Shown here piece after piece: positions 1-64,000 of a DNA stretch of 64,000 nt. Position 1 is the first letter of the stretch. Each line of letters starts with the position of its first letter. Source of the DNA: Yuukianura sp. NJ FZ-2021 (taxonomy: Eukaryota); contig CM102284.1 in assembly GCA_046563655.1 (NCBI GenBank), positions 6,572,001 through 6,636,000 of the forward strand, given 5' to 3'. Below the pieces are notes generated by a model that had not been told where the DNA came from, searched no databases, and worked only from the letters and a program-made list of their open reading frames with translations. The translations under genes and the position numbers were made by a program.

Positions 1-300
1 TGGTGGTACCTCTTCTTTCTTCGAGTTCGCGAGATTCTTGGCAATTTGTTTTAACTTTTCCTGGGCATCAAATACTGTTTCCTTATACTTTGCATATTCT
101 TCTAAGCTGGAGCAACAATCGGTACAAATCCGCTTCGGCAGTAGATCTTCCTCCAATACCAACACAGATAACGTCTTTCGTAACTTTTCAGAGATTCCAA
201 GCCTTTTCCCTTCTTCTCCAAAAATATGGACACCACCACCGATGAGTTCCGTTGCACAAGTCCTACAGTACTTGGACAACCAAGCATCAAACTCCGGCAT
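1..300 (-). CDS. ZAD (zf-AD) domain protein, N-terminal exon; gene continues off the left edge (probable ZAD-C2H2 zinc-finger factor)
   Basis: Not in the ORF track because the frame has no stop in the window. Manual translation from ATG 300: MPEFDAWLSKYCRTCATELIGGGVHIFGEEGKRLGISEKLRKTLSVLVLEEDLLPKRICTDCCSSLEEYAKYKETVFDAQEKLKQ. It has the CRxC ... DxLPxxICxxC plus helix signature of ZAD. Possible GT donor near position 9. Confidence 0.85.
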   Translation of the reverse strand, partial: MPEFDAWLSKYCRTCATELIGGGVHIFGEEGKRLGISEKLRKTLSVLVLEEDLLPKRICTDCCSSLEEYAKYKETVFDAQEKLKQIAKNLANSKKEEVPP

Positions 301-2372
301 CTTCTTTTATAAAATTCCAAATAGAGAACAGTGCAGTAATTTTCAAACGAACTTGGCAGCTGGATAGGCTTGTTAGGATACCAACCGAGTTTGTTTACTT
401 CGCTCACCTCAAACACGGTTGGGGAGCACTGCATAAGGCGAATGTGTATAATGTTAAGAGATAGGAAATCCGCTGATTAGCGGATTGTGCATCGATGCAC
501 AATTTTTGTTGAGCGAAGGATATTCTTCGTTCAGTGTACCCGCCTTTACTTTTTAGAATTCCAGCAATGTTACGACTATGCTGCGTTAAGAATCTGAAGG
601 GCTTACTTTTTCTTCAAGTTCTATAATAGAACAATAATTATTATTGTAGCCCTGAATTAGTATTTAGTATAACCATAAGGGTTTACTTAAATTGTGGGTA
701 CAAGAGGAGTGCCTTATTAGCGCCCAACCGGGGTCACTGGGAAACGCTATTTTGAATTTGTTTATTTTTTTCCAAACAGTTCGTCAAATGCAGTGCTCCC
801 AGAGTATGGATAGGCCTCCTGCAAGTTAAGAAAATATAAATCTCAACCTCTCAACGTTTACAATACAATACAGTGAACCAACCTACTTCTAAGCTTCGTA
901 AGGTACACACTTACAGTTATTCCTGTAGTTCGCCCCATAGACCTCTAAAAGAATCGACATGGATACGATCGCTTCGGCAGTGTTCGTGTTCATGTTGAAG
1001 AAACTGGCGAACGACTAAATACTATAAAAGTTACACGTACTGATCCCCTTTCATGACGTTCGGTATTTGCACACTTTCCAAACCAAACTCGAGGTGGACA
1101 ACGTAGATTACTAAAAACTTAATTAAATTAAGTGATAACCAGTGAAATCGATTGATGACAGATCATGATAAAAAAAAAACATCTGACAAGGACAACTGAA
1201 AAACTAACTTTCAACCACTGAATAACTTTCACTTCCCTTTCAATAATATGTATTCAAAAATCCCGCGCCCCCAAAATCCATAATATGCAAATTAGGTAAA
1301 CAATAACATATGACGTCCACATTTTTTACGCTAAACGTCAACAATGAAAATGACTGAGGTGAGTTTCAATTTATTCAATTCAGTTTCCGTGTTAATTATT
1401 CAATTAATTGATTTCTATTATTTTTACAGCTTGGATTCCTTCCCACTTCTACTGCATGATCTTTGAACGATCTCAGGACATACTGGACGATTACAGTATC
1501 ATCATACAGTCATCTGGTTTCCGCTACTAACACTACGACAAGCACTTCCGTGTCGGAAGTTCCGTCTCCGGCTCCGCCATCCATCGTCCATTCGGAGTCG
1601 GACTGGCGCTATTAAAGCAAGGACCCTATCGACTCGTTCCTCTGCACGACCCCGAATACGGACGAGAGATCATATTGGACGGAGCTTTCTCCGAGGACTC
1701 TGTGATCCTGCGATTGCGATTCAAGCCTCATTCTGCCTGCATTGTGAAGATGGAAGATGAAGGAACAAGGTGATGGGGAAGATGTGAACGTGAGGACGAG
1801 GAGGCCAAGAGGAGGGTGAGAAGTTGAGTTAAGTGGTGGGTGTTAAGTATATCTTGTGTTTCCTTCTTTTTTTGCTCTTAGCTGACAAGCTCATCGTGTA
1901 AACTTAAACTTTTCTTGGCGTTTGTGATAGGTTTCTGTTGGGTGATCCCGGATTCCGTAAGGATATGCAACTCCAAGTGCAAAGGGATCCCTGCTGAGGA
2001 AGGAATTCTCGCTGTGTATTCTTTTACGCCTTTTGGTTGGATACGATCGACCTTTTGCTGAAGCCAAGCCAAGACCAAGAAAAAGAAGTCCAAAGTATAA
2101 CCATTTTTACTATACTTTTTTTTTGGCTTGAGGCAAGAAGGCAAGAAATTGTACATCTACGCACTCACAAAAAAAGTTAAGTAATTGGTTTTGGTGATAA
2201 TTGTTTAGAACAGAAGCATGTTCAATGACTTCGTGGAGATCCCTGTAGTCACACAAACGACTGATCCAACGTGCCAGTACTGTTAAACCTCAACATTTGC
2301 AACAGTTAACTAAATAGTGGAAGTGCTGCTGGATCTCTTTGTGCGTGTGAAGTGAGAACTCTTTGTCTAACA

Positions 2373-4086
2373 ATGGATCCAAATGGGGAAGTGGTCGATT
2401 TGCCCCAACTCACTTGCTACTGCCACCATCACTGTCCTCCCGGGTCAAAGGACGAAGGGATTTGTTCAGTTCCTTGGGGTGGACGTTGTTTTGCTGCCGT
2501 TGAAGAAACGCTGAACCACATCACTGGAAACCTCGAACCAGAGTTCTCTTATGGCTGTTTCGCCCCTGGTGACCCCTCTTTCTTACAGTGCAAAGGTCAT
2601 TTAGTAGACCATGACATCCCTACGTCAATATTATGCTGTGACACTGGAAATCTGTGTAACGAAAACCTCAGACCTTTCTATACACCAACAAACATTACTG
2701 ATCCCACCCATCCCTTCTACGGCACAACACCCACAGATACCCAACTGCTCCAAATATTAATCGTCGTTGTATTTTCCCTGCTAGCACTAACGCTAGCCGT
2801 CGGTAAGTTAATTACTTGCACAATTTTTAATAAATCTAGTTTTTCCATGCCTAATTTGGTGTATTTCATTTCAGTTTTGTACATTGTCTGCAAGTATCGA
2901 GCAAAAGAACGATTTGAGAAGAGGCTAAAATGCGAAGAGGGCAACAAGCTAGTGTTGTCTGAATGTCCGAATTCCAAGGATTGCGAAATGAATCTGCTCG
3001 ATATCTCTTCCGGTTCTGGTTCAGGCCTTCCGTTACTCAAACAACGAACTATCGGAATGCAAATTGTTCTGAGAAGTCGAATAGGCAAGGGGAGATATGG
3101 TGAAGTGTTTCTCGGAGACTGGGGTGGTACTTCCGTCGCAGTCAAGTCCTTCCATTCTCTAGAAGATGCAAGTTGGGAACGGGAGAAGCAAATTTACCAA
3201 TTGGCGCTCATGAAGCATCCGAATATTTTAGGTATAACTTGACACCACTAGTAACTAAAACTGAATCATTTGAATCTTCCAGTAATTGAAACTTTTTAAC
3301 TTATTTTCAGTGTCAATGGCCTGGGACATTCGTTCAGTCGAAAACGTCACCCGAATGATAATTGTCACAACCTACCATCCCAATGGATCTCTCTATGACT
3401 ACTTGGAAACTCGGAGTCTAACGGAACAAGAAGCACTACGATTGGTCCTCAGCGCTGCCGCTGGACTGTGTCACCTACACACCGAAATTGAAGGAAAACC
3501 GTACAAACCGGGCATTGCCCACAGAGATTTGAAATCCAGGAACATTCTGATCAAGCGCAATGGGGAAGCAGTGCTAGCCGATTTCGGCTTGTCAGTTTGT
3601 TCCGTTCTTCAAGAAAAAGGGGTTGACCGACTACCGCTGAACATCAAATCCGGCACAAGAAGATACATGCCTCCAGAAATACTCGATGACTCCATGAAGT
3701 TTCAGTGGTTCGAGTCTTACAAACAAGCAGACATGTACTCGTTTGCTCTTATTCTTTGGGAAGTCGGTTCCCGGACAATGACAACTCCTCAACGTGGAAT
3801 TGGACTCAAAGAGGAATGTGAACCGTACCAAGTACCATTTTACAATCTGACGACAGCTGATCCATCGTATGAAGAAATGAAGTCATTAGTGTGTGACCGC
3901 GGTCTGAGACCAACAATTCCAGAACGCTGGAACGGTCCTTCCTTCTTTCTCCAAGTTTTGACTAAAGTGATTCAAGAATGCTGGCATCCAGTGCCCAACG
4001 TTCGTCCAAGCTCTCTCCGTCTCAAGAAAACGCTTGTCGGCCTCAAAGAAACCGTGGACAGCCCTACGTCACCTCAATTTGTGTGA
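2373..4086 (+). CDS. tkv: TGF-beta/BMP type I receptor Ser/Thr kinase, thickveins-like; 3 exons (about 2373-2802, 2875-3231, 3311-4086)
   Basis: Cys-rich ectodomain ([10 protein letters not shown]...CFAAV...YGC...CC..NLCN), transmembrane helix, GS box [47 protein letters not shown] introns join the ORF pieces in frame. True start uncertain because no signal peptide is visible. Confidence 0.9.
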
Positions 4087-4479
4087 CCATCAAAGTAAAA
4101 TGGTGGACCGTCCAGTGTCAGGTTGACACTGTCAACTATGTACAATGTGCCATTCGTCAAACAACTAATACAACGAAAACAATACAACGCTATAAATGTG
4201 TAATTTAAAGTATTAACCAAACTGCCGATACTAGAAATTGACCTACATGCTTCCAATATTCAGTTTTTGATTGTTATTTTTTTGGTTCTTTAGTTTTTAA
4301 AAAGGTGTAGCAAAGTCTGGATTGTGCATAGCATAAGTTCTAAAACCAACCATGTTAACCTTAGGATCTAGGCAATTCACAACGAAGTAAAAATTAAGCT
4401 CTTTTTGAAAACTGTGTTTAGAAAAGTTAAGAAAAGTAAAATAAACTTAATAACTTAACGAGATTCTGAAAGTTTGAAC

Positions 4480-6206
4480 TTACTTTTTTGGAGCAGTGAC
4501 AGATTTGAAAACAACGTTGTCCAGCGTAGCTTTACTGGATTTGGTCCAAGCTGGTGCTCGAGCTGTCGACTGTACTGGACCACCAGATTTAGTTTTTCCT
4601 TCATCTTTTTCTTTGGATCCAGTTCCAGGTTGAGGAATTGTAAGTGGGTTGTTTGATGTTGAGCCACCAAAGGTAGAGTTGTACATGTTTCGCCACGATG
4701 GACCACCAGAGGCATAGAGGTGGATTCGTCCAAGTGAAGTGTCATGCTGTTGACTGGTTGAAAGCGACAGGGTTTCACGAAACTTATCCAGGTTGGCCAG
4801 TCCTTCGTAGTCATTGACTTTCTTGCTTAGGAGGATAACCAAGTTCTCTTTTTCTGAAACCAGGTCAGTAGCTTCCTTGAGACTTGCTTCTAAATCGTTT
4901 TTTAGACGTGTGAGTTCTAGAACTTCGGATTCAAGTTTGGTCATTCGTTCCATGGACGATTTGAGAGCTGTACTGGACTTGTTCAATCCATCTGTCTTGA
5001 TTTTGAGTTGATTTTCTTGAGACTTGAGTACAGTTTCCTAAGAAAAACAAGCCACTTTTGAAAATGAACCAAATTATCAGTTTCATGGATTCATGATTGA
5101 TTTCTTACTTGGGCTTTAATTTGCCTTGTGAGATTACGTCCGTCGTCTTGAAGTTTGCGAATAATTTCATTGGCTTTTCCCAATTCACTGCTGACTTCCC
5201 TCAAATGCATTTTCAAAGCGTCCACTTCTCTCTCCAGTCCATCTTTTCTACTTTCCATTTCAGCTCCTTTCTCACCCAGATTGGAAATCAGATCCTGTTG
5301 ACGGGAGATCAGTGCCGTTTTGTCTCTAAGTTCAATCTCCATTGCTTCAGCCTTTTTGAGCAAACTCGCAAGTGCCCTTTGCTTCTCATGGTAATCTGTA
5401 TCCAGCTTGCCGTTATTCTTACGCAGAGTCTGGATTTCATGTGACATCAAGTTAGTTAGGCCTTCAGAGTCTGCAATTTTCTTGGTAAGATCAATGATCA
5501 TGTTTTCCTTTGCAAGAAGATTCTCCTCGGCAACTTTCAATTGTCCATCCAAGTTCCCGTGACCTGACTTGATTTCAAGTAGTTCGGTCTCCAGTTTGTC
5601 ATTCGTCTCACGAAGCGAAGTTATTTCATCAATCATTTGTTTCGTAGCTGCTTCGGAATCGATAAGTTGCTTGCTGAGGTAAGTAATCATGCTCTCTTTT
5701 GTGGCTAAAGAATCTTGAACGTTTTTGATGTGTTCCTTGATTTCGGATTGTGATACGCACATAATCTCCAACTCCGATTCCAGTTTGGCTACCTTCTCGC
5801 TGGCTCCACTCAATGCAGTGCTGGTTTGAACGATTCTTTCTTCCTTAGCTTTCAATTGGGCTTCTTGCGACGAAAGTATATTCTCCTGAAAAAGAATTAC
5901 AAAGGTTATAAACAGAACATAATGAACACTGACGAAACGAAGGCGATGTCATACCTGCGTCTTGACTCTTCTGGAGAGCTGTCCATTTTCATCCTGTAGC
6001 TTCTGAATTAACTCATTAGATTTAGTTAGCTCGGAGCTCACAGCGTTTAAATTGTTCCGGAGATCATCTACTTCTTTGGATAGGGTTTCCTTCCTTTCGT
6101 CTAGGTGAGCTCCCTTCTCTCCGAGAGAAGAAATTAAGTTCTGTTGTCGTTCGATTAGATTTATCATCTCCTTCAGCTCTGACCCCATCCCACTTGAATC
6201 TCCCAT
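4480..6206 (-). CDS. Coiled-coil protein resembling the SAS-6 rod, internally duplicated and lacking the head domain; exons 6206-5955, 5885-5109, 5037-4480 (528 aa)
   Basis: Two phase-0 GT-AG introns join three ORFs. Segments EIQTLRKNNGKLDTDYHEKQR, EIELRDKTALI, SSELGKANEIIRKLQDD and ITYLSKQL match recalled SAS-6 coiled-coil motifs ([55 protein letters not shown]). Confidence 0.8.
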
Positions 6207-6548
6207 TGTTGAATTGTGCTTTGGTTAGGATATGGATAATCCAAGTATGAAAGTTTGATTCGGAATCGGTACCTGTGACATGAATAAAAAGATTAATTAA
6301 GTTGTAAAATACAATACCCAAATAAACACTTACCAGTTTTCTAGACGATGGATTGAAATCATGAAATCACTTGCTAATGGTCTTTGATTGATTGATCAGC
6401 ATCAGCAATCAATAATTGATTTTGAATTGAATGTGAAATGTGAAGTGTGAACCCGAACCGGTGTAAATATCGTTTTCCAAAGATTACACGATGTAATAGT
6501 AGTAAAGATAATAAACTTAATGAACAATTGACAACCAACAACAACAAA

Positions 6549-7502
6549 CTATGGAGGGAGTTTGGTGGCAAAATTATTTTCAAGTTTCGCGCGTTAAAAT
6601 TTTTGGAAAAACACTATCGTGGGCAAGCACAAGCACCGATTTTTTTCAAATTTTTTCTGTAAACACTCTATGAACCCCTGATCACGAAAACACACACAAT
6701 TTTTTTTGAGGGGTCTCAAAAAAAAATATTTTTTCGAAAATTTGAAAAAAAAAAATTTGAATTTTTTTTGGGTCCGATTTGTATCAAAATTGGTTTTTAG
6801 ACTAATTCAAGGGTGCTAAACACGAATATGAAAGAATTTTTTGTTTAAAAGATAAGACTAAAAAGTTATGGAATTTCTAAAGCAATCGTACTATGAGAAA
6901 CGTCAGAGCAATGTATACCTAATGTTTGCGTAAGGGCATCAAAAATGCCATAAAACTTGGAACTAGAATTAGTAATCACTATTGCGAATCTAACCAAACC
7001 CAAGTTGATCTAACTAGAATGAAAAAGTAAATATGGCTGCAAGCTTAACCTAACATACCTCAGCCACCTAACATATCTAACCTCGTAAAAGGAATCGCTT
7101 AAAAAATTCGTAACTTTTTTGTCTAAGTTTTTAGAACAACAATTCTTTCAGATTCGTGTTTCGCATACTCGAATTAGTCTGAAAACCAATTTTCAGCCAA
7201 AAAAAAATTCGACATTTTTTTTCAAAATTTCGAAAAAATATTTTTTTTGTTGAGACCCCTCAAAAAAATTGTGTTTTCGTGATCAGGGGTCCATACAGTG
7301 TTTACAAAAAAAAATTTGAAAAAAATCGGTGCTTGCCCACGATAGTGTAATTTTACCAAATTTTTCTGCAATTAAAATTACTGCAATTAAAAAAAGTTTT
7401 CGCGCATTAAAGTAATACGCGAAAATTTTCGTTTTTAATTGGCAGAACATGTTTTAACGCGCGAAACTTTAAAGTAGTTTTGCCACCAAGCTCCCTCCAT
7501 AA
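6549..7502. mobile_element. Non-autonomous foldback/MITE-like DNA element with long imperfect inverted arms
   Basis: Left arm about 6549-6886 is the reverse complement of right arm about 7094-7502 (acactatcgtgggcaagcac at 6611 vs gtgcttgcccacgatagtgt ending 7348; atggagggagtttggtggcaaaa vs ttttgccaccaagctccctccat). No transposase ORF and no clear TSD. Confidence 0.8.
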
Positions 7503-7642
7503 TTTTACCCTAGAAATCCCTCCATAATTTACTCTATCTTTCTCCCACGTTTTTTTTTTGGCAGTTTCCAAACAAGTTGCCCGTTTGTTTCGCAATGATG
7601 TGTGACTTCAGAGGAATACTGCAGTCACTCTTCATGTTTAAA

Positions 7643-7726
7643 GCTGGGATGGCCGAGTGGTCTAAGGCGCTTGGTTCAGGTCCAAGTCATCTTCGGGTGG
7701 CGTGAGTTCGAATCTCACTTCCAGCA
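7643..7726 (+). tRNA. tRNA-Leu(CAG), 84 nt, long variable arm
   Basis: Acceptor stem GCTGGGA/TTCCAGC, A box TGGCCGAGTGG, anticodon arm CTTGG-TTCAGGT-CCAAG, T arm GTGAG-TTCGAAT-CTCAC, discriminator A, oligo-T Pol III terminator just downstream. Confidence 0.95.
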
Positions 7727-7761
7727 GATAATTTTTTGCAATTTTAAATTCGAAAAAAAAA

Positions 7762-7820
7762 TTGTTTTCCGGTGGGATTCGAACCCAGGCCCCGTTTACT
7801 CCTTACTCAGCACCATGTTC
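7762..7820 (-). pseudogene. tRNA-derived relic (B box), SINE-like or pseudo-tRNA
   Basis: Minus strand reads CTGGGTTCGAATCCCACCGG followed by a T-run. Only a degenerate A box and no full cloverleaf. Confidence 0.35.
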
Positions 7821-8033
7821 ACAATATTATGTTTTAAATGGCTCTAATGTCCAATGCATTGCAAAAATTATATACTTTTTTATTTCGTATTATAGACATA
7901 AATAATAAATAAAGAACTACACGAGTACTTACTTTAATTTTACTAAAATCTCAACCTGCCAATGGCGGATGAACGTTGTATCAAATAACACAAGGTCAAT
8001 AAAGAAATTTCTTCTTAAGTATAAATTTAAAAT

Positions 8034-9964
8034 TCAGTTTTCCTTTGTAGTATTTTGTAACTTAAATACGTATGGTTTGGCGAAGCGAAAGATACTAACT
8101 AAGGCTTCATTTTTAATGTCCGCCTCACTGATTTTACCAAGAGAAGGGGCAAAGGTCAACTTGAAATTTTGCAAAATTGAAACAAAGTAAAGGAAAAAGG
8201 CGTTTCGCGTGTATGCTTGGCCTATGCAAGTTCGCAAACCAACTGAAAAATGGACCGAATGCGGAATTGGCTTTTCATCTTGTGCCAAAAACCGTTCCGG
8301 TCGAAACTGTTCCGGATCTCCCCAAATCTTGGGGTCATGATTGGCTCCATACAGGTTTCCAATGAGTACCGTTCCAGCCGGAACCGCGATACCGCGAAAC
8401 ACAGTATCGGCAGTTGCTTGGTGAAAGTTTGCAAATGGAGCACCAGACGAAACACGGAAAACTTCTTTCATAAACGCCGTGGTGTAGGGCATTCTAAAAT
8501 TTAGAAAACTGTTCAGCATTTCAAAATTTTAAAAACTGTTCTGTATTTTAAATTTTTAAGGACATTGAAAATTAATGTAAGTAAATATTACCTGTCCATG
8601 TATCCTAAGTCAATTGCACAGCAGCCGACTACTTCCTGAATTTCATCTCGAAGTTTTTGCTGCACATCGGGTCGACATGCTGCAAAAGCTAACGCCCAAT
8701 TCAAAAAATTGACAAACGCAATTACTCCAGTTGTGAAAACGTTCATAACAGTTCCCTTGAGGTTGTTTTCTAGATTTTTTTGAGAAAAAGTTAAAATCAA
8801 AAATTCATTTTTTAAAAGTCAGGATACGCATTTCGAACAAGCACTTACCACCAGCTTCGCCAGACAAACATAAGGGAATATTATTATTTGCGTTTTGTTG
8901 AGTTTTCAGAAGCCAAGTTTTAATAAAATTCTTTGAAGTGCTGTTAAGTGTCTGGCCTTGAAGGTCAAGGTCAAGGTCACGCTTGTTTTTGTTCACGGCG
9001 ATTTGGATCAGCTTGTGAAGCAACTCAATTACAGTTTTTCCAGCTTTGTATTCACTCATCTTTGGTAAGTATTCAATAAACTTCGGATTCATCCAGAACA
9101 ACGGATTTCCAATGGGTAGGTAGAACTTCCTAAAAACGAGTTAACTAAATTTTAACTTTTCAAAGCCATTTTTACAGATCCTTTTTGTACTTTTGAAAAT
9201 CCAAGACTTGGATTTGTAGGTTCCTGCTTGATTGAAAATCAAGGTTTTGTCCACTCATCATGTGCCAGACGTATCGCGTAACTGGAACCATCACAGCATC
9301 GCGCAAGCACATTTCAGAATTCCCATTTTGCAAATCCCGCTTCCAGCGTTCAATCATACTGCCAATATCTTGCAGCATCAAGTCATCACCTGGACGTGGT
9401 GCAAAGCCAATTTCAGTCAACACTTTGATTTCCATGTTGCGTACTGCTTCCCATTTCCGAAATTCGGTTGATGTAACGGTGCCTAAAATATTCAAATTAG
9501 GCTAGACGTTTTTCAAAATTCAAAATTTTTAAAAGTCGGTCCTGTTAAAATTTTCACCCCTGTCAGGTCCTCCAGAAAATAGAATCATTGGTATCGTCTG
9601 AGGACGGGCAAAGAAGTTGACATTTTGAAATGCTTCTTTCAAAATTTCAACATCACTTATGAGGATGACGTTGTAGGAACAGATTTTGAGTCCAACAATT
9701 TGTCCATACTTTTTGTTCCATTTGACCAAGCTTGCGAGTGGTGACCTCCTGAACTCTAGCCAGTTTCCAACAACGGGAAATTGAAATGGACCTTGATTGT
9801 TTTCACAAATCAAAATTTTCAAAATCAAACCGAATTTGTCAAATGAACTCTAGCAATTCAACTCTGCAGATTTTACCTGGTGCTTTAGCTTTTTTTGGTG
9901 TTTTCTTTCGAAAGTACAAACAAATGAGGACAAACGTCAAAAGAAGAATAGCTTTAAACATCAT
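8034..9964 (-). CDS. Cytochrome P450, CYP2 clan-like, copy 1 (6 exons)
   Basis: N-terminal anchor MMFKAILLLTFVLICLYF, proline hinge PGPFQFPVVGN, WxxxR (WEAVR), ExxR (EVFR), PERF, heme motif FSVGLRTCIG; canonical introns checked in frame. Confidence 0.93.
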
Positions 9965-10558
9965 TTTCTACAATTTCAAAATTTCAACTTTATGGAATTC
10001 CTTCTTGTACTTAACTTGACTCGTGACAGTATTTGATAGACTAATGTAGCTGTAACTTATGCAGTAGCTTTTTTTAAAAGTTCTTTTAATTAAAAACAGC
10101 CTAATTAACGTCATGTTTTGACGGCAAACTGTTGCCGAAGAAGCCATGCGTTTCCTTGATTTTGGACAAAGATTTAGATTTAGTTTTCAAGGAATAAAGT
10201 GATTTTGAACTTAATTAGAATTTTCTACATGAGAACATTCTAGTTCATATCAAAAATCCCTGATTGTGTCTCGAACTTGTGTGTTTTCCCGTGCCCCTCC
10301 TGAGCGTTTCTTTGAGAATTTAGCTAATTAGCCACTTCGTAAGTAGAATTCGACACAGAAAACGTTGGAGTGTAGTTTACGTATCCTGTTTTACTTACAC
10401 TTTTTTACTTACACACATTTCAACATAAAGTTAAATCCATAAACAGAAATCCTACTTTTTTGAAAAGTTAAAATCCTTCACATAAAAAGTTTAGTGACTT
10501 TGTCGTTTCATGTCGGTGCGTTTGCCTTACTTTAATTAATAAAAAAGTCATTTATATG

Positions 10559-10603
10559 TTAAATATTTCTCATCGTTTTCCAGAAATTAATCCGACGAAG
10601 GTT
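10559..10603 (-). pseudogene. Duplicated 3' fragment of the neighbouring carboxylesterase CDS
   Basis: Translates NLRRINFWKTMRNI*, against NLRRINFWKTMKNI* at 13633-13677. Confidence 0.75.
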
Positions 10604-10981
10604 CTAATACGCATCAAAAACTACCGATTTTATCTCTAACTTGTTTTTTTTAATAAGCTATTTCTTGAGAATTTACCTAATAATTAGACAGAAAAAACTC
10701 CAACGAAATTCGCATAACACGTTTTAGGTGAAGCATTTTAAATTTTAGTTACATTACACAGAAACACCTTTTCGAAATTTTGACGAATAAAAATTTTGAA
10801 AAAATTGAAATTTCGATTCGAACTCGAAAGTACCGAGTCGCAACCTGAGATAGATCAACATCTCCACACTAATGGTTTTCTTCACTGGCTTCAATGTTCC
10901 TCGCACTTCCAAAATTTTATTCATTATTTATTAAATTATAAATTATTATTATAAATATAATTATAAATTGAAAATTCAGTT

Positions 10982-12892
10982 TCATTCAATGTTTTGTAGC
11001 TTAAATGCGTATGGTTTGGCGAAGCGCCAGATACTAACTAAGGCTTCATTTTTAATGTCCGCTTCACTGATTTCACCAAGAGAAGGGGCAAAGGTCAACT
11101 TGAAATTTTGCAAAATTGAAACAAAGTAAAGAAAAAAGGCATTTCGCGTGTATGCTTGACCCACACAAGTTCTTAACCCAACTGAAAAATGCACCGATTG
11201 CGGAACTGATTTTTCATCTTGTGCCAAAAACCGTTCCGGTCGAAACCGTTCCGGATCTCCCCAAATCTTCGGGTCGTGATTGGCTCCATACAGATTGCCA
11301 ATTAAGATTGTTCCGGTCGGAATTTGGAAACCGCGAAACACAGTATCGGAAATTGCTTGGTGAAAATTTGCAAATGGAGCACCAGAGGATACGCGTAAAA
11401 CTTCTTTCATAAACGCCATGGTGTAGGGCATTCTAAAATTTTAAAAAATGTTAGCATTTCAATTTTTAAAATTTTTTTAGAAAATAAGGCGGAATAACCT
11501 GTCCATGTCCCTGATGTCAATTGTACATGAGCCGATCACTTCCTGAATTTCATCCCGAAGTTTTTGTTGTACATCTGGTCGACATGCTGCAAAAGCGAAC
11601 GCCCAGTTCAGCAAATTGACAAAAGCGATGACTCCAGTCATGAAAATGTTCGCAACGGTTCCCTTAAGGTTATTTTCTAGAATTTTTTGAAAAAAAAAAA
11701 CTTGAAATCCAAAATTATTTTTGAAAGTTGATTCCAATTTTGAACAAACACTAACCACCAGCCTCTTCATACAAGCATGAGAGGGATGGAAGACTTTTTC
11801 GTCTTTGCTGACTTTTCAAAAGCCAAGTTTTCATAAAATTCTTTGAAATTGATGTGCTACAAGTTGAGTGACCTTGAAGGTCACATTCGTCACGGTCAAT
11901 TTCGTGCTTGGTCTTGTGTACAGTGATTTGGATAAGCTTGTGAAGCGATTCAGCCGCAGTTTTTACACCTTTGTATGCATTAATCGTTGTCAAGAATTCA
12001 ATAAATTTTGGATCCATCCAGAACAGCGGATTTCCAATGGGCAGAAAAAACTTACTAAAAAATAAAGGTAAAATTTCGGGTTTTTAAAAACTTAGTTTTT
12101 TCATGTGTGATTTTTTTACTTTTGAAAATCCAAAAGTTGGACTTGGAGATTAACGCTTGATTCAAAATCCAGGTTTTGTCCACTCATCATGTGCCAGACG
12201 TATCGTGTAACTGGAACCATCACAGCATCACGCAAGCACATTTCAGAATTCCCATTTTGCAAATCCCGCTTCCAGCGTTCAATCATACTGCCAATATCTT
12301 GCAGCATCAAGTCATCTCCTGGACGTGGTGCAAAGCCGATTTCGCTCAACACTTTGATTTCCAAATTTCGTACTGCTTCCCAATTCCGAAATTCGGTTGA
12401 CGTAACTGTGCCTAAAATATTCAAGTTTTCCAAAATTCAAAATTTTCAAAAAAATTATTCCTTTTAAAATTTGTACCTCGGTCATGTCCTCCAGAGAATA
12501 GTATCATGGGTATCGTTTGAGCGCGGGCAAAGAAATTGACATTTTGAAATGCTTCTTTCAAAATTTCAGCATCACTTATGAGGATGACGTTGTAGGAGCA
12601 GATTTTGAGTCCCACAATTTGTCCATACTTTTTGTGCCATTTGACAAAGGTTTCTAGTGGTGACCTTCTGAACTCTAGCCAGTTTCCAACAATTGGAAAT
12701 TGAAATGGACCTTCATTATGTTCAAAAATCAAAATTTTCAAATTCAAACCCATTTTCTCAAATGAAGGCTAGCAACTCCACTTTGATGGAAATTTTACCT
12801 GGTGGTTTAGGAACTGTCTTCAGCTTTTTCCTTCTAAAGTACAAACAAATGAAGACAAACGTCAAAAGAACTATAGCGTCTTTAAGCATCAT
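10982..12892 (-). CDS. Cytochrome P450, CYP2 clan-like, copy 2 (tandem paralog, same exon structure)
   Basis: MMLKDAIVLLTFVFICLYF, PPGPFQFPIVGN, WEAVR, EVLR, PERF, FSVGLRTCVG; near-identical exons to copy 1. Confidence 0.93.
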
Positions 12893-13632
12893 TTTCTACA
12901 ATTTTAAAATTTCAACTGATGCAATTCGTTTTTGTATTGATTGACTCGCGACAATATTTGATACGACAGAGTTGGAATTTATGAGCTAACTGTTTTACAG
13001 CTCTTTTAATTAAAAACTGTCTAATTAGCGTTATGTCTTGACGTCAAACTGTTGACGAAACCATTCGATGCCTTTATTTTTGACAAAGATTAGATTTAGT
13101 TTTGAAGCAATAAAGAAATTAATGACTTAATTAAAATTTTCTACATGAGGACATTCTGATTTCATATAAAAAATTACTGATGTTGCCTCCAACTTGGTTT
13201 TTCTTTCGAGGTTTTCTGTGAGAATTTATTTAATTACTAGACACTTCGGCAGTAAAATTCGAGAAACAATTCCCTGGAGCGTAATTTAACCTGTTTTGAA
13301 TAAACCGAAGTCCCACTTTTTTCACAATTTAAAATCGCTCGCGTAAAAACTTTATTGACTTTGTCCTCTTTGTGTGAGTGAACTAAAGCTCAATCAGTTG
13401 TACCCACGTAGTGCCTCACTGCTTTCCCTGACCACCTAATAGTTACAACTCAATTAAAAATTTAAAAACCTGCATAACCTTGATTGTAACAACTCACTAC
13501 ATACTCTCAGTGCGAAAGTACAAAGAGTGGTTATTACAATCCATGGGTACGCAGGATACAAGAATTACCATTGCCATCCTCAGTGTAACATTGCCTAGTA
13601 CTTTAATAAAATAAAGCCATTTCATTTATATT

Positions 13633-16116
13633 TTAAATATTTTTCATCGTTTTCCAGAAATTAATACGACGAAGGTTAGGTTCTTGGGTCATCGCAATAT
13701 TCGTGTTGATTTGCAAAAGATTCGGACTAGCAAAAGTATATGGCTCCCATGTATTCGTTTTCCCACTGCTATAAAACTTACTATGATGACTCCATTCCAG
13801 TTTGTTTGGAGTGCTACAAAGTTTTTTGAAAGTTCAAAATTTTGAAACCTGTTCAATTTTTAAAGCAAGTGGGCACATCCGGTACACTTACCCCGTAGTT
13901 GCAAAATTTAGGACAAGATTTATAAAGTATTTGGAAATTTGGTAGTCCGTAGTCGCCGTATCAAGAGCATGAAATAGTTCACTACAGTTGAACAGATACT
14001 GCAGTTCATCTTGATGCATTACACCTTTAGAGAAAACACTTTTGTGAAATTTTGAAAAATGAAAATTCTTAAAAAATTTCAATTTTGATTACCCCATTCT
14101 GCAGGGTGAAAGTACACTTTTTCAGCAAGCGAGTGCGTTCCATCGTAAGTAAAATGGTAAGCGTAAAGCGGAGCTGCTACTGCTTTTGAATGCGTTTGAA
14201 GTGTATTATGAAACGGTACATAAAAAAATCGGTCTCCAATCATCTTAAAACAGGACAAAAATTAAAATTTTGATTCAATTTTTTTTTAAATTCATTTAAA
14301 TTTACTTGACTAATGGATTTGGAAGCCTCGAATCCTCCGTAACTAAATTTTGGCGAACTTCCAAAGTAAAATTTCTTGATCATCGCTGTATACTTTGTGT
14401 AGTTTCGGTTGTAGTCCAACATTATTGGAATGTTTTGGTCCAAGTTCTTAACCAATTTACGAATGGCCAAAGGCGCTGCATAATTCACTAGAAAATGCAT
14501 CAAAGATTTCAAGTTTTTCAAAAACACTATAAATTCTTTTTTCACTAAAATGAAAAATTTCTTAGTTTTAAAAGAAAAATTAACACCTAAGGTATACAGA
14601 TCTCCTTCATCTCTAAGAATTCCTGTCATCCACGGAACTTTTGCAACTTTTCCTTTCCTGTAAATCTCGTCTGGACTTTCTACTAAAAATGCTTCCGTGT
14701 TGACCGGCTCAATGACTGGACCAAACAAAACGGATGGATTCTCCAGCACTTCCTAAAAAAATTAACATTGAAAAGATCAGAGGTCAACGTCAACGTTCCA
14801 AATTTGTTAATTTTTGCTTACAAAGAGGTCATACTGCGTTGACACAAGTCGTCGAGCAGATTTTTGACGTAAGCAGTGTATGACGTTAGACCGTCGTCGA
14901 CCAATAGGAGAGCAGCCGACTATTTTCAGCCATCGGTTTGCATGGGCTGTTTGATTTTGAGGAGTTGCCCAAAATGACAAAGCGGTTCCACTCAGGCTAA
15001 TAGCATGCTGAAAATTGCCTCAATTTTTGGAAAAGTGAAAAATTATTTTTCAAAAATGAGTTTCATTGTCAATAAATTTTCAACCGAAGCATTTTACCTC
15101 TTGAAAGCGGCGACATCATGTGCAAGTGAACTGCAGCACCTCCTACATGTTACACCAAAAATTGTTTTGCAGTAATTACGTTACACCATTTTTGGAAACT
15201 TGCAGGTAATAATTTTTTTGAAAATTCGACAGACTTTTTGAAAAAATCTGTCCAAATTTTAGGAAATTTGGATTTTACCGGCAGACTGTCCCATAAGCGT
15301 AATTTTTTGAGGGTTGCCACCAAAATGCTTAATGTTTTCCTTGACCCAGCGCAGCGCCATTGCTTGATCCTTGAGTCCAAAGTTGCCGGGTACTTCTGGG
15401 TCATCGCTGCTGTAGAAACCTAAGGGCCCCAGTCTATAGTTAAGGGTCACCAGAATCACGTCATGGTCAACCAGATACGCTGGACCATACTGTGACCCTG
15501 ACCCCCAAAAATACGATCCTCCATGAATCCATACCAGGACAGGGAGGTACTTATTTCCAAGTACCCAATTCTGCAACTACAAACAAAATCCGAAAAAAAG
15601 AATCAAAAATTTGAAAAAGTGAAGGATTTTTATATTTAACTTACCATTGGCACGTAAACGTTAAGGACAAGACAGTCTTCTTGGCCAACCACGCGATAGT
15701 AGCTGGTCGGATCCATTTGGATACACTTGATTCGTCGATTTGCTCGAAGCGTTCCATTCCAACTTCTTTTTCTAACTGGGTTCTGGAAGTCAAAATTCAA
15801 AAAACAAGTTCAAGACAAATTTTAACCAAGTTAGTTAACTAATTTGGCCAATTTGACCTTTGACCTAGAAATTTGTGCTTACTCTGAATCGGAGGTCACC
15901 AGTAGGACTTTCAGCGTAGGGAATACCTTCATAGGCTCCAATTACTTTAGAAGTGATTGTACTCATGTAGTATCCAGAGATTCTGCCAGTATTGGTTTCG
16001 ATCACTGGCGGTCCGGCATTGACAGGTCGCTTGTCCGGTACATCCGGAATTGGGAAAATCCTGTCACAAGCAGCCCAGGCACAAATGAAGCCTAAAACTC
16101 TTGTGGCAGTGATCAT
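13633..16116 (-). CDS. Secreted type-B carboxylesterase (beta-esterase/juvenile hormone esterase-like)
   Basis: Signal-like N-terminus, GIPYAESPTGDLRF, EDCL, WIHGGSY, NYRLGPLGF, GNFGLKDQ, catalytic GQSAG split by an intron, DEG, GVMHQDELQYLF; ends RRINFWKTMKNI*. Confidence 0.92.
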
Positions 16117-17357
16117 GATGATGGTGACTCGTTCAAAATTATAAGTTCAGATTTACACCTTCCCACTTGAAGTTACTAAACCAAATGGACACAATGAAGC
16201 AGTGAACGACAAATGTGTGGTCCATTGTCCTTCGTTTTCCTTGTCTGCGGCGCCCTTGTCTCAGGTTGTTTGGATTTTTCAAGGACGCCCGGATGCTGAA
16301 TTGTTGCAAGTCTCAAGATCAATTTCAATGTTTGACCAATCTCCATGAAATGGAAACATGTACTAACTGTGATGTAATTTTACTTTAGAAACTTTTAACA
16401 CATCAAAGTTTAATTGAAGATTTAATTATTTTTGGCTTTGTAGAAATTAATCGACTGAAACAATCTCTCAAAGTGAAAATGATAAACGAGATTTAGATTT
16501 CATGGTTCAAGTAGTACTACTTTGGTGGTGCTTTCTTTATCGAACAGGAAACTTTTAAAAACGCACTAAAAAATACAAATGAAACTTTTTCAATTATTAA
16601 TCAACGCAGAACAGAATCTTAAAAAATATAAAAAGAGATCAAACCATTGACCTAATAGAAATCAGTTTAACCATTTAGACTCGCTATGCTTCAAATTAGG
16701 TTTAATTTGTTCACAGCTGCATTTATTTACGCCAAATTGAAATAAAATTTTTGAAATTTTTGAATATAATTCGAAATACACAGAAATAAAAGTCGAAAGT
16801 GCCACGAAATAAAGTAGAATTAAAAGCTTGTCAAAAAAAATTACAGATCAAATCAATTGTTTTCAAATTCGGTTAATCGGTAGGGTAAATCTTTCCAACT
16901 GTTAATTGTAATTTTCTCAGTAATTCGAGAGGATCTAAACTGTGAATGAGAACGAGGTAACTTATACACACCATTGTGCAATACTAAACAAAAAGTATTT
17001 TGATTTTACGATTACTAATTAAGTAATTCTTGGTGTGAAAATCAACTGTTTATGAATTATTGTTAGGTTTAAAACTCGTGTGTGTAAAGAAAATTTATGT
17101 TCAAGGACGCCACAGGTGGTGGCGCCAAACTTCAAACAAAAACTTCGACAAATTAGTTTTGATTTTATACTCATCAGCTGATTGGACGGGAAGTTTACAA
17201 CGAGGGTTGAACGTTGAAGAATTGAATTGGTTTAGTTTAGTTAATCACGTTAATTGATTAATTAACTCGTCAATTGATTAATGAGCGCTAGGTGATTCAC
17301 AACTTCAATACAACTAAATCCAGTGCCATACGCTTTGACAAGAAAGGATTGTTCATC

Positions 17358-18101
17358 ATGCCTTCAGCATCAGCTGGACCTTCTACTTCTAAATCTACTG
17401 CAAGAAACGGTAGTGATGGGGACACTAGCGATGGAAATTCTTGGATGGAAACGTTTCTCGGCAAAGATGGAGTCCCAACTGACACAACTAAGCAGATGAT
17501 CATGGGCGGTGTTTCGGGATGGTAAGTTTGTTCTTGAATAGTTAGTTGTCACGTGTGATTGATTTTATGATGATTAACATCTTAAGATGTGCTGATAAAG
17601 GGTCACAGGATTCTTGGCTATGAAGGGAATGAAGGCTGCAGCAACTGCAATCGGTGGTGGTATTATTATTCTTCAACTTGCTAGTCATCAAGGATACATC
17701 AACGTAAGACTATGCTGTAAATCCACGATTTTCAAACGTTGTGTCAAAATCGGTCGCTAGTAACTTCTTTCTGGTTTTATTTTGACAGATCAACTGGGCC
17801 CGATTTCGCCGTGACATGAACACGGCAGCCAACAAAATAGCAGAAGGTGGAGATCAAAAAAAGAAGGACTGGACAACAAAAGTAAGCATTTTTGTGCTTC
17901 TGTCTCGTGTTGTCAGCATCGTTCACTGCTTGCTGTTTCTGTACTTCTAATTTAGAACTTTTGCTTAGCGTCTTGCACGCTTTTCTAATAATTTGTCGTT
18001 GTTTATTTTTTTGCCTGTAGATCATTCGACTGGCACACGAGAACAAGCATGGCGCAATTGGATTTACTGCTGGATTTTTTCTGGGCTTCGCTTGTTCTTA
18101 A
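17358..18101 (+). CDS. FUNDC1: FUN14 domain mitochondrial outer membrane protein; exons 17358-17521, 17601-17703, 17789-17881, 18021-18101
   Basis: Spliced translation QMIMGGVSGW|VTGFLAMKGMKAAATAIGGGIIILQLASHQGYIN|INW...|...GFTAGFFLGFACS* is the FUN14 pattern. Confidence 0.88.
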
Positions 18102-18233
18102 TTTCTGTTTGTTCGATTCTCTAGTTGTTTTTTCTAATTACTAATCATAACTTCTATCGCTTGACTTATTCACAAAATCGCAGTTTACTAATAATAAATC
18201 TCGTCTTTTCAATTTCTTTCTGTTCTACTTTAG

Positions 18234-18407
18234 CTTGAGAAAAAGTTCGATAAGCTTGCCGACAGAGCTGAAGATGCAGCGAATCAATTGGAATCCAAAT
18301 CCAGAAGATGGTACAACAAAATCTCTGGAAAAGAAACACAGAATCTGCAAATTTTCTTGAGTTCATTTGCAATTGGCACTCTTCTGGGAATTGTCACTGG
18401 ACAGTAG
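18234..18407 (+). CDS. FUNDC1: Alternative terminal exon of the FUNDC gene
   Basis: Pyrimidine tract plus TAG acceptor, phase 0 matching the donor at 17882. Reads LEKKFDKLADRAEDAANQLESKSRRWYNKISGKETQNLQIFLSSFAIGTLLGIVTGQ*. Confidence 0.7.
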   Translation, partial: LEKKFDKLADRAEDAANQLESKSRRWYNKISGKETQNLQIFLSSFAIGTLLGIVTGQ

Positions 18408-20182
18408 AAGCTGCTAAAAGCTTACCAAAATTCACTTCAGAACTGCTTTAATTTATTCCACCACAGTTAAAGGAGTTAGTGATCATATCTATTCCAGACG
18501 TGATCTTTAATTCTAGACAAGATGCAACAATTTCTCTCTGCCGTCGATGTAGTCTGCCAGTTTGAGTGAGAGCGAGTGAGCGAAGAACTTGGTTGGGTCT
18601 CCTAACAACCGTCGATGTGGTAATTTCACAAGTTTTTTTTTTTCAAAAAAGTTCGTTTATCTAAACAAAATTTTTTGAAAAGTTAAATTTTAGAATCATG
18701 ATTCGTTCAATTTAAAATGTGCTTATAAGTAAAATTTAAAAAATCATAAGATTATCCAGGACGCGTCTTGTGTCCAATTAATTGTCCATCAAAGTTCATC
18801 AATCCATGACCGGAAGACCCACTACAGGAATACCGTCGCCTGTTCCTCTCACTTTCATTCCAAACATGAAACAAATCAATTTCTCCAAGTCGAAGGTCAA
18901 TTAACTTAATTTTAGCTTAGTTAATTTCTGCTTTCGTTCAAATTTGCAAGCTTTTTCGCAGATAGTGAAAGTCGAAAAGTGAAAGTCAGGGTGAAGGTCA
19001 CAGATTTTTTTTTTAATTTTTGAATTTCCCGCTGCGCGCATTCCCTGACCTTCCTCAACTTACCCCCCTCCAGACCTTGAGAACGGGAAAAAACACAAAG
19101 GATTTTGCGTTGAGTTTCTTCTTATCATCGCATCTAGTATCTGCTGATTTGTATTTACCTTTGCTTTTGTTCTTCTCTAGTACTTTTCCTTTAGCTTTTC
19201 GTTAATCGTTTCGTTAGTTTGTCATTTAATTGACCTAGTTTTTAGTTAATCCAGACGTTAGTCAACATCCGACTAAGTTTCTATTCAGACTCATCATCAA
19301 CGTCTCGCTGGGGGTGGTGGACTGACGTCAATTTAAGATTTTCACCATGACCTTTGTTATAAGAAGAAGCTGACCATCATGGTGCTGGTGATAGATACTA
19401 TATTTTTAACAATTACTGCACGATTATCTACGGAATCCAGTTCAAATAGTACTTCCTGTCTCAGCTGACTCGGTGTGACAAGGTAACTATTAATATAACC
19501 CATACCAAATGGATTATTAAGCAATTGGGTAATCATTCATAATCAATTCCTTATGCATGGTCTATACAGCATGGAATTGGTCCCCAGCATCCCGCAGCAG
19601 TAGTACAGTAGAGTCGACCTTTCGATGAAGGTTCTTCGGTTACTGGAGGTTATAAATGTGATACGATTGCCCTTGTCCTTTGCTACTTTTGTACATTTAC
19701 AAAGATCACGATTGAGAGGGGCCATTGAGTAGTTTCCGGGTTTTCCATTTAATCTAATCAATGGTATCAAATTCACAGCCTCAGCGTTTGTTTTTGCAAC
19801 GTAAGCAGTTGTACGCGTAGAAGCAGTTGTTGTGCTAAGCTGGAATTCGCATAACCCGTTTAGTAACATTTGATACACGCATACCAAAAAAGAGTAGTCG
19901 GTGTCTGTGCTGGAACTCTAACTCGACTTCTCGACTTAATCACGAACTAATGTATTGATTGTTTTGATTTTTGCAGTTGCCAATTCATCAGCTCATTTTA
20001 TTGAGAAGGGAGGGCCGTTTTGTACTCATGCACTGACTAAATTTTCATACGCCGCTGGAGAATCCTTGTTTACAATTTTGTCTTCAAAGCTGACGACTCG
20101 GGAGAAGTTTGTGGTTTAGAAGTTTACAGTGAATCAGTATTTTCGTGGACGAAAACTCTTTGCTTTTAAGAAACTACACGGA

Positions 20183-23008
20183 ATGGACCCTGAGAAATCA
20201 TCTTTAAGCACGAGTGACCCTGGGAGGTAAGCATAACGTGCCAAACTGTTAATTCTGTCTACCAACAACATAACAATCTTTCATTAGAATTTGTTAAGTA
20301 TCGTGGAAACTTTTCCTTCTATTTAGCAGGACGGCGCCTGGCCTGTTGTTGCGACATGCCAGCCAAAACTCACTTGACGAGAGCTCCCAAAGGAATCCTT
20401 CTAATTCACCTGAAGAAGATGAGTTCAAGGCACCGTTTAAAAACCCAGAACATTTCGAACTGGCTTTGACTCAAATGGACAGTCTTAGAAGGTAAACATT
20501 TTGTTTATGTTTCCTAGTCCTTTGAGAAATTGAAAAACAGATTTTCATTTTATTTTTATGCATTGTTTTATAGGAAACTCGTCTTTTGTGATGTAACTCT
20601 CCTGGCGGATGACGTTGAAATCCCTGCTCATCGTTTGGTTTTGGCTTCATGTTCTCCCTATTTCAGTGTTATGTTCACCGGTTTTCAAGAGAAAGATAAG
20701 GATCGTGTTCGAATACAAGGCATAGACGGAGCAGCACTTCAGATGCTGATTGGGTATTCATAGGCGACATTCCGAATTTGAACAGTTTATAGTGATGTGC
20801 TTTTTTTAAAAGTAAGATTCTCTTCTTTTTACAGCTATGTTTACACCGGTCAAATTACTATTGCTGAAGATACTGTCCAAATCTTATTGCCTGCTGCCAA
20901 CCTACTGCAGTTGTCGGATGTAAAAGACGCCTGTTCAACATTTCTCAAAGAGCAGCTTCACCCGTCGAATTGTTTGGGAATTCGAGCCTTTGGTGACATG
21001 CATGGATGCCTTGACCTCGTGACTGCCGCTGACACTTTTATCCAATTTCATTTTTCGGAGGTGGTCGAGGGAGAAGAGTTCCTGGCTCTGGACGTCGATC
21101 AGGTTAAACCTATACCATCTGAAAACGTTTATATTTTTCAATATTCGTTTTCTAGACATTTGGTTATGATTTTTAGGTTCTTAGCTTGATTTCAAGCGAC
21201 GGCATAGTGATTCCAACGGAAGAAAAAGTTTTCGAGTGTGTTCAGAACTGGGTCAATCACGATCAGGAGTCAAGAAAAGAACATGTCCCTGTTCTCATGG
21301 AACAAGTTCGTCTACCACTACTGTCTCAGGAATTGTTGACTAAGATGGACGAAGAACCTTTGCTGAGAAGTCCGAAGTGCAAAGATTTGCTCATTGAAGC
21401 CCTCAAATTTCACTTGCTAAGAGCAGAACAGAGAGCGATATTTACAAGCCCAAGGACGAAACCGCGGCAGCCAATTGGCCTTCCGCAAGTGCTGTTGGTT
21501 GTTGGTGGTCAAGCACCAAAAGCAATTCGTTGCGTGGAAGCGTATGACTTTAAGGCAAGATTTAAAATTACATGAGAATTTTATACTAAAAGTACACTTT
21601 TTCATGAAAGTTTATATTTTAGGAAGAACGATGGCGATTATTGAGTGACACGCCGACGAGACGCTGTCGTGCCGGTTTGGCGTATCTTACGCACACACGG
21701 AAACTATATGCTATTGGTGGGTTTAATGGAAGTCTCCGCGTCAAGGCTTGTGATGTATTTGATCCAAAAACGGGGCAATGGTCGTCAGCTCCATCAATGA
21801 TTGCAAGGTAAAAAAAAATACGAAAAATTCAAATTCCGGGATTGAACATGGCCAGCTTTTCAATTTTTTTGAACAGACGAGCAACTCTTGGAGTCGCCAT
21901 TATTAACCAAAAAATTTACGCTGTTGGAGGTAAAACCTTCGCTTTTTACCACTTCTGACACTTGAGATGAGAAGTCCTCCTTGTTTTTAAGGTTTTGACG
22001 GGACAATTGGACTCAACAGCGCTGAGGTTTTTGATCCAGAGAAGAACGAGTGGTCACTAATCGCTGCAATGTCCACGAGGTTTGACTTTTCTCTTGAGTT
22101 CTTTACTTTTTGCAATATTTTCTTAAGTTCAATTTGACTTCTGTATAGACGAAGCTCAGTTGGAGTGGGTGTTTTATTTGAAAAATTATACGCGGTAAGC
22201 CGTTTTAAGTTAAAACCACGCTCATTTAAAATTAACTCGTTTCTGAATTGTAAGATCATTGGAGACATTTGCTTTACAATTTTAGGTCGGTGGTTACGAT
22301 GGACAAAGTCGAAATTGTTTGAGTACCGTTGAATGCTACAATCCGGAGACTAATTCATGGAGTAATGTAGCGGAGATGTCCTTTCGAAGATCTGGAGCTG
22401 GAGGTTAGTTGAAGTTTGAATTGATGCTGAATAGAATTTGGCCAAAACTGAATATGATTTCACTTTTTGAAGTTGGAGTGCTGGACAATCGCCTCTACGT
22501 CGTTGGCGGGTAAGTGACAACGGAAGGACTTTTGAAATTGCACACTGTGCTGTCTATCTGAACAAGTTAATGTTTTTGTTTTAATTTAAACAGCCATGAC
22601 GGACCAATCGTACGGAAATCCTGTGAAGTATATGACCCAACAACAAATACTTGGAAAGCAGTTAGCGAAATGAATACTTGCAGACGAAACTCTGGTAAAA
22701 ATGAGATTTGTGACATTTGAAAAATGAAAAAGGGGCATTTTTTTTAAATGAAATTTTGATTAGGTGTGGTGGCAATCAACGGACTTTTAATTGTGGTTGG
22801 AGGTGACGATGGAAACTCAAACTTGAGTTCGGTCGAGGTGTATAATCCTACTCAAGACACATGGACTTTCCTCAACTCTTCCATGGTTGTTGGACGATCC
22901 TATGCTGGCAAGTATTCTAAAACGTTTAGTTCAACGGAACTAGTGTCATTTGATTTATTTGTTCTTCTAGGTGTCGCAGTTATTGACAAACCGATAGGAT
23001 ACCAGTAA
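20183..23008 (+). CDS. kel: Ring canal kelch homolog (BTB-BACK-Kelch, KLHL2/3 family), multi-exon
   Basis: [15 protein letters not shown] (Kelch-like N-terminus), BTB FCDVTL...[29 protein letters not shown], kelch repeats [60 protein letters not shown]; ends [12 protein letters not shown]. Confidence 0.92.
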
Positions 23009-23496
23009 GCGGTGTAACGCTATCGTCTACTGGCCTGCAGAGATTTTGATCTTCTATGGTTATACATTTAGTAACTGCATTTTCCCTCTCCTAAAACGTT
23101 GAGTATTTATCTTGCGTTGCCACTCTGACGGACTAATCTTTTGACACAAGCCAAAAAAAGCTGCTAAATTACAATTTTCGTGTATTTTTAATAGAGATAG
23201 CGCGCTATTTTTTCGCAATGCATTTCTCGGTCTTTTAGTCAGAGGGAAAGGAGGGATTGGACTTTACTTTTAGAGGAATAATTCATGATCAGTCAAAACC
23301 TTCCGGCCATGGATTTAATAATTAACAGTGAGAATTGGACTTTGTTAAACTCCAACAAATGTGATCTTATTGACTCAACACTCGAATCAGTGAACTCTAA
23401 CTTTTTAATTTGACTGGTGAAATTACCCGTTTCGGAAAATAAATTTAGGAGACGCAACGCGCAAACTGCTGTTCGTTTTGTTGGTGTCGTGAATTT

Positions 23497-26400
23497 TTAT
23501 TTGATTGCTACACCAACAACGTGTGGTTCAATTAGTTTAAAAAATCTTGAGCAGTTCCTTGACTTGATCCGAAGTCTCTTTTGAGCAACTTTGGTAAACT
23601 TTGCTTGAGCAATGGCCAGATCCAATTGTCTGTCCAAGTAGCATCCAAAAATTGCTGGCCAAATGGGAAGTTTTGATGACAGAAAAGACTGGATTCGATA
23701 CTTGGCAGTATTCGGGACGTCACCAACATGTTCCAAATAGTAGTAGCGCCCTCCCTAGCAGAGACATGGTAAAAAACGTCGAAATGTTTCCTTTTTCGAA
23801 AGAATTCGGATTTACAAGTTTCAAAATTTTGTTTTTGACCTTACAGGAACCAGAATCCGGTGGATTTCGGCTAGTACTTTCTTCACATCGATGACTGAAC
23901 ACAAAACGATTGTGGTAACAACGACGTCAACGGAATTTGATGGAACTGCTTGCAAGTTTTCGGCTCGTGTGGCCAAGTACTTTTCCAAAAAGATGTCTGG
24001 AAACTGTCAAGAAAAGCGTTTCAATAATTTGAGTTTATTTGAAATTTTGACATCAGAATTCAGAAAACTGAAAGATTTTGTGTCAACCTTGTGCTTTTGT
24101 TCCATAAAGTACTGCTTGAAGTACATATTGGGGTCAGCAACGATGAGTCGCGTTTGTTGTGGGTAGTACTTCAAATTAGTTCCTACAAAATTTTTGAAAT
24201 TTTAGACTTTTTCAAAATTTTGAAATGTTTTCTAACAAACTTTACCCGAACCAACTCCTAGCTCCAGTATGCGAATGAGTCCTCTGTTTCTGAGGTCAAC
24301 CACTCCGGATTGAATGTCATCCAGGTCATGGAAAAGTGCTGCTTTGATTGCTTCTGTCTGCTTGTCATACTCCTTGCTGAACGATTTCAGATGATTCAAG
24401 AAGAAACTGCAAAAGAAATGCTTAAAAAATTCATTTTCTTAAAATAAGTGAAATAACCCATATCATGGAGCAGTGGTTTTTTCAAAATTTTACAAAATTT
24501 CGAAGGTGCGCTTTTTGCAAAAAACTTTGCACCAATTTACGTGAAATACCGTTCTGCAACTTGAACCGGTCAATGTAGTGATAGAAATTGCAATAAAGTT
24601 CAAATTTTCAGAATTTTCTAAAATGGGAATATTGTTCGTGTTTTTGGAAGTTTTTGAAGAGTCTTTTACATGGGAGGCCTTTGGGAGACCAGAAAAGTAG
24701 ATCGGATATTATACGAAGCGAAGAGGCGAGATAGGTCTTTTGCTCTTGTGTGCTTTTTGTATGGGAAGGCCGCCAGCGGGAGAAAAGTTGAGGAAGGAGA
24801 GGAGCCTTCTTGCTTCGCCTAATCTCCGCATAGCTCCGGACACTTTTTCAGAGAGCCTCCAACTTCACAATGTAAAATCTCTTTCCAAAATTTCAGAAAA
24901 TACAAAAACTTTAAAAATTCATATCTCAGGAACGGAATGCAATAAATTGCTAATTCCTTCACCACTCAACTCAGAATGATCTCAAGAATCTTTTAAGCGC
25001 AAAAAACCGAAATCTAAATTTTTACTAATTTTTAACAAAATCCCTGAACTATAGTCCATGGATTTTTTAAAATTTCATCAAAATTTTAAGGGTGCGTTGT
25101 TTGCGAAATTTTTGAACCCAACTATGAAATTAAGGATAAGTATAGGATAAGTTTGCAATGTCATTAACTTTTAATTTTAATTTTAATTTTAAGCGAATAC
25201 TTTTAAGGAAATAAGTCTTAGGGTTAAGTTAACGAGTAATTTTCTTTTTATTTTATTTTAAACGTTAAAAAAAACACAATCGAACGGGTTAATGAAAGAT
25301 TAAAGACTGATAATTCAATTGACAAGATGTAAAGCCACTAGCGTGGGTATCTTGTCACTAACAATTATGAAAGAAAAATGACAAGAATAAATGGCAAATA
25401 AAAAAAAAAAAAAAAAAAAAAAAATACTGTTTTCGAACAACGATGAATTAAGCGCTTGATTTAAAATTTAAAATAATTCAGTCCTCAAACTTTAATCATG
25501 TGTACCTTACCTGAAATTATTAATTTTTCATACAGCGTTGAGCAACTCTCTGAAAAATCATCGCTTTTCATTTTTTTTAAAATTAGATAAAATTTTGAAA
25601 GTGCCTTGTAACTGTTTGCACCAAACTACGCGAAATGTTATTTTGCAATTTACCCCGGCTGAGCTTGACGGGCTTACGGTATTGGAGAGTGTTGCAACTT
25701 TTTGCAAAAAGTGCTGCATTTTTTAAACGTGCATATTTTGAATATGCGTTTTTTTGCGAAAATTTTGCACTACATTATGCGAAAAGATGTTTTATAACTT
25801 GAACCGGTCGATGGAGTTGCGGAAATTGCAAAAGACTTCAAATCAAATTTTTAGGATTTTCTAAAATGGGAATTTTGCTTGTGTTTTTGGAAGTTTTCGA
25901 AACAGTCTTTTACATGGGAGGCCTTCGGGAGAGGAGAAAAGTAGATCGGAGATTATACGAAGCGAAGAGGCGAGATAGGTCTTTTGCTCTTCTGTGCTTT
26001 TTGTATGGGGAGGCCGCCAGCGGGAGAAAAGTTGAGGAAGGAAAGGAGCCTTTTTGGGTCGCCTAATCTCCGCATAGCTCCGAACACTTTTACAGAGAAC
26101 CTCCAACTTCACAGTGTAAAATCTATTTCCAAAAATTCAAAAAACTCAAAAATTTAAAAAATTAATATCTCAGGAACGGAAAGCAATAATTTGCTAATTC
26201 CTTCACCACTTAAGTCAGAATGATCTCAAGAATCTTTTAAGCCTATTAAACCGGAATTGAAATTTTTAATGATTTTGTCAAAATCCATGAACCATAGCAC
26301 AGGGATTTTTTCTTAAAAACTTTCAATATTTTACCATTAAGTTAACGTTGAGATCTCCAAACCTTAACTTTAAAACTTACAATGCTCGGATATCCCGAAA

Positions 26401-26499
26401 ATTCCATCCGACGAAGATGTGTACAAGACCAAGGAGAAACAGGATGAGCAGAGAGTATCTCCACAAGAATTCACGGACGTAAATATCTGTTGATGACAT
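23497..26499 (-). CDS. METTL7/TMT1-like SAM-dependent methyltransferase (5 exons; intron 1 about 2 kb)
   Basis: Hydrophobic N-terminus (YSLLILFLLGLVHIFVGW), motif I RILELGVGSGTNLKYYP, VADPN, SVDVVVTTIVLCSV, EIHRILVP|GGRYYYLEHV, WPAIFGCYLDR. Confidence 0.88.
24500..26303 (+). repeat. Two diverged direct copies of a roughly 560 bp repeat (about 24500-25060 and 25745-26303) plus partial sub-repeats, in the methyltransferase intron
   Basis: Shared blocks such as ttatacgaagcgaagaggcgagataggtcttttgctctt, ggccgccagcgggagaaaagttgaggaagga and atatctcaggaacggaa...tcagaatgatctcaagaatcttttaagc. Confidence 0.8.
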
Positions 26500-27602
26500 T
26501 TTCAACTTTAACTGAAAACTTTAACGTAAGTTAACGAAGAAAAACTTAATGAACTTTATTTATTTTTATCAGGAAAGTTATGAACTTTGTACTAAAACAC
26601 TTCAGACCAAAAAATTCATTTCCTTGTTTAAAAACCAATGAGGAAATGAGTCAACAAATTTAATTTTAGGTCAGTTATCGTGTCCCGAGCAACGACGCTG
26701 CTAAATTTTAAGTTATAGCGGTTTTGTGTTCCATAATTTTCGGGAACATGAGTTGACCGGAATTCCAAGTGTATTCACCCGATGTCACAATTTTCTCCAC
26801 TTTTCATTGCAAAACTTTAGTAATTCACGCACTGACTTAAATTTTTGTATGTAACAAATTGCTTCCTGACACAAAGAAAGTCTCGATAACCCAAAAATTG
26901 TAAATTATAAATTCTTTTGACTTAAATCTGGACAAAAATATATCAGAATTGAAAAATCTCTTTGAAGAAGTACAGTTGTAGTCTTGACTAAACTTTCGGT
27001 AACTCTGTTTGATAGTAGAAAATGGGAAGAAAGATACGAATACGATGAGAAGCCCTGTGGACACAACAAATTCAAGGTCTCTCGTAATCTGGTGGTTGTT
27101 GACTTGTAAGACCTTGAGATGCAGTAAAAGTGATTTCTATAATTAACACAAAATTAGAAAAGAACGTAATTAATTTCATTTCTTAACTTTTTCAGAGTAA
27201 AACTGTCGAATTTTGAAGAGTTTTTGGCGAAAAGAAACAAAAGATGAAGGAAAAAACTGAAGAATGCAACCTGTAATGTAACTCAAAAGGTGCAAAATAA
27301 TTTATTAGTATAATCAAAGATAATTGCACAAACAAAATTAAACTTAAAATGAACCCAATTAATAAATAAATTATTAATAAGAGTGCAAAAACTTAAAACA
27401 CAAATTTCACTTGTTTTTGTTAATAGAGAAAAGAGTACAAAAATATTAAAGAAAATTTTTTTTGAATTTTCGGGTTTTTAGAGAAAGGAGAAAGCAAAGT
27501 AAGGGGTGCAAATTATTTTTTAAAAGAACTTTTCAGAATAACTTGCAACTAAAACTTAAAATAAGTAACGGATTAACAAGAAATTAAAACAGAGCTGAAT
27601 TT

Positions 27603-30600
27603 TTATAGAATGTGACACCCAAAGCAGCACTTTCCAGTGACTTTGTCACCCTCATCATCAATTTTGCTACCTCTACGCATGCAAGGCTTGGAGGCACTTG
27701 AGCTTCCCTTGCCTCTCCGCTGAGATTCATCGTCAGGACAAACCAAAATTTCAATTTCTGGATTTGGAAGTATATTTTTTCCATTTTGACCTTTACTGCC
27801 TTTGACATCATCAAATCCAAGTGGATTTGAGCCTTCAACTGACAGAAGAATGTTCTGTTTGCCCCTGCTTTTGGTTGTTCCACCACTTCCAGTGAGACTT
27901 CTGGATTCTCCAGTGCCTGAATTAGTTCTGGATTTTAGAAAACAGCATTTCCTGCGAGTGCTGTTAGTGGAGGCAGAGGCAGTGGAGGCAGTACTTGAGG
28001 GAGCAAGTGAGGGAGCCTTCATCACACGATTTTTTGGTGGCTCAAGGTGGAAGCTCAAGTTATCTCGAAGAAATGACACAAAGCGGGAGCGGGACGGTGG
28101 ATGTGGAGGTGGGTCTAAGGAAATACCTGGTGGATCCAGCAACTGGGCTTCTCCAGAGGACTCATAGGAGGAGATGCTGTCAAGCGGATGATCGGAATTT
28201 GAATTCTGAGGTCGACTAAGGTGAAATGTGAGGTAAACGGGCTAAAAATAAACCAACAAAATTAAAAAGAATTAAAGATTTTGAATAAATTAATGTCAAG
28301 TTAACTAGTATACTAAACAACGAATCCAGATCTTGGAATCCCGTCATATGTTTGACGTCACAAATCCCCAGACGTAGCAGAGACAGAAGTGAAAATTTGT
28401 AAAATTTGGATCAAACCAGTTTTGAATTCGATTTTTGATTTTTTTTAATTAAAATTTTGTGACTAAAATAACTCGCAAAAGATTCGAAAGTAGAAAAATT
28501 CGAGATTCTTTTTGTTTTACCTTATGGTCCCCCATGCAAACGTTGCTCCCTATTAAATTGTACTCGGGGGTAGGTTCCTGAAAGACGCAAGCAGATCTTT
28601 TGAAATTCGAAATTTCAGATTTTTAAAAAATTAACAAAATTTTTGAAAAATGAGATGTACCTTAGATATGATACTATTGGCGTCATGAGTGAACAGAATT
28701 CTGTCACACCAAGATGGACACCGCGTCCTCATGAACATTCCTGGATGATCTTCGTCAAAAGGATACGTAGGGTGAAAGTTCACCTCCAGTTCTGTCAGAG
28801 TTTCAAAATTTTTGGTTTCAAAATCATAGGGTCGCAACTGTTTAGAAAAAACTGAGAATTAAAACTCGGTGGTTGAATTTTTACAAAGTTTTTGTAATCC
28901 TCATATGGCTTTATGTTATCTTCTAAATTTGATAGAACTTACCCATTTCCAGTCTTCTTTGAATCTCTGCTCGTGATTGGCTACTGAGAATCGTTTGTCT
29001 TCAATGACTAGGTCAGAGGTTATGGAAGTTGCCTCATTTTCAGCATTAGTAGCTGCGTCACTACAAGCGTTTGGTTCTATCGCACTAACCTCCTTTCGCA
29101 AGAGGTCAAACAGCGCGAAACTGTTAACACGGAAATTGAAATCTCCGAATATAAATACCGGCACATTTTCGAGATCATCATTTTGAAATCTAGAAAAAAG
29201 AAATTCAACAAATTAGAAATTTCTTTTTCTTTTTTTCATAATTTTGATTTGTAAAACCAGTCGTACCTGTCTAGCATGTAGTTGAGACTCCTTTGGCGAT
29301 TCTGTGAAAATTGTGATGGGAAGGTAGATGCTGCAAGGAGGTTATGACTGTCGTGGAAGAGGTGAATGTTGACGAGGTCAAAGGTGACGCCAGCTAAACG
29401 CCATCTTGATCGAGCAAATCCCTTCCTGGACCACTTACTCTACATAAAATAGCAAATTTTTAAAAAACTTTCTCAAATTCTTATCGCTGAGAATGCTTTT
29501 TTTTGTGAAAATTTACGTTTGGAAAGTGATGGATTGGAAATTTCTCCTTCTGATTCCAAGAATTTGACTTGAGTACTTTTCCAACAAAAAGTTTTCCCGT
29601 AGATGCTGGATTCAGAGTCACAAATTTATTGGTGTCAAAGTTCCATACGTCCACAGGCGTTGTACTGTTTTTGCGCATAAAATATAAATTTGACAGAGCC
29701 TAAAAGTAAAGTAAGACTTTAATCAACTCAATTACCACCACTAAAGTTTAAGATTTAGAATCAAGTTCAATTGTTTTCATTTTAGAATTTGTACTAACCG
29801 TAAACTCTGGCTTAAGATCCGCCTCAGAGTCAACAATTCCTTGAAGTAAATTGTATCCAGTTGTTCCTAGGGCCTCAAGCACAGTACTGCAAAACAAGTC
29901 AGTCCAATTACAATTAGATTAATCAAAGTTTAATTAAAAGCTGCTTAAAATGATGAGGTCGATGGCCTCTCATATTTCTTTTGACCCAACAAAAACCTAA
30001 TGCATTTTAGTGTTTTTTTTTAGCATTGCGGCATAAATAACTTTGGAAGTGTTTTCTAGGTCAAAAGAACGATGATCCTTGATTAGAAAACGCAACGAGA
30101 TGAATCATTGCACAAATTGTGAAGTGGGAAAAATAATTGGCGATTACAATGCAACTCTGACGTTATTTTTCGAGTGCTATTGAAATTGATGTTATTGATA
30201 AGGGCATAAGATGATTTAGAAGTGTTTTAGTAAAGGAAGCAATACACTCAAAAGTAATAGGCTTCATAGGATTCAGGAATGAATGAGAAAATGCTTCCGC
30301 TTCCGATTAATGTTTATTTATGAGTTGGTAAAGTGTCTGAAGTTTGCAAATAATTTGCAAGTCAGCGTGGCCAAAATGGCAATGACACAAGGTCAAGTGC
30401 ACTTGGACTAAAATGCGCCAAGGTACTGAGGATCTTTATGATGAGATCTTGACAGTTAGTAATAGACCTGCTAAAAATATTTACTATCAGCACCCAAAAT
30501 ATTTATTTAAAAATTTACTAAAAACGGCGAAATATTTACAAAAATATTTACTAAAACCGTTAATATTTATGAATTTTCCTACTAAAATCAGACCGATTTA

Positions 30601-31713
30601 ATGAGAAAAACACTTTACGTAAGTATAAAAAGACTGGGCAACAACCCCAATCACAAGATTTACTACGTCAGCACTGTCTTGTCGCTTAATATTACCGTGT
30701 GAGAACAATGCTACTGTATTGTGGTCATGATTCCATTAGTATGGTTTAAAATTTTTGTAAAAATGTGCATACGAAAGTATGTTAGTATGTACGTATGCCT
30801 ACGTATCTAAAGTACTGCAGCACTTTCATGTAGGTGCCAATCTGATTTTTCGTGTACTTCTACTCAAAGTTTAGTTGTTTCCAGTGTTGCACAAATTTTT
30901 GTTAACTAAATTGATACTACCGAAAAACTCCGTAAACGTTCTTTTCACGATTTTGTTGTCGAAACATCAGACAAACACATTGGTTGCTCACCGAGAGTAG
31001 ACAAAAAAGTCGAAATTTCGGCAAAATTATTATGAAATGCGGAAATATTTAAAAAATATTTGCATTTTGTCAAAAAAACGCTGAAAATTTAAAAAAATAT
31101 TTACATTTTTTTAAATCGCGAAATATTTTTTTTAAATATAAAAATATTTAGTATTTAAAAAAACATTTTTAGCAGGTCTAGTTATTAATAAATTGAATTG
31201 GAACGATAAGTATTTCTTTTCCTGAATTTTCGCAACAAACTGTACGCAAGTATACAAATTCACTTTTTCCAAATTTTGAAGAAAAAACCGATTTTGACTC
31301 TGATACCTGAAGAAGCTCTGGATCACTTTACTCCCATTTTTGTAATCTTTTCCGCCAGTTTCTTGGAAATGAAGTGCAACGAAGTCTGGATTGTCCAACT
31401 GGATTTTCTGGAGAAAAAAGATTGAAAATTACATGTGAAATTTGATGAAAACATGGGAAATAACAATTTTCCATGACCTACGGTAATTGCAAAACTAATT
31501 GGTGCTTAAACTTACATTAGTTAGCTCGTTCAACCATATTGGCAATCCCGTTTCAATCTGAAAATAAAAACAAGTCTATCGGCGCAATCTAAAACCAAGG
31601 TCCATAAATATGTTTATGGGGTTACGTTTTCAAAATATGTTTAAAATTTTAAAGATTGTTACATTTTCGAAGACAGATCCAACGTTGGCAGTGATTAGCA
31701 GTATGATACTCAT
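27603..31713 (-). CDS. INPP5A: Type I inositol-1,4,5-trisphosphate 5-phosphatase
   Basis: LLITANVGSVFEN, DFVALHFQE, WSRKGF, FDLVNIHLFHD, FIFGDFNFR, FHPTYPF, TRCPSWCDRI, GDHK|PVYL; C-terminal CaaX (CHIL). Confidence 0.92.
30463..31180. mobile_element. hAT-type MITE (718 bp) in an INPP5A intron
   Basis: TIR TAGACCTGCTAAAAAT ... ATTTTTAGCAGGTCTA. Flanking 8-mers gttagtaa and gttattaa match 7/8, consistent with an 8-bp TSD. Many subterminal aaatattt motifs; non-coding. Confidence 0.8.
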
Positions 31714-34700
31714 TTTAACTAACTTTTTAGTCAAATCCACTTTCACTTTTACAAAATCCAAAAAATCAGTTGTGAGGTTTCGTTCCCGGGAATTCAGTTT
31801 TTCGGATTCGGATCGGAAGGTTCCACCCGAACACTTTTTTACCCGAATACCTTTCACTCCAACGCTTCAATTCAAACTAGCAAGTCTTGATTTTTTTTTC
31901 GAAAACAGTTTTTTCATGTTTCTAACTTTCAGGAACTTTTTTAGTAAAAACAAACACACAGTCGATTTCTATCTTTCAACAAAAGTCAAGAAGATGATGA
32001 CGCAAACTTCCAATTCTGCATACTGTTACTGTCACTTTTTTGTTTCAAAAGTACAACTTTTTTGCACTGTTTTCCTTTAGTTGCAGTTGAATGAAGATGT
32101 TTCTGATGATGCTAAAAAGATCAGCCCAATTCTGCAAACTTCTAGCTCCACAAACCTCAGTTTCCTGATGAATTGACGTCTTTCGAAAATTAGCAAGTTG
32201 CAAAAACGTATTGGGACAAGATTTGGACTAGTTGTGATTCAGAGCACATGTGCCGATGGACACGTCAAGTGTCAAACTGGTTAGGAAGTTGACTTGGACC
32301 GTGGTTGTCTCCCAGGATGCTGTCCTGTCTGAGCTTCTAAAAACTGACACTTGACTCTCCGCTGTGAAATTTACTAGTAAGTAGAAGTTGGAACTAACAT
32401 TTGGTTCTAGTAGTAGGTTGAGCTATTTGCTATCGTCTATTTTTGCTTTGTGGTGTGGTGGGTGACGAAAGCAGAAAAAAAAAGTTAGGAGTTATGAGTA
32501 GTTAGTGATCGTGGGAATTAGTTAAAACCTCTCTGACGTCAGTAGCTCGTTGAGGGAATCACATTTAATTGAACTTGACCAGAGAGAGGGAGGATGGGAG
32601 GAAAATGGCAAATTTGCTAATGATTTACAGACCTTAGGTGGTTGCAAATTTTTGCACAGCTTGTCCCCACGTGGCTTCAAGTAACACTGTCCAACGTCTT
32701 TTTAACTAAAACCTGTTAGTCTCGATGACAATTTCACAGAGATGCTCTATGGAAAGCACTTGTCGTTTGTTGCAAAAGTTTTGCGAATAGACAACGCTTG
32801 TGTACAGAATCAGTTTCCGCGAGGAATCAACTGCTTTATAATGCCACAATTAACTGTTAGTCTAAATTTTAAGCTCTACAAATACCAACTTATTGTCGTC
32901 AATAATTTTTGTAGTGACGGTAAAAGCATGAATAGGAAAATCGATGCTTCCTCTAACATCTATTTTCAGTTTCAAAAACGCCAATTCACAAATTGTGAAT
33001 TGTCGATTGTGAATCACAATCGACGCTAATTTGACATTGCGCGTTTTAATAGACGTGATGATGCATTTCACTTAATCGTAATCTAAAATAGAAATTTGAA
33101 ATGTTATGATACGACTCTCTCCTTTGATGAAGTGGGTGTGGGGGTGCTATTATTGTTTTTTTTAAACGATGAGCCTCTATTTTTGCACAAGTATTTTTGT
33201 TGTTGTCATTAAAAGTTGGGTTAGAGCAGACAGCTGCGTGGATAGCAAAATAAGCCGAAGTTAGTAAAGTTAGTTAAAATTGATTTAACTTGCGAGCAGT
33301 TTAGTTCAACTTTGTGAGAAACCACAAACACTACGAGAAGAATCGCACGATTTTTGTAAATTCATTCAACTTTGTAAATACGTCAATTGGTTTAACTGTT
33401 ATAAAGTTAGTTTTTATGGTTTAAAAAAAACTATGTTTAAAATTTTGAGGTTTTCTTGGGAAATTGAAAGTTATTTTTATGGTGAACCATAATTTGGCGG
33501 AGCCTCAAACAAAAATTTAAATGTCATTGGAATAGCCACTTAAACTTTGCACAAGGAAATCCTTGTGCTAAAAAAACTTGCAAACACTTCGGTAGTACTC
33601 GCGCCTCTCTCTAATGAAATACGGAAATTGGTTCACATAAATATTTGGAAAATCCAAAAATAGAAAAAGAAACAAACGATGTGTCTACTTTTACCACTGA
33701 AAACCAAAACATACAAAAATAAAATCAAAATTTGAAAATTTGAACCCTTCTTCTTTTAAATCTTGCTGAAAGTAAAAGGTTGAGTGCGTAGAGTTTTAGA
33801 AGCAAAGAACCCAAGCCCAATGTTAGTATTCGCAGAAAATTTTATTTTGACGATTTAGTTACTCATATTCATAATTAACTAAATAAGTAGTCCTTAATTT
33901 TAATATTATCAAGCTAACTTTAAGTTTAATTAAATTTAAATTAAATTCACTTAGGTTTACAAGTATTAGATCAACAATTGCCACCAAAAACTGGTTACCA
34001 GGAATTTGAAACGTTCAACACACCCAGGACAGTAATTAAAACTAGTTTAACTAATTGTAATTAATTAATACAAACTAACTTCAATTAACACCTTTTGAAG
34101 ATGGACTGTACACTTTACGCCCTAAAGTGAACTTTTGTTTTCACTTTTCTAGCAACTTTTCAAATCTTTTAAGAACTTTCTCTCCCTTTCCTCGTGGAAT
34201 TAAAATAGTGGTCAAAGGTCAATCATTTTCAATCTTGTTTCAACAATTTAAAACTTGTTAAATTAGTTATGGAGGTAATTAAGGCAATTAAGTTTAAATT
34301 TGATAACAACAGGTTGTTGTAAGTATTTTTTCCGTTTTCCTCAAAAGAATTTTACTTTTTTAACAACAACGATAACACGTGAGACCAGAGAGACTAAATT
34401 TTAGTAATTACTCCCACTACAATTAACGTGACTCATTAACACCTCCCGCTCCAATTTCAATTTGCACAAAACTAATTGCAAATTGACGTCATCGCTTTCG
34501 CACTTTACACCTAATCTCCCTCCCTCCATCCCTAATTTGTTATTCACAACACACCTACACTTTCCAATATTTTGTCCAAACAGAGGTCAACTACTAAACT
34601 TGACCCTTGCATCACTCAGATTATAATCAAATTTTGGCCATTTTACTAATTAGCGTTTAATTTTTTTCATCCACACCCACTTTCGGCATTTTACAAGGTT

Positions 34701-36902
34701 TCTTTTCCATTTACTCAAAATAGCCTCAACAAGGTCATCACTATAAGTGCTACACTCAAAAAGGCTTTTAAAATAATTGCCGATTACGAGACAAGTTGAT
34801 TATGAAATACTAAAATTTAATTTTAGACTAAACTAAACTAAGATGTAAAAGTTAAGCTTAAAGACAATTCAAAAGATTCAGAAAACAGGAACGTGGAAAT
34901 GCTGTGTTTCTGTGCAGTAAAGTTTGGAAATTTGGAAATTGCAATGAAGTTTTTAAAAGGCCTCAATTCTCTGCAGCCACAAATGACGTCAATGGACACT
35001 TAACACTTAAAAAGTGTGCAGAGAATAAAAAGCTTAGGGAAAAGGAAGAAGGCCGTACTAGTTGTAAGGATGTGCTAATTTCTGAAAATGTTTAGGAAAA
35101 AAGAGAAGCAGAAGAAGTCTAATAACAATAGAGTGCTAATTCACACTTCCTGTAAAAAATTAACTTTGGTTCGTAATTAAATCTGAAGCGTAGAGGAATT
35201 AGTCTAATTAGTGTGGTTTGTCAGTGAGTGACGCAAGTTGCGAGTCTACATATGGAGTTACGAGATAGTCTGAACAGCGTGACCTGATTTTTTTTTAGTT
35301 CTAACTAGCATCTGGTTTTTATCGAGTCTTAAAAAGTTTTATAATTTCGATTCAAAATTAAATAAAAAGTTAAATTTGACATGAACCAAAACAAGACGAA
35401 GAAAATCTGTATCGTACTCCACGCGGACCAAACGGGTTCCCTCAATACAACTTGTTTTAAATCCTGCTTTTTGAAATTTTGGTATACTAGACATAAAATT
35501 TCAAAAAAGTAGTCGTCTAAATTAAGTAAGTATTGCTATGTCAGACGCGTCTTTGATCTAACTGTAGGGAAATCGAATTAAATCTCTTATTAGTTAGTAA
35601 AACTCCACGTGCGACTGGTCGCTCGTGCATGATGACGAACGACTATGACATGAAAATCAAGTGTTTAAAATTAATTAAATTAATCATTCACGAAATCAAC
35701 TCAGCGAGTTAAGTGTGTGTGGATGTTAAAGATGCAAGGACAGAAGTGTAGTTAAATTCAAAGACAAATTCTCCTCTTCATTCGCACACGCTACACACTT
35801 CAACAGTTATACAGTTTAAAAAAAGCAATAAGATTCTTTCGTTGACTAAATACTGGTCTCTTAATATTCTTATTAATCTGAATTATTGTCTTTGTCTAAT
35901 GGAGAAAGTGGAACTTAAAACTGTTTCTGATAAACTAACGATAATTCACTAACTAATTAAAAAGGTCGCAATTTAACAAAAAAAATTATCTAAATCACCC
36001 AAATGTTACACATTTCAGGCAAAATCAGCAGAATCAACAAAAATAGTTACAAGCACAAAAGCAACAAGCAACAATAATTGTGTGAAACCGGTAAATTGCT
36101 TTACTTTTAACCAGAAATTTAAAATAAAAATTGGGACTGGAAAGTCAACTTATTTTCAAAAAAAAAATCTGAAATCTGAATTTGGAACCCAGTTTCGAAA
36201 TTAATTGCAAAAGCAAATGAAGAAGACACTTTTGAACAAAAACAATTCAATCCAATTTAGAAACAAGTTTTTGCCAAATGTTTGTGCAAACCGCTAATTA
36301 AAACTCGTAAGCCAACTCTAGTTTCTCAATTTGACTTTAGAAAGCAAAATAAAACCTGACATTGACAACTTAAACTGAAAAAACTAGCAGAAAAAATTTA
36401 TAACACCTTTTTATTGCGCTTTGGAATGATGTTTTTTCAAGTTTAACATTAAATTAATTAAATTATTGTAGCGTGAGAAGCGACGACGAGTCATAAGAGA
36501 CAAAAACAAAGATTAAATTATTCCTTCTTCCCTTTTTTGTTTAAATTCCTCACCTACTTTTACACCTTGGAGTTAATTAAACTCGTATTTTTTTTTCTTT
36601 AAATTTTTTTCTTCTCATAAATTCTAAATCTTCTACGCATTTTTCTAACTTTTTAAGAACCCACTGCTTCATTTTCGTCTTTTTTTGCTCTACTTTTTTA
36701 AAAAAGACTCACAGTGGTAATCTCAATGTTATGCCTTTTTCTGTGCATCCAAGACTAAACTTTCTCTTTTTAAAAATAAACAACTCCCAGCACGATATGC
36801 CCAATTTTCATTGAGAGTTTACATAAAGACGCCAAATCATCACCCTCTTCCCAAAAAACTGAAAAAAGCACCTGAAAATCTCAATTTTTTGGCTTCTTCT
36901 TT

Positions 36903-39900
36903 CTACTCCGTCTTCTCACGAAGAATTCGGATTTTGACACTTCCGTCTGAACCACACGAGAAGAGTCTGCGTCTCGTATCGAGCGTCAGTTGCGTCACCC
37001 CTTGACCCGGAATATTTTTAAAAAAGCCTGACCTTGAATGTTCGTTGGGGAAAACAGCTCGTGACTTTCCAGAAAAATCCCAAACCCGAATATCTCCGTC
37101 GGCTGAGCCAGTACAGAAGAATTCTTCAGAAGGATCCAGGGCCATACACTTAATCGCTGCCTCGTGACCTACAAATTCAAAAACAACAAATTCATCAAGC
37201 TCAAGTCAACTTTTCGTTCATAAATCTTCCCTTTTTTGACATTTCTTCAAGTACTTTTGTTACTTTAGCGGCTTAAAACGCTTAAACTTTTTTTCTTAGT
37301 CTGCGTGTTCATGCTGTGTCCTAATTTTAATTTGTAATTAAAACTTTCCCTTTGGTTTCATCTGTCACAAAAAAAAATGTGTTATTCTACCCCTCAGAAA
37401 CGTTTGGTCGTCTACTGTATTTTTTGCTTTTGAAAAGTTATAGCACCACAAATGACGCAAATGGAATAAATTAGTAAAAAACCACATTGACCAACCAATA
37501 TGACCCGTACCCACTACTGCTCAACACTAGCAACATCGCAAGGTGTTTCCAAAAAGACAGAAAAAATGTGCAAATTAAATGAGTCGACGAAAGGAAAAAT
37601 GGAATCAACAACTGCAAAAAAAAATACTTTTCCCAAATGTTAAATTACTAATTGCGAAAATGACGCTGTACTGTAGAGCTCGTACCTTGAAATCTGTGAC
37701 GCAGCGCTCGTTGTCTCACGTCCCAAATGCAAATTGCACCTTTCTTTCCAGCTGAAATCAAGCATTGATGTTCCTCTGCATAGCCCAGGGCCACACATCC
37801 CTTCAAAACCAAAAATTCACAATTTAGTAACCAAAAAACTTCGTTTTTAAAACTAAATCCCTAGAAAAACAAACAAAAAACAAGTTAGTATAACCAAAAA
37901 ACTTCGTTTTTAAAACTAAAAAAAAAAAGTCCTTGAATTGACTTACAGAAAAGCAGACACGTTTAATCCGCAATTAATTAGCAAACAATGAAAGTACTAC
38001 TAATCAGCATTTCCAATTACTCACCTGCTCGTGACAGTTGAAAGCGGCAATTTGTGCTTTCTTCATTGGCATAAGCGTGTCCCACATCGCAACATTCTTG
38101 GAGTCTGCGCTCATTCCAGCCGTGGCAATGAGACTCGAACTTCCCAAAAACACAAAATCGCCCATTTGCTTGCTATGGCAGGACGCCGTCTAGTTAAAAT
38201 TGGATTAAATTTTGCACAAAATCATAGTCAATAAAAATTAGTTAATAGTGACATACGCTCCAGTTTTGAAAAACTACTTTCAAAAACTAAACTTACAAAA
38301 TATGGTCTAGGATTGCTAGCTCCAATTTGCCAGAGGCTGAGACGACCATCACCATCCGCAACTCCGAATTTGTTTCCATGAAATCGGATCCGCGTTACTT
38401 TTGCAAAAGTTCCTGACGGTCTAGCAACAGCAACGGGCTGTGCATGAGAAAATTCCCAAAGTCGTACTGATCCATCCTGACTTCCAGAAAGATCTGAAAA
38501 TAACACCAATTCAGCAATGAATTAGCAATATATAGTAAGCAATCAGCAATCTTAGTGAATTATCAGGAAAATACTTCAGAACTCAGCTACTTACATAACG
38601 GCAATGACGCATGAGAGGCCATTCGACGTACTCCGTCGACGCGATGCTTCAAAATCTTAAAAACAAAAACAAAGTACAGAGTTAGCAGCATATCAAGACA
38701 AAAATTTTCAATACTTTTGAAAGAAAAATAGAACAAAGCTTAACAAAAATTGTATACCGACGCTAAAAATAGTGATTTGAAACTAAAATAATAATTCAGC
38801 ACACTCAAGTGCTGCCAAATTGCAACTCAAGAAGACGAGGAGGTCAAGCTAGACAAGTGCCTCACCGGAACCAATAGTCTCCGTGACCTGTCCAAGACGT
38901 GCTGTACAAAGGACGGGTTCGTACATCCAGCAAAATTGACCCCCTTAATCTTTTGCAATGTCAATGTGAGACACAAGGCGGGTTTGAAAACAGGAAAATT
39001 ACAGTTTCAAAAAACGAATTTTCATAGCATTTTGTAGCAAATTCTCTTTTCAAAAAACTTTAAACCACAGCACTAAAATGTTCGAAAAATCAAACTTCTT
39101 ACCAGTGAATGACTTCCTTTTGCTGGTTTCTCCAAGTGCGAGGCATATGATCGATCCGATGGACTTTGAACAACAAGATAGGAAGATGTTGACAGCGTCT
39201 CAGGATCCCTGAAGCACAAAACTTGTTTAAAAATCACACTTCAGTACTTAACTTCAATTTTCCATTGATCGTTTTACTCACTTGTAAAGATTTAGCAGGT
39301 CGAATTCAAATTGATCTTCGAACTTCCAGGATTCCATGTCCAACAGAATCCCGACATCCAACTCTTGAATTTCCTTGGGCGTTGAGATTGCAATCAGACT
39401 TGGATTTGCCTTAAAAACAAAGCAAAAATCCTGTTTTGATTAAAAATTTTACAATTAAAAAATCAACTAAATCCAGTTCGCCGTTTGTTTCAAACCTGGT
39501 TGATGCAAAAGGCAGAAATGGATTCGTGTTCCTTATGGACAATTCTGACAGGCCCCATCATAGATCCATCATACTCTGGCTCTTCGTCTTTCTCTTCTTT
39601 TCCCCCTTTGACCTTGCCAGTTCCGTCGATTTTCACGCAGTTCCCCTCCCAAAGCGATAGAGTATCTTCAGCCCGCTTTTTACCAAACACAAAGCGGATG
39701 AACAGATCTTGTACACTGTCTTCTCGGACTAAATAGTTCCATAGTCGTCTCTGTCCAAAAGTTGCTTTCTTCAATCTGGACAACAACAAAATCAATCCGT
39801 AAAATCAATTTTATACAAAGTTTAAACACTTTTTTGAACAAAATATCTTACAGGAACGGAGTATTTGTTGGCTCTAAAAGTGCTCTGTACTTGTGTATCG

Positions 39901-42900
39901 CCGGTCCAGTGACAGACTCCACTGAAGAATTACTCAAGTAATTCGTAGGCGGTGGAGCCAAGGCTTCCAGTTCCTTGTAAACTCGACTTTGCCAAACTTG
40001 CAAAACGCGAATCACTCCATCCAAATATGGACTTGTATGAGAAAGTTCTGAATTCATGCAAAACCATCAACAAAAGTTAGACGTTGTTCAAAAATAAAAG
40101 CATCATTTGACGCACCCATGCAATGCATAAGATGAAGATTACTGACAACCCATTGTTGCTGAAAAAGCTTACCTGACATTTCGATTCCCGCAATATTCGC
40201 TATCCTCTTCAGCTCAGCCTTGGCCAATTTAATAGCTGCAAGGCGCATGAGCCGCCAAGAGTATGAAAACGGATCATCTTCCTTATTTTCAACTTGGGTG
40301 ACCTTCGGCTTCGTATCCCAAAAATCATCGTCATCATCTTCCTCTTCATGCTCTTCTTCCAATTCTTCTTCTTCATCATCCGAATCTAGGAAAATTAGTT
40401 TCCCATCAGATTCATCCAGTCGAGGTTTAGGTTTTGACATTAAGTATGAGTAAATAGACGTCTCCGGTGGGACAAACTTTTCTCGAAAAGTGGGACGCTC
40501 TTCCTGTAAATCCAAAATCAAAGTAAGATTGGAGGGCTATTGCTTGTATAAAGTATAAATTGAAGAGACAGATATAAAGACAGAGACAAGTATAAATTGA
40601 AAAGTGAAAAGATTTTGGTCACCTGAAAACTGACCTTCATCAGAGGGGTAGACGGAGTTCTAGGACTGGTTAAATTAAACTGCTGCCCCAACAATTTCAT
40701 GTTGAACTTCATCCTGGCTTTGTTCAGACTGGCCAATGTCGTCCAAACGGTAGAAGGTGAAGTGTCTCCTTCTTTATCTGACGACGATCCACCATGACTG
40801 TGAGGCTATTTCACAAATAAATGGCAAGCAGCATGAAAACTCCACTTTCAAAAAATCTTCAGCTCGCCTTCAAGTTTTTGCTTACATGGAGTTGATGCAT
40901 CGCTGAAATCTTGATTTGTCTTTTGCATCCCCCGCCAAAAATGCTTGCAAATGCTTGTGCATCCATTTTCTTTGCAAGTATCCTATAAACTGCTTTGGAA
41001 TCACAGACTGCCATGCAGTGGACAAAAAGGCTAATAAACACCGCCGCGTAGCACTCGATCAACAAAAATTTAAGTCTTGGGCCATCACCATCTTCCTCTC
41101 GCGACAGCATTCCACGCAGAATTGCAACGCCTGTGAACAGTGAAAATTCGTTATGAAAACGTCCTTGTAACTACAAAGTTAAAAATGTTACATACCTGGC
41201 CATTTATCTGGAGTCGAAATGACTTGATTCGCCGATTGTCCATCGATTCCAATGCTGCTCCATCTTCTTCGTCTCTGCGAATAAAGTAACTGAACGCCTG
41301 GATCAGATCTTGTATTTTCATTTCCTTCTGAGTCACTAAGTGACTGGAACAGACACGCAGACAGAGCAATTCCAGAATCCCGCAGAACAAGAATCAATCT
41401 CCAGTCACATGCTACTGAACTCAATTCTTCTCGCAGTACATGTGGTGTCACATCCCCATCTTTAGTTTTCTTCCCATTGTCAGGCATATCATCATCACCT
41501 TCTTCCTTGTCATCCTCATCCTCATCAATTGTTACTTCAATTTTTCCAGACAGTTCTCTCTCGCTTTCATTGGATCGGATACCATTTGGAATTCGGGGTG
41601 ACGGAGGAGCCGCATCGCTTTTCGAGGTTCGTCCATTTTTCAGTGTCGTGTCATCCGAAGACAATGTCACCGTTTTAGTTCCTTCCGCTTCAGTGACAGT
41701 TTCAACTCTAAGGACTGCGACAGCAATGAGTTCAGAAACTGTCTGGAGAATATCACGAGCAGATGAGAGAATGTAGGAGACGGCTCCCTTGTTAGGATTA
41801 GCCACGGCCGATAGCAGAGGAAATTCGGAATGCAGAAGAGGAAGTGGAGAATGCAGCGGCGGTCCAGTACCACTGGCCACTTTTTCTTTCTGGAGTTCAT
41901 CCATCAAAAATACAAGTTCAATGTGGACTGGTGCTAAGGAATGAGCATGGAGTCGGGCAAAGGCCAGTAGGGTTGCCAGGAGATGACGATTTGCTCGGAG
42001 CCAGCGACTCCTTCGAAACAAAACGCCCATTTTCCATTCCAAATCCAACTTTTCAGATAGGAGAATGTCATGAAGTCCACTTCCTTGGGCGTCAAATCTT
42101 GGTGTCATGCTTCTAGGAAAAAATGAACAAATATTTGATTAAAACCAACGCTTTTGTAAACTTTGTCCGAAAAAACTAAAAAACGTTTACCTTTCCCGCA
42201 TATTCCACTCTTCCTGGGTCAAATCATCATCATCACTTTTGTAACGACACAGTTCATGTAGCGTTGGAACTTGTTTTTCGAGCCAAGCGTACAAATGGAG
42301 ACGAAGATCTGTTCCTTCAATTTGTCCCACCATGTGAACCAGTTCTTCTGACATCAACTTCAAACACGATGCCATCTTCAGTTCAGTTGAAATCATCGTA
42401 TGTGGACTGTTCATATTTTCATCTTCGTCGTATTCATCTGGCAAAACTTCACTTTCTTCTTTGGACAAAGTTTTCTTCGAGATACTCTTCTGAGTAACTA
42501 GTTTTGGATTGGCAGTTTTGGCAGGTTCTTCCTCTTCATCTTCCGTCGTGTGTTCATCTTCATCCCATTCTAGTGTCAAAACTTCATCTTCTTGGGCCAG
42601 TTTCGATCCAAGCGCAGGATTGCTCCAATCAAAGTCATGAACAGAATCTCCTGAACAAAAACAAATCAGATTTTAGTGAAACTTTTTTTTTCAGGAAGAG
42701 GAAACGATTGGGAATGACATGAAAAGTGAAAAGGAAGAAAACAATTTTAGAATGTTCATACTAAAATATGCAATTTAGTAGAGTGGCTTACGTTTATCAC
42801 TGAGGAAATGCGGATGATCCTTTATAGAAACAGATTTCTCACTTCCCCAACGCTGATTATCATCTTGCTCAAAAATTCCGGATTCAATTCTCTTGTCATT

Positions 42901-45900
42901 CTTGGTAGATTTAGGCGAACCACTACTTTTAACAGGACTGCCAACAAGGCTCATCGGTTTGCTGTGAGCTTGCACAATCTTCGGCAGTTGTGTGAGAACA
43001 TGAATCGCTAAAATCGGACATCCAACAGCATAATGTTCATGGGCCGTTTGATAGTACAAGTTCCTCTCTTGGTAGCTAAGTTCCAGAGTCCCCTTGGACT
43101 TATTTTGTCGCACAAGAAGCGGATGTGTTCGCAGGAAGATGTAAAAGTTGAAAACCCTCGACGAAACCTTGGAACCCAGCATTGTATTTAAACTTCCTTG
43201 GTAATCTTTCAGCAACCATAGAGCAATTGAGCGAAGGAACGGATCGTCATCTTCTTCATCTCGCGGATTCAAAACTTCCTGCAAATCACACAACACATGA
43301 AACTTCAAATCAAACATCAGTCTATTAAAACTGAATATTCAAAGATAAGTGACTTACGTTTTGTAACAGTAGTTTCACTGAGGGCGGAGTTGGATCCAAG
43401 TCGCCTCCGTCGTATAGTCGAGCTACAACCAGTGCTAGTTGGATATCCTTCAACTTTGACAGACAAACCTCCAAGGCATCCTTGAGGCTTCCAGCCAGTA
43501 AGAAGAAAGCTGCCGCATGTTCAAATCGCTGTTTCCCTAGTAGAGCATAAGCATTCTTCAGCGCCGCTTTTCTCCAGCGCTCCTCTCCGAAATCATTGGC
43601 AAAGAAAGCTGCCATTTTTTCATCACGTCGAGCACGATACAGTCCCCACAGAAGTTGTTTTTTCTTCATTGCCAAATAAAATATCGCAGCGTCCATTGGG
43701 TCACTGCCCTTCTGGAAGGCAAATTTTCCCATCTTCTCCATACATACTCGCAGCGCCTGGTTGTTCCGAAGCCACCATCCAGCACCTAGTAAAAAAAAGT
43801 TAATAAATTCAGTATTTTGCATAAAGCAAACACAAGTTTTTAAGTACATCGCTGAACTATGAACGTGTAACAACATACCTAATTCACGCATCTGAGGCCA
43901 AGTCAGTTCTCCCTTCTGATAGGCCGGGATTAAGTTTAAAATATCTTCCTGAGATTCAGAATGAAACGCCCACACAATATCAGATGTAGAGATTCCAGTT
44001 TTTTGGAGAGCCACTCGTTGGGCTGGCGGTAAGCATCGCATCAAGTAGCTATAATGCTTCACAACTAACAAGAACCGGAGACCACAGTCGTCCAAGGAAT
44101 CTGTATTTTGGGAAAAAAACAACAAGAAATCTCTGAATCCTAAACCCTAGAAACCCTCCAGGTTTATTAATGTTTCAACTGTATTAATCTGGATATAAAC
44201 TTGAGCTAACAAATCAGTCGTCGCAAATAATTGTTACCTGGCGTTCCGTCGTGCATTGACTTCTGAATGACTTCAGCATTGTGGTCTAATCTGGTCCCAA
44301 TGGAGGCCACAGTGTCTGCAACGGCTAGAAGGTGCATCTGGTCCAGTGCTGTTAGGCCTGGCAATTGAGCATGCGTCAACACTCGAGACAAAATCCGAGC
44401 CTGTCGCATTCCAAATTGAAGCGGTTGGTTGTCACCGCTAGTTGATCTTCGTCTCTGTTTATGAACAGGACCATTTTCATTTTCATCTTCATCCAAGTAC
44501 TCATCAAACACAGATTCGTCAATCTGATCTTCAACTTGAATATCGTTGAACAACTCGTTGTAGTCCTTCTGGAAAAAAATATCATAGATAATTTTTAACT
44601 TTGTTACTCAAGTAGCTTCTTTTTCAAGAAAATTTTTACCGATTTTTCTTCTGACGGACCCTGGCCCTGGTCATTGTCAGCATGAAGCAGCATCCACAGC
44701 GGAACTGGTGGAATTGACTTAATTTCGGCGTAGTTGAGGTTAAGATCTTCAGGAGCAACGACAATGGAATTCCTGTGCTCAAGTGGACTTGGTGGTGTTG
44801 GCCCTGATGGAAACGTGACAGAGAGTGTTCTGGACCGTGACCAGCTTCGTTGCCTTTCTTCGTCTCGTTGTATGGAAGACTGTCGCTTCAGTCCACCCCC
44901 TCCACTTCCATACATCACGCTGCAAGCAAACAAGTGAAACATCCAAGAATGCTACAAATCTGAAGAAGTTGTGAAAAATCTCAGCGATGCTTACCGAACT
45001 AAGTGAGCCAAGATGACCTTGACCCATCGAACTTTTCCGCAGTTGAGTAGTTCCATTAACTGCTTAGGATGAAATTGAGGTAGAACTGGGAAGCAGTGTC
45101 TTGTATATTCAAAAATTCCAACACTTCCGGAGAGCAAGGAGAGTTCAATGTGGGGTTTGTTGGGCTGATCCTTGAGGCCAGACTTGGCTAGCAGCGTCGC
45201 TGGAATTAACGCATCCTAAAAAACGTCAAAATTGTGCGGTTTAGCAGCACTCCAGTATTTCCAACTAACATTCTAAAAATTCTAACCGTGAGATTCTCCA
45301 GTGTCCATTGCGAGTATACTTGCATTTCATTTCGCATTGCCACAACGCATACAGCGTGAATCCAACCAAATCGTACTGGAAACGGATGCAGTCCATCTGC
45401 AGAGCTAAGTTTGAATGCATGGAGAGGCAGCCAGTACTGAGATTTACATTTTGAGGCAGAAGGGAGCGGCTTAGCACCAAACGTTACTGTGGGACTACTG
45501 CTCACATGAGCAAACAGGCAGACCTGTAATAAAAATGTACATTGAAATTAACCAAAATTACTTAATTAATTGAACAATTAATGAGAAAGTAGTCAATTAC
45601 TTACCATATCGGACACTGCGAGTGCCAGGATATGTTGTGCGTCATGCTTCGGCACCCATTCCAAATGGACATCATCCACGTCGTCATCCGTCTTCAATTC
45701 TATCGTATCTTCCAGCAACCATTCCGTCCCTACAAAAACATAAATTTTCAAAATCAAAATTTCATCAAAAATCTACAACCAACATTTTATCTTCGAAATG
45801 TGAATTAAATTGTGCAACTTACCACCCGTCGATTCACATTCGTACACCGTAACAGCACATGAGTATCGTTCATCAACTGCTGTTTGTGAGTACAGGTCGC

Positions 45901-48900
45901 CTTTCTTCTGCAGAACATCGTTCTTAGTCTGTTCTCCTTTTCCCAATTTGTAAACACAAGCGATCCGACCACTATAGGCAGCGCTGGCCTGTAACAGTGC
46001 TCCTTTATTCTCTGCCTTGAGAGTATTCCATTCGTGGAATTCAACAGTCTGGTCCTCTGGATCTTTTTGAAGCCTCCAAACCTTGACACAGTCCACCGAC
46101 GTTCCAATGAGACCATAGGAGCTTCCACAGACAAAATGTCCAGTACATGCCGAGAAACTGTTGATTTGAACTTCTTCCCAAAGGACTTGGACTAGAATTT
46201 TCTCAATCTTGATGCTAAGAAAGGCTTTCTTCTTTCCATCATCTCCTCCTGTGGAAATGTAATTCGGATGTACATGGGAATTCAGTTTCGAATGTCCTGA
46301 TGCTGGATAGTCAAGAATTGGAAGAGTACCGGCCGGTCCATCGGGTTCTGGAGACGTAGGAACACTGTCACAGTTGAAATGTCCATGTTCATTAGCATCC
46401 ATTTGAGAACAAGGCGTTGAGATCTCCATTCTCCAAACATGGACGCGATTACGGTTTTGAATTAATACGACATGAAATGATTCACGATAGTCCAAGTGAC
46501 CTCTGTCGATGGGTTCCAATGTATCTCGAAATACTTGAATAAAATCCACTTCTCCGTAGCTCTATAACAAATAAAAAGTGTTGTTAACAATGTTTCTAAA
46601 AAACTTTTCAGAAAGTTCATATTTTTGAAAAAGTACTTCGCTTGCGATACGATCCAGTTGAAGAATGCATCCTGGTCTTGAGGTTGACTGTTGACTGACA
46701 ATTGCGAAGAGATCTGGATCTCCCGTTTCTGTTTCAATGGCACCATGAATGGATGACAAGGAACTTGAGGAAGAAAGGCTAACAACCGAATCCTGCCAGC
46801 ACAACAAAAAGTTAACACTAAAATGTTGTTAAAATTAAAAAATTAACAGGTTGAATTTGATAACTTACATTGAGCGAAGCCTTCCGTTTCCGATAGGCTG
46901 TCGAAATCTCTGCGATGAGATTTGTAGCGTCCAGTACGGCTTGGTAGACTCGCAGACTAGATCCATCGGAGGACACAAAACAGCCAGAATTGGAGAACAG
47001 AGACGTACTGGGCAAAAGTCCTGGAACCCAGGCGACATGTGGGAATGCATGAATTTCAGTTGAATTGATTCTGGCAATTTCGACAACTCCTCCAGACTTG
47101 CAAAGGGGACCAATCGGATCCACTCTCCATAAAATCAGTTCTGAACAGTAGTTTTGTTGTTTATGGCTATCCTCTTCTACGTCTGAATGGTAGGCATGAC
47201 TAGCAGCGGTGAGAACAAGAGGCAGAACAGGATGGCACGCCATTTCACGGACCTAAAACCAAATAATACAAGCATGACATTCAGTATTCTTGAAATACTT
47301 GGCAGTGTTAGAAATTTTGAAAAATGTCTCACTTGAAAACGATGTCCAGAAGCTCGTTTGGTATGAGCAACACTCATCACATTACAGAATTTGGAATCAT
47401 CTCCAAAGGAAAGCGTCCAGAGGTTGAGCGTTCCATTATGATGCTTGGTCATCATGGAGGCTCTGTTCGAAGCCAACTTTTCGAGCGGAAACAAGTACAG
47501 GTTTGGACTAGACATGCTCGTCGCATCAGCCAGCGGAATGGCTCCAGGAATACACGACGAAAAGGAGATTTGAGGTTGACGGAAACAGCCTGGCATGTAC
47601 TCATCCAGCCACTCCACGGACCAAACCAGGAAGGATCCATCAATTGGGTGGAGTGAGACGAGAACGTCCGGAGTACGATGCCAGTCCTTGAGCAATGCTT
47701 CTAATTTCTGATCAAAAATGTCCACGCTCTGTGGAAACTGCATGTCGCCGAAAGAGCCCGAAGAGGCTGTCGATCCCAGCGAAGATGGTTGTGTACTCTC
47801 ATCCCCGCCTAAACTCTCTGGTTGCGACATTGACCTTGGCATTCCTGCGTCCATATTGTCCAAAGATGTGTCCCTCTCCATTCCTTTTCGGCACAGATCT
47901 TGCAAAATGGCTTCTGCCTGTTGCGTAAAGAACATTTCCTTGTTGTTGATCCAGAAGATTCTGAAGTTGTGGTGCTTGAGTGGTGGAACCAATGGAATGT
48001 CTGTCTCAGCATTGATGCTTCCAGCCAAATGGAAGTGGACACAAGCTCCATGGTTGACCAACATGGAATGTGAGTGAGAAAAATCCATCACTGCTGAGTA
48101 CGGATGGAGTCCGAGAATTGGTAAGGAGGTATTCAGTGGTAATGGAAAGGCAGCCGTAATGGAGTGGGTATTTTCTTTATGGCGACTTTTCTTCAAGTGA
48201 AAGCAGGCCCTGAAAAAATTCAACAAAAATCATCCATTAGTTAAAAATTTTCACTTCCAAAAAAATTTATCGCAAAATCAACAATTTAGACCAATATTGC
48301 GAATTGAAAATCGTATGTTTGAGTTATTCGGCCTTCTTAAATTATTAAAGTTATAACTCGAATCATCAAGTTTACTACATCTGTCAAACAATCGTACCGA
48401 AACCTTGCAAAATTTATGATGCATGACGCATTTGGCCCATTAGATATACCAGCGAAGAGATCAAACGGAGACAGAGTGCGGAAATCCAAATCTAGCCTTA
48501 CTTTCTTCTCAGCTGTGGAAGGGCACGGACAGAAGTTAGCGGGCGGTTCCCGAATTACTAATTTGTTTACCATTTTCAGGTGAATCTAATTTACCAAACC
48601 GCTGAACGAATTAGTCAAGATTCTCCGCCCAGCTACAGCTCGGTTATTTGCAATGGCTGCCACCACCAAGCCAGTTATTACAGAAGCCACCAGCAAACAC
48701 ACGGCTACCGTAAGTTTAATTAAAATCTCAAGTCGTATTGTCATCTCGTCAGTGCCAAATTGAAAAACAAATCTACTTTTTAATTTGATTTTTAGATCAT
48801 CTTCTTGCATGGACTTGGTGACACTGGGTAAATTATTTAGTAATTCCTAGGATCTACAATGGTTACAAATTATAGATCACCTGAGACTACGTATGGACTA

Positions 48901-51900
48901 ACCCTGACCTCGGAATCGTTTCACTAAATTCCTTTTTTTTTGTCATTCAGGCACGGCTGGTCCGAAGAACTTCAAACACTGAAACCAAGCTATGCTAAAC
49001 TCATATGTCCAACAGCGTAAGCCTCGTGATATGGACGATTTAGCACTTTCGCGTACTAATTACAGCTCTTAAACTATAAATTTACAGACCGATAGCCCCA
49101 GTTACAATTAACAACGGAATGAGGATGCCATCTTGGTTCGACATCCGCTCTTTGGACAAGAATGACAAAAACCAGGACGTCCAAGGCGTGAAGCAGTCTT
49201 CCGCCGCCATCGTCCAAATGATTCAATCAGAGGTAAAGAAAAAAACCAGGCAACTACCGGGTAATTCAACCCGTGAATTTAACCAATCTGTTAATTGTTT
49301 CTGATTTCAATTGAAACAGATCGATGGAGTGGATGGGAAACCAGGGATCCCTGCCTCTCGAATAGTTCTCGGTGGATTCAGTCAAGGAGGAGCCCTAGCA
49401 CTGTACACTGGTCTCATGGGTCCAGTTGCACTTGGAGGAATTATAACACTCTCTGGATACCTACCAATTGCCGATACCATTTCATGGCAGAACATTCGCA
49501 AACCGAATGTCCTACAGTGTCACGGAGACATGGATTCGGTAGTACCAATTGCCTTTGGAGTACAGACATCCCAAGCGCTCAAAAAACATTACGGGGACTC
49601 TTCCGACTACAAGTTTTCAGTCTACCGTGGAATGGATCACTGCTCATGTGCCGAAGAACTAAGCGATGTCGAAGATTTCATCAAAAAAATCATTCCACCA
49701 CTGCCAGATGCCTAACTTCCGTTTTAAAAAACATTCATCACAAAAGTTGCAGCTCCGAGAATTTGCACAAATCCTTCAGACATAAACAATTGCAATAAAA
49801 TGTTACTACATTTTACGGACCGTTTTGATTTTTGACGTGAGAGCACAGACTTTTTGATTAGTACTTCAGAAAAATCTAAAAAACATGAGACTAAATGCAT
49901 TTTAAACTCATTCAATCTTAGAAATTCAAGATTCAGTGATGAGCCTACTCCCATCCTCATCTCTGGGTCCTGTTTTAGTCTCATTTTTACGCCGCTCAAA
50001 ATTTTCAACAGGATATTTTTCAATCTGCAAATTTTTCACTTGGTTTTTCTCGCCTCCTTGAATATATTTTTTTACAACCAGCGTTCAATTTACGCAAAAT
50101 TACAATTTGAAGTAACGTTTTGAATTTTTCGAGACAACTTCAAAAATTCATTCATCTGCTTTGCTTTCTAAATACTAACTGTACTTCTATTTCAGATTAC
50201 TTCCACTCATCAGCTGTTTGGATAACGGTACAACTGAACCACGCAGCAAAAAGAAAAGTAATCAGTGCACACCGAGATATGGGTTCAATAATCCTACCAG
50301 CAACTGCAAGACAAACCGCATCGGTAAATGCATCTTAAAGATTTTCTTAGAACAAGAACCTTATTATCAACCGATCTTTGTTTACAGATCATTTTTCTAC
50401 ATGGACTTGGCGATAGCGGGTACAGATTTCTAAAATCTCAAAACATCTACGAAGTATATCGTATATCGTGCTAGCTTACTTAAACTACAGCTGAAGAAAC
50501 TGATCACTTCTTTCCTGTTCTTCTTACAGTGCTAGTTGGGCGGAACTACTGCCAGCATTGGTCCCAGCTTATGCTAAACTAATCCTACCACATGCGTAAA
50601 GTTCAAATCTTTAGTTAAAGATCGCCTAAACTGTTTGATTTTGATGGATTGTGAATTTTATAGACCGGTCCGCCCTGTAACTCTGAATCAGGGCATACGA
50701 ATGCCTGCTTGGTTTGACCTCCGACCTATCGATCAACCGAAAGATGCCTTCGGTATCAAAATGGCTTCAGATCAAATTCAAGAACTGATTCAGCGAGAGG
50801 CTAGTCCAAAATCGAAGTTAAACTTAAGCTATACTAAGCAACTTAGAACTGAATCATTAAAATTAATCCTAATTCTTGGTTTCAGACAACACAAGGAATT
50901 CCAGAAAACCGGATCGTACTGGGTGGATTCAGTCAAGGGGGAGCACTGGCTCTATTCTCTGGCCTAACATTATCGACTCGTATCGCGGGAATACTAGCCT
51001 TGTCAACATGGATGCCCCTCCGTAATGAAATTCTATGGGAAGAGATTCAGAAACCAACGGTACTACAATGTCACGGGGATGAAGATGAAACGATTTCATT
51101 GGATAGTGCCTCCAAAACTGCCAAACATCTCCAGAAACACCTTCCATCCTACACATTCAAAGTCTACCCTGGACTGGATCACTCCATTTCTTCAAAAGAA
51201 GAAACAAAAGATATCTCTGACTTCTTGAAAACGGTGCTACCACCTGTACCAGCTAAGAATTCGGCCAAACCGTGACATGAGTTGTCATATCACCAAGGTC
51301 ACGCGCGCTGGACAAGAATAAGGAACAAATACTTACTTGACATGCTGAAGACGTTTCATGATTCGGTGTTTATGTGTTCGGTGGAATTTTAAGTCTGCTG
51401 GTTGCAACTCCCGATCGCGATTTACTCCTGTAGAGAAACTGTCTTCCGGCAATACTGTCTCTGTCCAAATCCGACATATTTTATCCAAGCAGCTTGTAAT
51501 CAGTGCGTTGAAGACAGCTCCCCTGTAATCAATACTTGTATAGATTCCGAAAAGAAATAACTTCAATAAAAATTTTCATAATATTGACAACTTGTTGACA
51601 TACTTTGGCATATACTTGCTGGTTTGCCTCCAGGAAAATCCAGTAACGGCCCTCGGATGGGCCAAGTAGACGAAATCGTAAGCAACCCCGTCGTTGTGGC
51701 TTATGAACTCTGAAAGTACAAAGTAAGCATCAATTTATAAGGTAAAGTATTGATTTCTAAAAATGAAATGATCACGTACTTGTTACTGGATACCACACTT
51801 TGACCAGACGATCAAACTTTCCAGCTGTGGCGAAAAGGCAGGAATCTGGAGAAAATGACAAAAAATGGACTTCAGTGGCTGTCGTACACTTCCAGATACA

Positions 51901-52518
51901 CTCCCACACGATTCTGCTTCCATGATGGTGTTCTTCGGGTGGGCCAACGGTGAACTTTTTCCCGAGTTTCCACATCTGAAGACTTGTCCCGCCCATGAGA
52001 AGGCGAAGTCCGTCCTGATCCCATGACAAGGAGTTGACACGACAATCACTCGTCAATGTACTCGTCTCTCGCCAACGATATCGAAAAAGCTGCAAATAAA
52101 GAACAATCAAGTTAGTAGTTAGTCCAGTAACCTTCAACTCAACAACATCAATCGTACTAAGAGAAGAGCTTATTACCGGATTCGGGTTATCCGGCTGTTT
52201 CGAAAATGTCGGTTCAAAGATCTTGATCTTGTTCTGGTACGCCGCAGCAATCTTTCCACATTCCGTTGAACAATGAACACAAGTAATTTGGACATCGCCA
52301 GGAATGATTTGAACTCGTTGAAAATCAAATGATAGGATGATCAGGTTACATCCTGAAGCATACGCCTAATCAATCAAACAGTTAGTTAAAAATCTGCCCT
52401 TTCAATATAGTAAGTAGTGTCCTCTTACCAAAAACGAAATATTGTCGATATTTCCCAGTGAAAATGACCTGTCACCCGAATTACAGGCTCCAGTCAATAT
52501 TTGGTGACACCCGCTCAT
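36903..52518 (-). CDS. DMXL2: DmX-like / Rabconnectin-3 alpha (WD40 + Rav1p_C), many exons
   Basis: Start MSGCHQILTGACNSGD, FATAGKFDRLVKVWY, LITSCLDKICRIW, MACHPVLPLVLT, Rav1p_C RWRKAALKNAYALLGKQRFEHAAAFFLLAG, FNFYIFLRTHPLL, C-terminal WD40s SGSQDGSVRLWE and FSCGSDGSVK. It is a co-orthologue of DMXL1/2. Confidence 0.95.
48653..49715 (+). CDS. Acyl-protein thioesterase / lysophospholipase (LYPLA1/2-like), copy 1, nested antisense in a DMXL intron
   Basis: KHTAT|IIFLHGLGDTG|HGW, ICPTA|PIAPVTINNGMRMPSWFDI, GGFSQGGALALY, QCHGDMDSVVP, YRGMDH (Ser-Asp-His triad). Confidence 0.92.
50279..51275 (+). CDS. Acyl-protein thioesterase / lysophospholipase (LYPLA1/2-like), copy 2, nested
   Basis: RQTAS|IIFLHGLGDSG, PVTLNQGIRMPAWFDL, GGFSQGGALALF, QCHGDEDETI, YPGLDH; same intron positions as copy 1, with a GC donor at 50800. 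Confidence 0.9.
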
Positions 52519-53947
52519 GACCTCCAACAACTCAATTAAAAACACAGCGGGTCACCGTTAATTCCGTCCCTCCCTCTTCCTTGTCCTTGTTTCAGGACTT
52601 ATGACGAATTATTCCAATCAGCTGATGGCCCCGTTCTGTATTAATGTTTACTTCCTACTATGTTGTTTCTGTTCCATAAACCACATTTTAATTAACTCAA
52701 TTACTTTACCGTTTACGTCATCTGGAAAATAGCACGAGTGCTTAGAGTGGGTGGATAAGATGTTCTCCTCCAACGGTAGAAGGCCTATGATTCACTTTTG
52801 ACAAGATATAAACAATAATATGTAACTGAATTCCAGAGAGATAAAGTTCAGAGATAAGCGGAGAAAATTAATCTCTCCGACTTGAAAGTTCCCTTCTCTT
52901 TTTTTCACACCGCCCTGAGACGAGGGAGTCACTAAACCACGTCCAGGAAGAAAGGTAAAAGAACGACAAATGATCTAAATATTTAGGTGAATAGGGCGGT
53001 GGTGGACCGTTCTTGTTAAAGGGCACGGAAGTTCTCCACGGTGCACCGTGCTGGTTATGTGTATCCACGGTGTTGGACTTTCACTCTGTGCCCACGAGTG
53101 TCCTTCCTTAGCTTTCATTCAGAACGGGGGAGGCTGCAGGAGAAAGTGATTTTTGGTGGTGCAAAATCCACAATTCAGCACTTTCTCCTTGGAGAATTCT
53201 TATTTTAGAAAGTTTCTAAGGGATATACGCAGAACTGCACTTGTCCTGCTCCAGTTTCCAGCTTGGAGCTTACGACGTATCCACAACTCTCCTTAATTCC
53301 TTTCCTGGTAGTCGCACTAGTACTAAAAACCTCTAAATGATTTTTTGGCAAGTAGTAATTTATCAATTATTAACACCTAAGCGCTCTCCTTCTCCAAAGG
53401 CTGGACGAAGCGAGTGAAAAGCCATGCTTTCCTGGAGAAAAACAGATTTGAGTAATTTATACATGCTCCTTTCTCCGTTTCTTTTGTTGCGATTGCGAAC
53501 GTCACGAAATGTTTAACAATTTATCTGGAGCGGAGGATCAGGATGTTAATCAATTATCCAAATGCCGGAAGCGTTTTAGGTGTAATCAAAACTTACTTGT
53601 AGCGTAGCTCATTCCCCTATGAATAAAATAAACAATTCTCACAACTTGAGAACTTTTTTAGGTACAGTAAATCAAAATTCTCAAATTCAATTTTAAAAGT
53701 TTTTAAAGAGAATTGGAATTTCAAAAGAATTAGAGCTTACGGAATTTTTTTTTTGCTTTCCCCGGGTCACATAATCCGCGGATTCCGCTTTTTAGTCACC
53801 ACTCCTTTGTTTACATTGGAATTGGAAAGGGGATGAGAGATGAGTACAATACCCTGTTTTTCTTAGTTCCAGAACATATCCAGGGTTTATCGTTGGGTCC
53901 CCGAACTTCGGGGGGTAGTTATTAATTGAAAACTATTTACCGATAAC

Positions 53948-55230
53948 ATGACTGACACAGCTGTTCAGAAGATACAGGTAATCGATTGATTCTAATTACT
54001 TTCACTGCGTAACATTACTTCATGTTCGTTTTGAAATAACGATTTTAAATTTCTTTGGAATGTAATAGGATTGCTTGAAAAATATTCAGTACTTGGTGGG
54101 TCAAATTGCCACGGAACACGCAAAAACTGAACCAACTCTGACGGCAATTAACAAATTACATGAAAAGGGCCGAGAAAGTGACAAATTAAGTCACGCCAAT
54201 AAGGTAAAGCCTGGTATTTTTAAAGTTAATGTGATGTTTCCCCGTGTGCAATGGTAAATGTTAATTGTGTTCCAGGTGAAACTGAAAGGCTACTACGCGA
54301 CGGCGCTGACTGAGGCAAACAGCGAAGAGGCTCTGGTTCGTCAAGCGCTGGAAAAGATCTACGAAATCCGGGCAATTAAGCATGAACGACGGCTTCAAGC
54401 CAAACTTGCTGGAACTGGGAACAAGGAAACTCTACGTCGAGGTCACATCATGAAAATGTTGCTGACCTCTGCTCAAGTTCTACCGCTTTGGATTGGTGAA
54501 ACTGCCCAAGAAAAACCACCGCAACTCTGCGGAGCAATCGGTCCAGATCCCAATTACGTGGCAAAGGTTAACTCAACTATTAAGTGAAAACATTTTTTGA
54601 GGTTCACGTGATTCATCAATTGATTTTTGCTTTTAGGTAGGTGACATGGTTGCAGCCCTTGTACGATCACCGGATGGAGATGACAACTGGATCTTGGCTG
54701 AAGTACTGCGTTATAATGCGACTGCCCAGAAATACGAATTGGATGACATTGACGAAGAACAGAAAGAAATGTTGACACTTCCACGGAAGAGTGTCATTCC
54801 TTTACCTCTGCTTCGAGCCAATCCGGAAACTAATCCGGAAGCGTTGTTCAGAAACGATACGCTGAGTAAGTAAGCTAAGTGTTTTACCAGTCATTGAAAT
54901 TGTATGATTTTTATGAAAATTGTACCTTCCAGCGTTAGCACTGTATCCCCAGACGACATGCTTCTACAAAGCGATTGTAACTGGAGTTCCCACTCGCCAC
55001 GACGCTGAATACGAAGTGCAGTTTGAAGACAATGTAAGTCGTGATACGTTTGTTCAAAAATAGCTTGTTCTAAAAACTGTTTTGAAATTGTGATATTGTG
55101 AATTTACTATTTTTGCACATACTCATTTTAGACATACTCTGAAGGCTACTCCCCTCCGCTAAAAGTGGCCCAGCGATATGTCATTGCTTATCCAACAACT
55201 CGCGTTCCAAAGAAGAAGCTACTCAATTGA
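53948..55230 (+). CDS. SGF29: SAGA-associated factor 29 (tandem Tudor)
   Basis: LRRGHIMKML, LPLWIG...PPQLCGAI, GDMVAALV...NWILAEV, YELDDIDEEQKE, IPLPLLRANPETNPEALF, ALYPQTTCFYKA, FEDN|TYSEGYSPPLKVAQRYV. Confidence 0.95.
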
Positions 55231-55406
55231 AACTGGATCAACCACTTAAAGAGACAAGAAAGGCGAAATGTGTTAAGTTTTCAGTATTGTATTTTACACT
55301 AGTAAACGGCTCCACTTCTGTCAAACGTGTTTATCATGGCTAAATTCAATTACTTGACTACACAGCAGGATTGGCAGTTGACGATTACACGCGGTTCAGT
55401 AGTTTT

Positions 55407-56229
55407 CTACTTTAGTTCTGCAGCGGTCCTGGTCGTGTCGACATGACCACCGCCAAAAATTGACTGGTTAAACCCAGCATCCACATACTCGCTTGCCTTC
55501 GTTTTCGTCTGAAGTGATGGATAATCAGCGTCACCTATAAATAAAAAGGGGAAAAATTGATAAAGACTAGGTATGGAAAAGCTGTATAATTTATAACTTT
55601 CTAGTGGCTGACCTGGAAAGGCTGACTTATGGTTAGTAACAACTCGCCAACTGGCATGGGAGTACCATGTCTAAAAAGATAAATAAAAACGTTTAGCAAA
55701 AGAGAAAATCAGGGACCTCTGCATCCGTGTCCGGCTTAGATTAACTTACATGAGTGTTGTATTTGAAGTAGTAGAATCCCATATACGCAAGTGTAATTCC
55801 CAACAGTATTTTTCCAGTGTAGTATCTGAACATCCATTGAACCTGTGGTTCCTAGAAAGCAACAAACACAGACAAACAGTGAAACACTTTGTTCAATATT
55901 CAAAATCTGCTCAATTCCAACCTTGTCAATACCTTAATTGGAAGAATCTTGTAGAACAGAAGATCCAGCGGTTTTCGGTACATTCGTCGAATGGGATTCA
56001 TAAGGTCAGGATGGTCCTTTGGGATTAGCTTCGGTTCTCGTCCAGAAATAATTTGATCCTTGAGCCATTTCTTCCGCCATTCACGTTCTTCAACGGTCAT
56101 GCCCTCAAGACGATACCATTCCGAAACGGTTCTGCCAGTGATTGACAAAGGTTTTACTCCAGCCGTTGAACTTTGCTCCGATACCACGACCGAGCTGCCA
56201 CCAGCTTTCGGGGGAGTTGCTCCCGTCAT
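55407..56229 (-). CDS. NDUFB6: NADH dehydrogenase 1 beta subcomplex subunit 6 (B17), 4 exons
   Basis: TAGVKPLSITGR...GMTVEEREWRKKWLKDQ, LMNPIRRMYRKPLD, single TM ending YYFKYN, W...WRV...PG, YVDAGF. Confidence 0.88.
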
Positions 56230-56457
56230 CGTGCTTGATTAGCTAAACTGTTAGACACCAATTTTAATCAACTAATTAATCAGCTGTTAAATAAAAACAA
56301 CAGACGAGGCAATGGATGGATTTTTTCAGGAAAAAAAAAAGAAATGAAACAAGGATTTTTTTTTCAATTCAAAATACTCAAAGTCCCGCCAACAAATTTT
56401 TTTGGTTCCGAGCTGTCTCAAAAACCAAAAAATTTTTGAAAGAAATTCAGAGGGAAA
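56230..56457. promoter_or_regulatory. Probable bidirectional promoter for NDUFB6 and NDUFA5
   Basis: Only 228 bp separate the two divergent start codons. Confidence 0.65.
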
Positions 56458-57277
56458 ATGGCTTCAGGCGCAGCTGGAACGATAATTAAAAAGGTAAGAA
56501 CGATTTTTAATTAATTAGCTGTTAATTGGCATGCAAATTAGTGATACTCTGTTGTATATGAGTGCCAGAGTTGCATTGGTTAAGCATCATTACACAGACA
56601 GGTTCCTGAATGTTGATTTGGGACTAAATTATTGCCTTGAAGTTCAAGGCTTGAACTGTTTCGTAGAATTTGTGTTTATGTTTTTGCGGAAACGATTTTT
56701 TTTTGTAAAGATCTGTCAATTAATCATTAATCCTATGATTAAGAAAGCTAATGTTATGTTCATGTATAATGTAATTGCTAATCACCTAAGCAATTACACA
56801 AATCAGGAGTCATTTAGCCAAGGTTGCGGAAATCGCTGATTCTAATTTGTGATTTTGTTTTAGACGACTGGGCTGACGGGATTGGCCGTGGCTAGAAAGC
56901 CACACCACACCCTAAGCGTTCTCTATGGGAAGATCCTTCGAGCGCTGCAACAAATGCCAAACGATGCTCCTTACAGGAAGTACACCGAACAAATAGTCAA
57001 CGAAAGATTTCAACATGTGAAAAGTGTAAGCTGTCCACCCATGTAACTTGGTAATATTTGGTTGACATTAACATGCAGGAGCCATTCAAGTTCGTATCCT
57101 GTCTTTTAGGAACCAGATGTCGCCAAGCTGGAGAAGCTCGTGGGCTGTGGTCAAGCCGAAGAACTTATCCTGCAAGCCGAGAATGAGCTAGTTCTTGCCC
57201 GGAAAATGCTGGAATGGAGAGCATGGGAGCCGTTGGTGAAGGACCCCCCACCAAATCAGTGGAAGTGGCCCATTTAG
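56458..57277 (+). CDS. NDUFA5: NADH dehydrogenase 1 alpha subcomplex subunit 5 (B13); exons 56458-56493, 56864-57025, 57110-57277
   Basis: Not in the ORF track. Spliced translation [48 protein letters not shown]...|[55 protein letters not shown]. Confidence 0.95.
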
Positions 57278-58192
57278 ACACACTCCCATTCGCCGTAAAT
57301 TGTTCACTGTCATCACTTTAGCATTCTAAATCCTAGTAATCAGCCATTATCTGTTGCCCACGCGCAGTCAGTCAGTTACTCTGGGCTAAAATTAAAAGTT
57401 TAGTCAATTCCTGGTACAAGCAGTACTGCTAATTTCCAAATCAAGATTCATTTTTATTTTCTAAAGAGTTTTATAATCGTTTCATCATCATTAGCCTTAC
57501 ACAGAATACGGTTTAACAAGATTACTACAGTAATTGTAAACGTAATACGTTATAAGTATCAAGGACTCATATTTTCAAAGTTTTCATTTTCAAGAATACT
57601 GGGGCGGCTCTAATTTTCTTTATCCCGGAACCAGACTACGAGCAGCACAAGTTGTAAAATTGAAATAATATTTTCCAGACTACACAGATTAGGTTGGTTA
57701 GGTTAGTCTACTAGGCTTAAATTAGGTTTTATGATTATGAGATGTGTACTTGACACGAACAGAAACAAAAGGAAAAGTTACGTCGTCCTCATTCATTCCG
57801 CTTAAATGTCAACAATTATCCCACAACTTACTAAAAGTACTTTAACTTTTACCAAAACTAAAACCAATTAGATTAATGGAGATAGGAGGAGGAGAAAGTT
57901 TCCGAAAATGGTAAGATTAGCAACTTTCTAATTTTGAAATTATAACTTTTGTTTTTACAAATTAGAAATTAATTTTTAATTTATTTTTTGGAAAGTTACA
58001 GGCATGGAATAAATTTGGAGTTCTAAAGAAGTTGGCTTATGCTCTTTAACAATTTTGAACTGAAGAAGAAGATTGACAACAAATTTTTAAATGTTTAAGT
58101 ATCCATCTCTGACGCTTTTTATACAACGAATGGATCAAGTAATGAGTTGACTGTTGCAAATTTTTTCATTCCAGGATTCCAAAATCTCTGAT

Positions 58193-61100
58193 TCATCGCC
58201 TACGCTTTTTGCCCAGTCCAAGATTAGTTCCCATCCGAGTTCGACTTTCCGGATTTTGCGATATCGGAAAAAAACTTCGGATTTTCTTCAGTCCCAATAC
58301 GCCGGATGCTCGTGGTTTCCATTCTGGAGTTGATGCGGGTGACAACTGATAGGATGACGCTAATGCTTTCTCTGCAACAGACAAAGACCAAGCACAAGAT
58401 TAATGTTCTGCTTTTAGTAACTTTTAAGGTATCCCTCAAATCTCTACATTCAACTAATTTCTGCTATTCAAAGCACAAATACTCAACCATTTTGTATCTT
58501 TTCCAGAATTTCTTCGTAGTCATGTCAAGGTCAACCGAATCGTGTGGAAATCCCTACAAATGTTTTGTGCCTTCGCATTGAAGATGAAATTGGATCAAAT
58601 TCCGTTACACCGAAAATGTGAGAAGAACAAAGCTTCTGTGATTTCCGAAAGTAATTGGGTTAACTTCTGGTTAGTTTCTGATTTATTTTAGGCCATTCCC
58701 GAGAGATACACGCCCACTCCATTTTCAATTTGAGGTGCTATGTTGCTTGAAAGTTGCAGTGTTTCCGTCATGTCACTTTCAATTACATGTCATCAACTGA
58801 TAATAATTCAAAATGACACTTTACGTCGGAAACGTTTTACCTTCTACTCAGAAAGTACCCAAAACTCCCGTTTTAATGTTTTAGCATGTTGCATTTAATT
58901 CATTATTTAGGTTCCAGCGTTGATTCGATTACTCTGTACTAACCGAAATAGACTTTTTTGTGTCATCAAGTGAAATGTGTCGTTTCGCCCAACTTTACTT
59001 ATAGTACTTGGGAAGCATCAACTAGACTCCAATTTCATAAAACTGGTTCATGACATGACAAGGTACAAAAGTGAAAGTATGATTACATTTGAAATGATAG
59101 TTTCAAAAAGTTATAAAAACGTAAGCCAATTAACACCCAGAATGATAATAAGTTTCAGCTTAAGGGAATTGATTTGGAATTCAGGAAATCATGAACCTAA
59201 TTTTGCAATTTTCACTTTCTCCGGAAATGGACACACCTTTCACCCCAATTTCTGGCAATTTTAGACAATTTCCCGAACTTTCTTGAAATTTTAGTTTGGA
59301 GAGTTAAAATTTCTAAAAGTTTTTTTTATTACCAGGAGATGCTGGACCGCTGGACTCTTCATTGTCATCTCTCTGTTGACTCCCATTGTCCAAATCCTCT
59401 CCATCTTCATCTCCACTTCCTTTTTGCAATGCTTCCAAGTTTTCTCGGAGGTGGTGAAAGAACTTCTCCATGTTACTCAAAGCACCTAAGCACAATCCCA
59501 AAAGTCATCAAATCCTAAAGCATCTTTCACTTTCGCCCAAAAACAGGAGTAACTCATCTCATTTCCACTTTTCCGAAAAAAAACGTGGAAAGTCTTTTTT
59601 GAAACTTTGGTACGGTCAACAAGTCAACGACTTTGAAGTGAAAGCTACCCACACTCAAATTCACTCCAAAGTCAAAAGTCGTAAGAGTTGAAGTCATCAA
59701 CTCAACCAAACCCTTGGCGTCAGTGTAGGACTTTGGTAAAGTACGAGATTAGATTTTAAAATAGAAAAGAAAACAACCAAAAACAGTGAAGAACAAACTA
59801 AAAACGTAGGATTTTGCCAATTACTGAAAGTCTTTACTAAATTAACAATTCCTTTGTCAATTTTACGTCGTCATTCTTAAGATCTAAAGAGAAAGTTTGC
59901 TTTTTTTAGAAGCTTGTTTCATTTTTTGAACCTTTCTTTACAAAACTTAATTTTTAATGATGAAAATTTCGAAATAAGATTTGAATCTTGTAGGAACAAA
60001 GAGAAAGTCTATTTTTTTAAATTTCAAAAGTATTTATACATTTTCTTGCTAAAGTTTTCGTAGAATTTTTTTTTGTCTTTTCGATCACATTAGCAAAGCT
60101 TTCCCTCGTCTGGCTTCGGAATAACTTTCTCTTTTGGATTTGGACAAAAACGGAAATAATGTCTATAAACAAAGCCAATTTCCTAAGAATATGAAGGTTA
60201 TTAAAAGTGAAAGCTTAGGGTTTATTTATTTAAGCGAATCTAGGAATTGCTTGCCCTGTGTATTCCATTACTGAACGTCGTAATAAGATTAGGCCAGGAA
60301 AAAAATTATTTTAGGTAGCTCAACCAATATTCGGCTAAGAAAATTCTGAAGCTAGTGAAAATTCCGCGTTCTGGAAATGTACGAAAAAGAGAAAACTAAA
60401 AAAAAATGGAAAATTAAGATATACGCAAATGCCAAATGGTTTCAGGTCGTGAATTTGAAACTAAGTAATTAAAAAAGGAAAAGAAAAAGATCTTCACTGT
60501 AACAATTTCTTTAGATTAGGCTAACCTAACGAATCTTAGCGTAACCTAACCTCTTGGTGTATTAGGTTATCCACCTTAGCCTAACCTGAAGGCCGCAACC
60601 TTGCTTTCTTCTGTCTCAGTGAAAGCAAAGTACAACTTTTTTATCAATCGTCATGGTTTTTAATCTCTTGTGGTTTTTAGTTTTAAAAGACTTTCTCTTT
60701 TATTAAAAAGCGAAGAAAGTAAAAAACCCTCAGGACGTCTGTCTTAAGCCAACCGAAAGCAGAGAGTAATTGAGTTTTTGGGGCGTTTTTAGTTTTGATA
60801 AGAACAGACGTGGGGTACTTACGAGCACTGATGTAAGGTGTGAACGTAGGCGAGTCAGAGTTGACTTCTCCACCATTGTCACTGTCCAGTCGACTCAAAA
60901 GTCTCTCCATGCTGGCATCGGAGGTCGGAAGTTCAGGGCCGCCTATTCTGCTTGCTGGAACGGAGGGGGACCCTTGATGGAACTTGAGTAGTCGCTGATT
61001 GGACAAGTACTTGTGAGTGTACGAAGGGTGACGCAGGAACGGCAGACGACCAATGTCCAGTTGCTGTGGAGAATGAAGTAGCGGCACTCTGGAGGATCTC

Positions 61101-64000
61101 GTATGCTCCAACGTTGGTGGTTTTATTTCGCCTGGAAAAGCATAAAAAACGGTAAATTTTACAGGTCAGAGGTCAACATTCCTCTGAACATTAAAAAAAA
61201 CTCTGTCGAAATTGAATTTTTTTAGCAAAAGTGAAAGTTCAAACAACAGAACTTGAACTGAAATATTTTTTCTTTAAATTGAGATTCTAAATTTTCCTTT
61301 TGAGTTTTTCTAATACAAAGTGCTTCAGTTGCAAATTTGGCGTTATAAGTTCGCATGCTTCTTTAGGCTTCGTGCATCAAATTCCTCTAAAGATTAGGTC
61401 AAGCACTCTTGACTTCCGGAAAAACTTGCTTCAAAGTATCATTTTTATTGAAAATTTTTGAAAAAAATGAAACTTATTTTTGAATTTAGAGGAAATTCAA
61501 ATTTTTTGATCACAAAGTGCCTCAATAGAGTCCTTAAGTGGTTCTAAGCCATCTATCAGCCCTGTCAAGTCCAGTGACCAACCGCCCACTTGGGTGTCCA
61601 AAGTTTCTATTGAATCTGGACATAATGTCAACGTCTAAATAACTGTTTTAGAAAGAGATGAAGCGACAGTTTAATGTGGTTTATTTTAAAATTAAAAGTC
61701 AGGTTCAGGCTACAGAAGGTCCACAAAAGCAGCTTAATTCAAAGTGTTAACATTTGTATCTGAGTTAGAATTTGGTCTTTTACTGTACGCTTCCAGTCCA
61801 ACTCAAGGCTGGTTAACTTTCTAAATGTCAAAATGACCAATTCATGGACCCCTAATGTTCAAAATTTCGAATTTTGAAAACTTTCTGCTCAAAATACAAA
61901 ACTTTTCTCAATATTTTCCAAGACGCGTGTGAACTTTGACCCGAACTTTCACCTACGAAAATGAAATTTTACTTTGAGCACTGTTGGATTATTCTTAGAA
62001 CACTTCGAAGTTTTGTCTGTTCTTGTTGAAATGTAAAATGCAACTTTTAATTGATATTTGTCGTTTTTAAAAAAAATTGAAAAAAAAAAGTTTTACAGAA
62101 ACACCCACGTTGTTGTTCTTAGGATCAATGCTTTCACGTTAACTTTAACGACCGCCTAGAGACGTCGGCGTCACATTCGTTAGTCGTTGTAGGTGTTAAC
62201 GCAAGTAGGTGAGTAGAACACAAACAAAGGTTCTGACTAATCAGTAGTGTTAATTAGTCCCAAATTGTTAATTACTAAAAATACGCCCTATTTCAATTCT
62301 TGCGAAGTCTGTAATTTTGTCTTTTCATGAATTCGCTCTTAACGAGGTGTCTGATCCATCGTCACGTTCTGAGAAGGAATTGGAAAATCATTGACAAAAT
62401 TCCTGAGTTGACGCTTTTGTCTGCCCAGTTTGTGTCAAAGTCACTTGACTCTTGTGTCAAAGTCATTTCACAAATGTAATATTGTGTCAAAGGTGAAAGT
62501 TCAAGTAACTAACTAATCATAGTCATGGAGTTTAAATGTTATGTTAGTTTGTGTGTTTAATTGGCATTGAACTACAAAAGGATGGTAATTAGGCATGGAT
62601 TGGATTTCTCTTATTTAGACTTTCTCTTCCTATGCACTTTCCAGAAAACCTTGTGTTTTTCTGTTTTCTCTTTGAAAAAGTTAGGCTAATATGCATAAGA
62701 GAATAGAAATAGAAAGCAGTTGTAATTTGGAACACGCGTCAGACAAGTCAAGTGAAGTCATCGTTCCTGTTCTGGCTCCGGTATACCAATGTTTTCTTAA
62801 ATTAAAAATTTAACTATTCAATCCTAATCTCCAAAATCGACTTGGGCTTTTGAGCTTCTTCATTTCCCTCAGCCAATATTAATTTCCCGTCGTCAATTTT
62901 TCGTCCACGAGGAATAACTAAATTTCTAAATTCCAAAAGAGTCAAAGGCCTTAAGGTTTGAACGTTTTGGAGAAAGTTAAAAAACTGTTGAACAGCTTGA
63001 CATTTTGAAAACTATTTTGTACTTTTCAATTTTCAATTTCAACAGGTTGTTGCTAGACCCGCAAAACGGATGTACCTTATTTTCTCCTGCTTTTTTTTTT
63101 TCAAAAAAAAATGAAGGAAAAAAAGCACAAAAGTGAAAGCGTACAAAACTTTTTTTCAGCAAAATAAATTTCTAAACTAAAAGTGCAGGTTTTCGCTACT
63201 CCTTTTTTTAAAAGTTAAATGTTAGTTGCGCATTAAAAACGCTTCAGGTCAAAACTTAGTTAGTCAACGTTCATGTTACATGAAAGCGAAAACTGTAACT
63301 TTTACATTTTGAGGCTAAAAAAAACTTCGAACATTTGCGAAAAAATTTTATGAGGTTCCCTTTAAACCAAAGTCCTAAAAACGAAGCAAAAATTTGGCAT
63401 TCCATTTCAAAATGAAACTTTTTTTTGCAAACTTGTGCTCAAAGGTGAATGAGAGTTGCTTAGAAAAACAAAAAAAAGAGAAAGTTAGTGAAAGTTTTGA
63501 ATTGAAAAAGGAATGAAGAGGGGATCCTCACCCTTCTTAGGATGAACACGAAAGGTATAGCCACCTAATCGAACATCTTTTCCTAGAAAACCATAAGTAG
63601 CAGCAAATCACGATTTCTCACAAAGACAAAAAACGAAAACCTCCGGTATAGAACATCAAAAAGAACGAAAAATTTTCAAAATTGAGTTTTCCAAACTCAT
63701 TTATAGCTTTTTTCCGGTGTAACTTGTAAAACTAGGTTGACACGGAACTAAAACGCTCTTATGCTGGTCAATTGCAACCACACGCAATTCATTCTGGCCA
63801 AAAAACTTTACTCAACTTTCACCCACATTTTCCTTGTTCTTACAAACGAAATGATGTCATTTCTTAATTGAAATTTCTTAGAATTTTTTTTTGAAAAAAC
63901 GAAATGTCAAAGTGATTAAAATGTAAAGGTTTTACCGTCATTATAGATGGAAGCAAGATGTCCGTGTCCAACGGGGAGCCAAACAAGATTTCCCACAAGG
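58193..64000 (-). CDS. Putative secreted neuropeptide-precursor-like protein, 5' end off the right edge; exons >64000-63936, 61131-60823, 59485-59333, possible microexon 59251-59237, 58371-58193
   Basis: All junctions are phase-1 GT-AG and keep one frame: ...LVGNLVWLPVGHGHLASIYNDG|EIKPP...PYISA|RALSNMEKFFHHLRENLEAL...SP|EIGVK|EKALASS...KKIRSFF...MGTNLGLGKKRRR*. Confidence 0.55.

Follow-up and report, generated by a model that had tools for sequence, protein, structure and literature searches.

The window analysed here is a stretch of 64,000 nucleotides, and its minus strand carries a SAS-6-derived gene with three coding exons within positions 6206 to 4480 and a product of 528 residues. This reproduces the exon/intron structure and product length given in a preliminary description made from the sequence alone. 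Coding exon 1 (5955 to 6272) consists of untranslated sequence (6272-6207), the ATG at 6206 and 84 codons (6206-5955, residues 1-84), which correspond to the first half of copy 1 of an internal repeat and to SAS-6 profile positions 333-409. Intron 1 (5886 to 5954; 69 nt, phase 0, GT-AG) is followed by coding exon 2 (5109 to 5885), whose 259 codons (residues 85-343) equal 37 heptads and hold the second half of copy 1, a 63-residue partial third unit and the first part of copy 2. The partial unit lies at 5466 to 5654, or about residues 162-224, with approximate boundaries. Coding exon 3 (4480 to 5037; residues 344-528, 185 codons plus a stop at 4482-4480) follows intron 2 (5038 to 5108; 71 nt, phase 0, GT-AG) and contains the remainder of copy 2, which ends near residue 420, and then a proline-containing C-terminal tail that is probably disordered. 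All of these features are on the minus strand, and the same two introns are found in an ortholog on L007, a metagenome contig from a second species.

Upstream of the start codon, on the same strand, we place a probable non-coding 5' exon at 6334 to 6460, with an uncertain 5' end and a donor GT at 6333-6332, and a probable 5' UTR intron of 61 nt (6273 to 6333, GT-AG). The acceptor at 6272 has 14 pyrimidines in 18 positions, compared with 12-15 in the real acceptors of the gene. The in-frame TAA that had been reported seven codons upstream of the ATG, in the same exon, was located at 6227-6225, inside the exon that starts at this strong acceptor. A weak alternative acceptor at 6218 would bypass the TAA; with either acceptor the adjacent upstream exon carries stops in the main frame. 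That exon also contains two upstream ATGs, and the probable spliced leader (6334-6460 joined to 6272-6207) holds an 11-codon upstream ORF and a 42-codon out-of-frame ORF that overlaps the main ATG. These ORFs could damp translation of the headless SAS-6. Further upstream lies a MITE-like element with long inverted arms (6546 to 7530, no strand assigned), for which blastn gave no match in L007. The earlier view that only a short UTR-like exon and a MITE precede the gene therefore agrees with the exon at 6334-6460, with its stops, and the inverted-repeat element at about 6546-7530. The gene model as a whole is predicted from sequence and from conservation in two species.

The neighbouring genes are of several kinds. 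A type I TGF-beta/BMP-type receptor gene with Activin_recp, TGF_beta_GS and kinase domains (2310 to 4086, plus strand) is convergent downstream; it matches L007 at 69-80% by blastn and also adjoins the ortholog. A tRNA-Leu(CAG) gene (7643 to 7726, plus strand) is the divergent upstream neighbour in both species. Two tandem, closely similar cytochrome P450 genes (8034-12768, minus strand) stand directly upstream, and none was seen in the 1967 nt of upstream sequence held by L007. Elsewhere in the window, at least two tandem plus-strand ORFs at 49305-51275, which we take to resemble acyl-protein thioesterase/lysophospholipase, are probably genes nested in an intron, flanked by exons of a long Rav1p_C-domain gene on the minus strand. 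About 10 kb from the SAS-6-derived gene, a long multi-exon coiled-coil gene occupies approximately 6560800-6566300 of contig C2 on the plus strand (L070:8811-10000 and L006:1-4252). We presume that it resembles CEP290; Pfam, PDB and Atlas searches gave no family for it. If this likeness is right, two centriole/cilium genes are near neighbours.

The assignment to SAS-6 made in the preliminary description was upheld by several comparisons. The best PDB match of coding exon 2 was 6z26 (E = 7.4e-5, and 2.8e-5 for the last 138 residues of the exon), which the available text of PMC9592557 describes as the zebrafish SAS-6 coiled coil 243-358. A phmmer search against 1.84 billion proteins returned 59 matches. 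The SAS-6_N head domain was present in 29 of the 58 scanned, which is 29 of the 33 matches of at least 440 residues; of the other four long matches, three resembled SAS-6 but had a missing or incomplete head, and the fourth had plant-type domains. Eight of nine named match clusters carry SAS-6 homolog names. On a SAS-6 profile built from 25 phmmer matches, the spliced window protein scored 225 bits, with domains at 333-493, 290-342 and 256-512, and profile-profile comparison with SAS-6 gave a probability of 98.4 and an E-value of 7e-15. Both copies preserve the conserved positions of the distal spoke. The retained part is thus the SAS-6-specific distal coiled coil (profile approximately 290-486) plus the tail; the match fades after about position 512, and the tail of about 105 residues shows weak likeness to other SAS-6 tails. 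These are specific SAS-6 matches and not just generic coiled coils: the 6z26 match, the phmmer relatives with a SAS-6 head domain and the profile score together rule out a generic coiled coil. Pfam searches with single exons gave sub-threshold coiled-coil families only, exon 1 alone gave chance PDB matches, and the feature-based Atlas look-alikes were generic coils below recognition level.

The gene encodes no head domain, as had been proposed. The SAS-6_N head (PF16531) had no match in any exon, in the spliced protein, in 474 kb around the gene or in L007, and the best score of an unfiltered head-profile search over the 474 kb was 8.4 bits. The proximal coiled coil that follows the head (PF18594, profile 146-290) is likewise absent from the window protein. 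Upstream head exons that could be spliced onto the gene had been raised as a possible objection; the unfiltered profile search found none within 258 kb upstream. Judged by its profile coordinates, the gene is missing the globular head as well as some 140 residues from the start of the coil (positions 1 to about 290).

What remains has been duplicated. The claim that two copies of one module are both cut by a phase-0 intron at the same residue is confirmed by alignment: copies 1 and 2 align at 44% identity over 159 residues with 134 bits, while 40 shuffled versions reached no more than 37.4 bits, and intron 2 cuts copy 2 at the residue where intron 1 cuts copy 1. In each copy the first half stops at the intron, and these two halves share 53% identity across 79 columns. 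A partial third copy is also present, aligning with exon 3 at 46% over 50 residues and forming its own profile domain at 290-342. Marker residues recur at 147, 210 and 406, giving offsets of 63 and 196, and the protein can be divided into a 5'-truncated copy (about residues 1-161), the 63-residue partial copy (about 162-224) and a full 196-residue copy (about 225-420). Because the duplicated unit spans the intron, with an offset of 259 codons, these repeats reflect tandem segmental duplication; the duplication proposed earlier stands, and the copying of a single exon does not. In all seven related exon-sized SAS-6 fragments, similarity is lost at a valine (a possible GT donor) in the column of intron 1, which suggests that the intron that was duplicated already existed in the ancestor of this SAS-6 clade.

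The repeat offsets of 63, 196 and 259 are all multiples of seven, and in both species a single heptad register is maintained from residue 1 as far as about residue 425. The protein contains one unbroken coiled coil of about 415-420 of its 528 residues, followed by the tail. A single-sequence structure model of exon 2, run as a single chain, was all-helical (mean pLDDT 86.3, pTM 0.31). The canonical SAS-6 coil spans 326-334 residues in 26 of 27 relatives, some of them cluster-mates, compared with about 415 in the window gene, which thus departs from the conserved length of about 330 residues. With 0.1485 nm per residue and a SAS-6 hub of about 21 nm (values from the available text of PMC7667884), a canonical coil of about 50 nm plus half of the hub comes to about 60 nm, and the rod of the window protein to about 62 nm. 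The "extended spoke" suggested earlier fits this rod length. One may speculate that duplication restored the reach from wall to axis that was lost with the head and proximal coil; the match between the rod and spoke plus hub is, however, one coincidence of rough numbers.

The L007 ortholog is 63% identical to the window gene over 518 aligned codons, with dN of 0.27 and pS of 0.78, such that silent sites are saturated. It has the same start codon, the same duplication and both introns, plus one more intron, and DNA likeness between the two genes begins exactly at ATG 6206. The tail is 46% identical between the two proteins. Because the ortholog shares the start, the duplication and the neighbours (tRNA-Leu upstream and the type I TGF-beta receptor convergent downstream) while silent sites are saturated, the headless form is, on this comparison, old and under purifying selection. 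The contig extends 1967 nt upstream of the ortholog, where no stop interrupts the frame between the best acceptor and the ATG. The additional intron (L007:3374-3444) lies near the end of copy 2 and is absent from the window gene; the matching place in copy 1 is empty in both species.

We placed the repeat copies in a tree of 61 of 66 sequences over a short alignment of 77 columns, rooted at the midpoint. P0001, P0004, P0050, P0060 and P0061 had been excluded in advance, and rows with fewer than 60 columns (n = 5) were dropped. The four copies of the window gene and L007 form one clade with support of 100, within which each copy pairs with the same copy of the other species (the copy-1 pair carries no printed support value). 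Fragments P0002 and P0011 come next (99), then P0003, P0005, P0006, P0022 and P0023 (91), and a long branch leads to the coil of this SAS-6 lineage. Protein searches by word matching recovered no relatives of greater length, which is weak evidence by the method's own caveat. The tree also contains P0049, a SAS-6-like database protein of 685 residues without a head domain and sister to the named planthopper protein P0058; it may reflect a faulty gene model or be a further natural case of headless SAS-6. Headless SAS-6 database entries of this kind are probably often gene-model errors, and the window gene is set apart from them by its start and duplication in two species.

We searched the 98.7-Mb assembly (22 contigs, completeness not stated) for a canonical SAS-6, using filtered searches with a loose first look. 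Three coiled-coil queries (exon 2, P0002 and P0005) revealed no second SAS-6 coiled-coil locus to E = 1. P0002, which is 48% identical, and P0005 found the window locus at E = 6e-34 and 2e-17, and even its 80-residue exon was detected, at 29% identity. Three other P0002 matches had E-values of 0.19-0.76; the best of them, L011 on C3, scored 23 bits on the SAS-6 profile and was rejected as an SMC1-like gene, as we take it to be from its ORFs. Six queries for the head or proximal coil found neither elsewhere in the assembly, in filtered searches that do not prove absence. PF16531 gave three candidates to E = 10, all chance, including a match on C8 that has six stops and is antisense to another gene. 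PF18594 gave only three candidates, again all chance. Candidates L026-L030 were discarded for want of head context. Two head-motif patterns produced 4 and 2 matches compared with 3 and 1 in reversed controls, none of them a head, and the motif matches L015-L020 also had no head context. An insect-head query, which has no positive control, gave no candidates.

The sensitivity of these searches can be gauged in several ways. The same search recovered the TCP domain of SAS-4 (50.6 bits), PLK4 (70.2 bits) and three B9 loci, so centriole and cilium genes are present in this animal; one B9 locus was found through a 52-residue exon, indicating that exons cut by introns can be found. A calibration used a separately built profile, which is not the search filter, and in it seven of eight held-out heads scored at least 18.7 bits as 25-residue pieces. 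The eighth, P0048, would escape every head query used. This planthopper SAS-6 has a head that scores at most 12 bits in 50-residue pieces on a profile from other animals, and its sequence indicates that SAS-6 heads can drift strongly. The two motif patterns fit 19 and 20 of 21 heads and were derived from the same alignment as the calibration. The near relative P0005 keeps a head end of about 25 residues on the same exon as the coil; PF16531 is blind to this piece, and the P0005 query covers both the head end and the whole proximal coil. The window gene is thus the only SAS-6 locus found in the assembly by filtered searches. The separate full-length SAS-6 that the preliminary description had envisaged was not found in them, and its terms "paralog" and "dominant modulator" are left unsupported, because both presuppose a canonical SAS-6 and neither coil nor head queries found one; filtered searches of the 98.7-Mb assembly cannot prove that such a partner is absent.

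Compared with canonical SAS-6/SASS6 (PF16531; PDB 6Z26), the window protein has a homologous distal coiled coil (about 290-486) followed by a tail, a continuous heptad register, and an intron position common to related SAS-6 fragments. Unlike canonical SAS-6, it is without two defining features, the head and the proximal coil; its distal segment occurs three times, once in full, once truncated at the 5' end and once with an internal deletion; and its rod is about 415 residues long and not 326-334. It is therefore not a canonical SAS-6 but is descended from one, and it may do the job of SAS-6. The available text of PMC4709270 reports that human SAS-6 lacking its N-terminal half (DM4) supports centrioles that are able to duplicate, form cilia and show ninefold symmetry, with errors being more frequent; it also cites earlier work in which a headless fragment could not fully support duplication of normal centrioles. 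The engineered proteins DM2 and DM4 resemble the window protein in having no head and in combining a partial coiled coil with the C-terminal tail. They were overexpressed in cells null for p53 and gave more errors (PMC4709270, same text), whereas the window gene is natural, has been under long purifying selection and has a duplicated rod. CCDC61/VFL3 is a SAS-6 paralog that, according to the available text of PMC7267773, keeps both SAS-6-like dimer interfaces and forms filaments and not rings. The window protein is similarly SAS-6-related, but it has no globular N-terminal domain (its register starts at residue 1) and its matches are to SAS-6 proper. Searches of the open-access literature brought up no natural headless SAS-6.

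Our preferred reading, held tentatively and close to even confidence, is that the window gene is the lineage's own remodelled and only SAS-6, working as a headless spoke. An ancestral SAS-6 gene would have lost the head and proximal coil, with its tail and the 196-residue distal part of the spoke surviving; a rod of about 415 residues would have been rebuilt by tandem duplications, each offset by a whole number of heptads. By homology (PMC9592557, available text), the product would be a parallel two-stranded dimer. From centriole biology, its distal coil and tail could mediate its recruitment in the PLK4/SAS-4 pathway, and by analogy with human DM4 it might act as the radial spokes that scaffold a new centriole in which no ring hub self-assembles. 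Several observations weigh against this reading. Searches were filtered and the completeness of the assembly is not stated, such that a missing match does not show absence; the head of this long-branch lineage could be as diverged as its coil; the L007 leader is open from its best acceptor to the ATG, with only 1967 nt held upstream; the tail hardly resembles those of other SAS-6 proteins; and the headless human fragment is error-prone and, in earlier work, did not fully support normal centriole duplication (PMC4709270, available text).

In the main rival reading, the gene is a headless, internally duplicated paralog beside a canonical SAS-6 that is unassembled or missed, co-dimerising with or bundling normal spokes or serving a tissue-specific basal-body or sperm role. 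Head-bearing SAS-6 is the rule among the relatives retrieved, the near relative P0005 retains its head end, the ORF overlapping the start could keep expression low, and the assembly is of unstated completeness and was searched with a loose first look; we regard this reading as unlikely while taking it seriously. Against it, P0002 and P0005 find the window locus strongly and no other SAS-6 locus to E = 1, in an assembly where five other centriole/cilium loci are readily found. Alternatively, SAS-6 might be split, with the head and proximal coil (profile 1-290) on a separate diverged gene and a coiled-coil overlap rebuilding the hub and spoke. The retained and lost parts are complementary halves, and a diverged, intron-cut head can escape detection, but neither PF16531, PF18594, the two motifs nor P0005 found a head, and none lies within 474 kb; we consider this arrangement improbable. 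A remnant co-opted as a general structural coiled coil (a linker, a rootlet-like or a spindle filament), with centrioles built without a SAS-6 scaffold, would account for the missing head, the diverged tail and the rod lengthened by repeats, and the generic coiled coils among feature-based look-alikes are weakly in its favour. It is difficult to reconcile with conserved distal-spoke positions in both copies, with the presence of PLK4, SAS-4 and B9 genes, and with human cells without SAS-6, which lack centrioles (PMC4709270, available text), and we think it very unlikely. Finally, distant or trans-spliced head exons could join the window exons to give a long SAS-6 with a head, as the weak acceptor at 6218 and the open L007 leader would allow. 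Main-frame stops in the adjacent upstream exon with either acceptor, conservation that starts at the ATG, no head within 258 kb upstream and intervening same-strand genes (P450s and a carboxylesterase) make such an incomplete gene model highly improbable.

In the standard model, nine SAS-6 dimers join head to head and thereby set centriole symmetry. The main challenge to this model comes from engineered mutants in cultured cells (PMC4709270). If a canonical copy exists, the window gene would still be a conserved headless SAS-6 paralog of a kind not yet described. It is possible, though we would sooner doubt than assert it, that a lineage with PLK4, SAS-4 and transition-zone genes stably lost the SAS-6 head and builds its centrioles on a hub-less cartwheel of approximately 62-nm rods restored by heptad-exact duplications; ninefold symmetry, if kept, would then be set by the mother centriole or the microtubule wall rather than by rings of SAS-6. 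If its only SAS-6 is indeed headless and kept under selection, this lineage would provide a natural whole-animal test of whether rings set ninefold symmetry.
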